A stretch of 36,473 nucleotides of DNA from a virus (Duplodnaviria > Caudoviricetes): positions 1 through 36,473 of the IMG/VR virus record IMGVR_UViG_3300012346_000047; one strand, written 5' to 3'. The translations under genes were made by a program, and so were the position numbers. The notes under the pieces are model-generated. The model was not told where the DNA came from. It worked only from the letters and a program-made list of their open reading frames with translations, and made no database searches. Positions 1 through 36,473 of the stretch are shown here, piece by piece. The first letter of the stretch is position 1. Each line of letters starts with the position of its first letter.

Positions 1-348
1 AAGTGGGGCTGAAACGGTTTTGCGTGTGGGGTCGTTTGACTTTTTCACCGCCCCTCCCTCCGAGAATTTTTCATCCTCTTCAGGCCATCCATCCAAACCA
101 ATTTTTGGTTTTGGTTTGTACCCAAGATCGTCTAGCGTCTTTGTGTGATGACACTCTTTGCACAGCATCTGAAGATTGCCATCATCGTTTGTGCCGCCCT
201 TTGAGACTGGCACGATGTGGTCTAGTTCTTCAGCAAGCCGGACAATCCCTTTGGCTTTGCATGACAAGCATAGCGGAGATTCCATCATCTTCAGACGACG
301 AGTCTGTTGGAGCCGCCAACCAGTTAACCGATTATTGCTCTTAGAGAT
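1..348 (-). CDS. Packaging-associated HNH endonuclease (HK97 gp74-like); runs off the left edge; absent from the ORF track
   Basis: Manual translation: ...PLCLSCKAKGIVRLAEELDHIVPVSKGGTNDDGNLQMLCKECHHTKT...IGLDGWP; CxxC, DHIVP, GG, N, CxxCH pattern. The start is either ATC at 348 (GGAGG at 356-360) or ATG at 288. Confidence 0.9.
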   Translation of the reverse strand, partial: MSKSNNRLTGWRLQQTRRLKMMESPLCLSCKAKGIVRLAEELDHIVPVSKGGTNDDGNLQMLCKECHHTKTLDDLGYKPKPKIGLDGWPEEDEKFSEGGAVKKSNDPTRKTVSAPL

Positions 349-405
349 GATTAAACCTCCGCAAAGATAGTGGTCAACTTATGCGTATTCGCGCTTGACG
401 GTTGC

Positions 406-435
406 ATTCTATGCCACATCCAAATAACTTTGCAA
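406..435 (-). promoter_or_regulatory. Putative late promoter (pR'-like)
   Basis: TTGCAA-18 nt-TAGAAT overlapping the end of the Q-like gene and pointing into HNH and, on a circular map, the terminase/structural genes. Confidence 0.55.
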
Positions 436-780
436 CTGTTTTCTGCCATTACTAACAAAATCTTTCAATGTTTGTAAGTTAACTTTAAGGATTTTGCAAA
501 CCTTCGTAGGAGATGTGTTCTCCACATAGAACCATTTGAGGGCTATGCGGTTAACTGGGCTTAGGTTGCGCATGGCCTTCTCCAGTAGCTCGGCATCAGG
601 CAGGTCGATAGAAAAGCTGTTGGAGTTGCTGTTCCATACTTCAGTTGGACGATACCAACGAAACATTGGATGGACAGAGCCGTAGCCGCGCTTTGGGCGA
701 ACATACATAGCCCAATTCTTCAGTCTGCGATCTATCTTCTGTTCGCCATCTTGCAGGGCGAAGAAGTCAACATAATCCAT
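409..780 (-). CDS. Q-like antiterminator / late gene regulator
   Basis: N-terminal RLKNWA motif and C-terminal sigma-region-4-like HTH (LSPVNRIALKWFYVENTSPTKVCKILKVN); last gene before the late promoter. Confidence 0.7.
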   Translation of the reverse strand: MDYVDFFALQDGEQKIDRRLKNWAMYVRPKRGYGSVHPMFRWYRPTEVWNSNSNSFSIDLPDAELLEKAMRNLSPVNRIALKWFYVENTSPTKVCKILKVNLQTLKDFVSNGRKQLQSYLDVA

Positions 781-787
781 CTTAAGC

Positions 788-1585
788 CTATTGTTTCCAA
801 TGGTTAGCGAAAGCCTTGAGCGGGTAAAAGACTAAGGAGTTCCTGTATCCGCCTTCTATTGTGGGATGGATTGGTGTCACTCCATGCACATTACGCCACG
901 CAGGATACACCAACATTGAGTTATCCCTGCTGTCAACTGTTGCGTCATAGTCAGGTACGGTCGTATTGCCGCCTCTTGCGTTCTTTTTCTTGGCGATGAT
1001 CACATTGACACAGCCTTCAAGATTGGCGGCATCGCGGTGGAATGGCGCGGAGATATTGAAATTGCTAATGCTTGATGTGAACAGTTCACCAAAGCGGAAC
1101 TCAGGCGGCACTTCCTTCTCAATGATTTGCTTCTGCTGTGCATAAAGTTCAGGGGAAATATCCTGTATAAGCTTCTCTGATTCTTTGCAGAGCAAGAGCA
1201 TGGCCTTGACGAATGTATTGGCAGATTTGACCTGATGTACGCTAGAGATCGAGGGATACGGCCGCTTCATATGTGGCTTTGGTGGTATTGACCCGAGGAT
1301 TGTGCTGTACTGGCGAATCACCTGATACTGGTTCTTGCCGTTGGCATCCTGTCCCATTGGCTTCTTCCTGTCCATAAATGACTTTGGCACTCTGTCAGAT
1401 AGGAACTCGGCATTGGCAACATCCGCCAATTGTTTGATGCGGCCAGTCATCTCCTTGATGTAGAAGCCGATCACCTTGCCATCAGCCATGAAGATTGTGT
1501 CCTCTGTGACATTTGGCTCAATATCCCCGCATACATCCCCAATTTTCACGCTGTGTGCAATTTGCTTTAGCTCAACATAGTTCAT
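788..1585 (-). CDS. TET/JBP-family 2-oxoglutarate/Fe(II) 5-methylpyrimidine dioxygenase
   Basis: FTSSISNFN..H183-R-D185..N, GG, H234-GVTPI, R248-NSLVFY: the HxD...H...RxS triad with flanks typical of phage TET/JBP proteins. Confidence 0.88.
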   Translation of the reverse strand: MNYVELKQIAHSVKIGDVCGDIEPNVTEDTIFMADGKVIGFYIKEMTGRIKQLADVANAEFLSDRVPKSFMDRKKPMGQDANGKNQYQVIRQYSTILGSIPPKPHMKRPYPSISSVHQVKSANTFVKAMLLLCKESEKLIQDISPELYAQQKQIIEKEVPPEFRFGELFTSSISNFNISAPFHRDAANLEGCVNVIIAKKKNARGGNTTVPDYDATVDSRDNSMLVYPAWRNVHGVTPIHPTIEGGYRNSLVFYPLKAFANHWKQ

Positions 1586-2310
1586 AACTGTTCCTTCACA
1601 ACATTCTTCACCATTTGTATCTCTGTGTATTGGGATTTCCTGTTCGCATTTATAGAAAAAATATCAGGATACAGCTTGCACAGCATTAAAGATGCTTGGC
1701 GTTCTAGGCTTGCTCGGTCTGCTATGTCTTGCATCCCGCCTTGATTCTTGTAATTGTTTGTCAGGCAGGAAATGAAATTGAAACGCGCAATATTACCCAT
1801 GTATTTGTAATACTTAACGCTTCTTTCGTAATCTGTTTTTGTTTTCAGTTGGCACAAAACCCGATGATCTTTGGTCGATCGGAAGCCAAACAAGTTCGCC
1901 ACGATGTATGTCGCGCCAATGTCGATCGTCTTGCTCATGAAAAATTTGTTTGAGCTTGGATAGACACCGAAAGAATTGATTTTTTTATTGTTGCAGTAGT
2001 TGATGATGAAAGAGAACAGTTTTTGCAGATTCTTTGTCATCAGTGATTGGATTTGTTTTATGTCATCTTCAATGACAATGACAAAGACTCCAACATCGAA
2101 ATAATTTTGGATGTAATTGAATTTGTCAGTTGCGTTATCTGTTTCGCACAGCACTAGGTTGTAATCAGGGCAAACTTCCATGTACTTGGACATATCTTCC
2201 TCATCGCTGATGAACAAATAAATGTCTTTCTTGTCAAACTCTGTGAGTAAACTCAAAGTCAGTTTGTTGATCGTGTCTGATCGCCTATGCGTTGGTATTG
2301 CAATCTTCAT
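1582..2310 (-). CDS. TET-associated GT-A glycosyltransferase (TAGT / GREB1-C-like)
   Basis: MKIAIPTHRR start, VIVIEDD motif, KTDYERS, NQGGMQ; adjacent to TET. Start reassigned to ATG 2310 (ATGA overlap). Confidence 0.8.
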   Translation of the reverse strand: MKIAIPTHRRSDTINKLTLSLLTEFDKKDIYLFISDEEDMSKYMEVCPDYNLVLCETDNATDKFNYIQNYFDVGVFVIVIEDDIKQIQSLMTKNLQKLFSFIINYCNNKKINSFGVYPSSNKFFMSKTIDIGATYIVANLFGFRSTKDHRVLCQLKTKTDYERSVKYYKYMGNIARFNFISCLTNNYKNQGGMQDIADRASLERQASLMLCKLYPDIFSINANRKSQYTEIQMVKNVVKEQL

Positions 2311-3245
2311 ATCAAATCTGCCATGTTGTTTACGATAGAGATATATTTGGCGTTGTATTTGCAAACGCGCAAGCCTTCAGCGATTGCAAATTTGATTACA
2401 TCTTTGCCGTAGTGATCAGCGATCTTGGCGGCCTCTGCATAGTTACGCTCGTAGGCCAACAAACTAAAAAACGCTTTTCCCGCATCTGTCATGTAACTGC
2501 CGAACACGCCTTTGTAGTTCGGATCAATACAGAATATTTTGCTATCTTGGACAAGAATATTTGTTGTTGACAGATCGCCATGAAAGAAAGATGGTTGATG
2601 CTCTTCTAAAGACGCAACAATTCTCTTCACATCTTGCGTTTCATACTCAATTGTTGGAATATTTCGCGTATAGGAATCAAATAGCGAATTTTCAATTGAT
2701 TTATTCTTGTATGACTCAATCAAATCAATGATCTGATGCGCTGTAGGCTTCTGATGGCCGTTTATTCGCTCAAGAATGATCATTTCATCGTTGCAGAACA
2801 ATATTTTTGGCGTCTGAACAATATTTTCAGACATCTTGTACCAACGAAATTCAAGTTCTGCGTTTTTTGTGTGCTTGATAACTGTGCTGTCTGTGAAAAT
2901 CAGTTTATTGCGTGTGAATGGACTCAGAATGCTTGAAAAATCAGCATCTTGGCTCACAGTCATGTCATCAATGTAAATTGCTCCGTATTCTTTGTTGAAA
3001 GAAATGCAATCGTGCGGTACAGCATGGATGTTTAGCCAAGTTTGAATATCTTTGTGATATTTTTCAATCTTTTGTTTCTCTGTCAGGCCAAAGCGCGAGC
3101 CACGCGCTGTAACAATTTTGATTGTTGGATTTATTGTGCTTTTCAAATCCTGCAATCGTTTGATCAGCGCAAGATTTGGCACTCTGTCCATGATGCGGCT
3201 GTGTCCGATTGCCAATGTTCCATCAAAATCAACAACAACGATCAT
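2307..3245 (-). CDS. Fusion of HAD phosphatase (capsule-biosynthesis type) and APH/choline-kinase-like phosphotransferase
   Basis: N-half: VVDFDGTL, VTARG, K, YIDD (HAD motifs). C-half: HGDLSTTNIL..IDPN (kinase catalytic loop and metal site). Confidence 0.85.
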   Translation of the reverse strand: MIVVVDFDGTLAIGHSRIMDRVPNLALIKRLQDLKSTINPTIKIVTARGSRFGLTEKQKIEKYHKDIQTWLNIHAVPHDCISFNKEYGAIYIDDMTVSQDADFSSILSPFTRNKLIFTDSTVIKHTKNAELEFRWYKMSENIVQTPKILFCNDEMIILERINGHQKPTAHQIIDLIESYKNKSIENSLFDSYTRNIPTIEYETQDVKRIVASLEEHQPSFFHGDLSTTNILVQDSKIFCIDPNYKGVFGSYMTDAGKAFFSLLAYERNYAEAAKIADHYGKDVIKFAIAEGLRVCKYNAKYISIVNNMADLI

Positions 3246-3763
3246 AGAGCCTCAAAATAATCTTCCACATCACCTAATTTGATGAATGTGTTTTCTTGGA
3301 TAACTTTCGCCCCAATCATTCCAGATGCCAAGCTGTTGTCATCTTTCATTGAGTCCAATAAAGCCGCCATTGATTTGACAAAATATATGCCACTACATTT
3401 GTCTTTGGATATGCTATTTTTCTCATCAACGGCCATCAAGCGGCCATCTTCAATCAAAATTGAGCCGTATTTTGGTTTGTCGCTTCTGAAATAAAACAAA
3501 GTATCTTCTTCAAAATTCAGATTCGGCACTCCAAATGGAATGATGTCGCAATCAACAATTAAACAATCTTTTTCATTGGCAATTTCGGCAAGCGTTTCTC
3601 TTCTGCTGTTCGTTTTTTTGTCGCCTAGCAAGTTCGCATACGGAAAAATGCTGAATATATGTTGAATGATGCGTTTGTCTTTGTAATAAATAAATTGTTT
3701 ATCAACAGGACTGATGTTTTTCATCCTTGTCCCTGATCCGCCAATCGTTACAAAAACTTTCAT
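3242..3763 (-). CDS. Sugar-phosphate nucleotidyltransferase (NTP_transferase family)
   Basis: GGSGTRM..SPVDKQ signature, IVDCD, EK, SGIYF, LGDVED. Start reassigned to ATG 3763 (ATGA overlap). Confidence 0.85.
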   Translation of the reverse strand: MKVFVTIGGSGTRMKNISPVDKQFIYYKDKRIIQHIFSIFPYANLLGDKKTNSRRETLAEIANEKDCLIVDCDIIPFGVPNLNFEEDTLFYFRSDKPKYGSILIEDGRLMAVDEKNSISKDKCSGIYFVKSMAALLDSMKDDNSLASGMIGAKVIQENTFIKLGDVEDYFEAL

Positions 3764-4365
3764 ACTTTGGATTTTTGTTTCCGCAGGAAATCCAAGATCA
3801 TGTAGCCAATATAAGCGTTCTGTCCGCGCCAATATTTAACTAATTCTTGCGCCTCTTCGTAGTGTTCAGGCTCAAATTCAATCTGAATGGCTTTTTTCAC
3901 GCCATCAGCCATGTCTTGAATTTTCTCGTCAACATCCTCGTCATCTAGGACAGAATAATCAATTGCGCTTTTGACCAGTTCAGATTCATCAAAACCGAGC
4001 AATTCAATTTCAAAATCACAATTTTTCAATTCCTCAATTTCCAAACCGAGGATATCCATGTCCCATCCCGCGTTCAGGGCAAGTTTGTTGTCAGCAATGA
4101 CATAAGCCTTCTTCTGCGTTGCTGTGAGATGGGAAATCTCAATTGTTGGCACAGTATCCAATTTGAGCAAACGAGCCGCCATCACACGGCCATGCCCTGC
4201 CAAGATGCCATTCTCACCATCCAAGAGGACAGGATTGGTGAAACCAAACTCCCTGATACTTGCGGCCAATTGCGCGACTTGTGACTCGGAGTGTGTGCGG
4301 CTGTTCAGAGCGTATGGAATAAGCTCCTCAGTCGCCTTATATTTGATTGCCAATTTATTTGTCAT
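3760..4365 (-). CDS. ParB/sulfiredoxin N-terminal domain protein without a methyltransferase domain
   Basis: LIPYALNSRTHS..SIREFGFTNPVL..AGHGRVMAA..YVIADNKLA..WD; short acidic/helical tail. Confidence 0.9.
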   Translation of the reverse strand: MTNKLAIKYKATEELIPYALNSRTHSESQVAQLAASIREFGFTNPVLLDGENGILAGHGRVMAARLLKLDTVPTIEISHLTATQKKAYVIADNKLALNAGWDMDILGLEIEELKNCDFEIELLGFDESELVKSAIDYSVLDDEDVDEKIQDMADGVKKAIQIEFEPEHYEEAQELVKYWRGQNAYIGYMILDFLRKQKSKV

Positions 4366-4389
4366 GTTCACCTTCAGATTAGATAAGGA

Positions 4390-4418
4390 ATCTTAGCATA
4401 CAGCTTATATATTCCCAA
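4390..4418 (-). promoter_or_regulatory. Putative sigma70 promoter for the DNA-modification operon
   Basis: TTGGGA-17 nt-TAAGAT with extended -10 TG, about 25 nt upstream of the ParB start. Confidence 0.55.
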
Positions 4419-4468
4419 ATAGGCCACCCCCTCAAATTTTTTTGGCGTAGCGTTAACCCCGCCCCCCC

Positions 4469-4816
4469 TCATCGTTCTTTGTCAAAATAATTCTGCAAAT
4501 CAGGAACAGGAATGTCATGCGGCCAAAGTTGTAGCATCACCAAACGCTGTACCGTCTTGCGATGCGCCTTCTGCCAAAGAATTTGTCGCTCTTCTTTGGA
4601 TAAGTTGCTACCCTGATCAATTTCCATGTGGCATCTGTAACAAAGACTGGCGATCAGGTTGTCATCCGCCTTGATAGAACGCCCCTTGCCTCCGCCAAAG
4701 TTTGTATGTGCGGCAACGACTGTGCCATCATCAGCACCACAATGCTGACAGGCGATTTCCCTCGCGTTGCGTAGCAATGCAGTACTTCTGATGTATTTAT
4801 GTTTTGGGAATCTCAT
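4469..4816 (-). CDS. Zn-binding HNH-like nuclease (YbcO/DUF1364-like)
   Basis: ACQHCG..TVVAAH..GKGRSIKADD..LCYRCHMEID. Confidence 0.7.
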   Translation of the reverse strand: MRFPKHKYIRSTALLRNAREIACQHCGADDGTVVAAHTNFGGGKGRSIKADDNLIASLCYRCHMEIDQGSNLSKEERQILWQKAHRKTVQRLVMLQLWPHDIPVPDLQNYFDKER

Positions 4817-5271
4817 CTGATTTCAACAACTCTGTCGTTCTTTGATTTGATGTGGTTTTTGGTTTTCTGAATCATTTTTTCAAACTCGCATCTTGGGATA
4901 CTTGCCTGTTGCAGATCGGCATATTCCAATAAATCCCTGATCGCTTGAATTCCAAGACCACTCAGACCCATCTTCTTGCTCTGTTCGTAGCGTATCGCAG
5001 ACTCATGTAATGCGGATTGCGCTTTTTGGCAAGTCTCCAAGGCTTCGTGTCCTATGCCATTCGTGGCCATCATCTCGGTCAGATTCAAAACATCCACCAA
5101 AGTCCGCCAATCTTGCACAGTACCCATGCCGCGAATCATTGCGTCCAATGCCGTAAGCTCAGACAAACGCAATTTGTCCAAGTCTCTGCGGTCAATCATT
5201 GCCACGCCTGTTATCGCGTAATCAATTGGATTGACCAAACTCCAAATTTTTCTTTTAGTTTTTTTTCGCAT
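4813..5271 (-). CDS. Hypothetical helical protein
   Basis: ORF coupled to the downstream gene by an ATGA overlap; start reassigned to MRKKTKRK. Confidence 0.7.
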   Translation of the reverse strand: MRKKTKRKIWSLVNPIDYAITGVAMIDRRDLDKLRLSELTALDAMIRGMGTVQDWRTLVDVLNLTEMMATNGIGHEALETCQKAQSALHESAIRYEQSKKMGLSGLGIQAIRDLLEYADLQQASIPRCEFEKMIQKTKNHIKSKNDRVVEIR

Positions 5272-5278
5272 GATCTGA

Positions 5279-5437
5279 TTATTTTTTTTTGGATGCTTGA
5301 ACCATTCCCGCAACAGTGAAACCAAAAAGAAGAAAAGCGAACCGACCAAACTCAGTCCACTCAGATGGGTCAAATTGCCAATTGATAAAAGTTGCAAAAA
5401 TATATGCAACGCAAAATGAGATTAAAAGCGTTTTCAT
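5279..5437 (-). CDS. Small two-TM membrane protein (52 aa; not in track)
   Basis: MKTLLISFCVAYIFATFINWQFDPSEWTEFGRFAFLLFGFTVAGMVQASKKK; ATGA overlap with the upstream gene. Confidence 0.65.
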   Translation of the reverse strand: MKTLLISFCVAYIFATFINWQFDPSEWTEFGRFAFLLFGFTVAGMVQASKKK

Positions 5438-5604
5438 TTCATTGGCCTCCATTGTTTGAGTGGCTGAATTTTTTTGGTTGAATAAAAATGAATCAGAAAA
5501 TCAATTGTCTGCGCATAGGTCAATTCAATGCCCATGTCTGATTGAATCTGTGCGCGAATAGCGTCAATGTTTTTTGTAATTGGGATTGTGATTCTTTTAG
5601 ACAT
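5434..5604 (-). CDS. Small hypothetical protein, possibly a ribbon-helix-helix-like DNA binder
   Basis: MSKRITIPITKNIDAIRAQIQSDMGIELTYAQTIDFLIHFY; strand-helix-helix pattern; overlaps its neighbours. Confidence 0.55.
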   Translation of the reverse strand: MSKRITIPITKNIDAIRAQIQSDMGIELTYAQTIDFLIHFYSTKKIQPLKQWRPMK

Positions 5605-5815
5605 TCTGCAATCCATCCATGTACAAATCTGCCCCTGCTTTGGCAAGCTCATCTAAAAATGCTTCTGTAAAACAACCACCGATTTCTGTGTCCCCGAGTT
5701 TGATAGAAACAATGCTTCTATCGAAAGTTGAATCTTCATCTCTGTCAAATTCAACTTCAACATAAACTAACTCTCTACCTTCACCAATCCTTGTGATGTA
5801 TTTGAAGTTGTACAT
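5597..5815 (-). CDS. Small acidic hypothetical protein
   Basis: MYNFKYITR...; AGGGG RBS; tightly packed. Confidence 0.6.
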   Translation of the reverse strand: MYNFKYITRIGEGRELVYVEVEFDRDEDSTFDRSIVSIKLGDTEIGGCFTEAFLDELAKAGADLYMDGLQNV

Positions 5816-5817
5816 CT

Positions 5818-6234
5818 TTATTCCCCTTTTGTTGAAAAAATTATTCCGTTGGTTGCACTCCATGCTTCCAACCATTCTATAAATTCGCTTGCATCCTCTT
5901 TTGAGAATCTGCGCGACTGCATCCCAAGTTGAACAATTCGTTCTCCGTCTAAACTTTGAACGAGCCGCCCAATCTTGCGATCTGTTTCATTTGCCCATTG
6001 ATCAATCAACAGACGCTTGAAATCTTCGGAACTCCATCGGCTTCCGATGTGCTGTGCTTGCTTGGAAATTTCGCCAATCATCGCGTGATATTTTTCTTCT
6101 TGGTCGCGGCTTTTTTTCTCAGGCTTAATTTCAATTGAAAGTTTCCTTCCCGCTTGCAAAGCTGTTTTCACCTTAGGCCATAAAGTTTGCATCAAAGATG
6201 TTGCTTGCTCTGCTGATTCAAGGTGATAAATCAT
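5818..6234 (-). CDS. ninB: NinB/Orf-family recombination protein
   Basis: KSRDQEEKYHAMIGEISKQ..WSSEDFKRLL..SRRFSKEDASEFIEWLEAW..NGIIFS. Confidence 0.85.
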   Translation of the reverse strand: MIYHLESAEQATSLMQTLWPKVKTALQAGRKLSIEIKPEKKSRDQEEKYHAMIGEISKQAQHIGSRWSSEDFKRLLIDQWANETDRKIGRLVQSLDGERIVQLGMQSRRFSKEDASEFIEWLEAWSATNGIIFSTKGE

Positions 6235-6497
6235 TTTGCCACTCCAATCATTCTCAATGCGGCTTCCACGCCATCAACTCTACAAACTGTGCCACCAGTC
6301 CAATTCAAAAAGAAATCGCTCTGCAAATCTGTCAAACGCTTTTTTGAATTTGTTTTTATTTCCATCAAGAATGAATGGCCGTTGTAACCAACAAGCAAAT
6401 CAACAGGCAAACCGATAATCCAAACATACGCGCCTACATCGCGCAATGCTTTGACAATCTCCGCCTGATTTGCGTCCACTCTTGCGGCATATCTCAT
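6231..6497 (-). CDS. PD-(D/E)XK nuclease (VRR-NUC / resolvase-like)
   Basis: AARVDANQAEIVKALR..PVDLLVGY..LMEIK..LTDLQ. Confidence 0.8.
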   Translation of the reverse strand: MRYAARVDANQAEIVKALRDVGAYVWIIGLPVDLLVGYNGHSFLMEIKTNSKKRLTDLQSDFFLNWTGGTVCRVDGVEAALRMIGVAK

Positions 6498-6670
6498 TTT
6501 TCTTTTCTCGCAATAATGACACCGATACATTCTTTGACGGCTTCATTGTGTATGACAGCGTCCCGCGATGTTGGCATCTGACTAGTTGTAACAAAGCATC
6601 TGAGCATTTCAATAACGCATTCTTCGCGTTCTTTTAGCAACAATGCATCAATGTCAATTTCTTGTGGCAT
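6494..6670 (-). CDS. Hypothetical protein (58 aa; not in track)
   Basis: MPQEIDIDALLLKEREECVIEMLRCF..IIARKEK; fills the gap and has an ATGA overlap downstream. Confidence 0.6.
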   Translation of the reverse strand: MPQEIDIDALLLKEREECVIEMLRCFVTTSQMPTSRDAVIHNEAVKECIGVIIARKEK

Positions 6671-6860
6671 TGTTTTTCCTTTGTATGTTCATTCTTCTGC
6701 GCAAATCATCAGCCGCTGATTGCCCACGCTTTCGCGCTATGTCCGACAATGTTTTCAGCCACCACTCTAAGGCTTCGCCCTTGCCTTCTTCCAGTTGCTT
6801 CTTCCTGTACCTTGCAATCCACTCCCGCGCTTCGCTGTCTTTGAGGTGTTCCTTGTCCAT
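6654..6860 (-). CDS. Hypothetical protein
   Basis: MDKEHLKDSEAREWIAR..KRGQSAADDLRRRM. Confidence 0.65.
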   Translation of the reverse strand: MDKEHLKDSEAREWIARYRKKQLEEGKGEALEWWLKTLSDIARKRGQSAADDLRRRMNIQRKNNATRN

Positions 6861-6963
6861 CAATATCACCTGTTGCTTCTAATGCTTGATTGATAATTTT
6901 TTCAGGATAACAAGTTCCATCAGCGACCCTGTCTAATATCCGCATGGCATCAAAATAATTCAT
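6709..6963 (-). CDS. Hypothetical protein
   Basis: MNYFDAMRILDRVADG..ALEATGD; the 3' half overlaps the next gene by about 150 nt and may be non-functional read-through. Confidence 0.5.
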   Translation of the reverse strand: MNYFDAMRILDRVADGTCYPEKIINQALEATGDIDGQGTPQRQRSAGVDCKVQEEATGRRQGRSLRVVAENIVGHSAKAWAISG

Positions 6964-6964
6964 T

Positions 6965-7195
6965 TCAAAATTCATCCTTGTCTTCATACCATTGCGCAAC
7001 AGTTTTCGGCTTCAGGTCAGGCAATGATGTAAACGCTTTTTTTTGTGGGCGGCTGTTTTGCCATTGATGATGTGAGCATTTCGGCTTCTCGCCATCACAA
7101 TGAACTGCCCATCTGCGGCCACAGCCATCAACAGAGCAGTAAATTGAAAATTCAAATTCTTCTTTGCGTTTTGATTCAGGTTTAGCGAAGCTCAT
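6965..7195 (-). CDS. Small Cys/His-rich (Zn-finger-like) protein
   Basis: CSVDGC..CDGEKPKCSHH; ATGA overlap at the start. Confidence 0.65.
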   Translation of the reverse strand: MSFAKPESKRKEEFEFSIYCSVDGCGRRWAVHCDGEKPKCSHHQWQNSRPQKKAFTSLPDLKPKTVAQWYEDKDEF

Positions 7196-7386
7196 ACTTT
7201 GGCCTTTTGTGTCATTCGGTTTTGTTTCAAATTTTTGCCTGTTATTTTTTTGTTCCAACAGACTTGGCAAATCCATTTTGCACCCATCTCAATACCACCT
7301 TCAGGCGGCTTAGATGTTTCACATTTGGTGCAGAGTTTGAATTTATTTGTTGAAAAATTCGAGCCAATATCAATTTGCGGCATCAT
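7192..7386 (-). CDS. Small Zn-ribbon protein
   Basis: CTKC...CQVC. Confidence 0.7.
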   Translation of the reverse strand: MMPQIDIGSNFSTNKFKLCTKCETSKPPEGGIEMGAKWICQVCWNKKITGKNLKQNRMTQKAKV

Positions 7387-7486
7387 TTTTTTTATCCTCT
7401 ATTTTTGTTTCTGCTAATGCTTTTAAAAAAGGAATAAGCAATGCAAAAAATACTCCTATCAACATATATCCGATAGCTTCAGTCAT
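7370..7486 (-). CDS. Single-TM micropeptide (38 aa; not in track)
   Basis: GGAGG RBS; MTEAIGYMLIGVFFALLIPFLKALAETKIEDKKNDAAN. Confidence 0.6.
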   Translation of the reverse strand: MTEAIGYMLIGVFFALLIPFLKALAETKIEDKKNDAAN

Positions 7487-7634
7487 ATAACCTCCACAAA
7501 AAACCAATTCCAAAAATCATCAACCATGCTGATGGATCAGTTGGCGGGAATCCTGTCATTGTCAAACTACCAATCAATACGCAAGATATTCCGAAAACCA
7601 ATAGCGCCAATCTAGCTAATTCGTATTTGGTCAT
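7479..7634 (-). CDS. Two-TM small protein (51 aa; not in track)
   Basis: GAGG RBS; MTKYELARLALLVFGISCVLIGSLTMTGFPPTDPSAWLMIFGIGFLWRLYD. Confidence 0.6.
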   Translation of the reverse strand: MTKYELARLALLVFGISCVLIGSLTMTGFPPTDPSAWLMIFGIGFLWRLYD

Positions 7635-7804
7635 TTTTTCACCTCAGTGACACATGTAGTGTGCTTCCAAATACCAGACTCAGCCCAAACATTTTTGTCT
7701 AGTTGGTGGTAAACCTTCCCATCAACACATTTTAGGTCTGAGCACCCAGTTAAAAGCAATATGCTAAAAGCCAATGCAAGGCGTAACGCAATATCTTTAT
7801 CCAT
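7631..7804 (-). CDS. Small lipoprotein (57 aa; not in track)
   Basis: GGAG RBS; MDKDIALRLALAFSILLLTGC (lipobox LTGC) then SDLKCVDGKVY..TTCVTEVKK. Confidence 0.7.
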   Translation of the reverse strand: MDKDIALRLALAFSILLLTGCSDLKCVDGKVYHQLDKNVWAESGIWKHTTCVTEVKK

Positions 7805-8537
7805 TGTTTTCTCCAGTTATGCCGTGTGCGGCTTCGATGGCTCTGGCAAAGTCAAGTAAGTTGGCGCTGAAGTAAATGACTCCTTTATTTGATACTGTCA
7901 AACTGGAAACAACATCATTGATCTCCTCATCCGTCAGCGGCTTGCGCTTTGGCTCCCATCCCAATGCAGTTGCTATGCGCTTAGCGGCTGACTCGTCAAT
8001 GACTGGCTGTGCGGGTGGGGCGGGCTTGCGTGTCGGTATGGTGATTTTTTGAAGCAAATAATCCGCTTCTTCAAGCGACATAACATCATCGCTAAAAGCG
8101 CCCCACATATGACGGCGCAAGTTCCACACTTCACGATAGCCTCGGGGATTCCACCTTGCTATTGCGTAGTGGCCCTGTACTCCGTCGGCTCTGTCGCTAA
8201 GGTATGGCGCCCACGCCGCAGGCTCATCCTTTGCTTCTTGCTTTGGTGGGGTGGTGTTCCTTTGTGCAACTTCTTCCACCACACACACCGCCTCATCTAA
8301 CCTAATCAGCGCATCACCCGAATCGTTCTCTTTAATCATTTCGCTGTCATACAGCGCGTGCAAGTCGTCAATGATTTCTTCTGACCACGCCACAGGTTCA
8401 CCCTTTGCTTCTTTCGCGGCTTTAATAGCGTTGATGGCTTCTCGCTGAAAGCATGGGTTGTATTCAGCATTACATCTGTTTCCGCAAACGTCTTCTAACG
8501 CCTTCTGCGCTAAGTCAAGTGCTTCGTCTTTAGTCAT
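7797..8537 (-). CDS. Modular hypothetical protein (EPVAW / TTPP / LTDEE modules)
   Basis: EAKGEPVAW, TTPPKQEAKDEPAAW, KPLTDEEI, FARAIEAAHGI; GGAG RBS. Confidence 0.8.
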   Translation of the reverse strand: MTKDEALDLAQKALEDVCGNRCNAEYNPCFQREAINAIKAAKEAKGEPVAWSEEIIDDLHALYDSEMIKENDSGDALIRLDEAVCVVEEVAQRNTTPPKQEAKDEPAAWAPYLSDRADGVQGHYAIARWNPRGYREVWNLRRHMWGAFSDDVMSLEEADYLLQKITIPTRKPAPPAQPVIDESAAKRIATALGWEPKRKPLTDEEINDVVSSLTVSNKGVIYFSANLLDFARAIEAAHGITGENNG

Positions 8538-8914
8538 GTGTTCTTCTCCTTGAGTTTTGCTTCTAGGGCTTTTAAAAGCGGACTTTTATTGGCATCTTGT
8601 ATTTCGTACTTGTTTCCATTGCTATCCTGCATCCATATTACAAGCGGAGATTTCGCTGCTTTACATTTAGGGCAAGTTTGGTCTACGCAACAAGAAATGT
8701 AATAGTCCAACCCCAACTCTCTGGAATTTTCTGATTTCTTATTTAAAGCATTCTGTCTTGTTTGCCATTCAATTTCTTGCAATCTAGCAATTGCAAAACG
8801 AGCATCTTGCATTGCAAAGTGGTCGTGTTTGATTGGCCAATATCTATTTTCATTTTGAGCAACTAATTCTTTCAACGCATTTAATGCAAGATGTAGCGCA
8901 GTATCTTTATCCAT
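8534..8914 (-). CDS. Modular hypothetical protein
   Basis: Start reassigned to MDKDTALHLAL (GGAG RBS); ends LEAKLKEKNT. Confidence 0.75.
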   Translation of the reverse strand: MDKDTALHLALNALKELVAQNENRYWPIKHDHFAMQDARFAIARLQEIEWQTRQNALNKKSENSRELGLDYYISCCVDQTCPKCKAAKSPLVIWMQDSNGNKYEIQDANKSPLLKALEAKLKEKNT

Positions 8915-9311
8915 TGTTTCTCTCCTTAAGATACGCCTCAATAGTTTCAGCAAAAACACAAGCATCCCGCTCTGGATTTAGTGTTTGTGGCAATTCACCC
9001 CAGATTTTGCTACGCTCCTCATTTGTCAGCCCTACCCATGTGCGCTTTGGTGGGGTGGTGTAACGAGATGTACCTGCGTTAGAAATTCTGTTGGTGTTTA
9101 TCGACAGTACAACGCCTTGCCCCTCGAAGTAACCAGACACACTCGCCATAGGCTCACCCTTACACTTATCTTGTTCGCTTTGATACCCAACAAGCATCCT
9201 GTTAAACGTTTCCTTTGATGTGTCTGGTGCATCGTTCCAAAAGTGCCACAAGCCTTTACCTTCTTTGAACAATCGTGCACCTAATTGCTCTGGTGTTTCT
9301 TCTTTAGTCAT
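8907..9311 (-). CDS. Modular hypothetical protein
   Basis: MTKEE.., KGEPMA, TTPPKRTWVGLTNEE, FAETIEAYLKERNNG. Confidence 0.75.
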   Translation of the reverse strand: MTKEETPEQLGARLFKEGKGLWHFWNDAPDTSKETFNRMLVGYQSEQDKCKGEPMASVSGYFEGQGVVLSINTNRISNAGTSRYTTPPKRTWVGLTNEERSKIWGELPQTLNPERDACVFAETIEAYLKERNNG

Positions 9312-9540
9312 TTGCTTTCTCCTTGTTAGGCCACTCAGCCCAGATTATTGGTTTGCCAATGCAGTCTTCCTTTTCCATCACCATCTCAACAAACTGCAAT
9401 GGAGACACTTGTACAGGCTCATCCTTCGCTTCTAGTGCGGCTTTAAGAGAATCAACTACATCACTCCACGCTAGAGCACCATCTATGTGGTCACATCTTT
9501 CAGCGCACTCAAGCGCACGTTGCAATTCTTCTTTAGTCAT
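9304..9540 (-). CDS. Modular hypothetical protein
   Basis: Start reassigned to MTKEELQRALE (GGAG RBS, ATGA overlap); LKAALEAKDEPVQ. Confidence 0.75.
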   Translation of the reverse strand: MTKEELQRALECAERCDHIDGALAWSDVVDSLKAALEAKDEPVQVSPLQFVEMVMEKEDCIGKPIIWAEWPNKEKAND

Positions 9541-9740
9541 TTGTTTTCTCCAGTCGCCTTGAGGAGTCGGAACTGCGATGGAGACCAGTCGCAATATGTA
9601 TCGCTCTCGACATGTCCAAACATCGCCTTGCAACGGCGAATACTCTGACAGTCTCCACATGTGAAACCCACTGGCAGTCGCATCTTGTCTGGGTCTGACG
9701 AGTCGTAATTAACCAGCCCTTGTGTGTGTTTTTTAGTCAT
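9537..9740 (-). CDS. Small four-Cys protein
   Basis: CGDC..RC..YCDWSPS. Confidence 0.7.
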   Translation of the reverse strand: MTKKHTQGLVNYDSSDPDKMRLPVGFTCGDCQSIRRCKAMFGHVESDTYCDWSPSQFRLLKATGENK

Positions 9741-9961
9741 TCTTCAACCCTCATTCTTCGTGGTGTAAATTCTTTCTTTGGAATCCACCCTTTGTTTCCA
9801 TCTTCCAGTTCAACCATAAACTTATCGTTGTTTACCTCAAGAATTCGGCAACGCCAAAAACAATCTTGTGTTTCAGGGTTCAGTCCACCACAAAAATAAC
9901 CTGTATAGCCGACTGGATTCAATGCAAACCCGCTTTTTTGTTTTGCTTCGTCTCTATTCAT
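9737..9961 (-). CDS. Small hypothetical protein, SH3/Tudor-like pattern
   Basis: WRCRILEVNNDKFMVELEDGNKGWIPK; start reassigned to ATG 9961. Confidence 0.6.
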   Translation of the reverse strand: MNRDEAKQKSGFALNPVGYTGYFCGGLNPETQDCFWRCRILEVNNDKFMVELEDGNKGWIPKKEFTPRRMRVEE

Positions 9962-10047
9962 GAAAAACTCCAAACTAGGTTCAAGACCATTGACCAAAAA
10001 AATAACAACAGGGAAAATAATGCTGTGAAAATAATCTTGTTACTCAT
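9958..10047 (-). CDS. 29-aa hydrophobic micropeptide (not in track)
   Basis: MSNKIIFTALFSLLLFFWSMVLNLVWSFS; ATGA overlaps at both ends. Confidence 0.55.
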   Translation of the reverse strand: MSNKIIFTALFSLLLFFWSMVLNLVWSFS

Positions 10048-10832
10048 TTGGCATATTTCCCATCAATGATTTTTGCAAAGTTTGAAGCGGTAATAATCCA
10101 CTCCAAATCTGGCAACCATGTTCGGTCTTTGCTTTTGAATCCGTTGTTCAAAGATGAATCATTGGCAATGTAGGCAAAGAAGCTGTCCCACCAACGCAAA
10201 CCATCCTCTCTTGTCAGGTAGCCGTCAGGTGAATAATTTGATGGCTTTGAGGCCTGTATCCATCGGCTTTTCAAAACGGTCATTCTGTTGCCCTCCCATA
10301 CACGCGGCTGTGTCAGGTGTGGCAAATGCTTCTTGTAAAGCTGAAGAATATCTTTGTGTGGACAAGGCGGAAGTTCATCTTCCGGCAAAGATGCGTCAGC
10401 ATCTAAATCTAATAATGGTTGTTTGTTATTGGTTGTTGGTTTATGGTTTGGTGGAGCTTTGTTAACGCTTTGTGACGATCCGTTCACGCTTCGTTCACCA
10501 TTCGTGTCTTTTGCCTTACGCTTCGCCTCCCTGTCCTCTGCGATTCGTTTGTTTGTGCTTGCCTTGGCATGGTATTCAGCAATTTCCTCTTGAATACGGT
10601 TTTGCACATAACGGCCATCATCAAGGATAAAAAACCTTTTCAATACAAACTGGACAGCTTCAATTTCCGCCTCGCTTGATGCCCATGTCCATTCAATGGC
10701 CTCATCAATTGTTGGGAAACGCTCTCGGTCATAACAGGAGTCAATCAACAATGTGTAAGCCCCATGTTGAAGCATTGATAGACGACCTGTTTTCTTGGCA
10801 TAGTCGCCAATGTTCTTTTTAAAGTAGTGCAT
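10044..10832 (-). CDS. Replication initiator (YdaU/DUF1376 N-terminus; O-like)
   Basis: MHYFKKNIGDYAKKTGRLSMLQHGAYTLLIDSCY; C-terminal WLPDLEWI..NFAKIIDGKY. Confidence 0.85.
   Translation of the reverse strand: MHYFKKNIGDYAKKTGRLSMLQHGAYTLLIDSCYDRERFPTIDEAIEWTWASSEAEIEAVQFVLKRFFILDDGRYVQNRIQEEIAEYHAKASTNKRIAEDREAKRKAKDTNGERSVNGSSQSVNKAPPNHKPTTNNKQPLLDLDADASLPEDELPPCPHKDILQLYKKHLPHLTQPRVWEGNRMTVLKSRWIQASKPSNYSPDGYLTREDGLRWWDSFFAYIANDSSLNNGFKSKDRTWLPDLEWIITASNFAKIIDGKYAK
10416..10498. promoter_or_regulatory. Putative replication origin inside the initiator gene
   Basis: CGTTCAC at 10481 and 10492, related GTTAACGCTT at 10461, next to TGGTT units with a 7-nt period (10416, 10423 variant, 10430, 10437, 10444); same position as lambda ori within O. 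Confidence 0.5.
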
Positions 10833-11175
10833 GAGCCACCTCCTTGACGTTTTTATTTGTTAAGTCAAAGAAGTTGAGCAAGAAATCCAAATCTTTCACT
10901 GTTGGCTCAAACCATTCACCACGCAAGTGAGCATGACTCAAAGCATTGTGTAAATGCTTTTCAATTTCAACATCTTTTGTTGTTCTTATTGCTAACCAAA
11001 GTGCCAAAACAAATGGACAACCTGATTGAATGTTGCTCAGTCTTTGTTTTAAGTGCTTTGTTCTACCAATTTTGATGTATTCAAATTGACGTGTCGTCAA
11101 AACATAAACCATCGGCAATTTGCTGATTGGCTTTTTCTCGGCGAAGTCGCCAACATCATGTGGAAAATATTCCAT
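10819..11175 (-). CDS. GIY-YIG superfamily protein (T5orf172/MUG113-like)
   Basis: VYVL..YIKIGRT..QRLSNIQSGCP..EKHLH..GEWF; alternative start at 11196. Confidence 0.85.
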   Translation of the reverse strand: MEYFPHDVGDFAEKKPISKLPMVYVLTTRQFEYIKIGRTKHLKQRLSNIQSGCPFVLALWLAIRTTKDVEIEKHLHNALSHAHLRGEWFEPTVKDLDFLLNFFDLTNKNVKEVAHALL

Positions 11176-11206
11176 AATCCGCCTTTTAATAAACATCCCC
11201 TTGAAA

Positions 11207-11272
11207 GAAACTGCGGCAGGAGAGGGGAGAACTCTTTTCGGATGGGTAATTAGTCCATCCTAGCCGTGTTTC
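11207..11272 (-). ncRNA. Putative structured leader RNA (three-way junction)
   Basis: Outer stem GAAAC-A-CGGC / GCCG-CA-GUUUC, hairpin GGAUGG/CCAUCC, GAAA linker, hairpin AGAG/CUCU; TATAAT at 11275-11280 immediately upstream. Confidence 0.55.
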
Positions 11273-11275
11273 AAA

Positions 11276-11431
11276 TTATACGAACCACTCAGGTTTCAAA
11301 GCACGAAGTTGAAAGACCCGCATCTTTGGCACATCCTCTCCCCACATTGAGATCGCGGGTTGCGAAATGCCAAGTAGCAAGGCTAACTCTTTTATGCTTC
11401 CTGCCAGTTTTATAGCATCAATTTTTTTCAT
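11276..11431 (-). CDS. cro: Cro-like HTH regulator (51 aa; not in track)
   Basis: MKKIDAIKLAGSIKELALLLGISQPAISMWGEDVPKMRVFQLRALKPEWFV; first gene of the leftward arm. Confidence 0.85.
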   Translation of the reverse strand: MKKIDAIKLAGSIKELALLLGISQPAISMWGEDVPKMRVFQLRALKPEWFV

Positions 11432-11634
11432 AAACGCCATTATAAGCAAGTTTAGCTCACAAAAATAAGAGGAAACCCTTAGGTGACAGCTGTGAAGTGT
11501 GCCAAAAAAACAACGAAACTACAAAAAAATAAGGAAATTTATCAATTTTTTGAGAAATAAATAATTTATCTATTTTTTGAAGCAAAATTCATTCATGCCG
11601 CAAACATCAAGCGGTCTTTTAAAAGGAAATCAAA
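11432..11634. promoter_or_regulatory. Divergent early control region
   Basis: AT-rich, between divergent operons; TATAAT (minus) at 11439-11444; imperfect palindrome TAAGAGGAAACCCTTA at 11466-11481. Confidence 0.7.
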
Positions 11635-11637
11635 ATG
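11613..11637 (+). repeat. Repeated early leader/RBS motif, copy 1
   Basis: GGTCTTTTAAAAGGAAATCAAAATG, 24/25 identical to 13011-13035; degenerate copy at about 11920-11946. Confidence 0.85.
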
Positions 11638-11850
11638 TCAACTCAAGTTCAACTCACACCAAACAAAACTTACGCAACAGTTGCCAATGCAATCAAGGCT
11701 GTTGAAAAAAAATATCCATCTGACAAGTTCGGCCTCAATCAATTGCGTTACATGATTTTGACCCATACAGATGGCCGCTTCTTTCCTTGCTTCATTGGTA
11801 CAAGCGCAATGCAATACGGTGTCCACTTCCACTTCAACATCGTTGCTTAA
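11635..11850 (+). CDS. Early hypothetical protein
   Basis: AAGGA RBS; first rightward gene. Confidence 0.75.
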   Translation: MSTQVQLTPNKTYATVANAIKAVEKKYPSDKFGLNQLRYMILTHTDGRFFPCFIGTSAMQYGVHFHFNIVA

Positions 11851-11855
11851 TTACC

Positions 11856-11922
11856 CATCTTGAGGCTCATGCTGTGAGCCTTGAGATGTGCAATCAGGCA
11901 CATCACAACAATCCCCTCGGGG
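11856..11922 (+). other. Intergenic hairpin cluster
   Basis: 14-bp stem 11856-11888 (two G-U pairs), overlapping alternative stem GATGTGC/GCACATC 11885-11904, then CCCCTCGGGG. Confidence 0.55.
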
Positions 11923-11943
11923 TCTTTATTAAGGAAAATTATC

Positions 11944-12915
11944 ATGGCACATTTAATTGAAACAAACACAATGACAGGCTTGGCAGAGATCGCTTATGTG
12001 GGTCAGAAGCCTTGGCATGGCCTTGGCCAAGAATTGAACCCTGACGCTGACATTGACACATGGGCAAAGATGGCCGGATTAGACTGGACAGCGCAAGTGT
12101 CACCAGTTCGCTTTGAGCCACTCGGTTCTGATGGCGATATGTTGCGTGTTGAGGGTCAGAATGTTGTTTACCGTAGCGACACATTTGCTCCGCTCGGCTT
12201 GGTCACAAACCGCTACAAGCTCCATCAGCCAAAGGATGTATTGGATTTCTTCAATGTGTTGATGCAAAGCGCAGGATTCAAATTAGAGGTCGCAGGAGCG
12301 ATCAAAGGCGGTAAACGCATTTGGGCATTGGCGAATACAAACAAAGAGGCCTGTGTCCTCGGTGACGATGCTGTGCGGGGTTACTTGCTGTTGTCCACTA
12401 GCTTCGATGGCTCTACGGCCACAGTCGGCCAGTTCACAAGCGTTCGTGTCGTGTGCAATAACACTCTATCAGCCGCTGACAACGAAGTTGCCCCAAGCCG
12501 TTTCAATATCACACATGGCCGCGCTTTTGATGCAAGCCTGATGCGTGACAAGCTCGGCCTCGTTGTGAGTGGCTTTGACGGCATGATGGACAAGTACCGC
12601 CATTTGGCGCGTCAGCAAGTCAGCGTCAACTATGTCAAAGATTTCCTAGACAATTTGTTCCCTGCCAACTTTGATCCAAAGACTGCCGAGTTCAAGCCAT
12701 CACGCGGCTACAACAAGGTACTTGAGTTGTTTGAGGGCAAGGGTATGGGGGCAGATTTGCAGGGCGCAGGGGGCACGAAATGGGGCTTGCTCAATGCTGT
12801 CACCCAGTACATTGACCACGACAAAGGCCACAATGTCGACAGCCGCATGAATAACGCATGGTTTGGCAATGGCAATCGCATGAAAAGCGAGGCCGAATCC
12901 ATTTTGTTGGCATAA
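11944..12915 (+). CDS. DUF932 (TIGR03299-like) phage/plasmid protein
   Basis: MAHLIE..PWHGLG..AGLDW..LLLSTSFDGS..RVVCNNTL..GTKWGLLNAVTQYIDH; start reassigned to ATG 11944. Confidence 0.9.
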   Translation: MAHLIETNTMTGLAEIAYVGQKPWHGLGQELNPDADIDTWAKMAGLDWTAQVSPVRFEPLGSDGDMLRVEGQNVVYRSDTFAPLGLVTNRYKLHQPKDVLDFFNVLMQSAGFKLEVAGAIKGGKRIWALANTNKEACVLGDDAVRGYLLLSTSFDGSTATVGQFTSVRVVCNNTLSAADNEVAPSRFNITHGRAFDASLMRDKLGLVVSGFDGMMDKYRHLARQQVSVNYVKDFLDNLFPANFDPKTAEFKPSRGYNKVLELFEGKGMGADLQGAGGTKWGLLNAVTQYIDHDKGHNVDSRMNNAWFGNGNRMKSEAESILLA

Positions 12916-12916
12916 G

Positions 12917-13035
12917 CAAGGGTTTCCCCTCATCAAATATTTTTGGTGGGGGGTGTCGAATCCTTGAATAATCTGGCTTATAATTCATCCATGCCCTGCA
13001 ATTTCTGAAGGGTCTTTTAAGAGGAAATCAAAATG
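12917..13035 (+). promoter_or_regulatory. Second early promoter/leader unit
   Basis: AAGGGTTTCCCCT palindrome (12/13 match to the reverse complement of the 11466 site), TATAAT near 12980 and the repeated leader at 13011-13035. Confidence 0.6.
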
Positions 13036-13230
13036 CGCAAACTTTTCAAAATCACCGAAGTTTATCTTCAGGCTGAATACTTCAACCCCCGCCTCAATTG
13101 CAATATTCCTGCCGCTTGGATTGCTGTATTCAACAACGGCCATGAAGTTGCAATCTGCCGCGAATGGGAAGCATCAACTGCCGAAGATGCTCAAGCCTAT
13201 TACGAAATGCATAACGCTGAATTTGCTTAA
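13033..13230 (+). CDS. Early hypothetical protein
   Basis: GAGGA RBS within the repeated leader. Confidence 0.75.
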   Translation: MRKLFKITEVYLQAEYFNPRLNCNIPAAWIAVFNNGHEVAICREWEASTAEDAQAYYEMHNAEFA

Positions 13231-13241
13231 GGAGAAATGAA

Positions 13242-13331
13242 ATGAAAGAAAAAACAATTGATTTTTTGTGCTTCATTGGCTGTGTCATCGTGTTCGGTGG
13301 CATCGGTGTGATGCTTGCTTGGAGGGGCTGA
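13242..13331 (+). CDS. 29-aa single-TM peptide (not in track)
   Basis: AAGGAG RBS; MKEKTIDFLCFIGCVIVFGGIGVMLAWRG. Confidence 0.65.
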   Translation: MKEKTIDFLCFIGCVIVFGGIGVMLAWRG

Positions 13332-13333
13332 AC

Positions 13334-13492
13334 ATGAATACGCGCTTCTTAACTCATGTCCGCAGAATCTTTGCATCGTACGATGCGCCTCCGGAAACGA
13401 TTCGGTCATACCAACGGCAATGGATTCGCTCCGTTCGCCACCTTGGAGATAAATGGCTTGTAGCCAAACAGATTCAGAGGGTTGAGCAATGA
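13334..13492 (+). CDS. Hypothetical protein
   Basis: GGAGG RBS; MNTRFLTHVRR..QWIRSVRHLGDKWLVA; start reassigned. Confidence 0.7.
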   Translation: MNTRFLTHVRRIFASYDAPPETIRSYQRQWIRSVRHLGDKWLVAKQIQRVEQ

Positions 13493-13689
13493 ACAAACTA
13501 GACGCTGACCAAATCATCATGTCAATCGCACTTGATGCCTCTCGCCTCTTTGAAGGTGGCGAGCCAAGAGATAGGCTTTCCTATCAGGTCGGAATGTTGC
13601 AGGGCAAGATACGCGAACTCTGCTACATCATCAATCTTCACGAAGAATTGATTTCTGAAATTAAACAACAATTGGATTCCGTCAAATGA
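13489..13689 (+). CDS. Hypothetical coiled-coil protein
   Basis: ATGA overlaps on both sides. Confidence 0.7.
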   Translation: MNKLDADQIIMSIALDASRLFEGGEPRDRLSYQVGMLQGKIRELCYIINLHEELISEIKQQLDSVK

Positions 13690-14252
13690 AACAAATCGCA
13701 TCAGCCTTGGTAAAGGCACAAAAAGAATTCGGTCCTGCGCTGAAGAGTTCCACCAATCCGCATTTCAAATCCAAGTACGCTGACCTCGCGGCTTGCATTG
13801 AGGCTGTGATTGATGCGCTGAACAACAACGGCATTGCGCTTGTACAGCAGTTGAGCGAGTGTGACTCAGGCGTTATTGTGGAAACATTGTTTATCCATGA
13901 ATCAGGGGAAATATTCAACTGCGGCAAGATTCACATTCCCGCTGTCAAACATGACGCGCAGGGCTTTGGTAGCGCGTTGACATACGCTCGGAGGTACAGC
14001 GTCATGGCGGCTTGCGGCATCGCACCTGAAGACGATGATGGCAATGCGGCCACAAGAAAAAAGAAGCCTGAGATTGACGAGTCATTCATGGCCGACCATC
14101 TTGCCGCAATTGATTCCGCTTCAGATGCAGATGCGTTGAAAACTTCGTTCACATTGGCTTATCAGTTTGCCAATGGCGACACCGATTGGCAGAAAAAAAT
14201 CATTGCGAAAAAAGATGCTCGCAAAAAAGCACTCGCAGAAAGTCAGGGGTAA
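13686..14252 (+). CDS. erf: ERF-family ssDNA-annealing protein
   Basis: NPHFKSKYADL..HESGE..QGFGSALTYARRYS..EDDDGN. Confidence 0.92.
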   Translation: MKQIASALVKAQKEFGPALKSSTNPHFKSKYADLAACIEAVIDALNNNGIALVQQLSECDSGVIVETLFIHESGEIFNCGKIHIPAVKHDAQGFGSALTYARRYSVMAACGIAPEDDDGNAATRKKKPEIDESFMADHLAAIDSASDADALKTSFTLAYQFANGDTDWQKKIIAKKDARKKALAESQG

Positions 14253-14255
14253 TCT

Positions 14256-14873
14256 ATGGAACAGGGAACAGAAGAATGGTTTGCCGCGCGTCTTGGCCGT
14301 GTGACCGCGAGCAGGGTGCAAGACATTGTCGCTCGTACCAAATCCGGATACAGCGCGAGCCGTGACAACTACATGGCACAGCTAGTATGCGAACGCTTGA
14401 CAGGCAAGGCGGCAGAGTCCTTCACGAATGCGGCAATGGCTCACGGCACAGAAACCGAGCCGCTTGCAAGGGCGGCCTATGAGATGGCCAATGGCGTTCT
14501 CGTTGATGAGGTCGGCTTCATTCAGCATCCAACGCTGATGGCCGGAGCATCGCCTGATGGGATGGTCGGCACAGATGGGTTGATTGAGATCAAGTGTCCG
14601 CAGACCAACACTCATATTGATACGCTTATTAAGGGAAAGATTCCGAGCAAATATAAAGCTCAGATGACTTGGCAAATGCTGTGTACTGGCCGCAAATGGT
14701 GCGACTTCATCAGCTTTGACCCAAGACTGCCGCAAGAGTTGCAAATGTTTGTACAGCGTTACCCATACGATGCCAAATATGCAAAAGAGTTGGAGTCTGA
14801 AGTTCTGTTGTTCTTGGCAGAAGTTGATGTCACTCTAACAACATTAAACCAACTGAAAGAAAAGAATGTCTAA
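14256..14873 (+). CDS. YqaJ / lambda-exonuclease family recombination nuclease
   Basis: EQGTEEWFAARLGRVTAS..HGTETEP..GASPDG..IEIKCP..YKAQMTWQM. Confidence 0.92.
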   Translation: MEQGTEEWFAARLGRVTASRVQDIVARTKSGYSASRDNYMAQLVCERLTGKAAESFTNAAMAHGTETEPLARAAYEMANGVLVDEVGFIQHPTLMAGASPDGMVGTDGLIEIKCPQTNTHIDTLIKGKIPSKYKAQMTWQMLCTGRKWCDFISFDPRLPQELQMFVQRYPYDAKYAKELESEVLLFLAEVDVTLTTLNQLKEKNV

Positions 14874-15114
14874 GACTACTTACGAAATTTCCGTGATCAG
14901 CGGAAAATATGTGAACAAAGATGGCGTGAATAAAAACCGCTATCAACGAATCGGCTCTGTCATTGAAACCAAGAATGGTCCAATGCTCAAGCTCGATAGC
15001 GTTCCACTAATTGATGGTGGATGGAATGGATGGGCTTACATGAACCCGCCCAAACCGCAGGAGGCAAACCCCCAAGGCTTGCCACAACTGGAAGATGACG
15101 ATATTCCCTTTTAG
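14866..15114 (+). CDS. Small SSB-like protein
   Basis: Beta-rich body with acidic DDDIPF C-terminus; follows ERF and the exonuclease. Confidence 0.7.
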   Translation: MSKTTYEISVISGKYVNKDGVNKNRYQRIGSVIETKNGPMLKLDSVPLIDGGWNGWAYMNPPKPQEANPQGLPQLEDDDIPF

Positions 15115-15126
15115 AATTTAAACAAT

Positions 15127-15175
15127 GGGGGAAAGTGGGCAATTCTGCCGGACGAACATGAGTACCCCTCTTTTT
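15127..15175 (+). other. Structured intergenic element / possible attenuator
   Basis: GGGG-GAA..AGUA-CCCC stem enclosing the hairpin GGCA-AUUC-UGCC, followed by a U-rich tract. Confidence 0.45.
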
Positions 15176-15186
15176 GAAAGCAAACC

Positions 15187-15495
15187 ATGAAACCTTTCTC
15201 ACAGTTATTTTCTAGTGTATTTCCAAGAGTACGAGCAAGTGACCCGCTGACTTCTTTTGAGGCGGCAGATGCTGTCAGAGAATACGCAGAGCACCATAAT
15301 CAACGCATCTTGGATTGTCTTTTGAGCATTGGACCACTTGGGAAAGATGGTATTGCCAATTGCACAAATCTTGACAGCAATCAGGTGTCGCGCAGATTAA
15401 ATGAAATGAAAATTATTGGCTTGATTGAATTGACAGGCAACTTGGTCAAATCAAACTCTGGCCGCAACGAAAGAGAATGGAGAGCAGTTAAATGA
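15187..15495 (+). CDS. Winged-helix DNA-binding protein
   Basis: RASDPLTSFEAA..LDSNQVSRRLNEM..GLIELTG..SGRNEREW. Confidence 0.75.
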   Translation: MKPFSQLFSSVFPRVRASDPLTSFEAADAVREYAEHHNQRILDCLLSIGPLGKDGIANCTNLDSNQVSRRLNEMKIIGLIELTGNLVKSNSGRNEREWRAVK

Positions 15496-15794
15496 GCTAT
15501 GCAAAAACAGAAATGCTTGTAGTGCAATGGGGCGAGGCAAGGGGCATCGTGCAGAACAGCACAGCCTATGCGCAAGCATTGAAAACCAAAGAAGAATTAG
15601 AGGAGCTATTTGATGCAATAGCCAAAGACGACAAGGCGGCCATCAAAGATGCCTATGGTGACATCCTTGTAACGCTCATCATGGGATGCGCCTGTGCCGA
15701 CCTTGATCTAGTTACTTGCCTAGAAGGGGCATACAACGAGATCAAAGATCGCAAGGGTTTTTTGAATAAAGACGGAATATTTGTTAAGCAGTAA
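15492..15794 (+). CDS. MazG-like NTP pyrophosphohydrolase
   Basis: KTKEELEEL..KDAYGDILVTL..AYNEIKDRKG. Confidence 0.85.
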   Translation: MSYAKTEMLVVQWGEARGIVQNSTAYAQALKTKEELEELFDAIAKDDKAAIKDAYGDILVTLIMGCACADLDLVTCLEGAYNEIKDRKGFLNKDGIFVKQ

Positions 15795-16398
15795 GCACTT
15801 CAAGGGCGTGTGCGATATGCTTCTTGCGATCCTCTAAGCCAATCGTGCCGCCATTGATTCTCTTTGTCAGCATCAGCCAATCTTCTTTGTCTGCGTACTG
15901 ATTCAAATTGTGCGTTTGCCAAAACCATCCCGCTGTGAGCGATGCATATTTTGGCGTTCTGACCAAATCCGGATTGCGCACAAAGTCCTCGCCTAGTGCT
16001 TTTCCTGCGTGGAAAAAATTTGCCGCACCAGTTAACTGAAGATAACCCGATCCTCTGTACAAAAATCCATCGCCTGAAGCCTCATCCCTGTTGCCCATGC
16101 GATTACCATAGATGCGATTGGCAATCTTTACAGGTTGACGCTCGTACTGTGCCGCAGACTCAGGCGTGAAACCCCATGCTCTCTTTGCTGTCAGCGGGAA
16201 CAGCTTGAGTAATGTGGCCGCACGATAGTTCAGATTCTCCTCAAGGACTCTGAAGTTGTTGCACTCATGGCCGCATTGTCCGAGCCAAGCCGCCTGTTGT
16301 ACTGGCGACAAGATGCCGAAGCGTTCAAATGTTTCGTTGAATGGGTCTGCCAATGATGGCTCAATTTTCAATTGGCGTAATTGTTCAGGGCTTACCAT
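15784..16398 (-). CDS. GH19 chitinase-like endolysin
   Basis: QCGHEC..EENLNY..YRGSGYLQLTG..AGWFW..TKRINGG. Confidence 0.92.
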   Translation of the reverse strand: MVSPEQLRQLKIEPSLADPFNETFERFGILSPVQQAAWLGQCGHECNNFRVLEENLNYRAATLLKLFPLTAKRAWGFTPESAAQYERQPVKIANRIYGNRMGNRDEASGDGFLYRGSGYLQLTGAANFFHAGKALGEDFVRNPDLVRTPKYASLTAGWFWQTHNLNQYADKEDWLMLTKRINGGTIGLEDRKKHIAHALEVLTA

Positions 16399-16885
16399 TT
16401 AAAAGAGTCCTCACTTCGTTGTATGCGTCAATACAGGCGTTCAGTTGTACTGTATTCCTATCGCCCTGCGCAATTATTTCTGCGATGGCGGCAAGGGTTT
16501 CTCGCTCGGCATTAGAAGCTGAGTCAGCCTGTCCGTCAGGTTTGCTTCCTGTTTCTTTGCTATCTGCGGTGGCAATGGCGGGACTTGCGGGGGCTTGCTG
16601 ACAACTTGCGGTTGGGAGGCGCACCCGACCAGAGCGAATAGCGCGATCAAGGGCAGACTGTTTTTGATTGATGACATTTGTTGACTCCTGAAGTTGCGTT
16701 GCAGTAGTGTTGATTTTTTCATTCAACTTTTGTTCTGTTGCCCTTGCTTCTTCGTTCTTCTTGGCAATGGCAATCTTCATGTCGTTGTCGCGTTCAATCC
16801 ATCCGTAATGATGGCCGACCTGATATGTTCCAAATAGGGAAATAATCACGCCAACAATTATCCAAGGCAAGGGAATTGGAAACAT
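16385..16885 (-). CDS. Rz: i-spanin (Rz-like)
   Basis: N-terminal TM followed by coiled coil, GRVRL motif and C-terminal Cys; adjacent to the endolysin. Confidence 0.8.
   Translation of the reverse strand: MFPIPLPWIIVGVIISLFGTYQVGHHYGWIERDNDMKIAIAKKNEEARATEQKLNEKINTTATQLQESTNVINQKQSALDRAIRSGRVRLPTASCQQAPASPAIATADSKETGSKPDGQADSASNAERETLAAIAEIIAQGDRNTVQLNACIDAYNEVRTLLNGKP
16474..16677 (-). CDS. Rz1: Embedded o-spanin (Rz1-like lipoprotein)
   Basis: Alternative frame inside Rz; lipobox LVGC then Pro-rich KPPQVPPLPP. Confidence 0.75.
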   Translation of the reverse strand: MSSIKNSLPLIALFALVGCASQPQVVSKPPQVPPLPPQIAKKQEANLTDRLTQLLMPSEKPLPPSQK

Positions 16886-17424
16886 CAGTCAGCCTCTGTT
16901 CGTGCGAGTGCGATTTGTTCCCTGTCTGCATCGGATTCTAAATGGTCAGGCGGGGTGTCAGGGGGCGGGGGCGGTGTCCAACTCTCATCCAGTTGCGGAT
17001 TGGTAAAGACAGGCATAGCTCCGAATGGCTGACTTGGCAACCCGCCATAGGCCGAGGGTGGATTGTATGGCTGTGTGTATGATTGGCCGTGTCCTGTGCT
17101 GTGTCCTTGATATGGCTGACACATCGGTTGCATCGTCTGCGGTGAAACAGGATTGCCGAGTGCCTTGGATGCCGCACCGACAGCGCGCTTGCTCATCACT
17201 CCACCAATTCCGCCAACGATCAGCAGAACAATGTCGTTCAGCATTTTGGTGTATGCCTGATCTATCGGAGCCATTGACTTGATCGGCTGTGTGACAAAGG
17301 TCACAGAATACAAAAGCGCAACAACAATGAAGCAAAGAATCAGCGTGACCGCAATGACCACGAAACCCCAAATCCTTACCTCAATCTCATCAGGGGTTAG
17401 GTTTAGTTTCGGACTGTTGGACAT
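16885..17424 (-). CDS. Two-TM holin-like protein with Pro-rich tail
   Basis: Two hydrophobic segments and a disordered P/Q/G-rich C-terminus; in the lysis cluster. Confidence 0.6.
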   Translation of the reverse strand: MSNSPKLNLTPDEIEVRIWGFVVIAVTLILCFIVVALLYSVTFVTQPIKSMAPIDQAYTKMLNDIVLLIVGGIGGVMSKRAVGAASKALGNPVSPQTMQPMCQPYQGHSTGHGQSYTQPYNPPSAYGGLPSQPFGAMPVFTNPQLDESWTPPPPPDTPPDHLESDADREQIALARTEAD

Positions 17425-17596
17425 CTGTTACTTTCTTTTCCAAGATTGGTGCGACTAAATATTCAGGGCATTGCTGTGTGAACAGGCACTTCGGTTTCTG
17501 ACATTCAGGCAAGATAAAGTTATCGGGGTTCTGACATGGATAGCGATACACATCTTTGCATCCAGTCAAAAGCAAGGCAAGCAATAAATATTTCAT
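17390..17596 (-). CDS. Cys-rich lipoprotein
   Basis: MKYLLLALLLTGC lipobox plus four more Cys. Confidence 0.75.
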   Translation of the reverse strand: MKYLLLALLLTGCKDVYRYPCQNPDNFILPECQKPKCLFTQQCPEYLVAPILEKKVTDVQQSETKPNP

Positions 17597-17769
17597 GCGT
17601 ACACATCCACAGAGTTAGGCTTGACCCATTGATTTTTAATGTTCTCTACTTTGTGCCTGTAATCAACTTGCAAATTTAATTTCTTCATTGCATCAAGATG
17701 TTGCTGATGCAAAACGCGCTGAGTTTCCTTCAGCATCTGAGCATTGCTTTGGTATGTTGATATTTTCAT
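17593..17769 (-). CDS. Hypothetical protein (58 aa; not in track)
   Basis: MKISTYQSNAQML..NSVDVYA; ATGA overlaps on both sides. Confidence 0.65.
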   Translation of the reverse strand: MKISTYQSNAQMLKETQRVLHQQHLDAMKKLNLQVDYRHKVENIKNQWVKPNSVDVYA

Positions 17770-17918
17770 CCTAGTCCCAAATAAGCTAGAAATTTATTAA
17801 CTATCTTGTCGGACAGATCATCAGGCAAGAATCGCAAGAAGCCAAGCACCCACCATGCAACACACATCCGAACGAATACTTTGAGGAATAGATCAAATTG
17901 TTTCTGATATTCATTCAT
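17766..17918 (-). CDS. Small membrane protein (50 aa; not in track)
   Basis: MNEYQKQFDLFLKVFVRMCVAWWVLGFLRFLPDDLSDKIVNKFLAYLGLG; ATGA overlaps. Confidence 0.65.
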   Translation of the reverse strand: MNEYQKQFDLFLKVFVRMCVAWWVLGFLRFLPDDLSDKIVNKFLAYLGLG

Positions 17919-18418
17919 CGCCCACAGCGTTTAGTTGTTTGACAGAAATCCATCAATTCATTTATGCCGATACCAATAAGAAGGAGAACGAACGCAATCC
18001 CGCCAATAAGCATCGCCATCTCTAGCTGTTCTTGTTCTGCTTGCTTTGCTTTTTTTTCCTCTGCCTTCAATGCCGCGATCTCTTTAGCATCGTCTCTATC
18101 CATCTCAGCTTGACGCGCTTTGATCTTGTTCCAAACATCAATCTTGCCTGTCTGCATGAACAACATTTTCAATTCTTCTTCGAAGGCGCGAGCTTGCTCG
18201 AGTGCCATCTCAATCTGCAATGCTGTTCCCATGTTGCTACCACCCTTATCACGCTTCGCATGAAGCATGGCTTTCGTGGCTTGACTCTTGGCATTGAACA
18301 TCTGCCCGAGCATTGGTGCGAGTCCACCTAGATCGTTGGCTACCTTGCTTGCTTTCTTCACCATGCCGATGGCTTTTTGCAAACCATCTAATGCGGCAAT
18401 CGGGTCTATAGGAATCAT
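17915..18418 (-). CDS. Helical protein with C-terminal TM anchor
   Basis: Start reassigned to MIPIDPIAAL; coiled coil then TM. Confidence 0.7.
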   Translation of the reverse strand: MIPIDPIAALDGLQKAIGMVKKASKVANDLGGLAPMLGQMFNAKSQATKAMLHAKRDKGGSNMGTALQIEMALEQARAFEEELKMLFMQTGKIDVWNKIKARQAEMDRDDAKEIAALKAEEKKAKQAEQEQLEMAMLIGGIAFVLLLIGIGINELMDFCQTTKRCGR

Positions 18419-18540
18419 TTTTTTTCCACCTTCTTCCACTCAAGGCAAACTACTTTGCGACTAAACACATCGCCACTCCAAGCCAATCGGACACAGCGGT
18501 ATTCTACGGAAACAAAAAAAAAGATCGTAACTATTGTCAC
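18415..18540 (-). CDS. Small two-Cys peptide (41 aa)
   Basis: GTG start overlapping the upstream stop; EYRCVRLAWSGDVFSRKVVCLEW. Confidence 0.55.
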   Translation of the reverse strand: MTIVTIFFFVSVEYRCVRLAWSGDVFSRKVVCLEWKKVEKK

Positions 18541-18629
18541 GACCAGTACCAAATAAAAATTGAGACGCACCAAAGAATAGTGCCAAGGAGAGTGACTGCC
18601 GCAAGGATAGCGACAGCCCAATCCTTCAT
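18537..18629 (-). CDS. 30-aa TM peptide (not in track)
   Basis: MKDWAVAILAAVTLLGTILWCVSIFIWYWS; overlaps both neighbours. Confidence 0.55.
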   Translation of the reverse strand: MKDWAVAILAAVTLLGTILWCVSIFIWYWS

Positions 18630-18835
18630 GACTTAAGATGAGTTACTACCCAACTTACAAAACCTCCGACACCTGACGCAATCGTCATACCCATCCAGAA
18701 GCCGCCCTTAGATTTGTTGGCAAGTTCAAGAAGCTCTGCAATCTGCGCTTCCATCTTGTCCATCTTCTTATCCATGTTCTGCACTCGTTCCCAAAGAACG
18801 CCATACTTAACTGGATCAATTTCTGACTCTTGCAT
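18626..18835 (-). CDS. Coiled-coil plus C-terminal TM protein (XhlA/holin-like)
   Basis: VQNMDKKMDKMEAQIAELLELANKSKGGFWMG-TM. Confidence 0.65.
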   Translation of the reverse strand: MQESEIDPVKYGVLWERVQNMDKKMDKMEAQIAELLELANKSKGGFWMGMTIASGVGGFVSWVVTHLKS

Positions 18836-18846
18836 TTGTCATCCAA

Positions 18847-19206
18847 TCAAAGGCTTGCTAACTCAGCTTGCAAATCTGCGATCTGCTGAGTCAATGATTC
18901 TTTACGCGCCTCCAATGCGGATGCACGACTTGCTTCAATCTCTGCAATCTTTTCTGCGGACATTGCAACAATAGCTTTAGATGAAACAACGACTTTGCGT
19001 TCAGCATCAATCGTCAATGTTTCTTCTCCGTATTCTTCAAACTGACCAAGAGATTGTGATTGTTCTTCTTCTGGATACCAAGCGCAATCTTGAACACCTA
19101 ATGAAGCATCAGTCCAAGATAAGTCTTGCAATGATTCAATCTGCAAGCCAAGCAAGAATACTGGTAGTTCCTCTCTTGATGCAATGTTGTCTTTAACCTT
19201 GATCAT
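18847..19206 (-). CDS. Putative tail fibre assembly/accessory protein
   Basis: Acidic with a C-terminal coiled coil; directly follows the putative RBP. Confidence 0.5.
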   Translation of the reverse strand: MIKVKDNIASREELPVFLLGLQIESLQDLSWTDASLGVQDCAWYPEEEQSQSLGQFEEYGEETLTIDAERKVVVSSKAIVAMSAEKIAEIEASRASALEARKESLTQQIADLQAELASL

Positions 19207-20585
19207 GTATAGACCTTTTTGAACAAAATATTAACTTGCGTTGAATGTGAGTTATCAATGAAAACTAATCCATTTGAATCTTGCGCTACTCCTGAAGCCG
19301 CCATGTCATTATGATAAAAAGACTTAGTGCATAAAGTAGTTATTCTTGGAGCAGACCTAATTGATGATGGTGTTGGCTCTATATCAAAGTCATAGTATGT
19401 TGTTGTTTGATATGGTGATCCGTACAAATAGAAATTGTTAAAGTAGGGATAGTAATCACAGAATCCAGTAATTGCAGTTCCATCAATATTAGTTGTTACA
19501 AATGTTTGGACTGAATTTCCATTTCCACCAGTAGCCGCAGGAATGATTGCTCTCAATCCTGATATTGGATATGCATTATTAGCTGACATGGCTATAGAAC
19601 CAGTATCACCAGATAATGCACCTGTTGTGCTGTAATCAATTGTGACTAGATTTCTTAATCCAAAATTTGTGCTTGATTGACCTCCCGCATAAAAAACGGT
19701 CATGATTGATTGACTGCCAATCATGCTAGAGACAACATTGCAAGTATCAACCTGATTAGGTTCATATGTTTCAACTGTTCTTGTAGCTATTCTTGTGTAG
19801 TCATCTGCAAGCGTTGCTGTATGCAAGTATTTAAGATAGTTTGCACCACTCGCATTTGAATGTATTGCAATTACATAACCAAAATTTGTTGTACGAATTC
19901 TTGGCAAATACATTGCAGTTCCAGGAACTGATTGTATTCCTGTCCAAGCGGCTTTCACAAATGACAAATCTGTAGAGCTAAATTCAAGCAACGCATACCA
20001 TTGATTTGTTGTGTCATAGGCAAGCATTAGCATATTGCCATTTTTGCCAATGATTGCTGTCTGCGTATTTAATGTCATTCCTGACCAAGTTGCAGAATAA
20101 TTTGAATATGTCCCTGTTGATGGCGCAGTAGGTGTCGTGTAACTAATTGTCGTTGCACCATCGTATGTGACTAAGAATGGAGCAACACCTGTGTAACAGA
20201 ATAATGTCTGTGATGTTGATATTGGCTTAGACCAACAGAAGTTCATCTTTCCATAGTTGCCAGATTGAGGCAACATACTTGTTGTCCATGATGTTGTCCC
20301 CAAATCAGTTTTAACAGGAGTCCCAAGTCCAGATTCAGAATAATCACAAATCCATCTTTTAATATTCCCCTCAAGCACGAACTTAATCAACTTACCCCTC
20401 ATCATAATAACTGGAGTCATTACACTCGCAGTTGTTAACCATGAGTAATTTAAAGTTTGAATTGTTTGTAGCTCATACTTCCTAGAACCTGTGCTTGCTA
20501 CTGCAGATGTAGTAGTTCTACGAGGCAAACCGCCTAGTCCATTGCCGACTACTGGCGCATTCTGCATTCCGTATGGATAAGGCAT
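19203..20585 (-). CDS. Putative receptor-binding / tail-tip protein
   Basis: 460 aa, T/S/G/Y-rich beta-type composition, visibly AT-richer, distal end of the tail module. Confidence 0.6.
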   Translation of the reverse strand: MPYPYGMQNAPVVGNGLGGLPRRTTTSAVASTGSRKYELQTIQTLNYSWLTTASVMTPVIMMRGKLIKFVLEGNIKRWICDYSESGLGTPVKTDLGTTSWTTSMLPQSGNYGKMNFCWSKPISTSQTLFCYTGVAPFLVTYDGATTISYTTPTAPSTGTYSNYSATWSGMTLNTQTAIIGKNGNMLMLAYDTTNQWYALLEFSSTDLSFVKAAWTGIQSVPGTAMYLPRIRTTNFGYVIAIHSNASGANYLKYLHTATLADDYTRIATRTVETYEPNQVDTCNVVSSMIGSQSIMTVFYAGGQSSTNFGLRNLVTIDYSTTGALSGDTGSIAMSANNAYPISGLRAIIPAATGGNGNSVQTFVTTNIDGTAITGFCDYYPYFNNFYLYGSPYQTTTYYDFDIEPTPSSIRSAPRITTLCTKSFYHNDMAASGVAQDSNGLVFIDNSHSTQVNILFKKVYT

Positions 20586-20600
20586 TGTTTAATCCTCTAA

Positions 20601-21017
20601 TTAAAAGTCTGTGTATTCTGCTTTGAATACGATACCGCTTGCCAATGCAACTTGAGAACCAACATAAAGTTGCTCTCCTGCCGCTAAACGCAATGGTGTA
20701 GTTTCAGTATATGTTGAAAAAGTTGTTGATGTGATTGCTGTTGTTGTTGCAACAGTTTGAGCCGCCATCAAAACAGAATCAATCAAACGCTTCGTTGTTC
20801 CTGAATCTGAACTGGTAAACAGTACCAAACTAGAAGCAGTTACAGTAGCTCGAGGAATCGCAGTCAAGCGAGTAAGGATTGCACCATCAGCACCCGCAGT
20901 GAATAAGACCACAGTATTAGTTGGCGTGTCGCCTGTGATTGATCCTAGCGCGCCTGTAACGACAGCAGTCTTGATTTGAGGTGTTTGTGCAAATGGTGCG
21001 GTGAAAGTCTTAGCCAT
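20601..21017 (-). CDS. Virion structural protein
   Basis: T/A-rich beta-type protein in the tail module. Confidence 0.6.
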   Translation of the reverse strand: MAKTFTAPFAQTPQIKTAVVTGALGSITGDTPTNTVVLFTAGADGAILTRLTAIPRATVTASSLVLFTSSDSGTTKRLIDSVLMAAQTVATTTAITSTTFSTYTETTPLRLAAGEQLYVGSQVALASGIVFKAEYTDF

Positions 21018-21026
21018 GATAGTCCT

Positions 21027-21557
21027 TTAAAAGCAAAGTGAAGTTGCTTGCACTTGAGCTAGTGCAGTTGAGTTAGAAAACGGAGTTGTATTTACTGTTG
21101 TCCATGCAGGAGATGTTCCATCCGTAGATAAGAATTTACCGCCATTGCCTGTCTGTAATGGGAAGCCAAGAGCCACCCAATTAGTTGAGTCAGAGCTTGG
21201 GTCTGTTGTTCCTGCGCCTGTAATCTTGCGACGATAAGAAACATAATTGACTGTGCTGTAAACAACATTACCCGCTTGATAAGTTGTTCCGCTTACCCAT
21301 GCGCTTGCATTAGATGCTGATGCCGCTGAGAGTGCAGATGCTGATGCGGCATTGGCACTATTCAGAGCATTGGTTGCTTGAGTAGTTGCTGTGCTTGCGC
21401 TACCTGATGCAGATGTAGCATAGCCATTAGCCTCGACAGCAAGCGCATTAGCCTCTGTTGCGAATGTAGGCAATGCGCCTAAGAACGCATCTCCACGAGC
21501 CGCAAAATTTGCGGGGTCATCCCTACTCGGGGGCGTTGGTAATGCAGTAATTGCCAT
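21027..21557 (-). CDS. Tail fibre-proximal protein with CBM5/12-like module
   Basis: ITALPTPPSRDDPANF N-terminus, Ala/Ser coil, AWVSGTTYQAGNVV..TNW. Confidence 0.65.
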   Translation of the reverse strand: MAITALPTPPSRDDPANFAARGDAFLGALPTFATEANALAVEANGYATSASGSASTATTQATNALNSANAASASALSAASASNASAWVSGTTYQAGNVVYSTVNYVSYRRKITGAGTTDPSSDSTNWVALGFPLQTGNGGKFLSTDGTSPAWTTVNTTPFSNSTALAQVQATSLCF

Positions 21558-21572
21558 TTCAAATTTCCTTTA

Positions 21573-22472
21573 TCAAATCAAACCTTCAACTTCAATGCGG
21601 CAGAAACTATGCGTTGGATATGCAATGTCAATGCTGAAGTCTCGATAGAAACCATAAACAATCAAAGCTGAATAATCTGTGTCCTCAGAGCCGATGTAAA
21701 CGCTAGGGACAGCGCGAACACCTGAGAGAATTTTTTGCACTCCGCTAATGCTTCCATTCTCAATCAAGAACTGCCCACTCATTCGCTTACTATAAGCTCG
21801 CTGAACGAATGTTGTCAATCCTGTATCGGCATCTGTATCTTTACGGCTGTAATCAATGATGCCAATTGTTGCACCATGCTCTAAAGCCATCTCTCCCAAT
21901 CCGTAAACAGTACCGACAAGAAATTCACCAATAGCGACAGCACTACCAGAGGATAGAGTCATTGTGATTTGACCGCCTGAGTATGGAGGCAAATCTGTCA
22001 GCACGACTTCGGACAATTGCTCAAACGGCTCAAAGAAATACATATACCAATCAAGAATAATTGAACCTTCAAGGTCAATAGTTCTTGAATAGACTGGAGG
22101 GCTTGCACCTCCATCACGCATTTCAATTTTTAAAGTCTTGCCAGTTAAACCTAAAAGAGCAACACTATTCACAATTCCACAAGCTACTGTGACAGTCAAT
22201 GGTGATGTAGCCTTAGTTGTTTCTGTGCTGACTTGTCCATCAAACATCGCGTGGACATTATCAGGACCAATGTTTTCCCAAAAGGTAGGGCTTGTATCTG
22301 GATTGTTATTAAGATTGCTATTAACTAAACTGTTGTAGTAATGTGATCCATGATCAACTTTGGCGTTCTTTGCATATGTTGTTGCAGAACTCCAAGCTGA
22401 ATAAGCCTCTGGCGCATTGCTCGATAAGAGCATTGTGTCTGCATCAAATATTACTGGCTTAATTACTTTCAT
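21573..22472 (-). CDS. Minor tail (distal tail/baseplate-like) protein
   Basis: First gene after the tape measure; AWSSATTYAKNAKV..TFW module; IIDYSRK..YGFYRDFSI. Confidence 0.7.
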   Translation of the reverse strand: MKVIKPVIFDADTMLLSSNAPEAYSAWSSATTYAKNAKVDHGSHYYNSLVNSNLNNNPDTSPTFWENIGPDNVHAMFDGQVSTETTKATSPLTVTVACGIVNSVALLGLTGKTLKIEMRDGGASPPVYSRTIDLEGSIILDWYMYFFEPFEQLSEVVLTDLPPYSGGQITMTLSSGSAVAIGEFLVGTVYGLGEMALEHGATIGIIDYSRKDTDADTGLTTFVQRAYSKRMSGQFLIENGSISGVQKILSGVRAVPSVYIGSEDTDYSALIVYGFYRDFSIDIAYPTHSFCRIEVEGLI

Positions 22473-25400
22473 ACTGCCACCGTATCCAAAGGCTGATCAA
22501 CATCAGTCTTAACAGTAAGACCGCGAACATCCCAATTATCCTGCAATCTTGCGATCTTGCTAGTGTTAACTGCGGTCGCTCTTGCTTCATATCTGAGCAT
22601 TGACATTTCTTCACGCAATGCGCGAATCTCTCCAGCCATGTTGCCACCGATGATATTAGCTGTCTGACTTGCGCTGTACACACGACCGCTTGAATTCAGG
22701 TCAATCAATTCAGGACCTTGCTCACCAACAAGAGCCATACCACCATTGTATTGACCACCGCTTGCAAGAGTCTGAGTTACTGCTACTGTCTTTGCTTGAT
22801 CAATCATTTGTTTAGCAACTGCAATAGCCGCCGCCGCACTAGCGTTTGCAGAAGCGATTGCATTGTCAGCTCTTGTATTAGCCGCATCAATTGCCGCGCC
22901 TGTTGCAGAAGCAATGCTACTAAGTCCGCTTTGCATTGTTGAATCAAGACTAGATATTGCGCTTGTCATTGTCGCTACGCCTGAATCAATCTTGGTCAAT
23001 GAATCAGCAGATGCAACGGCAACTTCCATTTGCGTTACTGCATTAGCCGCATCTTGTTCTTTGATCAAAGTCAGTAAAGCAACTTGAGGGGCGGCTTTAG
23101 CCAACTCTTGCAATGTAATGTTCTGCGTATCTAAGTAGCCTTGCAAATCTGCGAACTGTTGCTGAACAGTAAGCAAGGTTGCAAATTGTTCTTGCCCCAA
23201 TTCTGTATTTACATCAATGCTTTCAAGCAAGTCACGGAAGTCAGCGCGAGTCTGCAATGCCGCGATCTGCGCTTGGCTAAATCCTGCTTTCTCTAAAGAC
23301 TGAACAAGGCTTGCCGCTAAGACGCCTGATTGTTCTTGTTCTGTGTAGTAGTTAGCCATGAAGCCTTGAGCCTTGGCAACCAATTGATCAATGCCACCAA
23401 CAAGATTAGCAACTGCGAGAACTGCGGAATCGCCTGATGCGGCAAGTCCTGCTAATGGACCACCCATCAATGTCAGAACATTTCCTGCCTCAACAAGCTG
23501 TGTTTTGATAACAGCAACTTGATTCAATGTGTTCAATACTTCTTCAAGAGTTGCGCCTTGCTGAAGATTGTCTGTGATGGATTGCGCCCACTCAGGCAAA
23601 CCAATTCCATCAATCATTGAACGCAAATCAGTTGCGATCTTATCTGTAAATTCCTTGAGTCCTGCCTCACCATCGGAGAACTCAAATCCAGGCCATCTAT
23701 CGACACCGCTTGCCCAATCAACAAGAGTCTTGCCGCTTGCAAGAATCTTCAATGCACCCCAAGCACCATCTGCGCTTGAATCATCAGCGAAGCCAAGACC
23801 AACAACAACTTCTTCAGCTTTACCGAAAGCGCGTTGCAATCCATTCAATGTTGTTGAGATGCTTCCTGCCATATCAACAATGCTAGATTGCATTTGCTTA
23901 TTTGTTTCGACAACAAAGTTCAGTTCTGTGCCTGTTGTCGCCATCGCACCTTTTGCACCTGCTGTCGCTGTGCCTCCTGCGTGTAATGTGCCAGAGTCAT
24001 CCAATGATTTAACCAAAGACACCAGAGCCGTTGCCGCCAAGACATAAGGCATCACAGCACCCGCGCCCATACTCAGACCTTGCATCACACCCTGATTAGC
24101 CATGACAGAGTTTGATGCGCCCATCATGTCCATGAATCCCGCACCGCCCATTGTGCCGCTGAAACCAGAGCCGAACAATGAACCCATCTGGCTTGCACCG
24201 CCAAGGATAGAGCCAAACATTCCACCGCCACCACTTGCGGCTCCTGCGGCTGTTGGCATCATGGATGCGAATGCCGCACCGATAGGTGACATGATTGGGC
24301 GAATGATGAATTCAGCAACTGTTGTCTTGAACTTATTTTTAATGAAGCTCAAGATGTTGTCAACAAATCCCTTGCCTGATTCAAAGCCACGCATCAAAGC
24401 ATCGGTCAAACCTTCTGTGATAGATGTTGCCGCTTTTTCCCAAGCGTCTTGCGCATCCTTCGCGGCTTTGACACCAATGCCCTTATCTTTGGCATCTGCC
24501 AATTCTCTCAATGCTTTAGCTTGGTCGCGGTAAGTGTTTGCAACATCAGGATTAATTTCTTCCATGATTGTTGCAAGACGATCTGCTGAGATAGCTTGAT
24601 CGCGTAACTTTTCAATTGCCAACAGAGCTACTGCATCAGCACCTAGTTCCATTGCGGCATTAGATTCTTTTTGCTTTTCTACTTCATCTTCAATTGATTT
24701 AGTCTTTTTGACCAATGCGTCATAGACAGCAAGATTTGATTTTGCAGATTCATCAAGAATATCTTTTTCTAACTTTGCCAACGCAATCGCATCTTCAGTA
24801 GCCTTCATTGTTTTTAGCTTACCGAATAAATTTTCTTGCTGTGATTTTGTCAGCTTCAGAGTACCTGCTTCAAGATCATTTGTGTATTTGATCTCTAGCT
24901 TCTGTGACTCTGTTAGCTTCTCTGTTGAATCTACTTCCGCTGTGTTCAGCGCAATCTTTTCATCAATTGAATTCATCAGCTTGAGGTACGCATCCTCTTG
25001 CTTCTTCAATTCATCAGTTTGCTTTTTTGTGGCATCGCTTACATAAGGAGCTTGCTGTTTTGTTGCCGCTGTGATCGCGGTCATTGTAGAAACTGCTGTG
25101 CTTCCGTTTGCGTTCCAAGCCTTATCAACTTCTTCCAATGCAGAAGTCCAATTCGTTTTCATGCGATTAGACCATTCTGTGCCTAACTTCATCGCACCCT
25201 GAATGTCGCCAGTCATCACCGCATAGATTTGTCGACCCGCTGTGTAAAGCGTATCAACCATTGTTTCCACAGCTTCGTATACAAGAACGACAGCAATGTA
25301 TAAACCCTTGAGTCCAATAGACAAGCCTTCAGCGATGCGCTTCAGACGATCGCCTTCTGTCATGCTTGCAAAGAATTGATCTGCAAGACCTTCAAGAGTT

Positions 25401-26104
25401 GGCAACAAGTCTGCCGCGACTTGCATTGAAATTCCCTTGAAGCCTTGACCCATCAAATCCAATGTGTCATTGAACTTCTCTGCTCTTGCGGCAGTCTCTG
25501 CTGTCAATGTCAATCCAAGTTTGCGAGCCATCTCATCAAACTGGTCTAAGCTATCAGAACCAGCGTTCAACAATGGGATAAGGTCAGCACCCGCTCTTCC
25601 AAACAATTGAACAGCAAGCGCAGTCTTAGATGCGCCATCTTCGTATAACTTGAATTTGTCTGCAACTTCTCCAAGAACTTGGCGAGTAGATTTCAGCGTG
25701 CCATCAGTGTTGCGCGTGTTGATGTTCATTGCAACAAGCGCGTCATTGCCATTCGCAATAGCGACAGACAACTTGCTCATGCTTGTTTGTAGCGCACCGC
25801 CCTCGATACCCGCCTGTCTAAATGCAAGTTGAAGTCCTGCAACATCTTTGACAGCGACACCAATCTTCTGCGCCATCTTATTGGTTTCGTCTGCGGCATC
25901 GATCGCGCTACGAATCCATCCAGTAAATGCGGCAACAGACAAGCCAACGCCAATCGCACCCAATGCAGTAGCCGCCATGTTTGCGGATTTCTGAATTGAT
26001 TGCATCGCACCCGCAACTGTGTTCTTGGCCTTCTCCATATCTTGTTGGAGTCGAACAATGTTCGCCGCCATCTCGATCGTCAATTGCCCGACTGTTGTTG
26101 CCAT
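22469..26104 (-). CDS. Tail tape measure protein
   Basis: 1211 aa, Ala-rich helical, C-terminal LASGG..VGEQGPEL; follows the chaperones. Confidence 0.95.
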   Translation of the reverse strand: MATTVGQLTIEMAANIVRLQQDMEKAKNTVAGAMQSIQKSANMAATALGAIGVGLSVAAFTGWIRSAIDAADETNKMAQKIGVAVKDVAGLQLAFRQAGIEGGALQTSMSKLSVAIANGNDALVAMNINTRNTDGTLKSTRQVLGEVADKFKLYEDGASKTALAVQLFGRAGADLIPLLNAGSDSLDQFDEMARKLGLTLTAETAARAEKFNDTLDLMGQGFKGISMQVAADLLPTLEGLADQFFASMTEGDRLKRIAEGLSIGLKGLYIAVVLVYEAVETMVDTLYTAGRQIYAVMTGDIQGAMKLGTEWSNRMKTNWTSALEEVDKAWNANGSTAVSTMTAITAATKQQAPYVSDATKKQTDELKKQEDAYLKLMNSIDEKIALNTAEVDSTEKLTESQKLEIKYTNDLEAGTLKLTKSQQENLFGKLKTMKATEDAIALAKLEKDILDESAKSNLAVYDALVKKTKSIEDEVEKQKESNAAMELGADAVALLAIEKLRDQAISADRLATIMEEINPDVANTYRDQAKALRELADAKDKGIGVKAAKDAQDAWEKAATSITEGLTDALMRGFESGKGFVDNILSFIKNKFKTTVAEFIIRPIMSPIGAAFASMMPTAAGAASGGGGMFGSILGGASQMGSLFGSGFSGTMGGAGFMDMMGASNSVMANQGVMQGLSMGAGAVMPYVLAATALVSLVKSLDDSGTLHAGGTATAGAKGAMATTGTELNFVVETNKQMQSSIVDMAGSISTTLNGLQRAFGKAEEVVVGLGFADDSSADGAWGALKILASGKTLVDWASGVDRWPGFEFSDGEAGLKEFTDKIATDLRSMIDGIGLPEWAQSITDNLQQGATLEEVLNTLNQVAVIKTQLVEAGNVLTLMGGPLAGLAASGDSAVLAVANLVGGIDQLVAKAQGFMANYYTEQEQSGVLAASLVQSLEKAGFSQAQIAALQTRADFRDLLESIDVNTELGQEQFATLLTVQQQFADLQGYLDTQNITLQELAKAAPQVALLTLIKEQDAANAVTQMEVAVASADSLTKIDSGVATMTSAISSLDSTMQSGLSSIASATGAAIDAANTRADNAIASANASAAAAIAVAKQMIDQAKTVAVTQTLASGGQYNGGMALVGEQGPELIDLNSSGRVYSASQTANIIGGNMAGEIRALREEMSMLRYEARATAVNTSKIARLQDNWDVRGLTVKTDVDQPLDTVAV

Positions 26105-26107
26105 GAC

Positions 26108-26590
26108 TTACCTTTTCGCCTGAATGAACGCCTTGAAAGCGTTGCTGACTTTTTTGCTAACGATAGTTCTGTCGAACTCGTTTACTGGATCACCGTATGG
26201 TGGCTTGCACTCTGGCTTCTCGCTCTCTTTGGCTTGCATCAAATATGCCTGTGACATTTGTTTGATCGCCCTGTATTCCCATGCCGAAAGCTCAACGCCT
26301 GTGCATTCCTGCCACGATAAAATCTCTCTCGCTGACAATGGTACTGGACCCATCGCGCCCATCTCTACCATGCCCAAATCTTGCCAATAGGTTATCACAT
26401 ATTCAGCATCACCAACATCAGGTAACATTGGTCTGCCGCCATTTTCCTGAATCTTCTCAGCCCGAGTTAACTCAGTCTGCTTATCAGAATTGGCGACAGA
26501 CTTCTCTTGCTTGGCAATTGGAATTGATCTAAACCATGCCAACTGCCTCGCATACAGAGTTAGCTCTTCGATGATGCCGGAGTAAAATTT
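26108..26590 (-). CDS. Tail assembly chaperone GT, frameshifted C-terminal part
   Basis: -1 frame overlapping the end of G at slippery A AAT TTT (26584-26590). Confidence 0.8.
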   Translation of the reverse strand, partial: KFYSGIIEELTLYARQLAWFRSIPIAKQEKSVANSDKQTELTRAEKIQENGGRPMLPDVGDAEYVITYWQDLGMVEMGAMGPVPLSAREILSWQECTGVELSAWEYRAIKQMSQAYLMQAKESEKPECKPPYGDPVNEFDRTIVSKKVSNAFKAFIQAKR

Positions 26591-26964
26591 GCCCAATCAC
26601 CAACGGCCTTGTTTACTTGCTCAGTAATGAAGCCGATTGCTGAATCGAGATAAGCCGCTTTAAACATCTCAACGCCTTGGTAATCTTTGTAACCAAAGCC
26701 ATTGAAGCTGACGGTGCAAGCGGACAAGAACTCTGCATCAAGTTCACGCTGTTCGCCTTCTTTCATCTTCTTGCCGCCCTTCTTGACATACTCAAGGATG
26801 GCGCGATTACGGATGCTTTGCGCTTTCTGAAATGCTTTACTTCCAGGACCGTACACAGTAATGCTCAATTGATTGCCCTTGGCATCAAGCAAAGCATCGC
26901 CGTCAACTGTTTCCAGTTCAATGATTGCAGTTTCTTTTACTGCGAGTTGTGAAATATCAAACAT
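26560..26964 (-). CDS. Tail assembly chaperone G
   Basis: Between major tail and tape measure genes; start reassigned to MFDISQL (AAAGGA RBS); ends DWANFT. Confidence 0.85.
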   Translation of the reverse strand: MFDISQLAVKETAIIELETVDGDALLDAKGNQLSITVYGPGSKAFQKAQSIRNRAILEYVKKGGKKMKEGEQRELDAEFLSACTVSFNGFGYKDYQGVEMFKAAYLDSAIGFITEQVNKAVGDWANFTPASSKS

Positions 26965-26969
26965 AGTAA

Positions 26970-27069
26970 TCCTTTCGCGGGGAGAGTTATTGCCCTTGCC
27001 CGAGTCAGCCGCACCCCGCGAAGGATGCGAACTGACCCGAGTAGGTGCGCGTGTTGCCATTTACGGCAA
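26970..27069 (-). promoter_or_regulatory. Structured intergenic leader of the chaperone gene
   Basis: Long hairpin 27001-27039 whose apex (27014-27025) is complementary to the RBS-containing 26970-26982. Confidence 0.6.
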
Positions 27070-27073
27070 TTGA

Positions 27074-27550
27074 TTAAGCGGCCAGAGATTCAACAATACC
27101 AACTCCTGCGGCATTGGTAGTGATTTCCAATGTAGCAGTAGCAGTAGTGATTGAGTCAACAGAGCCAACGCCTACCTTCCAAGACATAACCTTAGAACGG
27201 AAGAAGTATTTGTCACCATTTTGTGTGGTGACCATGAACGAATAGTCATTATCAGAAAGGCTTGCGGCCTTCATGATGATCTGACCTGCGTCATCTGTGT
27301 CCAAGCCCAAAGACAAAGACATAGTGCCTTCGTTGAATGAGCCTTTGAATTTCTGTGTGCCACGCGAGCCAACAGGCATATGCGTGACCAAAGCAAACTC
27401 ACGGCCAAACTCGCCCAAGTCGGTGATTTCACCAACGAGTGCGGGAGTGGGAGATGCTGTGAACAGAGTTGTATAGCCGGAGCTATCGTATGTTGCGGGT
27501 GCGGATGCAGTGACTCGGAGTGTCGTCCCTGCGGATGTGCGGACTGTCAT
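27074..27550 (-). CDS. Major tail tube protein
   Basis: VGEITDLGEFGREFALVTH..KFKGSFNEG..DDAGQ; position after the tail terminator. Confidence 0.88.
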   Translation of the reverse strand: MTVRTSAGTTLRVTASAPATYDSSGYTTLFTASPTPALVGEITDLGEFGREFALVTHMPVGSRGTQKFKGSFNEGTMSLSLGLDTDDAGQIIMKAASLSDNDYSFMVTTQNGDKYFFRSKVMSWKVGVGSVDSITTATATLEITTNAAGVGIVESLAA

Positions 27551-27567
27551 GGTCTTTCCTCTCGGTT

Positions 27568-27592
27568 AAAAAAAGCCCACAGGGATGCGGGC
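27568..27592 (-). terminator. Intrinsic terminator upstream of the major tail gene
   Basis: GCCCGC-ATCCCT-GTGGGC followed by T7. Confidence 0.7.
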
Positions 27593-27629
27593 AGAATTTT
27601 CAAGCAATTGCCTGAAACTGTTTTGTGCC

Positions 27630-28028
27630 TCACTCATAGTAAGACACCAAATAATCAGCGGATTGTGTCCATGTACCAGTATCTAAATCTTTTTCGGCTG
27701 AACCGAATAAATCTAGGCGGCTACTGATAACGGTCTTACCCGCGAAAGTCTGTTGTAATTTGAAATCCATCGCCAAGCGAACCTGATCATGGATGGCCTT
27801 CACTTCGGCCATTGTCTTTGCAAGCGGATTGATCTGCACTCTTGCTCTCGCCATTTGGCGTTCCACGCTGTAATGCAAATGTGGCAATGGGACAGCATCA
27901 ATGATTGTGTAAACGAGCGCAGGGAAGGCCGTGTTCTGCGGCAATTGCGACATCGCCTTGCGTGTGCTGACCAATGCCGTGATACCTGAGGTGTTCAGCA
28001 TTGCGGCAATTATGAGTTCTGGATTCAT
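27630..28028 (-). CDS. Tail terminator/completion protein (DUF3168-like)
   Basis: LPQNTAFPALVY..ARVQI; position. Confidence 0.8.
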   Translation of the reverse strand: MNPELIIAAMLNTSGITALVSTRKAMSQLPQNTAFPALVYTIIDAVPLPHLHYSVERQMARARVQINPLAKTMAEVKAIHDQVRLAMDFKLQQTFAGKTVISSRLDLFGSAEKDLDTGTWTQSADYLVSYYE

Positions 28029-28540
28029 GTTGATTTAATAATCTCGCGTCCAATTCGCATACGGACATAATCCGCAACTTCCTCAATCACTTCTCTCGTA
28101 CCACCATCAAAAGCCCTGCGCATAAAACCAGTAGGCCTCACACCCTCATGTACCGCAGACTCTGTGAATACATCACCGAATTTCATTGCCTTGCGGTTCT
28201 TAGGCTCTATCTTATATGGTGCGCCAACAGTTCGGCCATTACCTTCGTAAAAAGATGCTGTCCCGAACTCAACAAACTTAGCATAGAAGGCATCTCCGCC
28301 TCCCGCAACGATCTGCGATACCGCCTTGCCTTTGCGCAAAGTTGTCTTAACTTTGATGCTCTTTTTCAATTTGCCTGTTTTTCCAACAGGAGCGTTCGCT
28401 CTTGCCCTGTCACGATAAACATTTGCGCCCTGACGCAATGCGCCACGCATGATATTTGCCTCGATCTTGGCGGGTAGCTCATCCAACATTTTTTGTAAGT
28501 CAGATAAACCTTGAACCGTCACCAACTGATCATTGGCCAT
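28025..28540 (-). CDS. HK97 gp10-like tail component
   Basis: GLSDL..APVGKTGKLKKSI..FYAKFVEFGT..FMRRAFD. Confidence 0.9.
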   Translation of the reverse strand: MANDQLVTVQGLSDLQKMLDELPAKIEANIMRGALRQGANVYRDRARANAPVGKTGKLKKSIKVKTTLRKGKAVSQIVAGGGDAFYAKFVEFGTASFYEGNGRTVGAPYKIEPKNRKAMKFGDVFTESAVHEGVRPTGFMRRAFDGGTREVIEEVADYVRMRIGREIIKST

Positions 28541-28880
28541 CTAGACTGCCCTCTGTGCAATCAAAGATGATTGTCTTGTCAGCTTCATCAACATTCCAAG
28601 ATGCTGTGATGTTGAAAATGCGTGTGCCGAACAAGATGCGCCATGCGTCAGCCGTTGTTGATGGCAAGAACAAAGTTGAATATCTGACTGTCACCTGATG
28701 CGTCAACTGGGATTCCACAACCATTGCGTTCGTGCGCATTTTTTCACGGCCACTCAAAGGCTTCACTTCTGCCCATACTGTGCCAATATCTGTCCAAGAA
28801 TTGATCTCTTGACCATAGGCATCAAGCGTAGCACTCCTACGCTGAATAGTAATGCGCTGTTGAAGTTTGGAGATTCTCAT
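28530..28880 (-). CDS. Head closure / head-tail adaptor (SPP1 gp16-like)
   Basis: LQQRITIQ..DAYG..WAEVKPLSGRE..VTVRY. Confidence 0.9.
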   Translation of the reverse strand: MRISKLQQRITIQRRSATLDAYGQEINSWTDIGTVWAEVKPLSGREKMRTNAMVVESQLTHQVTVRYSTLFLPSTTADAWRILFGTRIFNITASWNVDEADKTIIFDCTEGSLDGQ

Positions 28881-29494
28881 TACGCGCCCATATTGATGCG
28901 GTGAGGCGTCATCAGATGAATCATGCCGTATGGGATTGGTGTAACTAAGTTACCAATATTGATGGCTTCGCGATTTTCATAAAGTTCACCAATGTACAAG
29001 AGCATGGCTTGCTTCAAGGCTTCAGGCATTGGGTAATCATTTGGACTTCCAACTGTGAATCCTGCGGCAAAGCGAACGATGACAGCATTTGGAATTTGTT
29101 TAGCTTGCGGCCAAATGGTCACAGGATAAATCTTCGCAGGATTGCTATATGAATCAAAGATGTATTGATTTGCATTGAGCGTCTGCGTTGTGCCGTTTGT
29201 GTCTGTGTATGTGATGCTTGTGATTGAATTGATTGGATATGTTCCCAACTCAATTTCGTTTGCAGGGAATTCATCAAGAGCCATGGCGTATGTTGTTGGT
29301 GCAACGGTCAACTCTGTGTATGCCTCAACTGCCTCACGCGCTGTCTTAATCAATGATGTGACTAGAGCATCGTCAGGATGGCTTGGCGGTGAGCCAACGG
29401 CATCAAGACGCAAATGCAAACGCGCTGTCGCCAATGTGATCGGCTCAGTCGTTACAACTGCTGTGCGCTTAATCTTCCGAACTAATTGAGTCAT
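28880..29494 (-). CDS. Head-tail connector (HK97 gp6 / phiE125 gp8-like)
   Basis: EPITLATARLHLRLD..DDALV..LKQAMLLYIGELYENRE. Confidence 0.9.
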   Translation of the reverse strand: MTQLVRKIKRTAVVTTEPITLATARLHLRLDAVGSPPSHPDDALVTSLIKTAREAVEAYTELTVAPTTYAMALDEFPANEIELGTYPINSITSITYTDTNGTTQTLNANQYIFDSYSNPAKIYPVTIWPQAKQIPNAVIVRFAAGFTVGSPNDYPMPEALKQAMLLYIGELYENREAINIGNLVTPIPYGMIHLMTPHRINMGA

Positions 29495-30188
29495 TTATTT
29501 TTCCCTCTGGCTTATAAACCAAAGCATCATCACCAATCCACGATTTCAAAATTCTACCGCCAACATCCTTAGTTCCACGGAAATTTTTTGAATGACCAAC
29601 GCCAATTCCTAACCTACCTTCAATCCCTTTGATGCCTATCACCCTTTGGCCGCTGAACAAATGATTATTGCTGTGAGCTTGCCATAGCGTGTGGTCAATA
29701 AATTGAATCGTATCTCTGCATACAGACTTGAATGTTTCCAAGGCTTGTCCGCGAATAGCAGTAGAACATAAACTGCTATGCAAGGTGTTTTCCATCTGCC
29801 TATAAGATTTCTGAGTCAGGTTGTAATAGCGAGCATTTGCTTCGCCAATCAATTCAGCTTTCTCAAATTTCTTATCTATCGTTTCTAGCCAATCAGCCGC
29901 GTACCAATCGTCATCCTCAATAAAGACAACACGCTCGTCACCGCTGATTACATTTATACCCGCACGAAGATTACGCGCTTGCGTATTCATGCCTTTTTGC
30001 CAGTATGGAGTAGGCCGGATAACTTCAAGAGTCCAATTGTTTTTGCTGAATGTGATTGGCTGTGCAATCTCACCATCATCAACAATAATCCAACGAACCT
30101 TTCCTCTGTATGTTTGCCTTGCCATCCACATCTCGCAGATAGCCCACGCCTTCGGTCTTGCGCCTGTTGCGGTCAAAAGGGTCAACAT
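29469..30188 (-). CDS. GT-A fold glycosyltransferase in the head module
   Basis: LLTATGARP..WIIVDDG..FIEDDDWY..D..LW. Confidence 0.8.
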   Translation of the reverse strand: MLTLLTATGARPKAWAICEMWMARQTYRGKVRWIIVDDGEIAQPITFSKNNWTLEVIRPTPYWQKGMNTQARNLRAGINVISGDERVVFIEDDDWYAADWLETIDKKFEKAELIGEANARYYNLTQKSYRQMENTLHSSLCSTAIRGQALETFKSVCRDTIQFIDHTLWQAHSNNHLFSGQRVIGIKGIEGRLGIGVGHSKNFRGTKDVGGRILKSWIGDDALVYKPEGKINDSISSED

Positions 30189-30823
30189 ACTTTTATTGCT
30201 TCCTCAAGCGTCATACGCTCAAAGCAAGTCAGGGCTGTTTCCCTGCTCGCGTTAATCACTCTGACTCCCTCAGCTTGCAAATCAACTGCAAGTTGCGGGA
30301 ATTTGGCTTGCCACATTTTGAATGGCTGACTCGCTGTCAATCCTGCGCCATGTTGTCCAAACCAATGCGCCTCGCCTTTCGGAGAAGCTGTGCAATCCAA
30401 TCCTAGCAGAACAATTGTCTTTGCACCCCATAGGTATGCAAGATTGATTGCCTGATAGCCGCTGTTGCCACCTTGATGGATTACGCCATCAACTCCGAGT
30501 CCTGCTTTGTTTTCAGAACCGATGCGGTTGATTTTGAACCTCGTGGCCGCCCTCTCGTCTTGCGTCCAACACTCGCCTCTGTAATCTGCGCTGACTCGCT
30601 CGTAGTGGACATTCCACCATTGTTCATCACAGGCATAGAGGCAATCTGCAAATGGCGCTCTGCGATAGCTGTCATTGACAGCAATGGTCGCCCATCCTTG
30701 GTCTCCAACGAGGTTGCAATCTTCCTCGGTGAGACTCGGTCCGCTTGCAACAATACAGGCGACACGCCCTGCCCAACGACCTGCGGAACGGTCAAAGAGC
30801 CTCTTTGTGCGGTCGCCACTCTG
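30182..30823 (-). CDS. Start-less glycosyltransferase-like domain (DUF115/MAF/sialyltransferase-like), probably translated by -1 frameshift from the upstream gene
   Basis: Frame open 30862-30182 with no ATG/GTG/TTG until 30400. It reads WAGRVACIVASGPSL..IAVNDSY..ADCLYACDEQWW..GGNSGYQAINLAYLWGAKTIVLLGLDC..HWFGQH..VINASRETALTCF. Confidence 0.8.
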   Translation of the reverse strand, partial: QSGDRTKRLFDRSAGRWAGRVACIVASGPSLTEEDCNLVGDQGWATIAVNDSYRRAPFADCLYACDEQWWNVHYERVSADYRGECWTQDERAATRFKINRIGSENKAGLGVDGVIHQGGNSGYQAINLAYLWGAKTIVLLGLDCTASPKGEAHWFGQHGAGLTASQPFKMWQAKFPQLAVDLQAEGVRVINASRETALTCFERMTLEEAIKVC

Positions 30824-30963
30824 GGGTTTAGGATTTGCACCAAACCAATTGATTCCAAATCGTCAGCTACAACTGACGGCACTTTGAGGCGCATCTTTTT
30901 GCTCACGCTACCAATGCGTGAATCATCAAAGTGAGCTAGTGCAATTATTTCTACTAATTCCAT
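30481..30963 (-). CDS. Small post-capsid protein (zero-frame product) with basic RGRPR tail
   Basis: Compact N-terminal ~45 aa (VEIIALAHF..G..VPSVVADDLESIGLV) and a disordered tail containing GRKTRGRPRGSK. Confidence 0.65.
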   Translation of the reverse strand: MELVEIIALAHFDDSRIGSVSKKMRLKVPSVVADDLESIGLVQILNPRVATAQRGSLTVPQVVGQGVSPVLLQADRVSPRKIATSLETKDGRPLLSMTAIAERHLQIASMPVMNNGGMSTTSESAQITEASVGRKTRGRPRGSKSTASVLKTKQDSELMA

Positions 30964-30995
30964 CGCGGGGTTTATTTCAGTTTTAGTATAAATAA

Positions 30996-31023
30996 TGCCC
31001 CCATGCTCGAAAGCACAGGGGCA
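30996..31023 (-). terminator. Hairpin / weak terminator after the capsid gene
   Basis: 12-bp stem TGCCCCTGTGCT-TTCG-AGCATGGGGGCA followed by TTATTT. Confidence 0.65.
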
Positions 31024-31029
31024 AGCTCT

Positions 31030-32223
31030 TTACAGAGAACCGCTAATGAAAGCGGCAGGACGGTAAACCGTCAGAGCCAAACGCTCTTCGGCCAACAGAG
31101 TAGCCATGTTCTTCTTGAAGTTGTCGCCATCTTCGAAGGAGATTTGAACTGCGGCATCCATACGATCCCAAATCTGTGCGCCCATTGTGAAAGCACCGAC
31201 CAAGAATGTGCCAGAGGCGATGCTGTTTGTAGCAACAACATTCTTACCCCATACGCGAGGAGCCAAAGCGTTGACAGGACCCATGTCGCCACCGAAGATG
31301 TACTCGCCATAGGTTGTCTTAGCCAACTCGATCTCTTCCCAATCAGCAGGGTTGATCACGATGGTGTCAGCTTGGTACTCAGACAATTGAGCCTGAGTGA
31401 TGGCCTTACGCAATGTGTCCAAGGCTGTGTCGCCTGTGACATGGCGGTTGAAGGCTGTGTAGTTGCCAGAGGCCAAGATACCAGCGATGTTGCCGCTTGT
31501 ACCTGAACCATTCAACAACTGGTCTTCTTCTTCCAACTTCAGACCGTATGTCAAACGACCGTTGACATAAGACTGCAACTGAGGAGCATCATCCAATACC
31601 TGACGTGAGACAGGGATGAAGTGAGCCAAAGTCACAACAGGAGCGTTAGCCAAAGTGAAAGTGATTGCTGACTCAGGCTTGGTCACATTCTCACGATTGG
31701 GGCTAGAGTACTGAGCACCCGCGTTGTTGGTGAATACATTCTCTTTGGTGTACTGAACCAAATTTGAAGATGTACGACCGACAGGCAAGACGTCACGGAT
31801 TGTCAACACGCGGTTAGGGGCGGTGTTGATTCCTGGAACGCGCATATCTTGCACGAGAGGCTGATTCTGACCAGTCGCGTTAACGATGGCAGTCTTAACT
31901 TCAATACGAGCAAACTTGCTACGACCTTGAGCCATTGCTTGGAAGGCGTCGGACTTGACCAACTGCTCACCAATTGACTCATTAGCTTTCTGGCCTTCTT
32001 TAGAAGAGTCAGACAACTTGCGCTCGAGTTCCAAACACTTGTCGGTCAACTCAGCGGCTTTAGTGCTGAGCTTTTCCATTGCGGATTTTGTTTCTGTTTC
32101 CACAGCTTTAGAGGCCGCGATTTCGCCATTGGCTTTTTCCATCCATGATTTCAGTTCACGGGTGGTGTTCAACAATGTGCTTTGTGTTTCCGCGAGGGAT
32201 TTGATTTCTGCGATATCAGACAT
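31030..32223 (-). CDS. Major capsid protein, HK97 fold
   Basis: N-terminal coiled-coil delta domain; KPESAITF..TLAHFIPVSRQVLDDAP..EEDQLLNGSG..AEERLALTVYRPAAF. Confidence 0.97.
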   Translation of the reverse strand: MSDIAEIKSLAETQSTLLNTTRELKSWMEKANGEIAASKAVETETKSAMEKLSTKAAELTDKCLELERKLSDSSKEGQKANESIGEQLVKSDAFQAMAQGRSKFARIEVKTAIVNATGQNQPLVQDMRVPGINTAPNRVLTIRDVLPVGRTSSNLVQYTKENVFTNNAGAQYSSPNRENVTKPESAITFTLANAPVVTLAHFIPVSRQVLDDAPQLQSYVNGRLTYGLKLEEEDQLLNGSGTSGNIAGILASGNYTAFNRHVTGDTALDTLRKAITQAQLSEYQADTIVINPADWEEIELAKTTYGEYIFGGDMGPVNALAPRVWGKNVVATNSIASGTFLVGAFTMGAQIWDRMDAAVQISFEDGDNFKKNMATLLAEERLALTVYRPAAFISGSL

Positions 32224-32234
32224 GGTATTTCCTT

Positions 32235-33257
32235 TTAAAGAGTCCGAGATGATTTTAGATTCTCAGCGATCATTCGCTGAAGCTCACTTGGCAATTTCAC
32301 TTCCTCGGACTCACTCCGAGAGAACAAACGCTTCGCACGACTTGCCGTAGCCGTAGCGAGCGACTTCGAGAAACCTCCTGCCTCACGCAAGAAGTCCTCA
32401 AAATCCTTGATGCTTTCAATTTGGTCAAGCGATGTCTTGACGCTTGTCAAGTCAACGCGAGCCATATCGTCTGCCGGAAATGTAACGACTGACACTTCTG
32501 ACAAGTCGCTGATGTTTTTGATGACGCGCACAGTCTGACCATTGATCTCAGAGAATTCAATGTCGCTCTGCTTCAGCATATAGCCAATGCTCAAGCCATC
32601 AATTGTTTCGTGTTGCATGGCCGCTTTGACAATGGCCGCCTCAGGGTTGCCATTGGTCAACTCGCCCTCGATGTATAAGCCTTTTTCATCCTCATACATC
32701 TTAGTCCATTTGCCGATTGGCACTTCCCAAGATTTGTGATTGACGAACATTTTTGGCATACGAGCCGAACCATTCATGATGGACTCAATCACGGACTTGT
32801 ATGCACCCGCCATGATCGTGTCGTTATAGCTGTCAATGCCACCAAAGGTTGAAGCGTATCCGCCAAACTTGCCGCTTGATGCGTCTGCAAATTTGAGGCT
32901 CACGCTGTTTAATGAAAGTTGCTTTCTTGCAATCATCTTACTCTCCGAGTCTTGTATCTTAGCCCATTCACGGTCTGCCCATGTCTTGCCTGAGTCACCG
33001 CCCCACAAAGCCCAAGCGATGCGACCATTACTGGGGTAGCCTTCTTCACCCTGACGGAAACCTTCCGCCTGTTTGTCAACTTCATGTCTTGCGAAAAAAG
33101 AAACCATGCGGCCAATTGTTTCGTCAGACAAATCCACCTTGTTCACAATGTCACGCGCCCTTGCGATGCCGACCTCTGTGCCGCCACGACCGAACTCGCT
33201 ACGCCAATCGAGGCCACGCTGTGCCTCATCGACCATTGCATTATTGGGGATTGGCAT
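32235..33257 (-). CDS. HK97-type prohead protease with an extra N-terminal domain
   Basis: FGGYASTF..DSYND..MFVNH..PIGKW..GLSIGY..EVSVVTFPA; about 107 additional N-terminal residues. Confidence 0.92.
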   Translation of the reverse strand: MPIPNNAMVDEAQRGLDWRSEFGRGGTEVGIARARDIVNKVDLSDETIGRMVSFFARHEVDKQAEGFRQGEEGYPSNGRIAWALWGGDSGKTWADREWAKIQDSESKMIARKQLSLNSVSLKFADASSGKFGGYASTFGGIDSYNDTIMAGAYKSVIESIMNGSARMPKMFVNHKSWEVPIGKWTKMYEDEKGLYIEGELTNGNPEAAIVKAAMQHETIDGLSIGYMLKQSDIEFSEINGQTVRVIKNISDLSEVSVVTFPADDMARVDLTSVKTSLDQIESIKDFEDFLREAGGFSKSLATATASRAKRLFSRSESEEVKLPSELQRMIAENLKSSRTL

Positions 33258-34470
33258 TGCTTTGATTTCCCAAGGATGTCAGAGGAGCCAAATTCAATTG
33301 AGCCGTGAGTTCATCTGCGCCATCTTTGCGGGGCAGATTCTCAAGCTGTCGCCATTCGTTGCGGGTCATCAAGCCATTCTGCACAGCTTGCGATGCAGTA
33401 TCCAAGCGTTCTTTCAAAGAACCGCGCAAGATCGCATCCAAGGAAAACTCAACCGTATAGAGTTCGCGCTGTCTTGAAGTCAACACTCTGCGGTCAATAC
33501 ATTGCTCAAGTGACTCAAGCATTGGGCGCAGACGGAACTTGTAGAAGCCCTCAATCAGTTGGCCGATGCCTGTTCCCCATGTGGTTGTTTTGTTGGTGTC
33601 GTTGATCATCACCGAGGAGATGCCAAACCAACGGCCAATATCCTCAACTGAGAATCTGCGCGTATCAAGCAACTGCAAATCAGCAGGAGTCAAACTCAAT
33701 GGCTCAAACTTTGCACCCGCCTCAAGCACCAACAAATCATCATCTGAACCTTCAACCAATCCGCGATAGTTGCCGCGAATCTTATTGCGTTGGTCTTCAG
33801 TCAACAATTTGTCGATCATGAAAACTCCAGGTCGCTTTCCGGATTTCTTGTATCCTAGCGATGTGTGATTCTGTGCATCAACTGCAATGCCAACAGAGTT
33901 ACGCATATAGTCAAGGCGGCTCATGCCAACAATGCCGTTACCCTTGTCGCGCCAATGGAAGATTGATTTCTCGTCGTATACGGCTACTTGTCCTTCGTAT
34001 TGGTATTTGTAAACGATTGACTTATCAACGAGTACATCCACTTCAACTTGGTCTGAAGAAAGAGGCCACATCTCAATAACTTCACCTGCATCATTGCGTA
34101 CAAGTCGTGCATATGCGTTACCTCTGAACAAATAATTCATCACCATGAACTGCCAAAACTCCATTGGAGTGTGGCGACGGTTTGGTGAGTCGTGCAACAA
34201 TTTCCACAGCATCGTGTCGCGAGCTAGTGTCTTGTGGCCTTCTGTGTCTTGTGATCGCTCGTAAACAAACAATGGCAAAGATGCAATGTTGTCGGTCAGC
34301 AGTTCAATGGATGCCCATACTGCGGACACTTGCAACGCGCCATCAATCCCATAGTCTTTGTTACTGTCATAGACGCGCGTGAACGGCTCGCCTAGCTGAA
34401 CGCCATCTTGTTGACCAGTAGAGCCAACATTGCCGAACCATCGGCGCAAGGATTGATAAAGTGTTGCCAT
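33241..34470 (-). CDS. Portal protein, HK97 family
   Basis: ALQVSAVWASIELL..IASLPL..GNAYA..LMTRNEWRQLENLP. Confidence 0.96.
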   Translation of the reverse strand: MATLYQSLRRWFGNVGSTGQQDGVQLGEPFTRVYDSNKDYGIDGALQVSAVWASIELLTDNIASLPLFVYERSQDTEGHKTLARDTMLWKLLHDSPNRRHTPMEFWQFMVMNYLFRGNAYARLVRNDAGEVIEMWPLSSDQVEVDVLVDKSIVYKYQYEGQVAVYDEKSIFHWRDKGNGIVGMSRLDYMRNSVGIAVDAQNHTSLGYKKSGKRPGVFMIDKLLTEDQRNKIRGNYRGLVEGSDDDLLVLEAGAKFEPLSLTPADLQLLDTRRFSVEDIGRWFGISSVMINDTNKTTTWGTGIGQLIEGFYKFRLRPMLESLEQCIDRRVLTSRQRELYTVEFSLDAILRGSLKERLDTASQAVQNGLMTRNEWRQLENLPRKDGADELTAQLNLAPLTSLGNQSNANPQ

Positions 34471-34474
34471 TTGA

Positions 34475-36007
34475 TTAGTGTTTCATTACAAGTGGTGCAT
34501 CTAAGAATCCGTCTAGATCGCCTTCAGTTTGTTTAGACATTCCGGCTACTCCAACCGCCATCGCTAGGGCGACTGCTCCATCAATGCGACCAGTTGCTTT
34601 CGCCTTATTTAATTTCCGATTTCCTGCGGCATCTTTTTCAACTCTAGCATTTGCCATGCACATAGTCAGAACTGGATTACCGCCATGAGCCATCTGCTCA
34701 TTCAAAAGTATTGTCTCAAGCGAATCAATCGCAGGAGCCATATCCTTGAAGCCCTGTCCGAATGGGACTAAGGGTAACACAAAGCCAAGCTCATCGATTT
34801 CCTTCTTCAACAAATCGAATCGCCACCTGTCAAACGCAACGGCCACGACATTGCAGTCTGTAAGTATTTCTACTATCTCCCGCGCAACCATCTCATAGTC
34901 AATGGATGCCCCGATAGTTGTTCTGATGTAGCCCTGCGATTCCCATACATCGTATGGTGCGCGATCTTTCCTCGCTCTGTCTTTCAGCCCCTTCTCAGGC
35001 GTCCAGAAGATTGGCTTGATGTGCCACTTGTCGCGCCACGCAATCAGAACCATGCTTGTCAGGTCGGTCTTGCCAGATAGGTCAAGGCCTACATAGACAG
35101 GCTCTTCATAAAAAACCGACTCGTCAGGCTCAGAACTATTGAGAATCCAAACGCCTTTGCTTACGAATGGGGCAACCATCTCAACTCGCTGATTCAACAC
35201 GAGGTTGCGAAAAGTCGGTTCAAAGCTCGGCATCCGCTTGGCTCTTGCGGCTTGCTCAATCACATCGTCCATGCTTCGGAAAGTTCCCAACGCGGGATTC
35301 GCTTTCTTCCACTCGGCAGGGTCTTCTAAATCACAATCCTTTGCCGCCTCATAAAGATGGCAAACAATGTTCTTGTCATCACTTGTCTTAGCGTCATCCA
35401 ACCAAATGCTAAACAAGTCGTTGTCGTTTGGGGCTTGCGTTGAGATTGCCAACAAGAGCGGGGCATCATGCGCACCTTGGCTCGTTGTGATCGCATCAAC
35501 GAAATCGCTGTTCGGACCTCTGACCTGACCTAGCTCATCAAGGATGGCCAAGATTGGCGACAGCCCATGCGCTGTCTTGCCCTCTGCGCTGATCGCCCTG
35601 TACTCCGTATTCATTGGCAAGCCGCACAGCTTCTTTGAGCTTGGCACTTCGCGCACAATGACGCGGAGCTTTGGCGACATAGCCACTATCTTTGATGCTA
35701 GGTCATAAACGATTGCCGCCTGTTCACGGCTCATCGCCCCACTGATAATCTGACTGTTCTTTTTTGCTTCAGGACCAACAAGGTGAGCAAGCAAAATACA
35801 GGCGATCAAAGCTGTCTTGCCATTCTTGCGGCCGATGCTCAGATAGCCGCGTCTTGTCGTGTGCGGGTTGTCATACACCTCAAGAATAAATTTCTTTTGA
35901 AAGTCATCAAGTTGAAAATCCACCCCGACAGATTTTCCACTTGGCACTTTGCAGTAGTGTTCAATGAAGGCAATCACCCTCTCACCGCGTGTCATTGGCT
36001 TGGTCAT
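34475..36007 (-). CDS. terL: Terminase large subunit
   Basis: Walker A GRKNGKT, Walker B AILDE, ISTQ, nuclease VGLDLS..DL, IDGAVAL. Confidence 0.97.
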   Translation of the reverse strand: MTKPMTRGERVIAFIEHYCKVPSGKSVGVDFQLDDFQKKFILEVYDNPHTTRRGYLSIGRKNGKTALIACILLAHLVGPEAKKNSQIISGAMSREQAAIVYDLASKIVAMSPKLRVIVREVPSSKKLCGLPMNTEYRAISAEGKTAHGLSPILAILDELGQVRGPNSDFVDAITTSQGAHDAPLLLAISTQAPNDNDLFSIWLDDAKTSDDKNIVCHLYEAAKDCDLEDPAEWKKANPALGTFRSMDDVIEQAARAKRMPSFEPTFRNLVLNQRVEMVAPFVSKGVWILNSSEPDESVFYEEPVYVGLDLSGKTDLTSMVLIAWRDKWHIKPIFWTPEKGLKDRARKDRAPYDVWESQGYIRTTIGASIDYEMVAREIVEILTDCNVVAVAFDRWRFDLLKKEIDELGFVLPLVPFGQGFKDMAPAIDSLETILLNEQMAHGGNPVLTMCMANARVEKDAAGNRKLNKAKATGRIDGAVALAMAVGVAGMSKQTEGDLDGFLDAPLVMKH

Positions 36008-36462
36008 CTTGCAATCAGATCGTCAAAGGAATTAATTGTGCGAGCAATTTTATTCTGCTCTGCACCCTGACCATTCAAAGTTCGCGGGTCTTGGCTTGTT
36101 TGATTCAGGCTAAGGCTTCTTATGATGGCAAGCTGTTGCCGCTGTAACGAATCAATGATGCTGATCAGAGGATTTGGGATCGGTGTGCCGCGATCATTCT
36201 TAACAATGATGCCCATGCGGTCTAGAGATTTCTGATGCTTGCGGATGTCTGCCTCAAGTCGGACAGCCTTTGCAACTAAGAGCAGATCAAAGTCACGCCA
36301 CCCATCGTGTGCGCGCGCGCGCGTGAACTGCCCCCAAATTATAATCTCATCTTCGTTTCTGAGTTCAACACCTTCTGGAAGCGGGGTCTTGTCAGACAGT
36401 TCGCTAACCAGTTGAACGACCTTTTCGATGCTGTTTAACCCTGCGGATTGGCCTTTTGACAA
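36004..36462 (-). CDS. terS: Terminase small subunit; true start may lie beyond the right edge
   Basis: GIIVKNDRGTPIPNPL..LSL motif; ATGA overlap with terL; frame stays open to the window end. Confidence 0.85.
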   Translation of the reverse strand: MSKGQSAGLNSIEKVVQLVSELSDKTPLPEGVELRNEDEIIIWGQFTRARAHDGWRDFDLLLVAKAVRLEADIRKHQKSLDRMGIIVKNDRGTPIPNPLISIIDSLQRQQLAIIRSLSLNQTSQDPRTLNGQGAEQNKIARTINSFDDLIAR

Positions 36463-36473
36463 TTTGTTTTGCC

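Follow-up and report, generated by a model that had tools for sequence, protein, structure and literature searches.

A precedent for a TET-dependent gene cluster with a self-made sugar donor is contig 53, in which a HAD-APH protein, a cytidylyltransferase and a GT-B glycosyltransferase, all three essential in E. coli, yield mono- and di-heptosyl-5mC, with the heptose on 5-hydroxymethylcytosine (5hmC) (bioRxiv 10.1101/2023.12.21.572611). In clade C1, the ParB-associated phage T-dioxygenases of O'Toole et al., a ParB gene lies beside the TET/JBP gene, no C5-methyltransferase is encoded, and tailoring genes and a terminase are near (PMC13229309). The downstream sugar steps were not characterised in that study, in which APH and HAD occur together in <1% of contigs, and amino acid:DNA transferases with a kinase and a GATase are presented as thymine-hypermodification machinery. 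AfhE/AfhF make UDP-arabinose in the UDP-arabinofuranose pathway of RB69, DLP3 and HY126 (PMC13326640). In the capsule module BcbE/F/G of P. multocida, BcbE and BcbG are essential for fructose side chains and BcbF is predicted to be (PMC13552107).

The window, i.e. the whole stretch of 36,473 nucleotides that was analysed, is the genome of a small aquatic phage (99% complete). Five genes with catalytic motifs intact in sequence occupy 788..4365 on its minus strand, and a further glycosyltransferase gene lies in the head module:

3760..4365, minus strand: ParB-like protein (201 aa; ParB domain at the N-terminus, then an acidic linker and a short C-terminal domain)
3242..3763, minus strand: minimal sugar-phosphate nucleotidyltransferase (173 aa; RmlA/LicC (SpsA) fold)
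2307..3245, minus strand: HAD phosphatase fused to an APH/choline-kinase-type kinase (312 aa)
1582..2310, minus strand: TET-associated GT-A glycosyltransferase, TAGT (242 aa; PF20691)
788..1585, minus strand: TET/JBP-type Fe(II)/2-oxoglutarate oxygenase (265 aa; PF12851)
3760..3763, minus strand: ATGA stop/start overlap of ParB and nucleotidyltransferase (direct reading)
3242-3245, 2307-2310 and 1582-1585, minus strand: the other ATGA overlaps (direct reading)
29469-30188: GT2 gene, between capsid and head-tail connector genes

A first-pass annotation had described this chain of five genes with four ATGA overlaps; all ORFs occupy the spans it gave, every junction reads ATGA, and its family names were upheld by profile and structure searches. 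It had also stated that no isomerase is encoded, in agreement with SIS and SIS_2 searches, which gave no match. The block is more than a chance arrangement: when HAD-kinase loci were grouped by sequence, 13 of the 37 groups contained this set of genes. The GC content of the nucleotidyltransferase/HAD-kinase/TAGT trio is 37-39%, versus 44-48% for ParB and TET. Sequence scans found no excess of promoters (9 versus 10.3 in shuffled sequence) or terminators (1 versus 4.8). In the window phage and most relatives the cassette lies directly upstream of HNH and terminase genes. A word search of sequencing runs matched at least 20 runs from 8 studies, each sharing less than half of the sequence words, and there were no RNA sequencing runs among the matches listed.

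The ParB-like protein matched phrog_15396/620 (E 1e-52) and, below the cut-off, PF02195 (E 1e-4). It is located upstream of the TET gene in 77 of the 80 closest TET loci and, by analogy with tested enzymes (PMC13229309), is likely an activator of the oxygenase. The TET protein itself scored 1.2 bits short of the cut-off for PF12851 (Tet_JBP; E 2.5e-8, 33.7 versus 34.9 bits), and a sequence search against solved structures gave no significant match. The HxD...H iron triad and 2-oxoglutarate arginine that define the TET/JBP family are present in the Tet_JBP domain, and these residues (H183-x-D185, H234, R248) are invariant across 15 sequences. The protein is 49% identical to one of Prochlorococcus phage MED4-184 and belongs to a MED4-184-like subclade. 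As in clade C1, ParB adjoins TET and there is no neighbouring C5-methyltransferase; the enzyme likely makes 5-hydroxymethyluracil in DNA. A motif search of the supplement showed that all four TET motifs are absent from the tested T-dioxygenase set (0/4 shared), and the sequences listed there look distant from the window TET by eye. In contrast to clade C1, the window TET lacks the extended C-terminus and stops about 10 residues past the last conserved strand; an extension is present in the TETs of three other loci (L022, L034 and L043). Since these motifs and the extension are absent, both thymine specificity and ParB dependence are extrapolated here.

The TAGT scored above the cut-off for PF20691 (E 7e-7, 29.8 versus 27.5 bits), while a sequence search against solved structures yielded no significant match. 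Residues R9, E81-D82-D83, K158, D160-Y161 and G191-G192 are invariant across 15 sequences and contain the TAGT/JGT-like motif R...DD...xDY/F as defined by Pyle et al. (bioRxiv 10.1101/2023.12.21.572611). In place of the EDY/F of characterised GT-A DNA transferases the window protein has KTDY, and either T or N stands for this E in its relatives.

The nucleotidyltransferase had no Pfam match, and none of the cultured phages searched carried a matching protein. Its predicted model (pLDDT 92) matched RmlA in Foldseek (E 1e-10), and in VIA LicC (Z 16.6), RmlA (16.4) and V. cholerae 4evw (16.4) were tied. The motifs G9-x-G11-x-R13, K22 and D71-x-D73 are invariant across 31 sequences. By sequence it showed weak NCBIfam matches to IspD and ribitol-5-P cytidylyltransferase, and it is weakly HddC-like (E 0.011). 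In the fusion protein (model pLDDT 94), residues 1-105 form a HAD domain of EcbF-BcbF/AfhF type and residues from about 110 to 312 the kinase, with invariant D6-x-D8, T46, K85 and D93-D94 in the former and K124, E132, H222-G-D224 and D241 in the latter (50 sequences). The HAD domain matched PDB 1xpj by profile (E 1e-11) and in VIA (Z 12.6), followed by HY126 AfhF (9iqw; Z 11.4, rmsd 3.3, 106 aligned). The kinase, which has an HGD...N...D motif, gave a weak RIO1/APH match by sequence; its structure points to the APH/choline-kinase fold (LicA, Z 15.3).

These families are shared with RB69, DLP3 and HY126, which have the same APH-type kinase, 1xpj-type HAD and RmlA/LicC-type nucleotidyltransferase. 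A wide profile linked the HAD domain to RB69 gp51 (E 4e-25) and the kinase to gp52 (E 1e-14) but reached gp53 with E 0.02 only, and pairwise profile comparisons with gp51, gp52 and gp53 were weak (E 0.003, 0.001 and 0.013). Those phages encode an arabinose-5-P isomerase and have the nucleotidyltransferase fused to the kinase, whereas the window has a HAD-kinase fusion and no isomerase; a search with the RB69 isomerase gp55 in all collected loci found gp55 alone. Their acceptor, pre-replicative 5-hydroxycytosine, and their GT-B transferases also differ. Judged by its described architecture, contig 53 resembles the window in combining a bifunctional HAD-APH enzyme and a nucleotidyltransferase in a TET-dependent cluster; it has a GT-B and obtains 5hmC by C5-methyltransferase and TET, while the window has a GT-A TAGT, no methyltransferase, and ParB. 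The capsule modules, whose acceptor is not DNA, are linked through TIGR01689 (EcbF-BcbF), which the window HAD matches at a score far under the curated cut-off (E 2e-8, 34 versus 162 bits), as does RB69 gp51 (49.5 bits). Polysaccharide clusters of E. coli and Aeromonas contain the same trio of HAD, kinase and nucleotidyltransferase.

A survey of neighbourhoods for TET and TAGT with donor genes, as suggested by the first-pass annotation, showed that these genes do travel together. The HAD-kinase lies upstream in 15/16 loci of the window TAGT clade, which includes six near-copies, and the 16th locus is incomplete. Further, a nucleotidyltransferase accompanies the HAD-kinase in all 30 groups with enough upstream DNA. 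Among groups with at least 2 kb of downstream DNA, 18 of 28 have the pair among glycan genes without TET or TAGT; thus nucleotidyltransferase and HAD-kinase represent a general donor module. One locus (L165) keeps the TAGT (67%) beside a distant triple fusion of nucleotidyltransferase and HAD-kinase, and the trio is conserved (46-56%) in L022 and L034, where the TET is a different one (24-29%). Across the 80 closest TET loci, the gap between ParB and TET holds FkbM (22), amino acid:DNA transferase sets (17), an unclassified GT-A-like gene (14), nothing (14), another TAGT (3) or the window-type trio (2). This gap therefore appears to be a swappable slot for base-tailoring enzymes, the window trio included. 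The sister phage G002 carries ParB, a phosphatase-cytidylyltransferase fusion and TAGT without TET, so a TAGT can exist without the oxygenase. The cultured cyanophage S-CBWM1 encodes TET, TAGT, HAD, nucleotidyltransferase and kinase.

The C5-methyltransferase family PF00145 was absent from the window genome, its complete relative G006 and S-CBWM1 (search control positive in 9/14), and no thymidylate synthase was found among the 49 other window ORFs scanned. Because no C5-methyltransferase is encoded, thymine is the likely target, a base that the first-pass annotation had not singled out. We consider it quite probable that the five genes form a post-replicative pathway, in which TET oxidises thymine and TAGT caps it with a non-glucose sugar from a phage-made donor. 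From the genes, motifs, folds and linkage observed, and the missing C5-methyltransferase and isomerase, we infer each of the reactions as follows. The kinase would act on a sugar omega-phosphate from the host and phosphorylate its anomeric carbon, the HAD phosphatase would take off the distal phosphate, and the nucleotidyltransferase would form the NDP-sugar. TET, which ParB likely activates, would convert some DNA thymines to 5-hydroxymethyluracil, to which TAGT would add the sugar, yielding a base J analogue. Such a mark, which may be installed around packaging, would likely shield phage DNA from host nucleases; the first-pass annotation had proposed restriction or CRISPR as the threat that it might counter. 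In the trypanosome base J pathway (JBP1/2 and JGT), thymine is likewise hydroxylated before a GT-A transferase acts, and the sugar is glucose from UDP-glucose; the dedicated donor pathway of the window points to a different sugar. The earlier proposal that this phage makes its own donor is likely right, since the donor genes travel with TAGT, although it has precedents in contig 53 and RB69/HY126. The window differs from these in its GT-A transferase, the likely thymine target and a TET outside the tested motif set, and the modified base is probably an undescribed one built from known parts.

The same enzymes could instead act on host-methylated 5-methylcytosine and give glycosyl-5hmC at few sites, similar to contig 53. 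In vitro, the phage T-dioxygenases that were tested oxidise 5mC as well (PMC13229309), the window TET subclade lies outside that tested set, and a C5-methyltransferase-like gene occurs upstream of ParB in about 5/80 close TET loci (two by scan, the others by cluster). However, the three cassette-bearing genomes have no C5-methyltransferase, such genes accompany only about 6% of 5mYOX contigs, and 17/80 close TETs are partnered by amino acid:DNA transferase sets, which makes this reading unlikely. We regard as still less probable that the NDP-sugar feeds another glycan, such as one on a virion protein via the GT2 of the head module, and that TAGT takes a host donor. While the position of GT2 between capsid and connector genes, the TET-less glycan clusters (18/28 groups) and a HAD-kinase tree requiring 3 changes between TET and glycan contexts are compatible with this, the donor genes are translationally coupled to TAGT and accompany its clade in 15/16 loci. 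Additionally, the near-complete sister phages G001 and G002 retain GT2 (85% and 84%) yet lack HAD-kinase and TET in a fully sequenced slot, from which we judge GT2 an unlikely user of the donor.

Least probable is a LicA/LicC- or TarI-like route, by which a CDP-polyol or CDP-amino alcohol would be transferred as a phosphodiester and not as a glycoside. In VIA, LicA and LicC rank first (Z 15.3 and 16.6) and the weak NCBIfam matches fit, but they tie with APH and RmlA, LicC is also the best match of the DLP3/RB69 arabinose enzymes, a phosphatase would be superfluous, and the partner transferase is a GT-A with JGT-type motifs. Regarding purpose, the mark might guide packaging or control genes as a partial, sequence-specific signal and not be a nuclease shield, a view we hold to be the weaker one. 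It would suit the position just upstream of HNH/terminase genes, and modification by the tested enzymes reaches no more than 25-35% of T, with a regulatory role raised by their authors. Against it, slot content varies freely, and in G001, which has no cassette, an N6/N4 methyltransferase lies two genes away; such variation would be expected if the cassette were an accessory defence trait.

Returning to the proposed glycosylated thymine, the first-pass annotation had likened the donor genes to HldE/GmhB and HddA/GmhB/HddC and suggested a pentose, heptose or polyol. Such heptose pathways use a PfkB- or GHMP-type kinase and a GmhB-type phosphatase; we rejected them given the APH/choline-kinase fold. 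The comparison holds as an analogy of logic only, because the closest families are APH/choline-kinase for the kinase and EcbF-BcbF/AfhF for the phosphatase. A ketose phosphate (fructose-6-P or sedoheptulose-7-P) needs no isomerase and is an additional candidate. Given the pathway, homology leans to a ketose: a ketofuranose (fructose or sedoheptulose) comes close to an even chance, a pentose such as D-arabinofuranose is a less likely candidate, manno-heptose ranks below it, and any other sugar appears improbable, all judged from distant homology (20-35% identity). Only tentatively, and with some doubt, do we suggest the full combination: a ketose from central metabolism on 5-hydroxymethyluracil, i.e. 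a ketoside analogue of base J, made by an untried TET subclade with a portable viral NDP-sugar module that would be shared with phage glycan clusters and found in S-CBWM1 too.

If true, the few known DNA hypermodifications would be joined by a thymine that bears a sugar whose donor the phage makes itself, and the ParB-TET slot would let small phages swap their DNA chemistry as a cassette. The three-enzyme donor module is the one behind DNA carrying arabinose or heptose and probably also behind fructose in capsules. As S-CBWM1 is cultured, this prediction from a metagenome is open to direct measurement on native virion DNA. Homologous trios were also found in the E. coli O20/O137 and capsule clusters, for which the publications examined give neither the sugar nor an established donor; naming the substrate of the window trio would help to assign this pathway in bacteria as well. 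A short-pattern search of 185,579 prokaryote genomes, which misses distant forms that do occur in bacteria according to the wide profile, found the HAD-kinase once, on a 4.9 kb MAG contig.

The five open reading frames that the first-pass annotation described as chained by four ATGA overlaps (788-4365, minus strand) can be read directly from the window, and the operon is real, intact and coherent. The virus record is 99% complete, and its ends join within about 50 bases when compared with the complete relative G005. When the sequence is read through this junction, the operon leads into genes for a sigma-70 region 4-like protein, an HNH nuclease and terminase; elsewhere the window codes for ERF/YqaJ recombination functions, a tape measure protein and an HK97-type head. 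Over the whole window, the TA dinucleotide is strongly depleted (0.52 of expected).

Window 409-780: gene for a sigma-70 region 4-like protein, separating the cassette from the HNH and terminase genes and kept in the sister phages; possibly a late regulator.
Window 29469-30188: GT2-family glycosyltransferase gene inside the head module, 77-98% conserved in close relatives; possibly acting in virion glycosylation.

Two sister phages confirmed that the cassette is accessory. G001 lacks it and carries an N6/N4 DNA methyltransferase (L238 8312-9004) two genes upstream of the empty slot. The G002 slot (L239 6551-9144) holds ParB, a histidine-phosphatase/cytidylyltransferase fusion and a TET-associated GT-A glycosyltransferase (TAGT), and no TET/JBP oxygenase (TET) was found anywhere in this 94%-complete record. 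Both retain the head-module GT2 gene. The GC content of nucleotidyltransferase, HAD-kinase and TAGT genes is low (37-39%), which fits insertion of this trio as a block.

The operon's ParB matched phage ParB-like families (E 1e-52), its TET carries the iron triad and the 2-oxoglutarate Arg, and its glycosyltransferase scored over the Pfam cut-off as a TAGT. The 173-aa nucleotidyltransferase had no Pfam match, and its predicted fold (pLDDT 92) resembles RmlA and LicC. In the predicted fold of the 312-aa HAD-kinase fusion (pLDDT 94), the kinase domain resembles LicA and APH (Z 15) and the HAD domain resembles V. cholerae 1xpj (Z 12.6) and HY126 AfhF (Z 11.4, rmsd 3.3, 106 aligned), a D-arabinose 1,5-diphosphate phosphatase. 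Catalytic motifs of HAD-kinase, nucleotidyltransferase and TAGT are invariant in alignments.

The overall pathway that we infer, reaction by reaction, is probable. On the model of systems that have been tested, a sugar omega-phosphate would first be phosphorylated by the kinase at its anomeric carbon and then lose its distal phosphate to the HAD domain, after which the nucleotidyltransferase would form an NDP-sugar; TET, with ParB as its likely activator, would produce 5-hydroxymethyluracil, onto which TAGT would move the sugar. Thymine is the likely target, and phage T-dioxygenases and their activation by ParB are established in PMC13229309. The pathway is weakened because none of four motifs of the window TET occurs in the tested T-dioxygenases, because this TET has no C-terminal extension of the kind found in them, and because a C5-methyltransferase-like gene lies near TET in about 5 of 80 relatives. 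Searches for C5-methyltransferase, SIS and SIS_2 isomerase genes, whose positive controls were detected in 9, 14 and 9 of 14 genomes, found none in the window genome, the complete relative G006 or cultured Synechococcus phage S-CBWM1; the earlier statement that no isomerase is encoded therefore stands.

The operon is not a new kind of system. In bioRxiv 10.1101/2023.12.21.572611, the HAD-APH, cytidylyltransferase and GT-B proteins of the contig 53 cluster were all needed for heptosyl-5mC; that transferase is GT-B, whereas the one in the window is GT-A. PMC13326640 describes the AfhE/AfhF route together with its homologues in RB69 and DLP3, and PMC13229309 gives contig frequencies of 0.3% for APH and 0.2-0.6% for HAD. 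The novelty is a combination of known parts: a likely thymine target, a GT-A transferase, a self-made donor and an untried TET subclade. Literature searches listed no paper describing a TET-TAGT cluster that carries its own donor genes and yields a glycosyl-hydroxymethyluracil with a sugar other than glucose; subscription journals and supplements may hold such data.

Ketose phosphates are present in any host and require no isomerase. With narrow profiles, the HAD domain matched bacterial polysaccharide HADs far better (E 1e-13 to 1e-11) than it matched gp51 of the RB69 arabinose pathway (0.14), and the nucleotidyltransferase was closer to polysaccharide-cluster enzymes (2e-6 to 2e-4) than to RB69 gp53 (0.02). 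The HAD family name, EcbF-BcbF, points to the P. multocida capsule system, in which bcbE and bcbG mutants lost capsule fructose and the role of BcbF is predicted (PMC13552107), and the contig 53 mass of 449 would be compatible with either sedoheptulose or manno-heptose. For these reasons, we favor a ketose as the sugar, at slightly under even chances. A pentose, as in RB69, would be unlikely, manno-heptose a little more so, and any other sugar improbable; this ranking draws on distant homology to bacterial polysaccharide enzymes and the RB69 proteins. Taken as a whole, the reading of a ketoside on 5-hydroxymethyluracil is less likely than not.

Between ParB and TET lies a slot whose contents are swappable. 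Among the best 80 of 565 confirmed TET loci, from a scan covering 23 of 64 parts, ParB lies upstream of TET in 77. The commonest gene between ParB and window-type TET in these loci encodes an FkbM-type methyltransferase (22 loci, L082 3620-4309 among them; see also L010 5282-5983), which suggests a methoxymethyl-uracil. Amino acid:DNA transferase sets occupy 17 slots, an unclassified GT-A-like gene 14, other TAGTs 3, the window-type trio 2 (both in the window's own group) and others 5; 14 are empty. Cultured Prochlorococcus phage MED4-184, whose protein is 49% identical to the window TET, seems to be of the FkbM-slot type, and its gene between ParB and TET gave no alignment with the window TAGT.

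L112 5177-6001: slot gene k8, 14 loci; no Pfam match, GT-A-like R...DD...DDY...GG motifs by eye.
L103 5120-6001: slot gene k47, 2 loci; no Pfam match.

Clustering at 90% identity sorted 63 HAD-kinase loci, drawn from viral and metagenome contigs, into 37 groups. In each of the 30 groups that have 700 bases or more of upstream sequence, the nucleotidyltransferase is present. Of the 28 groups that extend 2 kb or more downstream, 10 have TAGT and TET with the HAD-kinase (13/37 overall). The other 18 sit among GT2, GT8, GT10, GT11, GT29 and methyltransferase genes and an unassigned DUF7796-like family, so the donor pair of nucleotidyltransferase and HAD-kinase is a module of general use that is found mostly in viruses. 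Where TET is absent, its commonest neighbor is the DUF7796-like family (weak likeness; cluster c3; L025 5693-6454 and about 20 other loci), which may be the matching transferase. A HAD-kinase tree required three changes between TET/TAGT and non-TET contexts, with long outgroups and unsure placement.

Viewed from TAGT, the link to HAD-kinase is tight: HAD-kinase lies upstream in 15 of 16 loci, six of them near-copies, and the 16th is truncated. L022 and L034 retain the trio with a different TET, and in L165, where TAGT is 67% identical, a distant triple fusion replaces the donor genes.

L165 6139-8004: nucleotidyltransferase-HAD-kinase triple fusion, 621 aa, between ParB and the 67%-identical TAGT.

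Across 12 loci, pairwise identity correlations, descriptive because pairs are non-independent, were 0.87 for nucleotidyltransferase-TAGT, 0.71 for HAD-kinase-TAGT, 0.69 for TAGT-TET and 0.45 for HAD-kinase-TET.

At 3729-7921, consecutive genes of S-CBWM1 (L235, NC_048106.1) encode TET, which is labelled there as an SNF2 repair protein, TAGT, HAD, nucleotidyltransferase and an APH-type kinase; no ParB is annotated next to this row. The S-CBWM1 kinase ranks among the nearest named relatives of the window kinase (wide profile, E 6e-38), and the TAGT and TET of this phage are only distantly related to those of the window (23-27%). Literature searches found no paper title on its DNA modification; subscription journals and supplements may hold data. 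Bacterial capsule/O-antigen clusters also contain a HAD, kinase and nucleotidyltransferase trio (L244 6172-8844, L245 5854-8566, L243 8004-10747), the nucleotidyltransferase being annotated as glycosyltransferase family 2. In the cultured gut phage Agathobaculum phage AB434P2, a nucleotide kinase, a HAD-kinase fusion, an HxGH-type cytidylyltransferase and a thymidylate-synthase homologue are clustered (L011 769-5582), a pre-replicative counterpart.

Follow-up and report, generated by a model that had tools for sequence, protein, structure and literature searches.

Phage 5mYOX enzymes oxidise thymine in DNA to 5-hydroxymethyluracil (5hmU), and one subclass of them needs a ParB protein (O'Toole et al. 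PNAS 2026, PMC13229309; statements on published work here and below refer to the accessible portions of the papers). In the same study, a cytosine C5-methyltransferase (C5-MT) occurred in only 6% of the mined pathways, the proven thymine dioxygenases oxidised 5-methylcytosine (5mC) comparably in vitro, 5mYOX176 required its C-terminal tail, and the product from several of the tested clade C1 pairs in E. coli was slight or absent. TET89 had been described as a thymine dioxygenase without a C5-MT, and TET40, which the O'Toole tree places in clade D (PMC13229309), yielded 0.93% 5-hydroxymethylcytosine (5hmC) with a foreign C5-MT; the residues that select thymine over 5mC were called unclear (Burke et al. 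2021, PMC8256090). Action on thymine was also inferred from gene context by Lee et al. (PMC8989533) and Pyle et al. (bioRxiv 10.1101/2023.12.21.572611).

In contig 53 of Pyle et al., which also has a C5-MT and a 5mYOX, the addition of one or two heptoses to 5hmC requires three components, namely a fusion of HAD and APH, a cytidylyltransferase and a glycosyltransferase of the GT-B type. In phages RB69, DLP3 and HY126, UDP-arabinofuranose is produced by the joint action of a kinase, a HAD of EcbF type and a nucleotidyltransferase (AfhE, AfhF; Lee et al. NAR 2026, PMC13326640), and the sugar-bearing thymines of SP-15, YerA41 and Carin-5 use different linker chemistry (PMC12686479). Our literature search, outside which most subscription papers and several supplements fell, found no report of a phage sugar on post-replicatively made 5hmU and no assay of MED4-184-like or actinophage enzymes.

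Since thymine-oxidising phage enzymes have been published (O'Toole 2026, Burke 2021), the main idea of the initial annotation of the DNA described here, a TET/JBP enzyme without a methyltransferase that acts on thymine or on host-laid 5mC, was already known as a class. It presupposed that the characterised phage TET clusters require a linked C5-MT, which no longer holds, and a missing methyltransferase is itself ordinary for such phage pathways. Phage oxidation of thymine without a C5-MT is thus not new; the enzyme branch and a putative self-made sugar donor go beyond that reading, as do the ParB, which it left unmentioned, and the sugar module.

A five-gene cassette ahead of the packaging genes

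The window, the whole 36,473-base stretch analysed, is a lambdoid/HK97-type tailed phage genome with the order small terminase (36462), head, tail, lysis, recombination, nin-like genes and HNH. The earlier impression of a near-complete genome was borne out by a CheckV completeness of 99% and by comparison of the junction with a closed relative, G001 (direct terminal repeats, 100% complete, dioxygenase 89% identical), which places the window ends ~24 bp apart on the circle. Only about 24 bp are missing, too little for a gene, so there is no room there for a methyltransferase in unassembled sequence, the finding named beforehand as one that would overturn the initial annotation. A scan of the 66 ORFs against Pfam and PHROGs gave no integrase or CI-like repressor; a Cro-like gene (11276-11449) faces the recombination genes. 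The prohead protease (32235-33257, minus strand) has an extra ~100 N-terminal residues that match an unknown family, phrog_2859 (E 1e-26).

Five minus-strand genes, encoding ParB, a nucleotidyltransferase, a HAD-kinase, a TAGT and the dioxygenase, are chained, each starting on the ATGA that ends the preceding gene. The first (3760-4371; GTG start at 4371 or ATG at 4365) encodes a ParB-like protein, a likely activator (Pfam ParB_N E 1.3e-4; PHROG 620 E 6e-53), with an N-terminal ParB domain, an acidic linker and a clade-specific C-terminal domain. The second (3242-3763) encodes a small nucleotidyltransferase of 173 aa (NTP_transf_3/IspD-like), a predicted maker of NDP-sugars. Alone it had no match in Pfam, nor in cultured phages by tblastn; it has weak NCBIfam IspD/G1P-cytidylyltransferase matches, its ESM Atlas neighbours are PF12804 at 0.96, and its relative in L106 matches PF12804 at E 6.5e-5. 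The third (2307-3245) is a fusion of an EcbF/BcbF-type HAD phosphatase (residues about 1-106; TIGR01689 E 2.4e-8; PDB 1XPJ by profile, E 1.2e-11) with an APH/RIO-like kinase (Bud32/APH matches; motif HGD at 222-224, D241), predicted to be a sugar-phosphate kinase/phosphatase. The fourth (1582-2310) encodes a TAGT-family GT-A glycosyltransferase of 242 aa, the predicted DNA 5hmU glycosyltransferase (Pfam TAGT, PF20691, 29.6 bits against a cut-off of 27.5). Phage DNA GT-As carry the motifs R..DDD..EDY/F (Pyle et al., bioRxiv 10.1101/2023.12.21.572611, Fig. 4 legend); those of the window enzyme are R..EDD..TDY, with TDY in place of EDY/F as the third.

Downstream lie a Sigma70-r4-like (Q-type) late regulator (409-780, minus strand; PF08281 E 6e-4), an HNH endonuclease (1-378, minus strand; PF01844 E 7.7e-13), whose frame runs off the window end, and then, across the junction with G001, the terminases, of which the small one (36004-36462, minus strand; PF05119 E 3.4e-5) comes directly after HNH on the circle. 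The Q-like gene is context outside the module and adjoins the TET gene only in the six closest loci.

The fifth gene (788-1585) encodes a predicted Fe(II)/2OG 5-methylpyrimidine dioxygenase of 265 aa. The TET/JBP assignment made earlier was confirmed by several approaches. The protein matches Pfam Tet_JBP (E 2.5e-8) at 33.7 bits, just below the cut-off of 34.9; a phmmer search with the single protein found no match in the PDB, whereas a profile of 85 relatives retrieved human TET2 (E 4e-9), CMD1 and NgTET1. In its AlphaFold2 model (pLDDT 97) the top Foldseek match is TET2 (E 7e-11, TM 0.69), and the best matches, TET2, CcTet, CMD1 and NgTET1, range from E 7e-11 to 2e-8, with other 2OG oxygenases at 1e-6 or above. 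The iron triad (H183, D185, H234; HxD...H) and the 2OG-binding R248 are invariant in alignment A1 and in 62/62 clade rows. The protein is a member of the TET/JBP (5mYOX) superfamily, in a clade with the enzyme of cyanophage MED4-184; its predicted activity is the oxidation of a 5-methylpyrimidine in DNA.

Public records (L069, from MED4-184, 15790-17914; L153; L154) label this family otherwise. The 'queuine tRNA-ribosyltransferase' label given to the dioxygenase (PHROG 6059, RefSeq) is a mis-annotation by the profile and fold matches, as is 'SNF2 repair protein' for the C1-like dioxygenases of T4-like phages. The 'DNA methylase' gene of MED4-184 is ParB-like (E 2e-50), and that genome has no PF00145.

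That the cassette is inactive or a relic is most improbable. Several of the assayed C1 pairs, as noted, made little or no product in E. coli (PMC13229309), but here none of the five frames is interrupted, the catalytic residues are conserved, and 3823 protein clusters match the dioxygenase. Related DNA occurs in aquatic and freshwater runs, and in 2 of the 4 runs examined single contigs span the whole cassette at ~95-96% identity.

Thymine or cytosine as the target

The initial annotation reported neither a C5-MT nor a thymidylate synthase, and this stands: none of the 66 window ORFs matches either family (Pfam, PHROGs), and six-frame searches of the window with PF00145 and PF00303, for which controls were positive in 9 and 10 of 14 genomes, returned nothing. 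Both are likewise absent from the complete relatives G001, G002, S-CBWM1 and MED4-184 (0/5 each, window included). The statement that C5-MT motifs are absent holds in the sense that they never occur together in one ORF; singly, short motifs occur by chance (ENV, for example, twice in the capsid ORF). ORF scans and a motif scan found no ThyX and no adenine methyltransferase.

The enzyme might instead oxidise 5mC laid down by host methyltransferases, or in some relatives by a distant phage C5-MT, with the sugar then carried on 5hmC. In the window, however, sites for host C5-MTs are scarce and fall short of expectation: there are 10 CCWGG sites on the two strands together (48 expected; 0.06% of C), 28 CCGG (122 expected) and 26 GGNCC (96 expected), and each common C5-MT target tested, GCGC and GCNGC included, covers <2% of C. 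Host 5mC would be a thin substrate, and that branch of the initial annotation is weak. Sites methylated by the host are, moreover, already protected, which also counts against it. Many palindromes are depleted (ACGT 0.12), suggesting continued restriction pressure and only partial modification.

We compared 68 viral loci of dioxygenase relatives (54-89% identity, among them many short ones and near-copies). In 55 of them ParB is no more than 2.5 kb away, and it is upstream in all 39 loci with >2.6 kb of upstream sequence. A C5-MT is never adjacent (0/68); it lies 4.1-7.8 kb away in 4/68, a point in favour of 5mC. Between ParB and the dioxygenase the genes are exchangeable, with GT-A (24 loci), ADDT (16), P-loop kinase (16), FkbM methyltransferase (15), GATase (14), the sugar module (6) or an unannotated family that is GT-B-like by eye (5). 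Loci with such further plug-ins include L021, L022, L058, with a sulfotransferase beside TAGT, and L066, with an FAD oxidoreductase and ADDT. In the nearest relatives apart from the near-copies (L006-L018, 70-74% identical), a P-loop kinase, a GATase and an amino acid:DNA transferase replace the sugar genes (Pfam ADDT E 2e-19, GATase_6 E 1e-7), and kinases and transferases of these types act on 5hmU DNA (Lee et al., PMC8989533). As a control, 71 loci were seeded with the enzyme of phage Melnitz (DNA polymerase - C5-MT - TET); C5-MT is adjacent in 64 of these (6 are cut upstream, 1 has it at a distance) and ParB is present in none. The cultured Methylophilales phage Melnitz itself (L148 4010-6194) has this 5mC-type layout, with its TET annotated as hypothetical. 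P-loop kinases also adjoin C5-MT-linked TETs, which leaves ADDT as the gene that is informative about thymine. The window clade spans cyanophage and other hosts with these interchangeable 5hmU-type tailoring genes, which again argues against 5mC.

Phylogeny was examined in a rapid 110-row tree and, more carefully, in one of 38 selected rows; C2, JBP and clade D lie outside this sampling. The label C1-like comes from visual comparison with Dataset S11 and from context, the assayed sequences themselves being outside the tree, and the Melnitz-type set was assigned to clades A/B by gene layout only. The window clade has support of 100/100 and a long stem branch (1.35 changes per column), with four actinophage enzymes as its sister (98/97); the C1-like and C5-MT-linked rows group together (100/99). 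The initial annotation had proposed a phylogeny against methyltransferase-linked phage TETs: the AU test rejects joining the clade to the C5-MT-linked set (p 0.005), but also to the 8 C1-like rows (p 0.003). Identity of the dioxygenase to C1-like loci is 22-27%.

The residues tell a similar story of separation. Position 188 is Asn in 62/62 clade rows, Asp in 7/8 C1-like and 15/15 C5-MT-linked rows; human TET2 also has Asn at the aligned site directly behind its HxD motif, which favours 5mC to some extent. Position 256 is Leu in 55/62 clade rows, Arg in 8/8 C1-like and Asp in 14/15 C5-MT-linked rows, and His in TET2 and NgTET1. Positions such as 188 and 256 we take, from TET structures, to line the base pocket. 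The tail after R248 has a median of 16 residues (11-29) in the clade against 36 (29-91) in the C1-like enzymes. Residue signatures gave no substrate assignment for the clade. The enzyme stands apart from the C1-like and the C5-MT-linked enzymes alike, with changed pocket residues and without the C-terminal tail, so we infer its substrate from gene context.

A changed pocket would also be explained if the clade oxidised another base, such as N6-methyladenine, the substrate of CcTet, or an unmethylated base. Positions 101, 188 and 256 differ from both reference groups, the stem branch is long, and CcTet is among the top fold matches; however, the Pfam and PHROGs scans of the 66 ORFs show no adenine methyltransferase, GATC is depleted (0.56), and C1-like enzymes are accompanied by the same tailoring families. 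We regard this reading as very unlikely. Oxidation of 5mC is a little less so but still quite unlikely, even with two published observations on its side, that thymine dioxygenases accept 5mC in vitro (PMC13229309) and that TET40 made 5hmC (PMC8256090), the latter from clade D, with which the window clade could be identical. By gene context, the target of the predicted enzyme is very probably thymine; that branch of the initial annotation is well supported by context and by published work, and is not new (Burke 2021, O'Toole 2026).

The ParB may be specific to this branch. Across relatives the N-terminal domain differs in subtype, in contrast to a strongly conserved, clade-specific stretch of ~60 residues at the C-terminus (alignment A3). 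The C-terminal domain is the best-conserved part of the protein in the clade, with 9 of 13 invariant columns at residues 136-194, and has no profile match to the C1-type domains (probability 0.35%). It would fit a clade-specific partner surface, and we lean towards a dioxygenase that depends on ParB.

Origin of the sugar donor

The HAD-kinase matches 240 protein clusters. Of 64 loci fetched, 63 were analysed (with duplicates across collections, and counts limited to the fetched flanks): 52 have the nucleotidyltransferase, 30 a TAGT and 28 a TET, and within those flanks none has a C5-MT or an arabinose-5-P isomerase. The TET partners of the module belong to the window clade, to an actinophage-like grade (L076, L096, L109) and to the C1-like group (L100, L106, L107, L128), the last four closely resembling, by eye, the proven thymine dioxygenases 5mYOX176/185. 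In cultured Synechococcus phage S-CBWM1, TET, TAGT, HAD, nucleotidyltransferase and kinase are consecutive. Phage DLP6 (L150 3376-6789) has a HAD, a 563-aa nucleotidyltransferase-kinase-like fusion and a C1-like dioxygenase in a row.

The other 35 of the 63 loci lack a TET and have the HAD-kinase with GT2, methyltransferases or NeuB, or beside portal and capsid genes (81 neighbours scanned). The module would thus be a sugar activator of general use that this cassette has recruited. In TET-less viral contigs (L108 5718-6719 and 9 similar loci), the nucleotidyltransferase/HAD-kinase pair has a volactin-like actin nearby (PF25216 E 6e-67).

These 35 loci bear on an alternative in which oxidation and glycosylation of thymine take place but with a donor that the TAGT draws from the host, for example UDP-glucose to give true base J, and the nucleotidyltransferase and HAD-kinase serve another glycan, such as one on the virion. 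It is also favoured by the 18 of 24 GT-A loci among the 68 relatives that have no sugar module, and by a second glycosyltransferase in the head region of the genome (GT2, 29469-30188). This GT2 (PF00535 E 9e-5) and a 72-aa ORF lie between the capsid and head-tail connector genes (29469-30400, minus strand), so that virion glycosylation is possible; the match of this ORF to a sialyltransferase-like PHROG family is confined to the final 68 positions of that family. Against a host donor, the cassette genes are chained by ATGA overlaps, and linkage of the module outlasts changes in gene order (L100, L109, S-CBWM1). Of the 38 GT-As from TET loci placed in a tree, 23 are module-linked, and 22 of these, from three dioxygenase groups, form one clade (support 0.926), a subfamily with its own motifs, with the S-CBWM1 enzyme just outside it and one unlinked glycosyltransferase between; the glycosyltransferase thus travels with the sugar genes. 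Finally, the analogous enzymes of contig 53 are required for its DNA product (Pyle et al.). We consider a host donor unlikely, and that the kinase, the phosphatase and nucleotidyl transfer, in this order, supply the TAGT donor is likely.

The cassette has sugar-activation genes of its own, so a sugar other than plain glucose is probable; the product anticipated earlier, base J-like, is otherwise plausible. Cellular-genome searches with the HAD-kinase and the dioxygenase each gave one short MAG contig, and no bacterial glycan cluster that would name the sugar. L187 and L188 have the layout of contig 53, and L187 was used as a stand-in for its sequence. The L187 fusion is a full-length homologue of the window HAD-kinase (27% over 309 aa, E 2.6e-26; profile E 4e-43), whereas the window nucleotidyltransferase matches the HIGH-type enzyme of L187 only at E 35; since it is not HIGH-type, the contig-53 sugar need not carry over. 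Matches of the window fusion to RB69 gp51/52 are weak (E 0.003 and 0.12), as is that of the nucleotidyltransferase to RB69 gp53 (E 9e-4). Arabinose, the first idea for the sugar, was lowered by the contig-53 precedent and the L187 homologue. By sequence the cassette is a mosaic of contig-53-like and arabinofuranose-like parts. For the sugar, a seven-carbon one is a tentative candidate and a pentofuranose such as arabinose a weaker one, while all other sugars taken together have a slightly larger share, itself short of an even chance.

Proposed pathway and comparison with known systems

In the pathway we propose, some of the thymines would be converted to 5hmU by the dioxygenase, with ParB probably assisting; a kinase step, then a phosphatase step, then nucleotidyl transfer would yield an NDP-sugar donor for the TAGT; and the TAGT would attach this phage-activated sugar to 5hmU, giving a base-J-like glycoside, probably with a sugar other than glucose. 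The modification may shield late DNA that is to be packaged from nucleases, a likely role given how closely the packaging genes follow the cassette. That the five genes form such a post-replicative pathway, from oxidised thymine to a glycoside made with a phage-activated sugar, we judge reasonably likely. A fuller claim is put forward with less than even confidence: a large third branch of phage thymine dioxygenases, with a rebuilt pocket and its own ParB partner domain, whose 5hmU would be capped by a phage-activated heptose or pentose as a base J analogue, and a module that would have moved among at least three dioxygenase lineages.

If true, the pathway would provide a new natural DNA base, a non-glucose analogue of base J, with its sugar-nucleotide route, and would place thymine oxidation in a branch remote from the assayed enzymes. 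The clade would also give a natural test of the residues that choose thymine over 5mC. The pathway is directly testable: five genes are within reach of the E. coli reassembly assay already published, and among cultured cyanophages MED4-184 has the clade enzyme and S-CBWM1 the sugar module.

Among the published systems, clade C1 (5mYOX176/ParB176, 185, 177; PMC13229309) shares with the window the TET/JBP fold, the lack of a C5-MT, a linked ParB without a DNA-binding domain, the tailoring menu (kinase, AADT, GATase, GT, O-methyltransferase) and the position near terminase. The C1 enzymes, however, have HxDxxD with Arg and a C-terminal extension, whereas the window enzyme has HxDxxN with Leu, no extension and a separate clade; the C1 ParB has nucleotide-binding and C-terminal dimerisation domains, and the window ParB has ParB_N and a conserved C-terminal domain that does not match the C1-type ones by profile. 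The accessible part of the C1 paper reports no glycosylated 5hmU product (PMC13229309). Clade C2 (5mYOX89-like) has no neighbouring ParB, in contrast to the window, and its motifs in Dataset S11 differ by eye. The 5mC dioxygenases of clades A/B adjoin a C5-MT (64/71, against 0/68 in the window clade), and the AU test separates them.

Contig 53 (Pyle et al.) has in common with the window a HAD-APH fusion and a nucleotidyltransferase that supply a DNA glycosyltransferase, but it has a C5-MT, a 5hmC acceptor, a GT-B and a HIGH-type transferase (in L187), where the window has no C5-MT, a GT-A TAGT and an NTP_transf_3-type enzyme. The UDP-arabinofuranose pathway likewise combines a kinase, an EcbF/1XPJ-type HAD and a sugar-1-P nucleotidyltransferase, and TIGR01689 is the best family for both RB69 gp51 and the window HAD. 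RB69, DLP3 and HY126 differ in a fused nucleotidyltransferase-kinase, an arabinose-5-P isomerase and a thymidylate-synthase-type hydroxylase that acts pre-replicatively on cytosine (PMC13326640); a host isomerase could replace the one missing here.

The actinobacteriophage ParB-TET cassettes (Nigel, Acadian, Cinna, Tonitrus) form the sister group, Acadian with a TAGT and Tonitrus with a kinase and ADDT. Predictions by Iyer and Aravind are reportedly linked to these cassettes. Cyanophage MED4-184 belongs to the same clade as the window (49% identical), with the order ParB-FkbM-TET-terminase. The kinetoplastid base J system (JBP1/2 and JGT) shares with the proposed pathway the post-replicative oxidation of thymine to 5hmU by a TET/JBP enzyme, followed by a GT-A. 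JGT uses UDP-glucose, and the base J system has no ParB or sugar-activation genes, unlike the window cassette. Phage GT-As resemble JGT in predicted structure (Pyle et al.).
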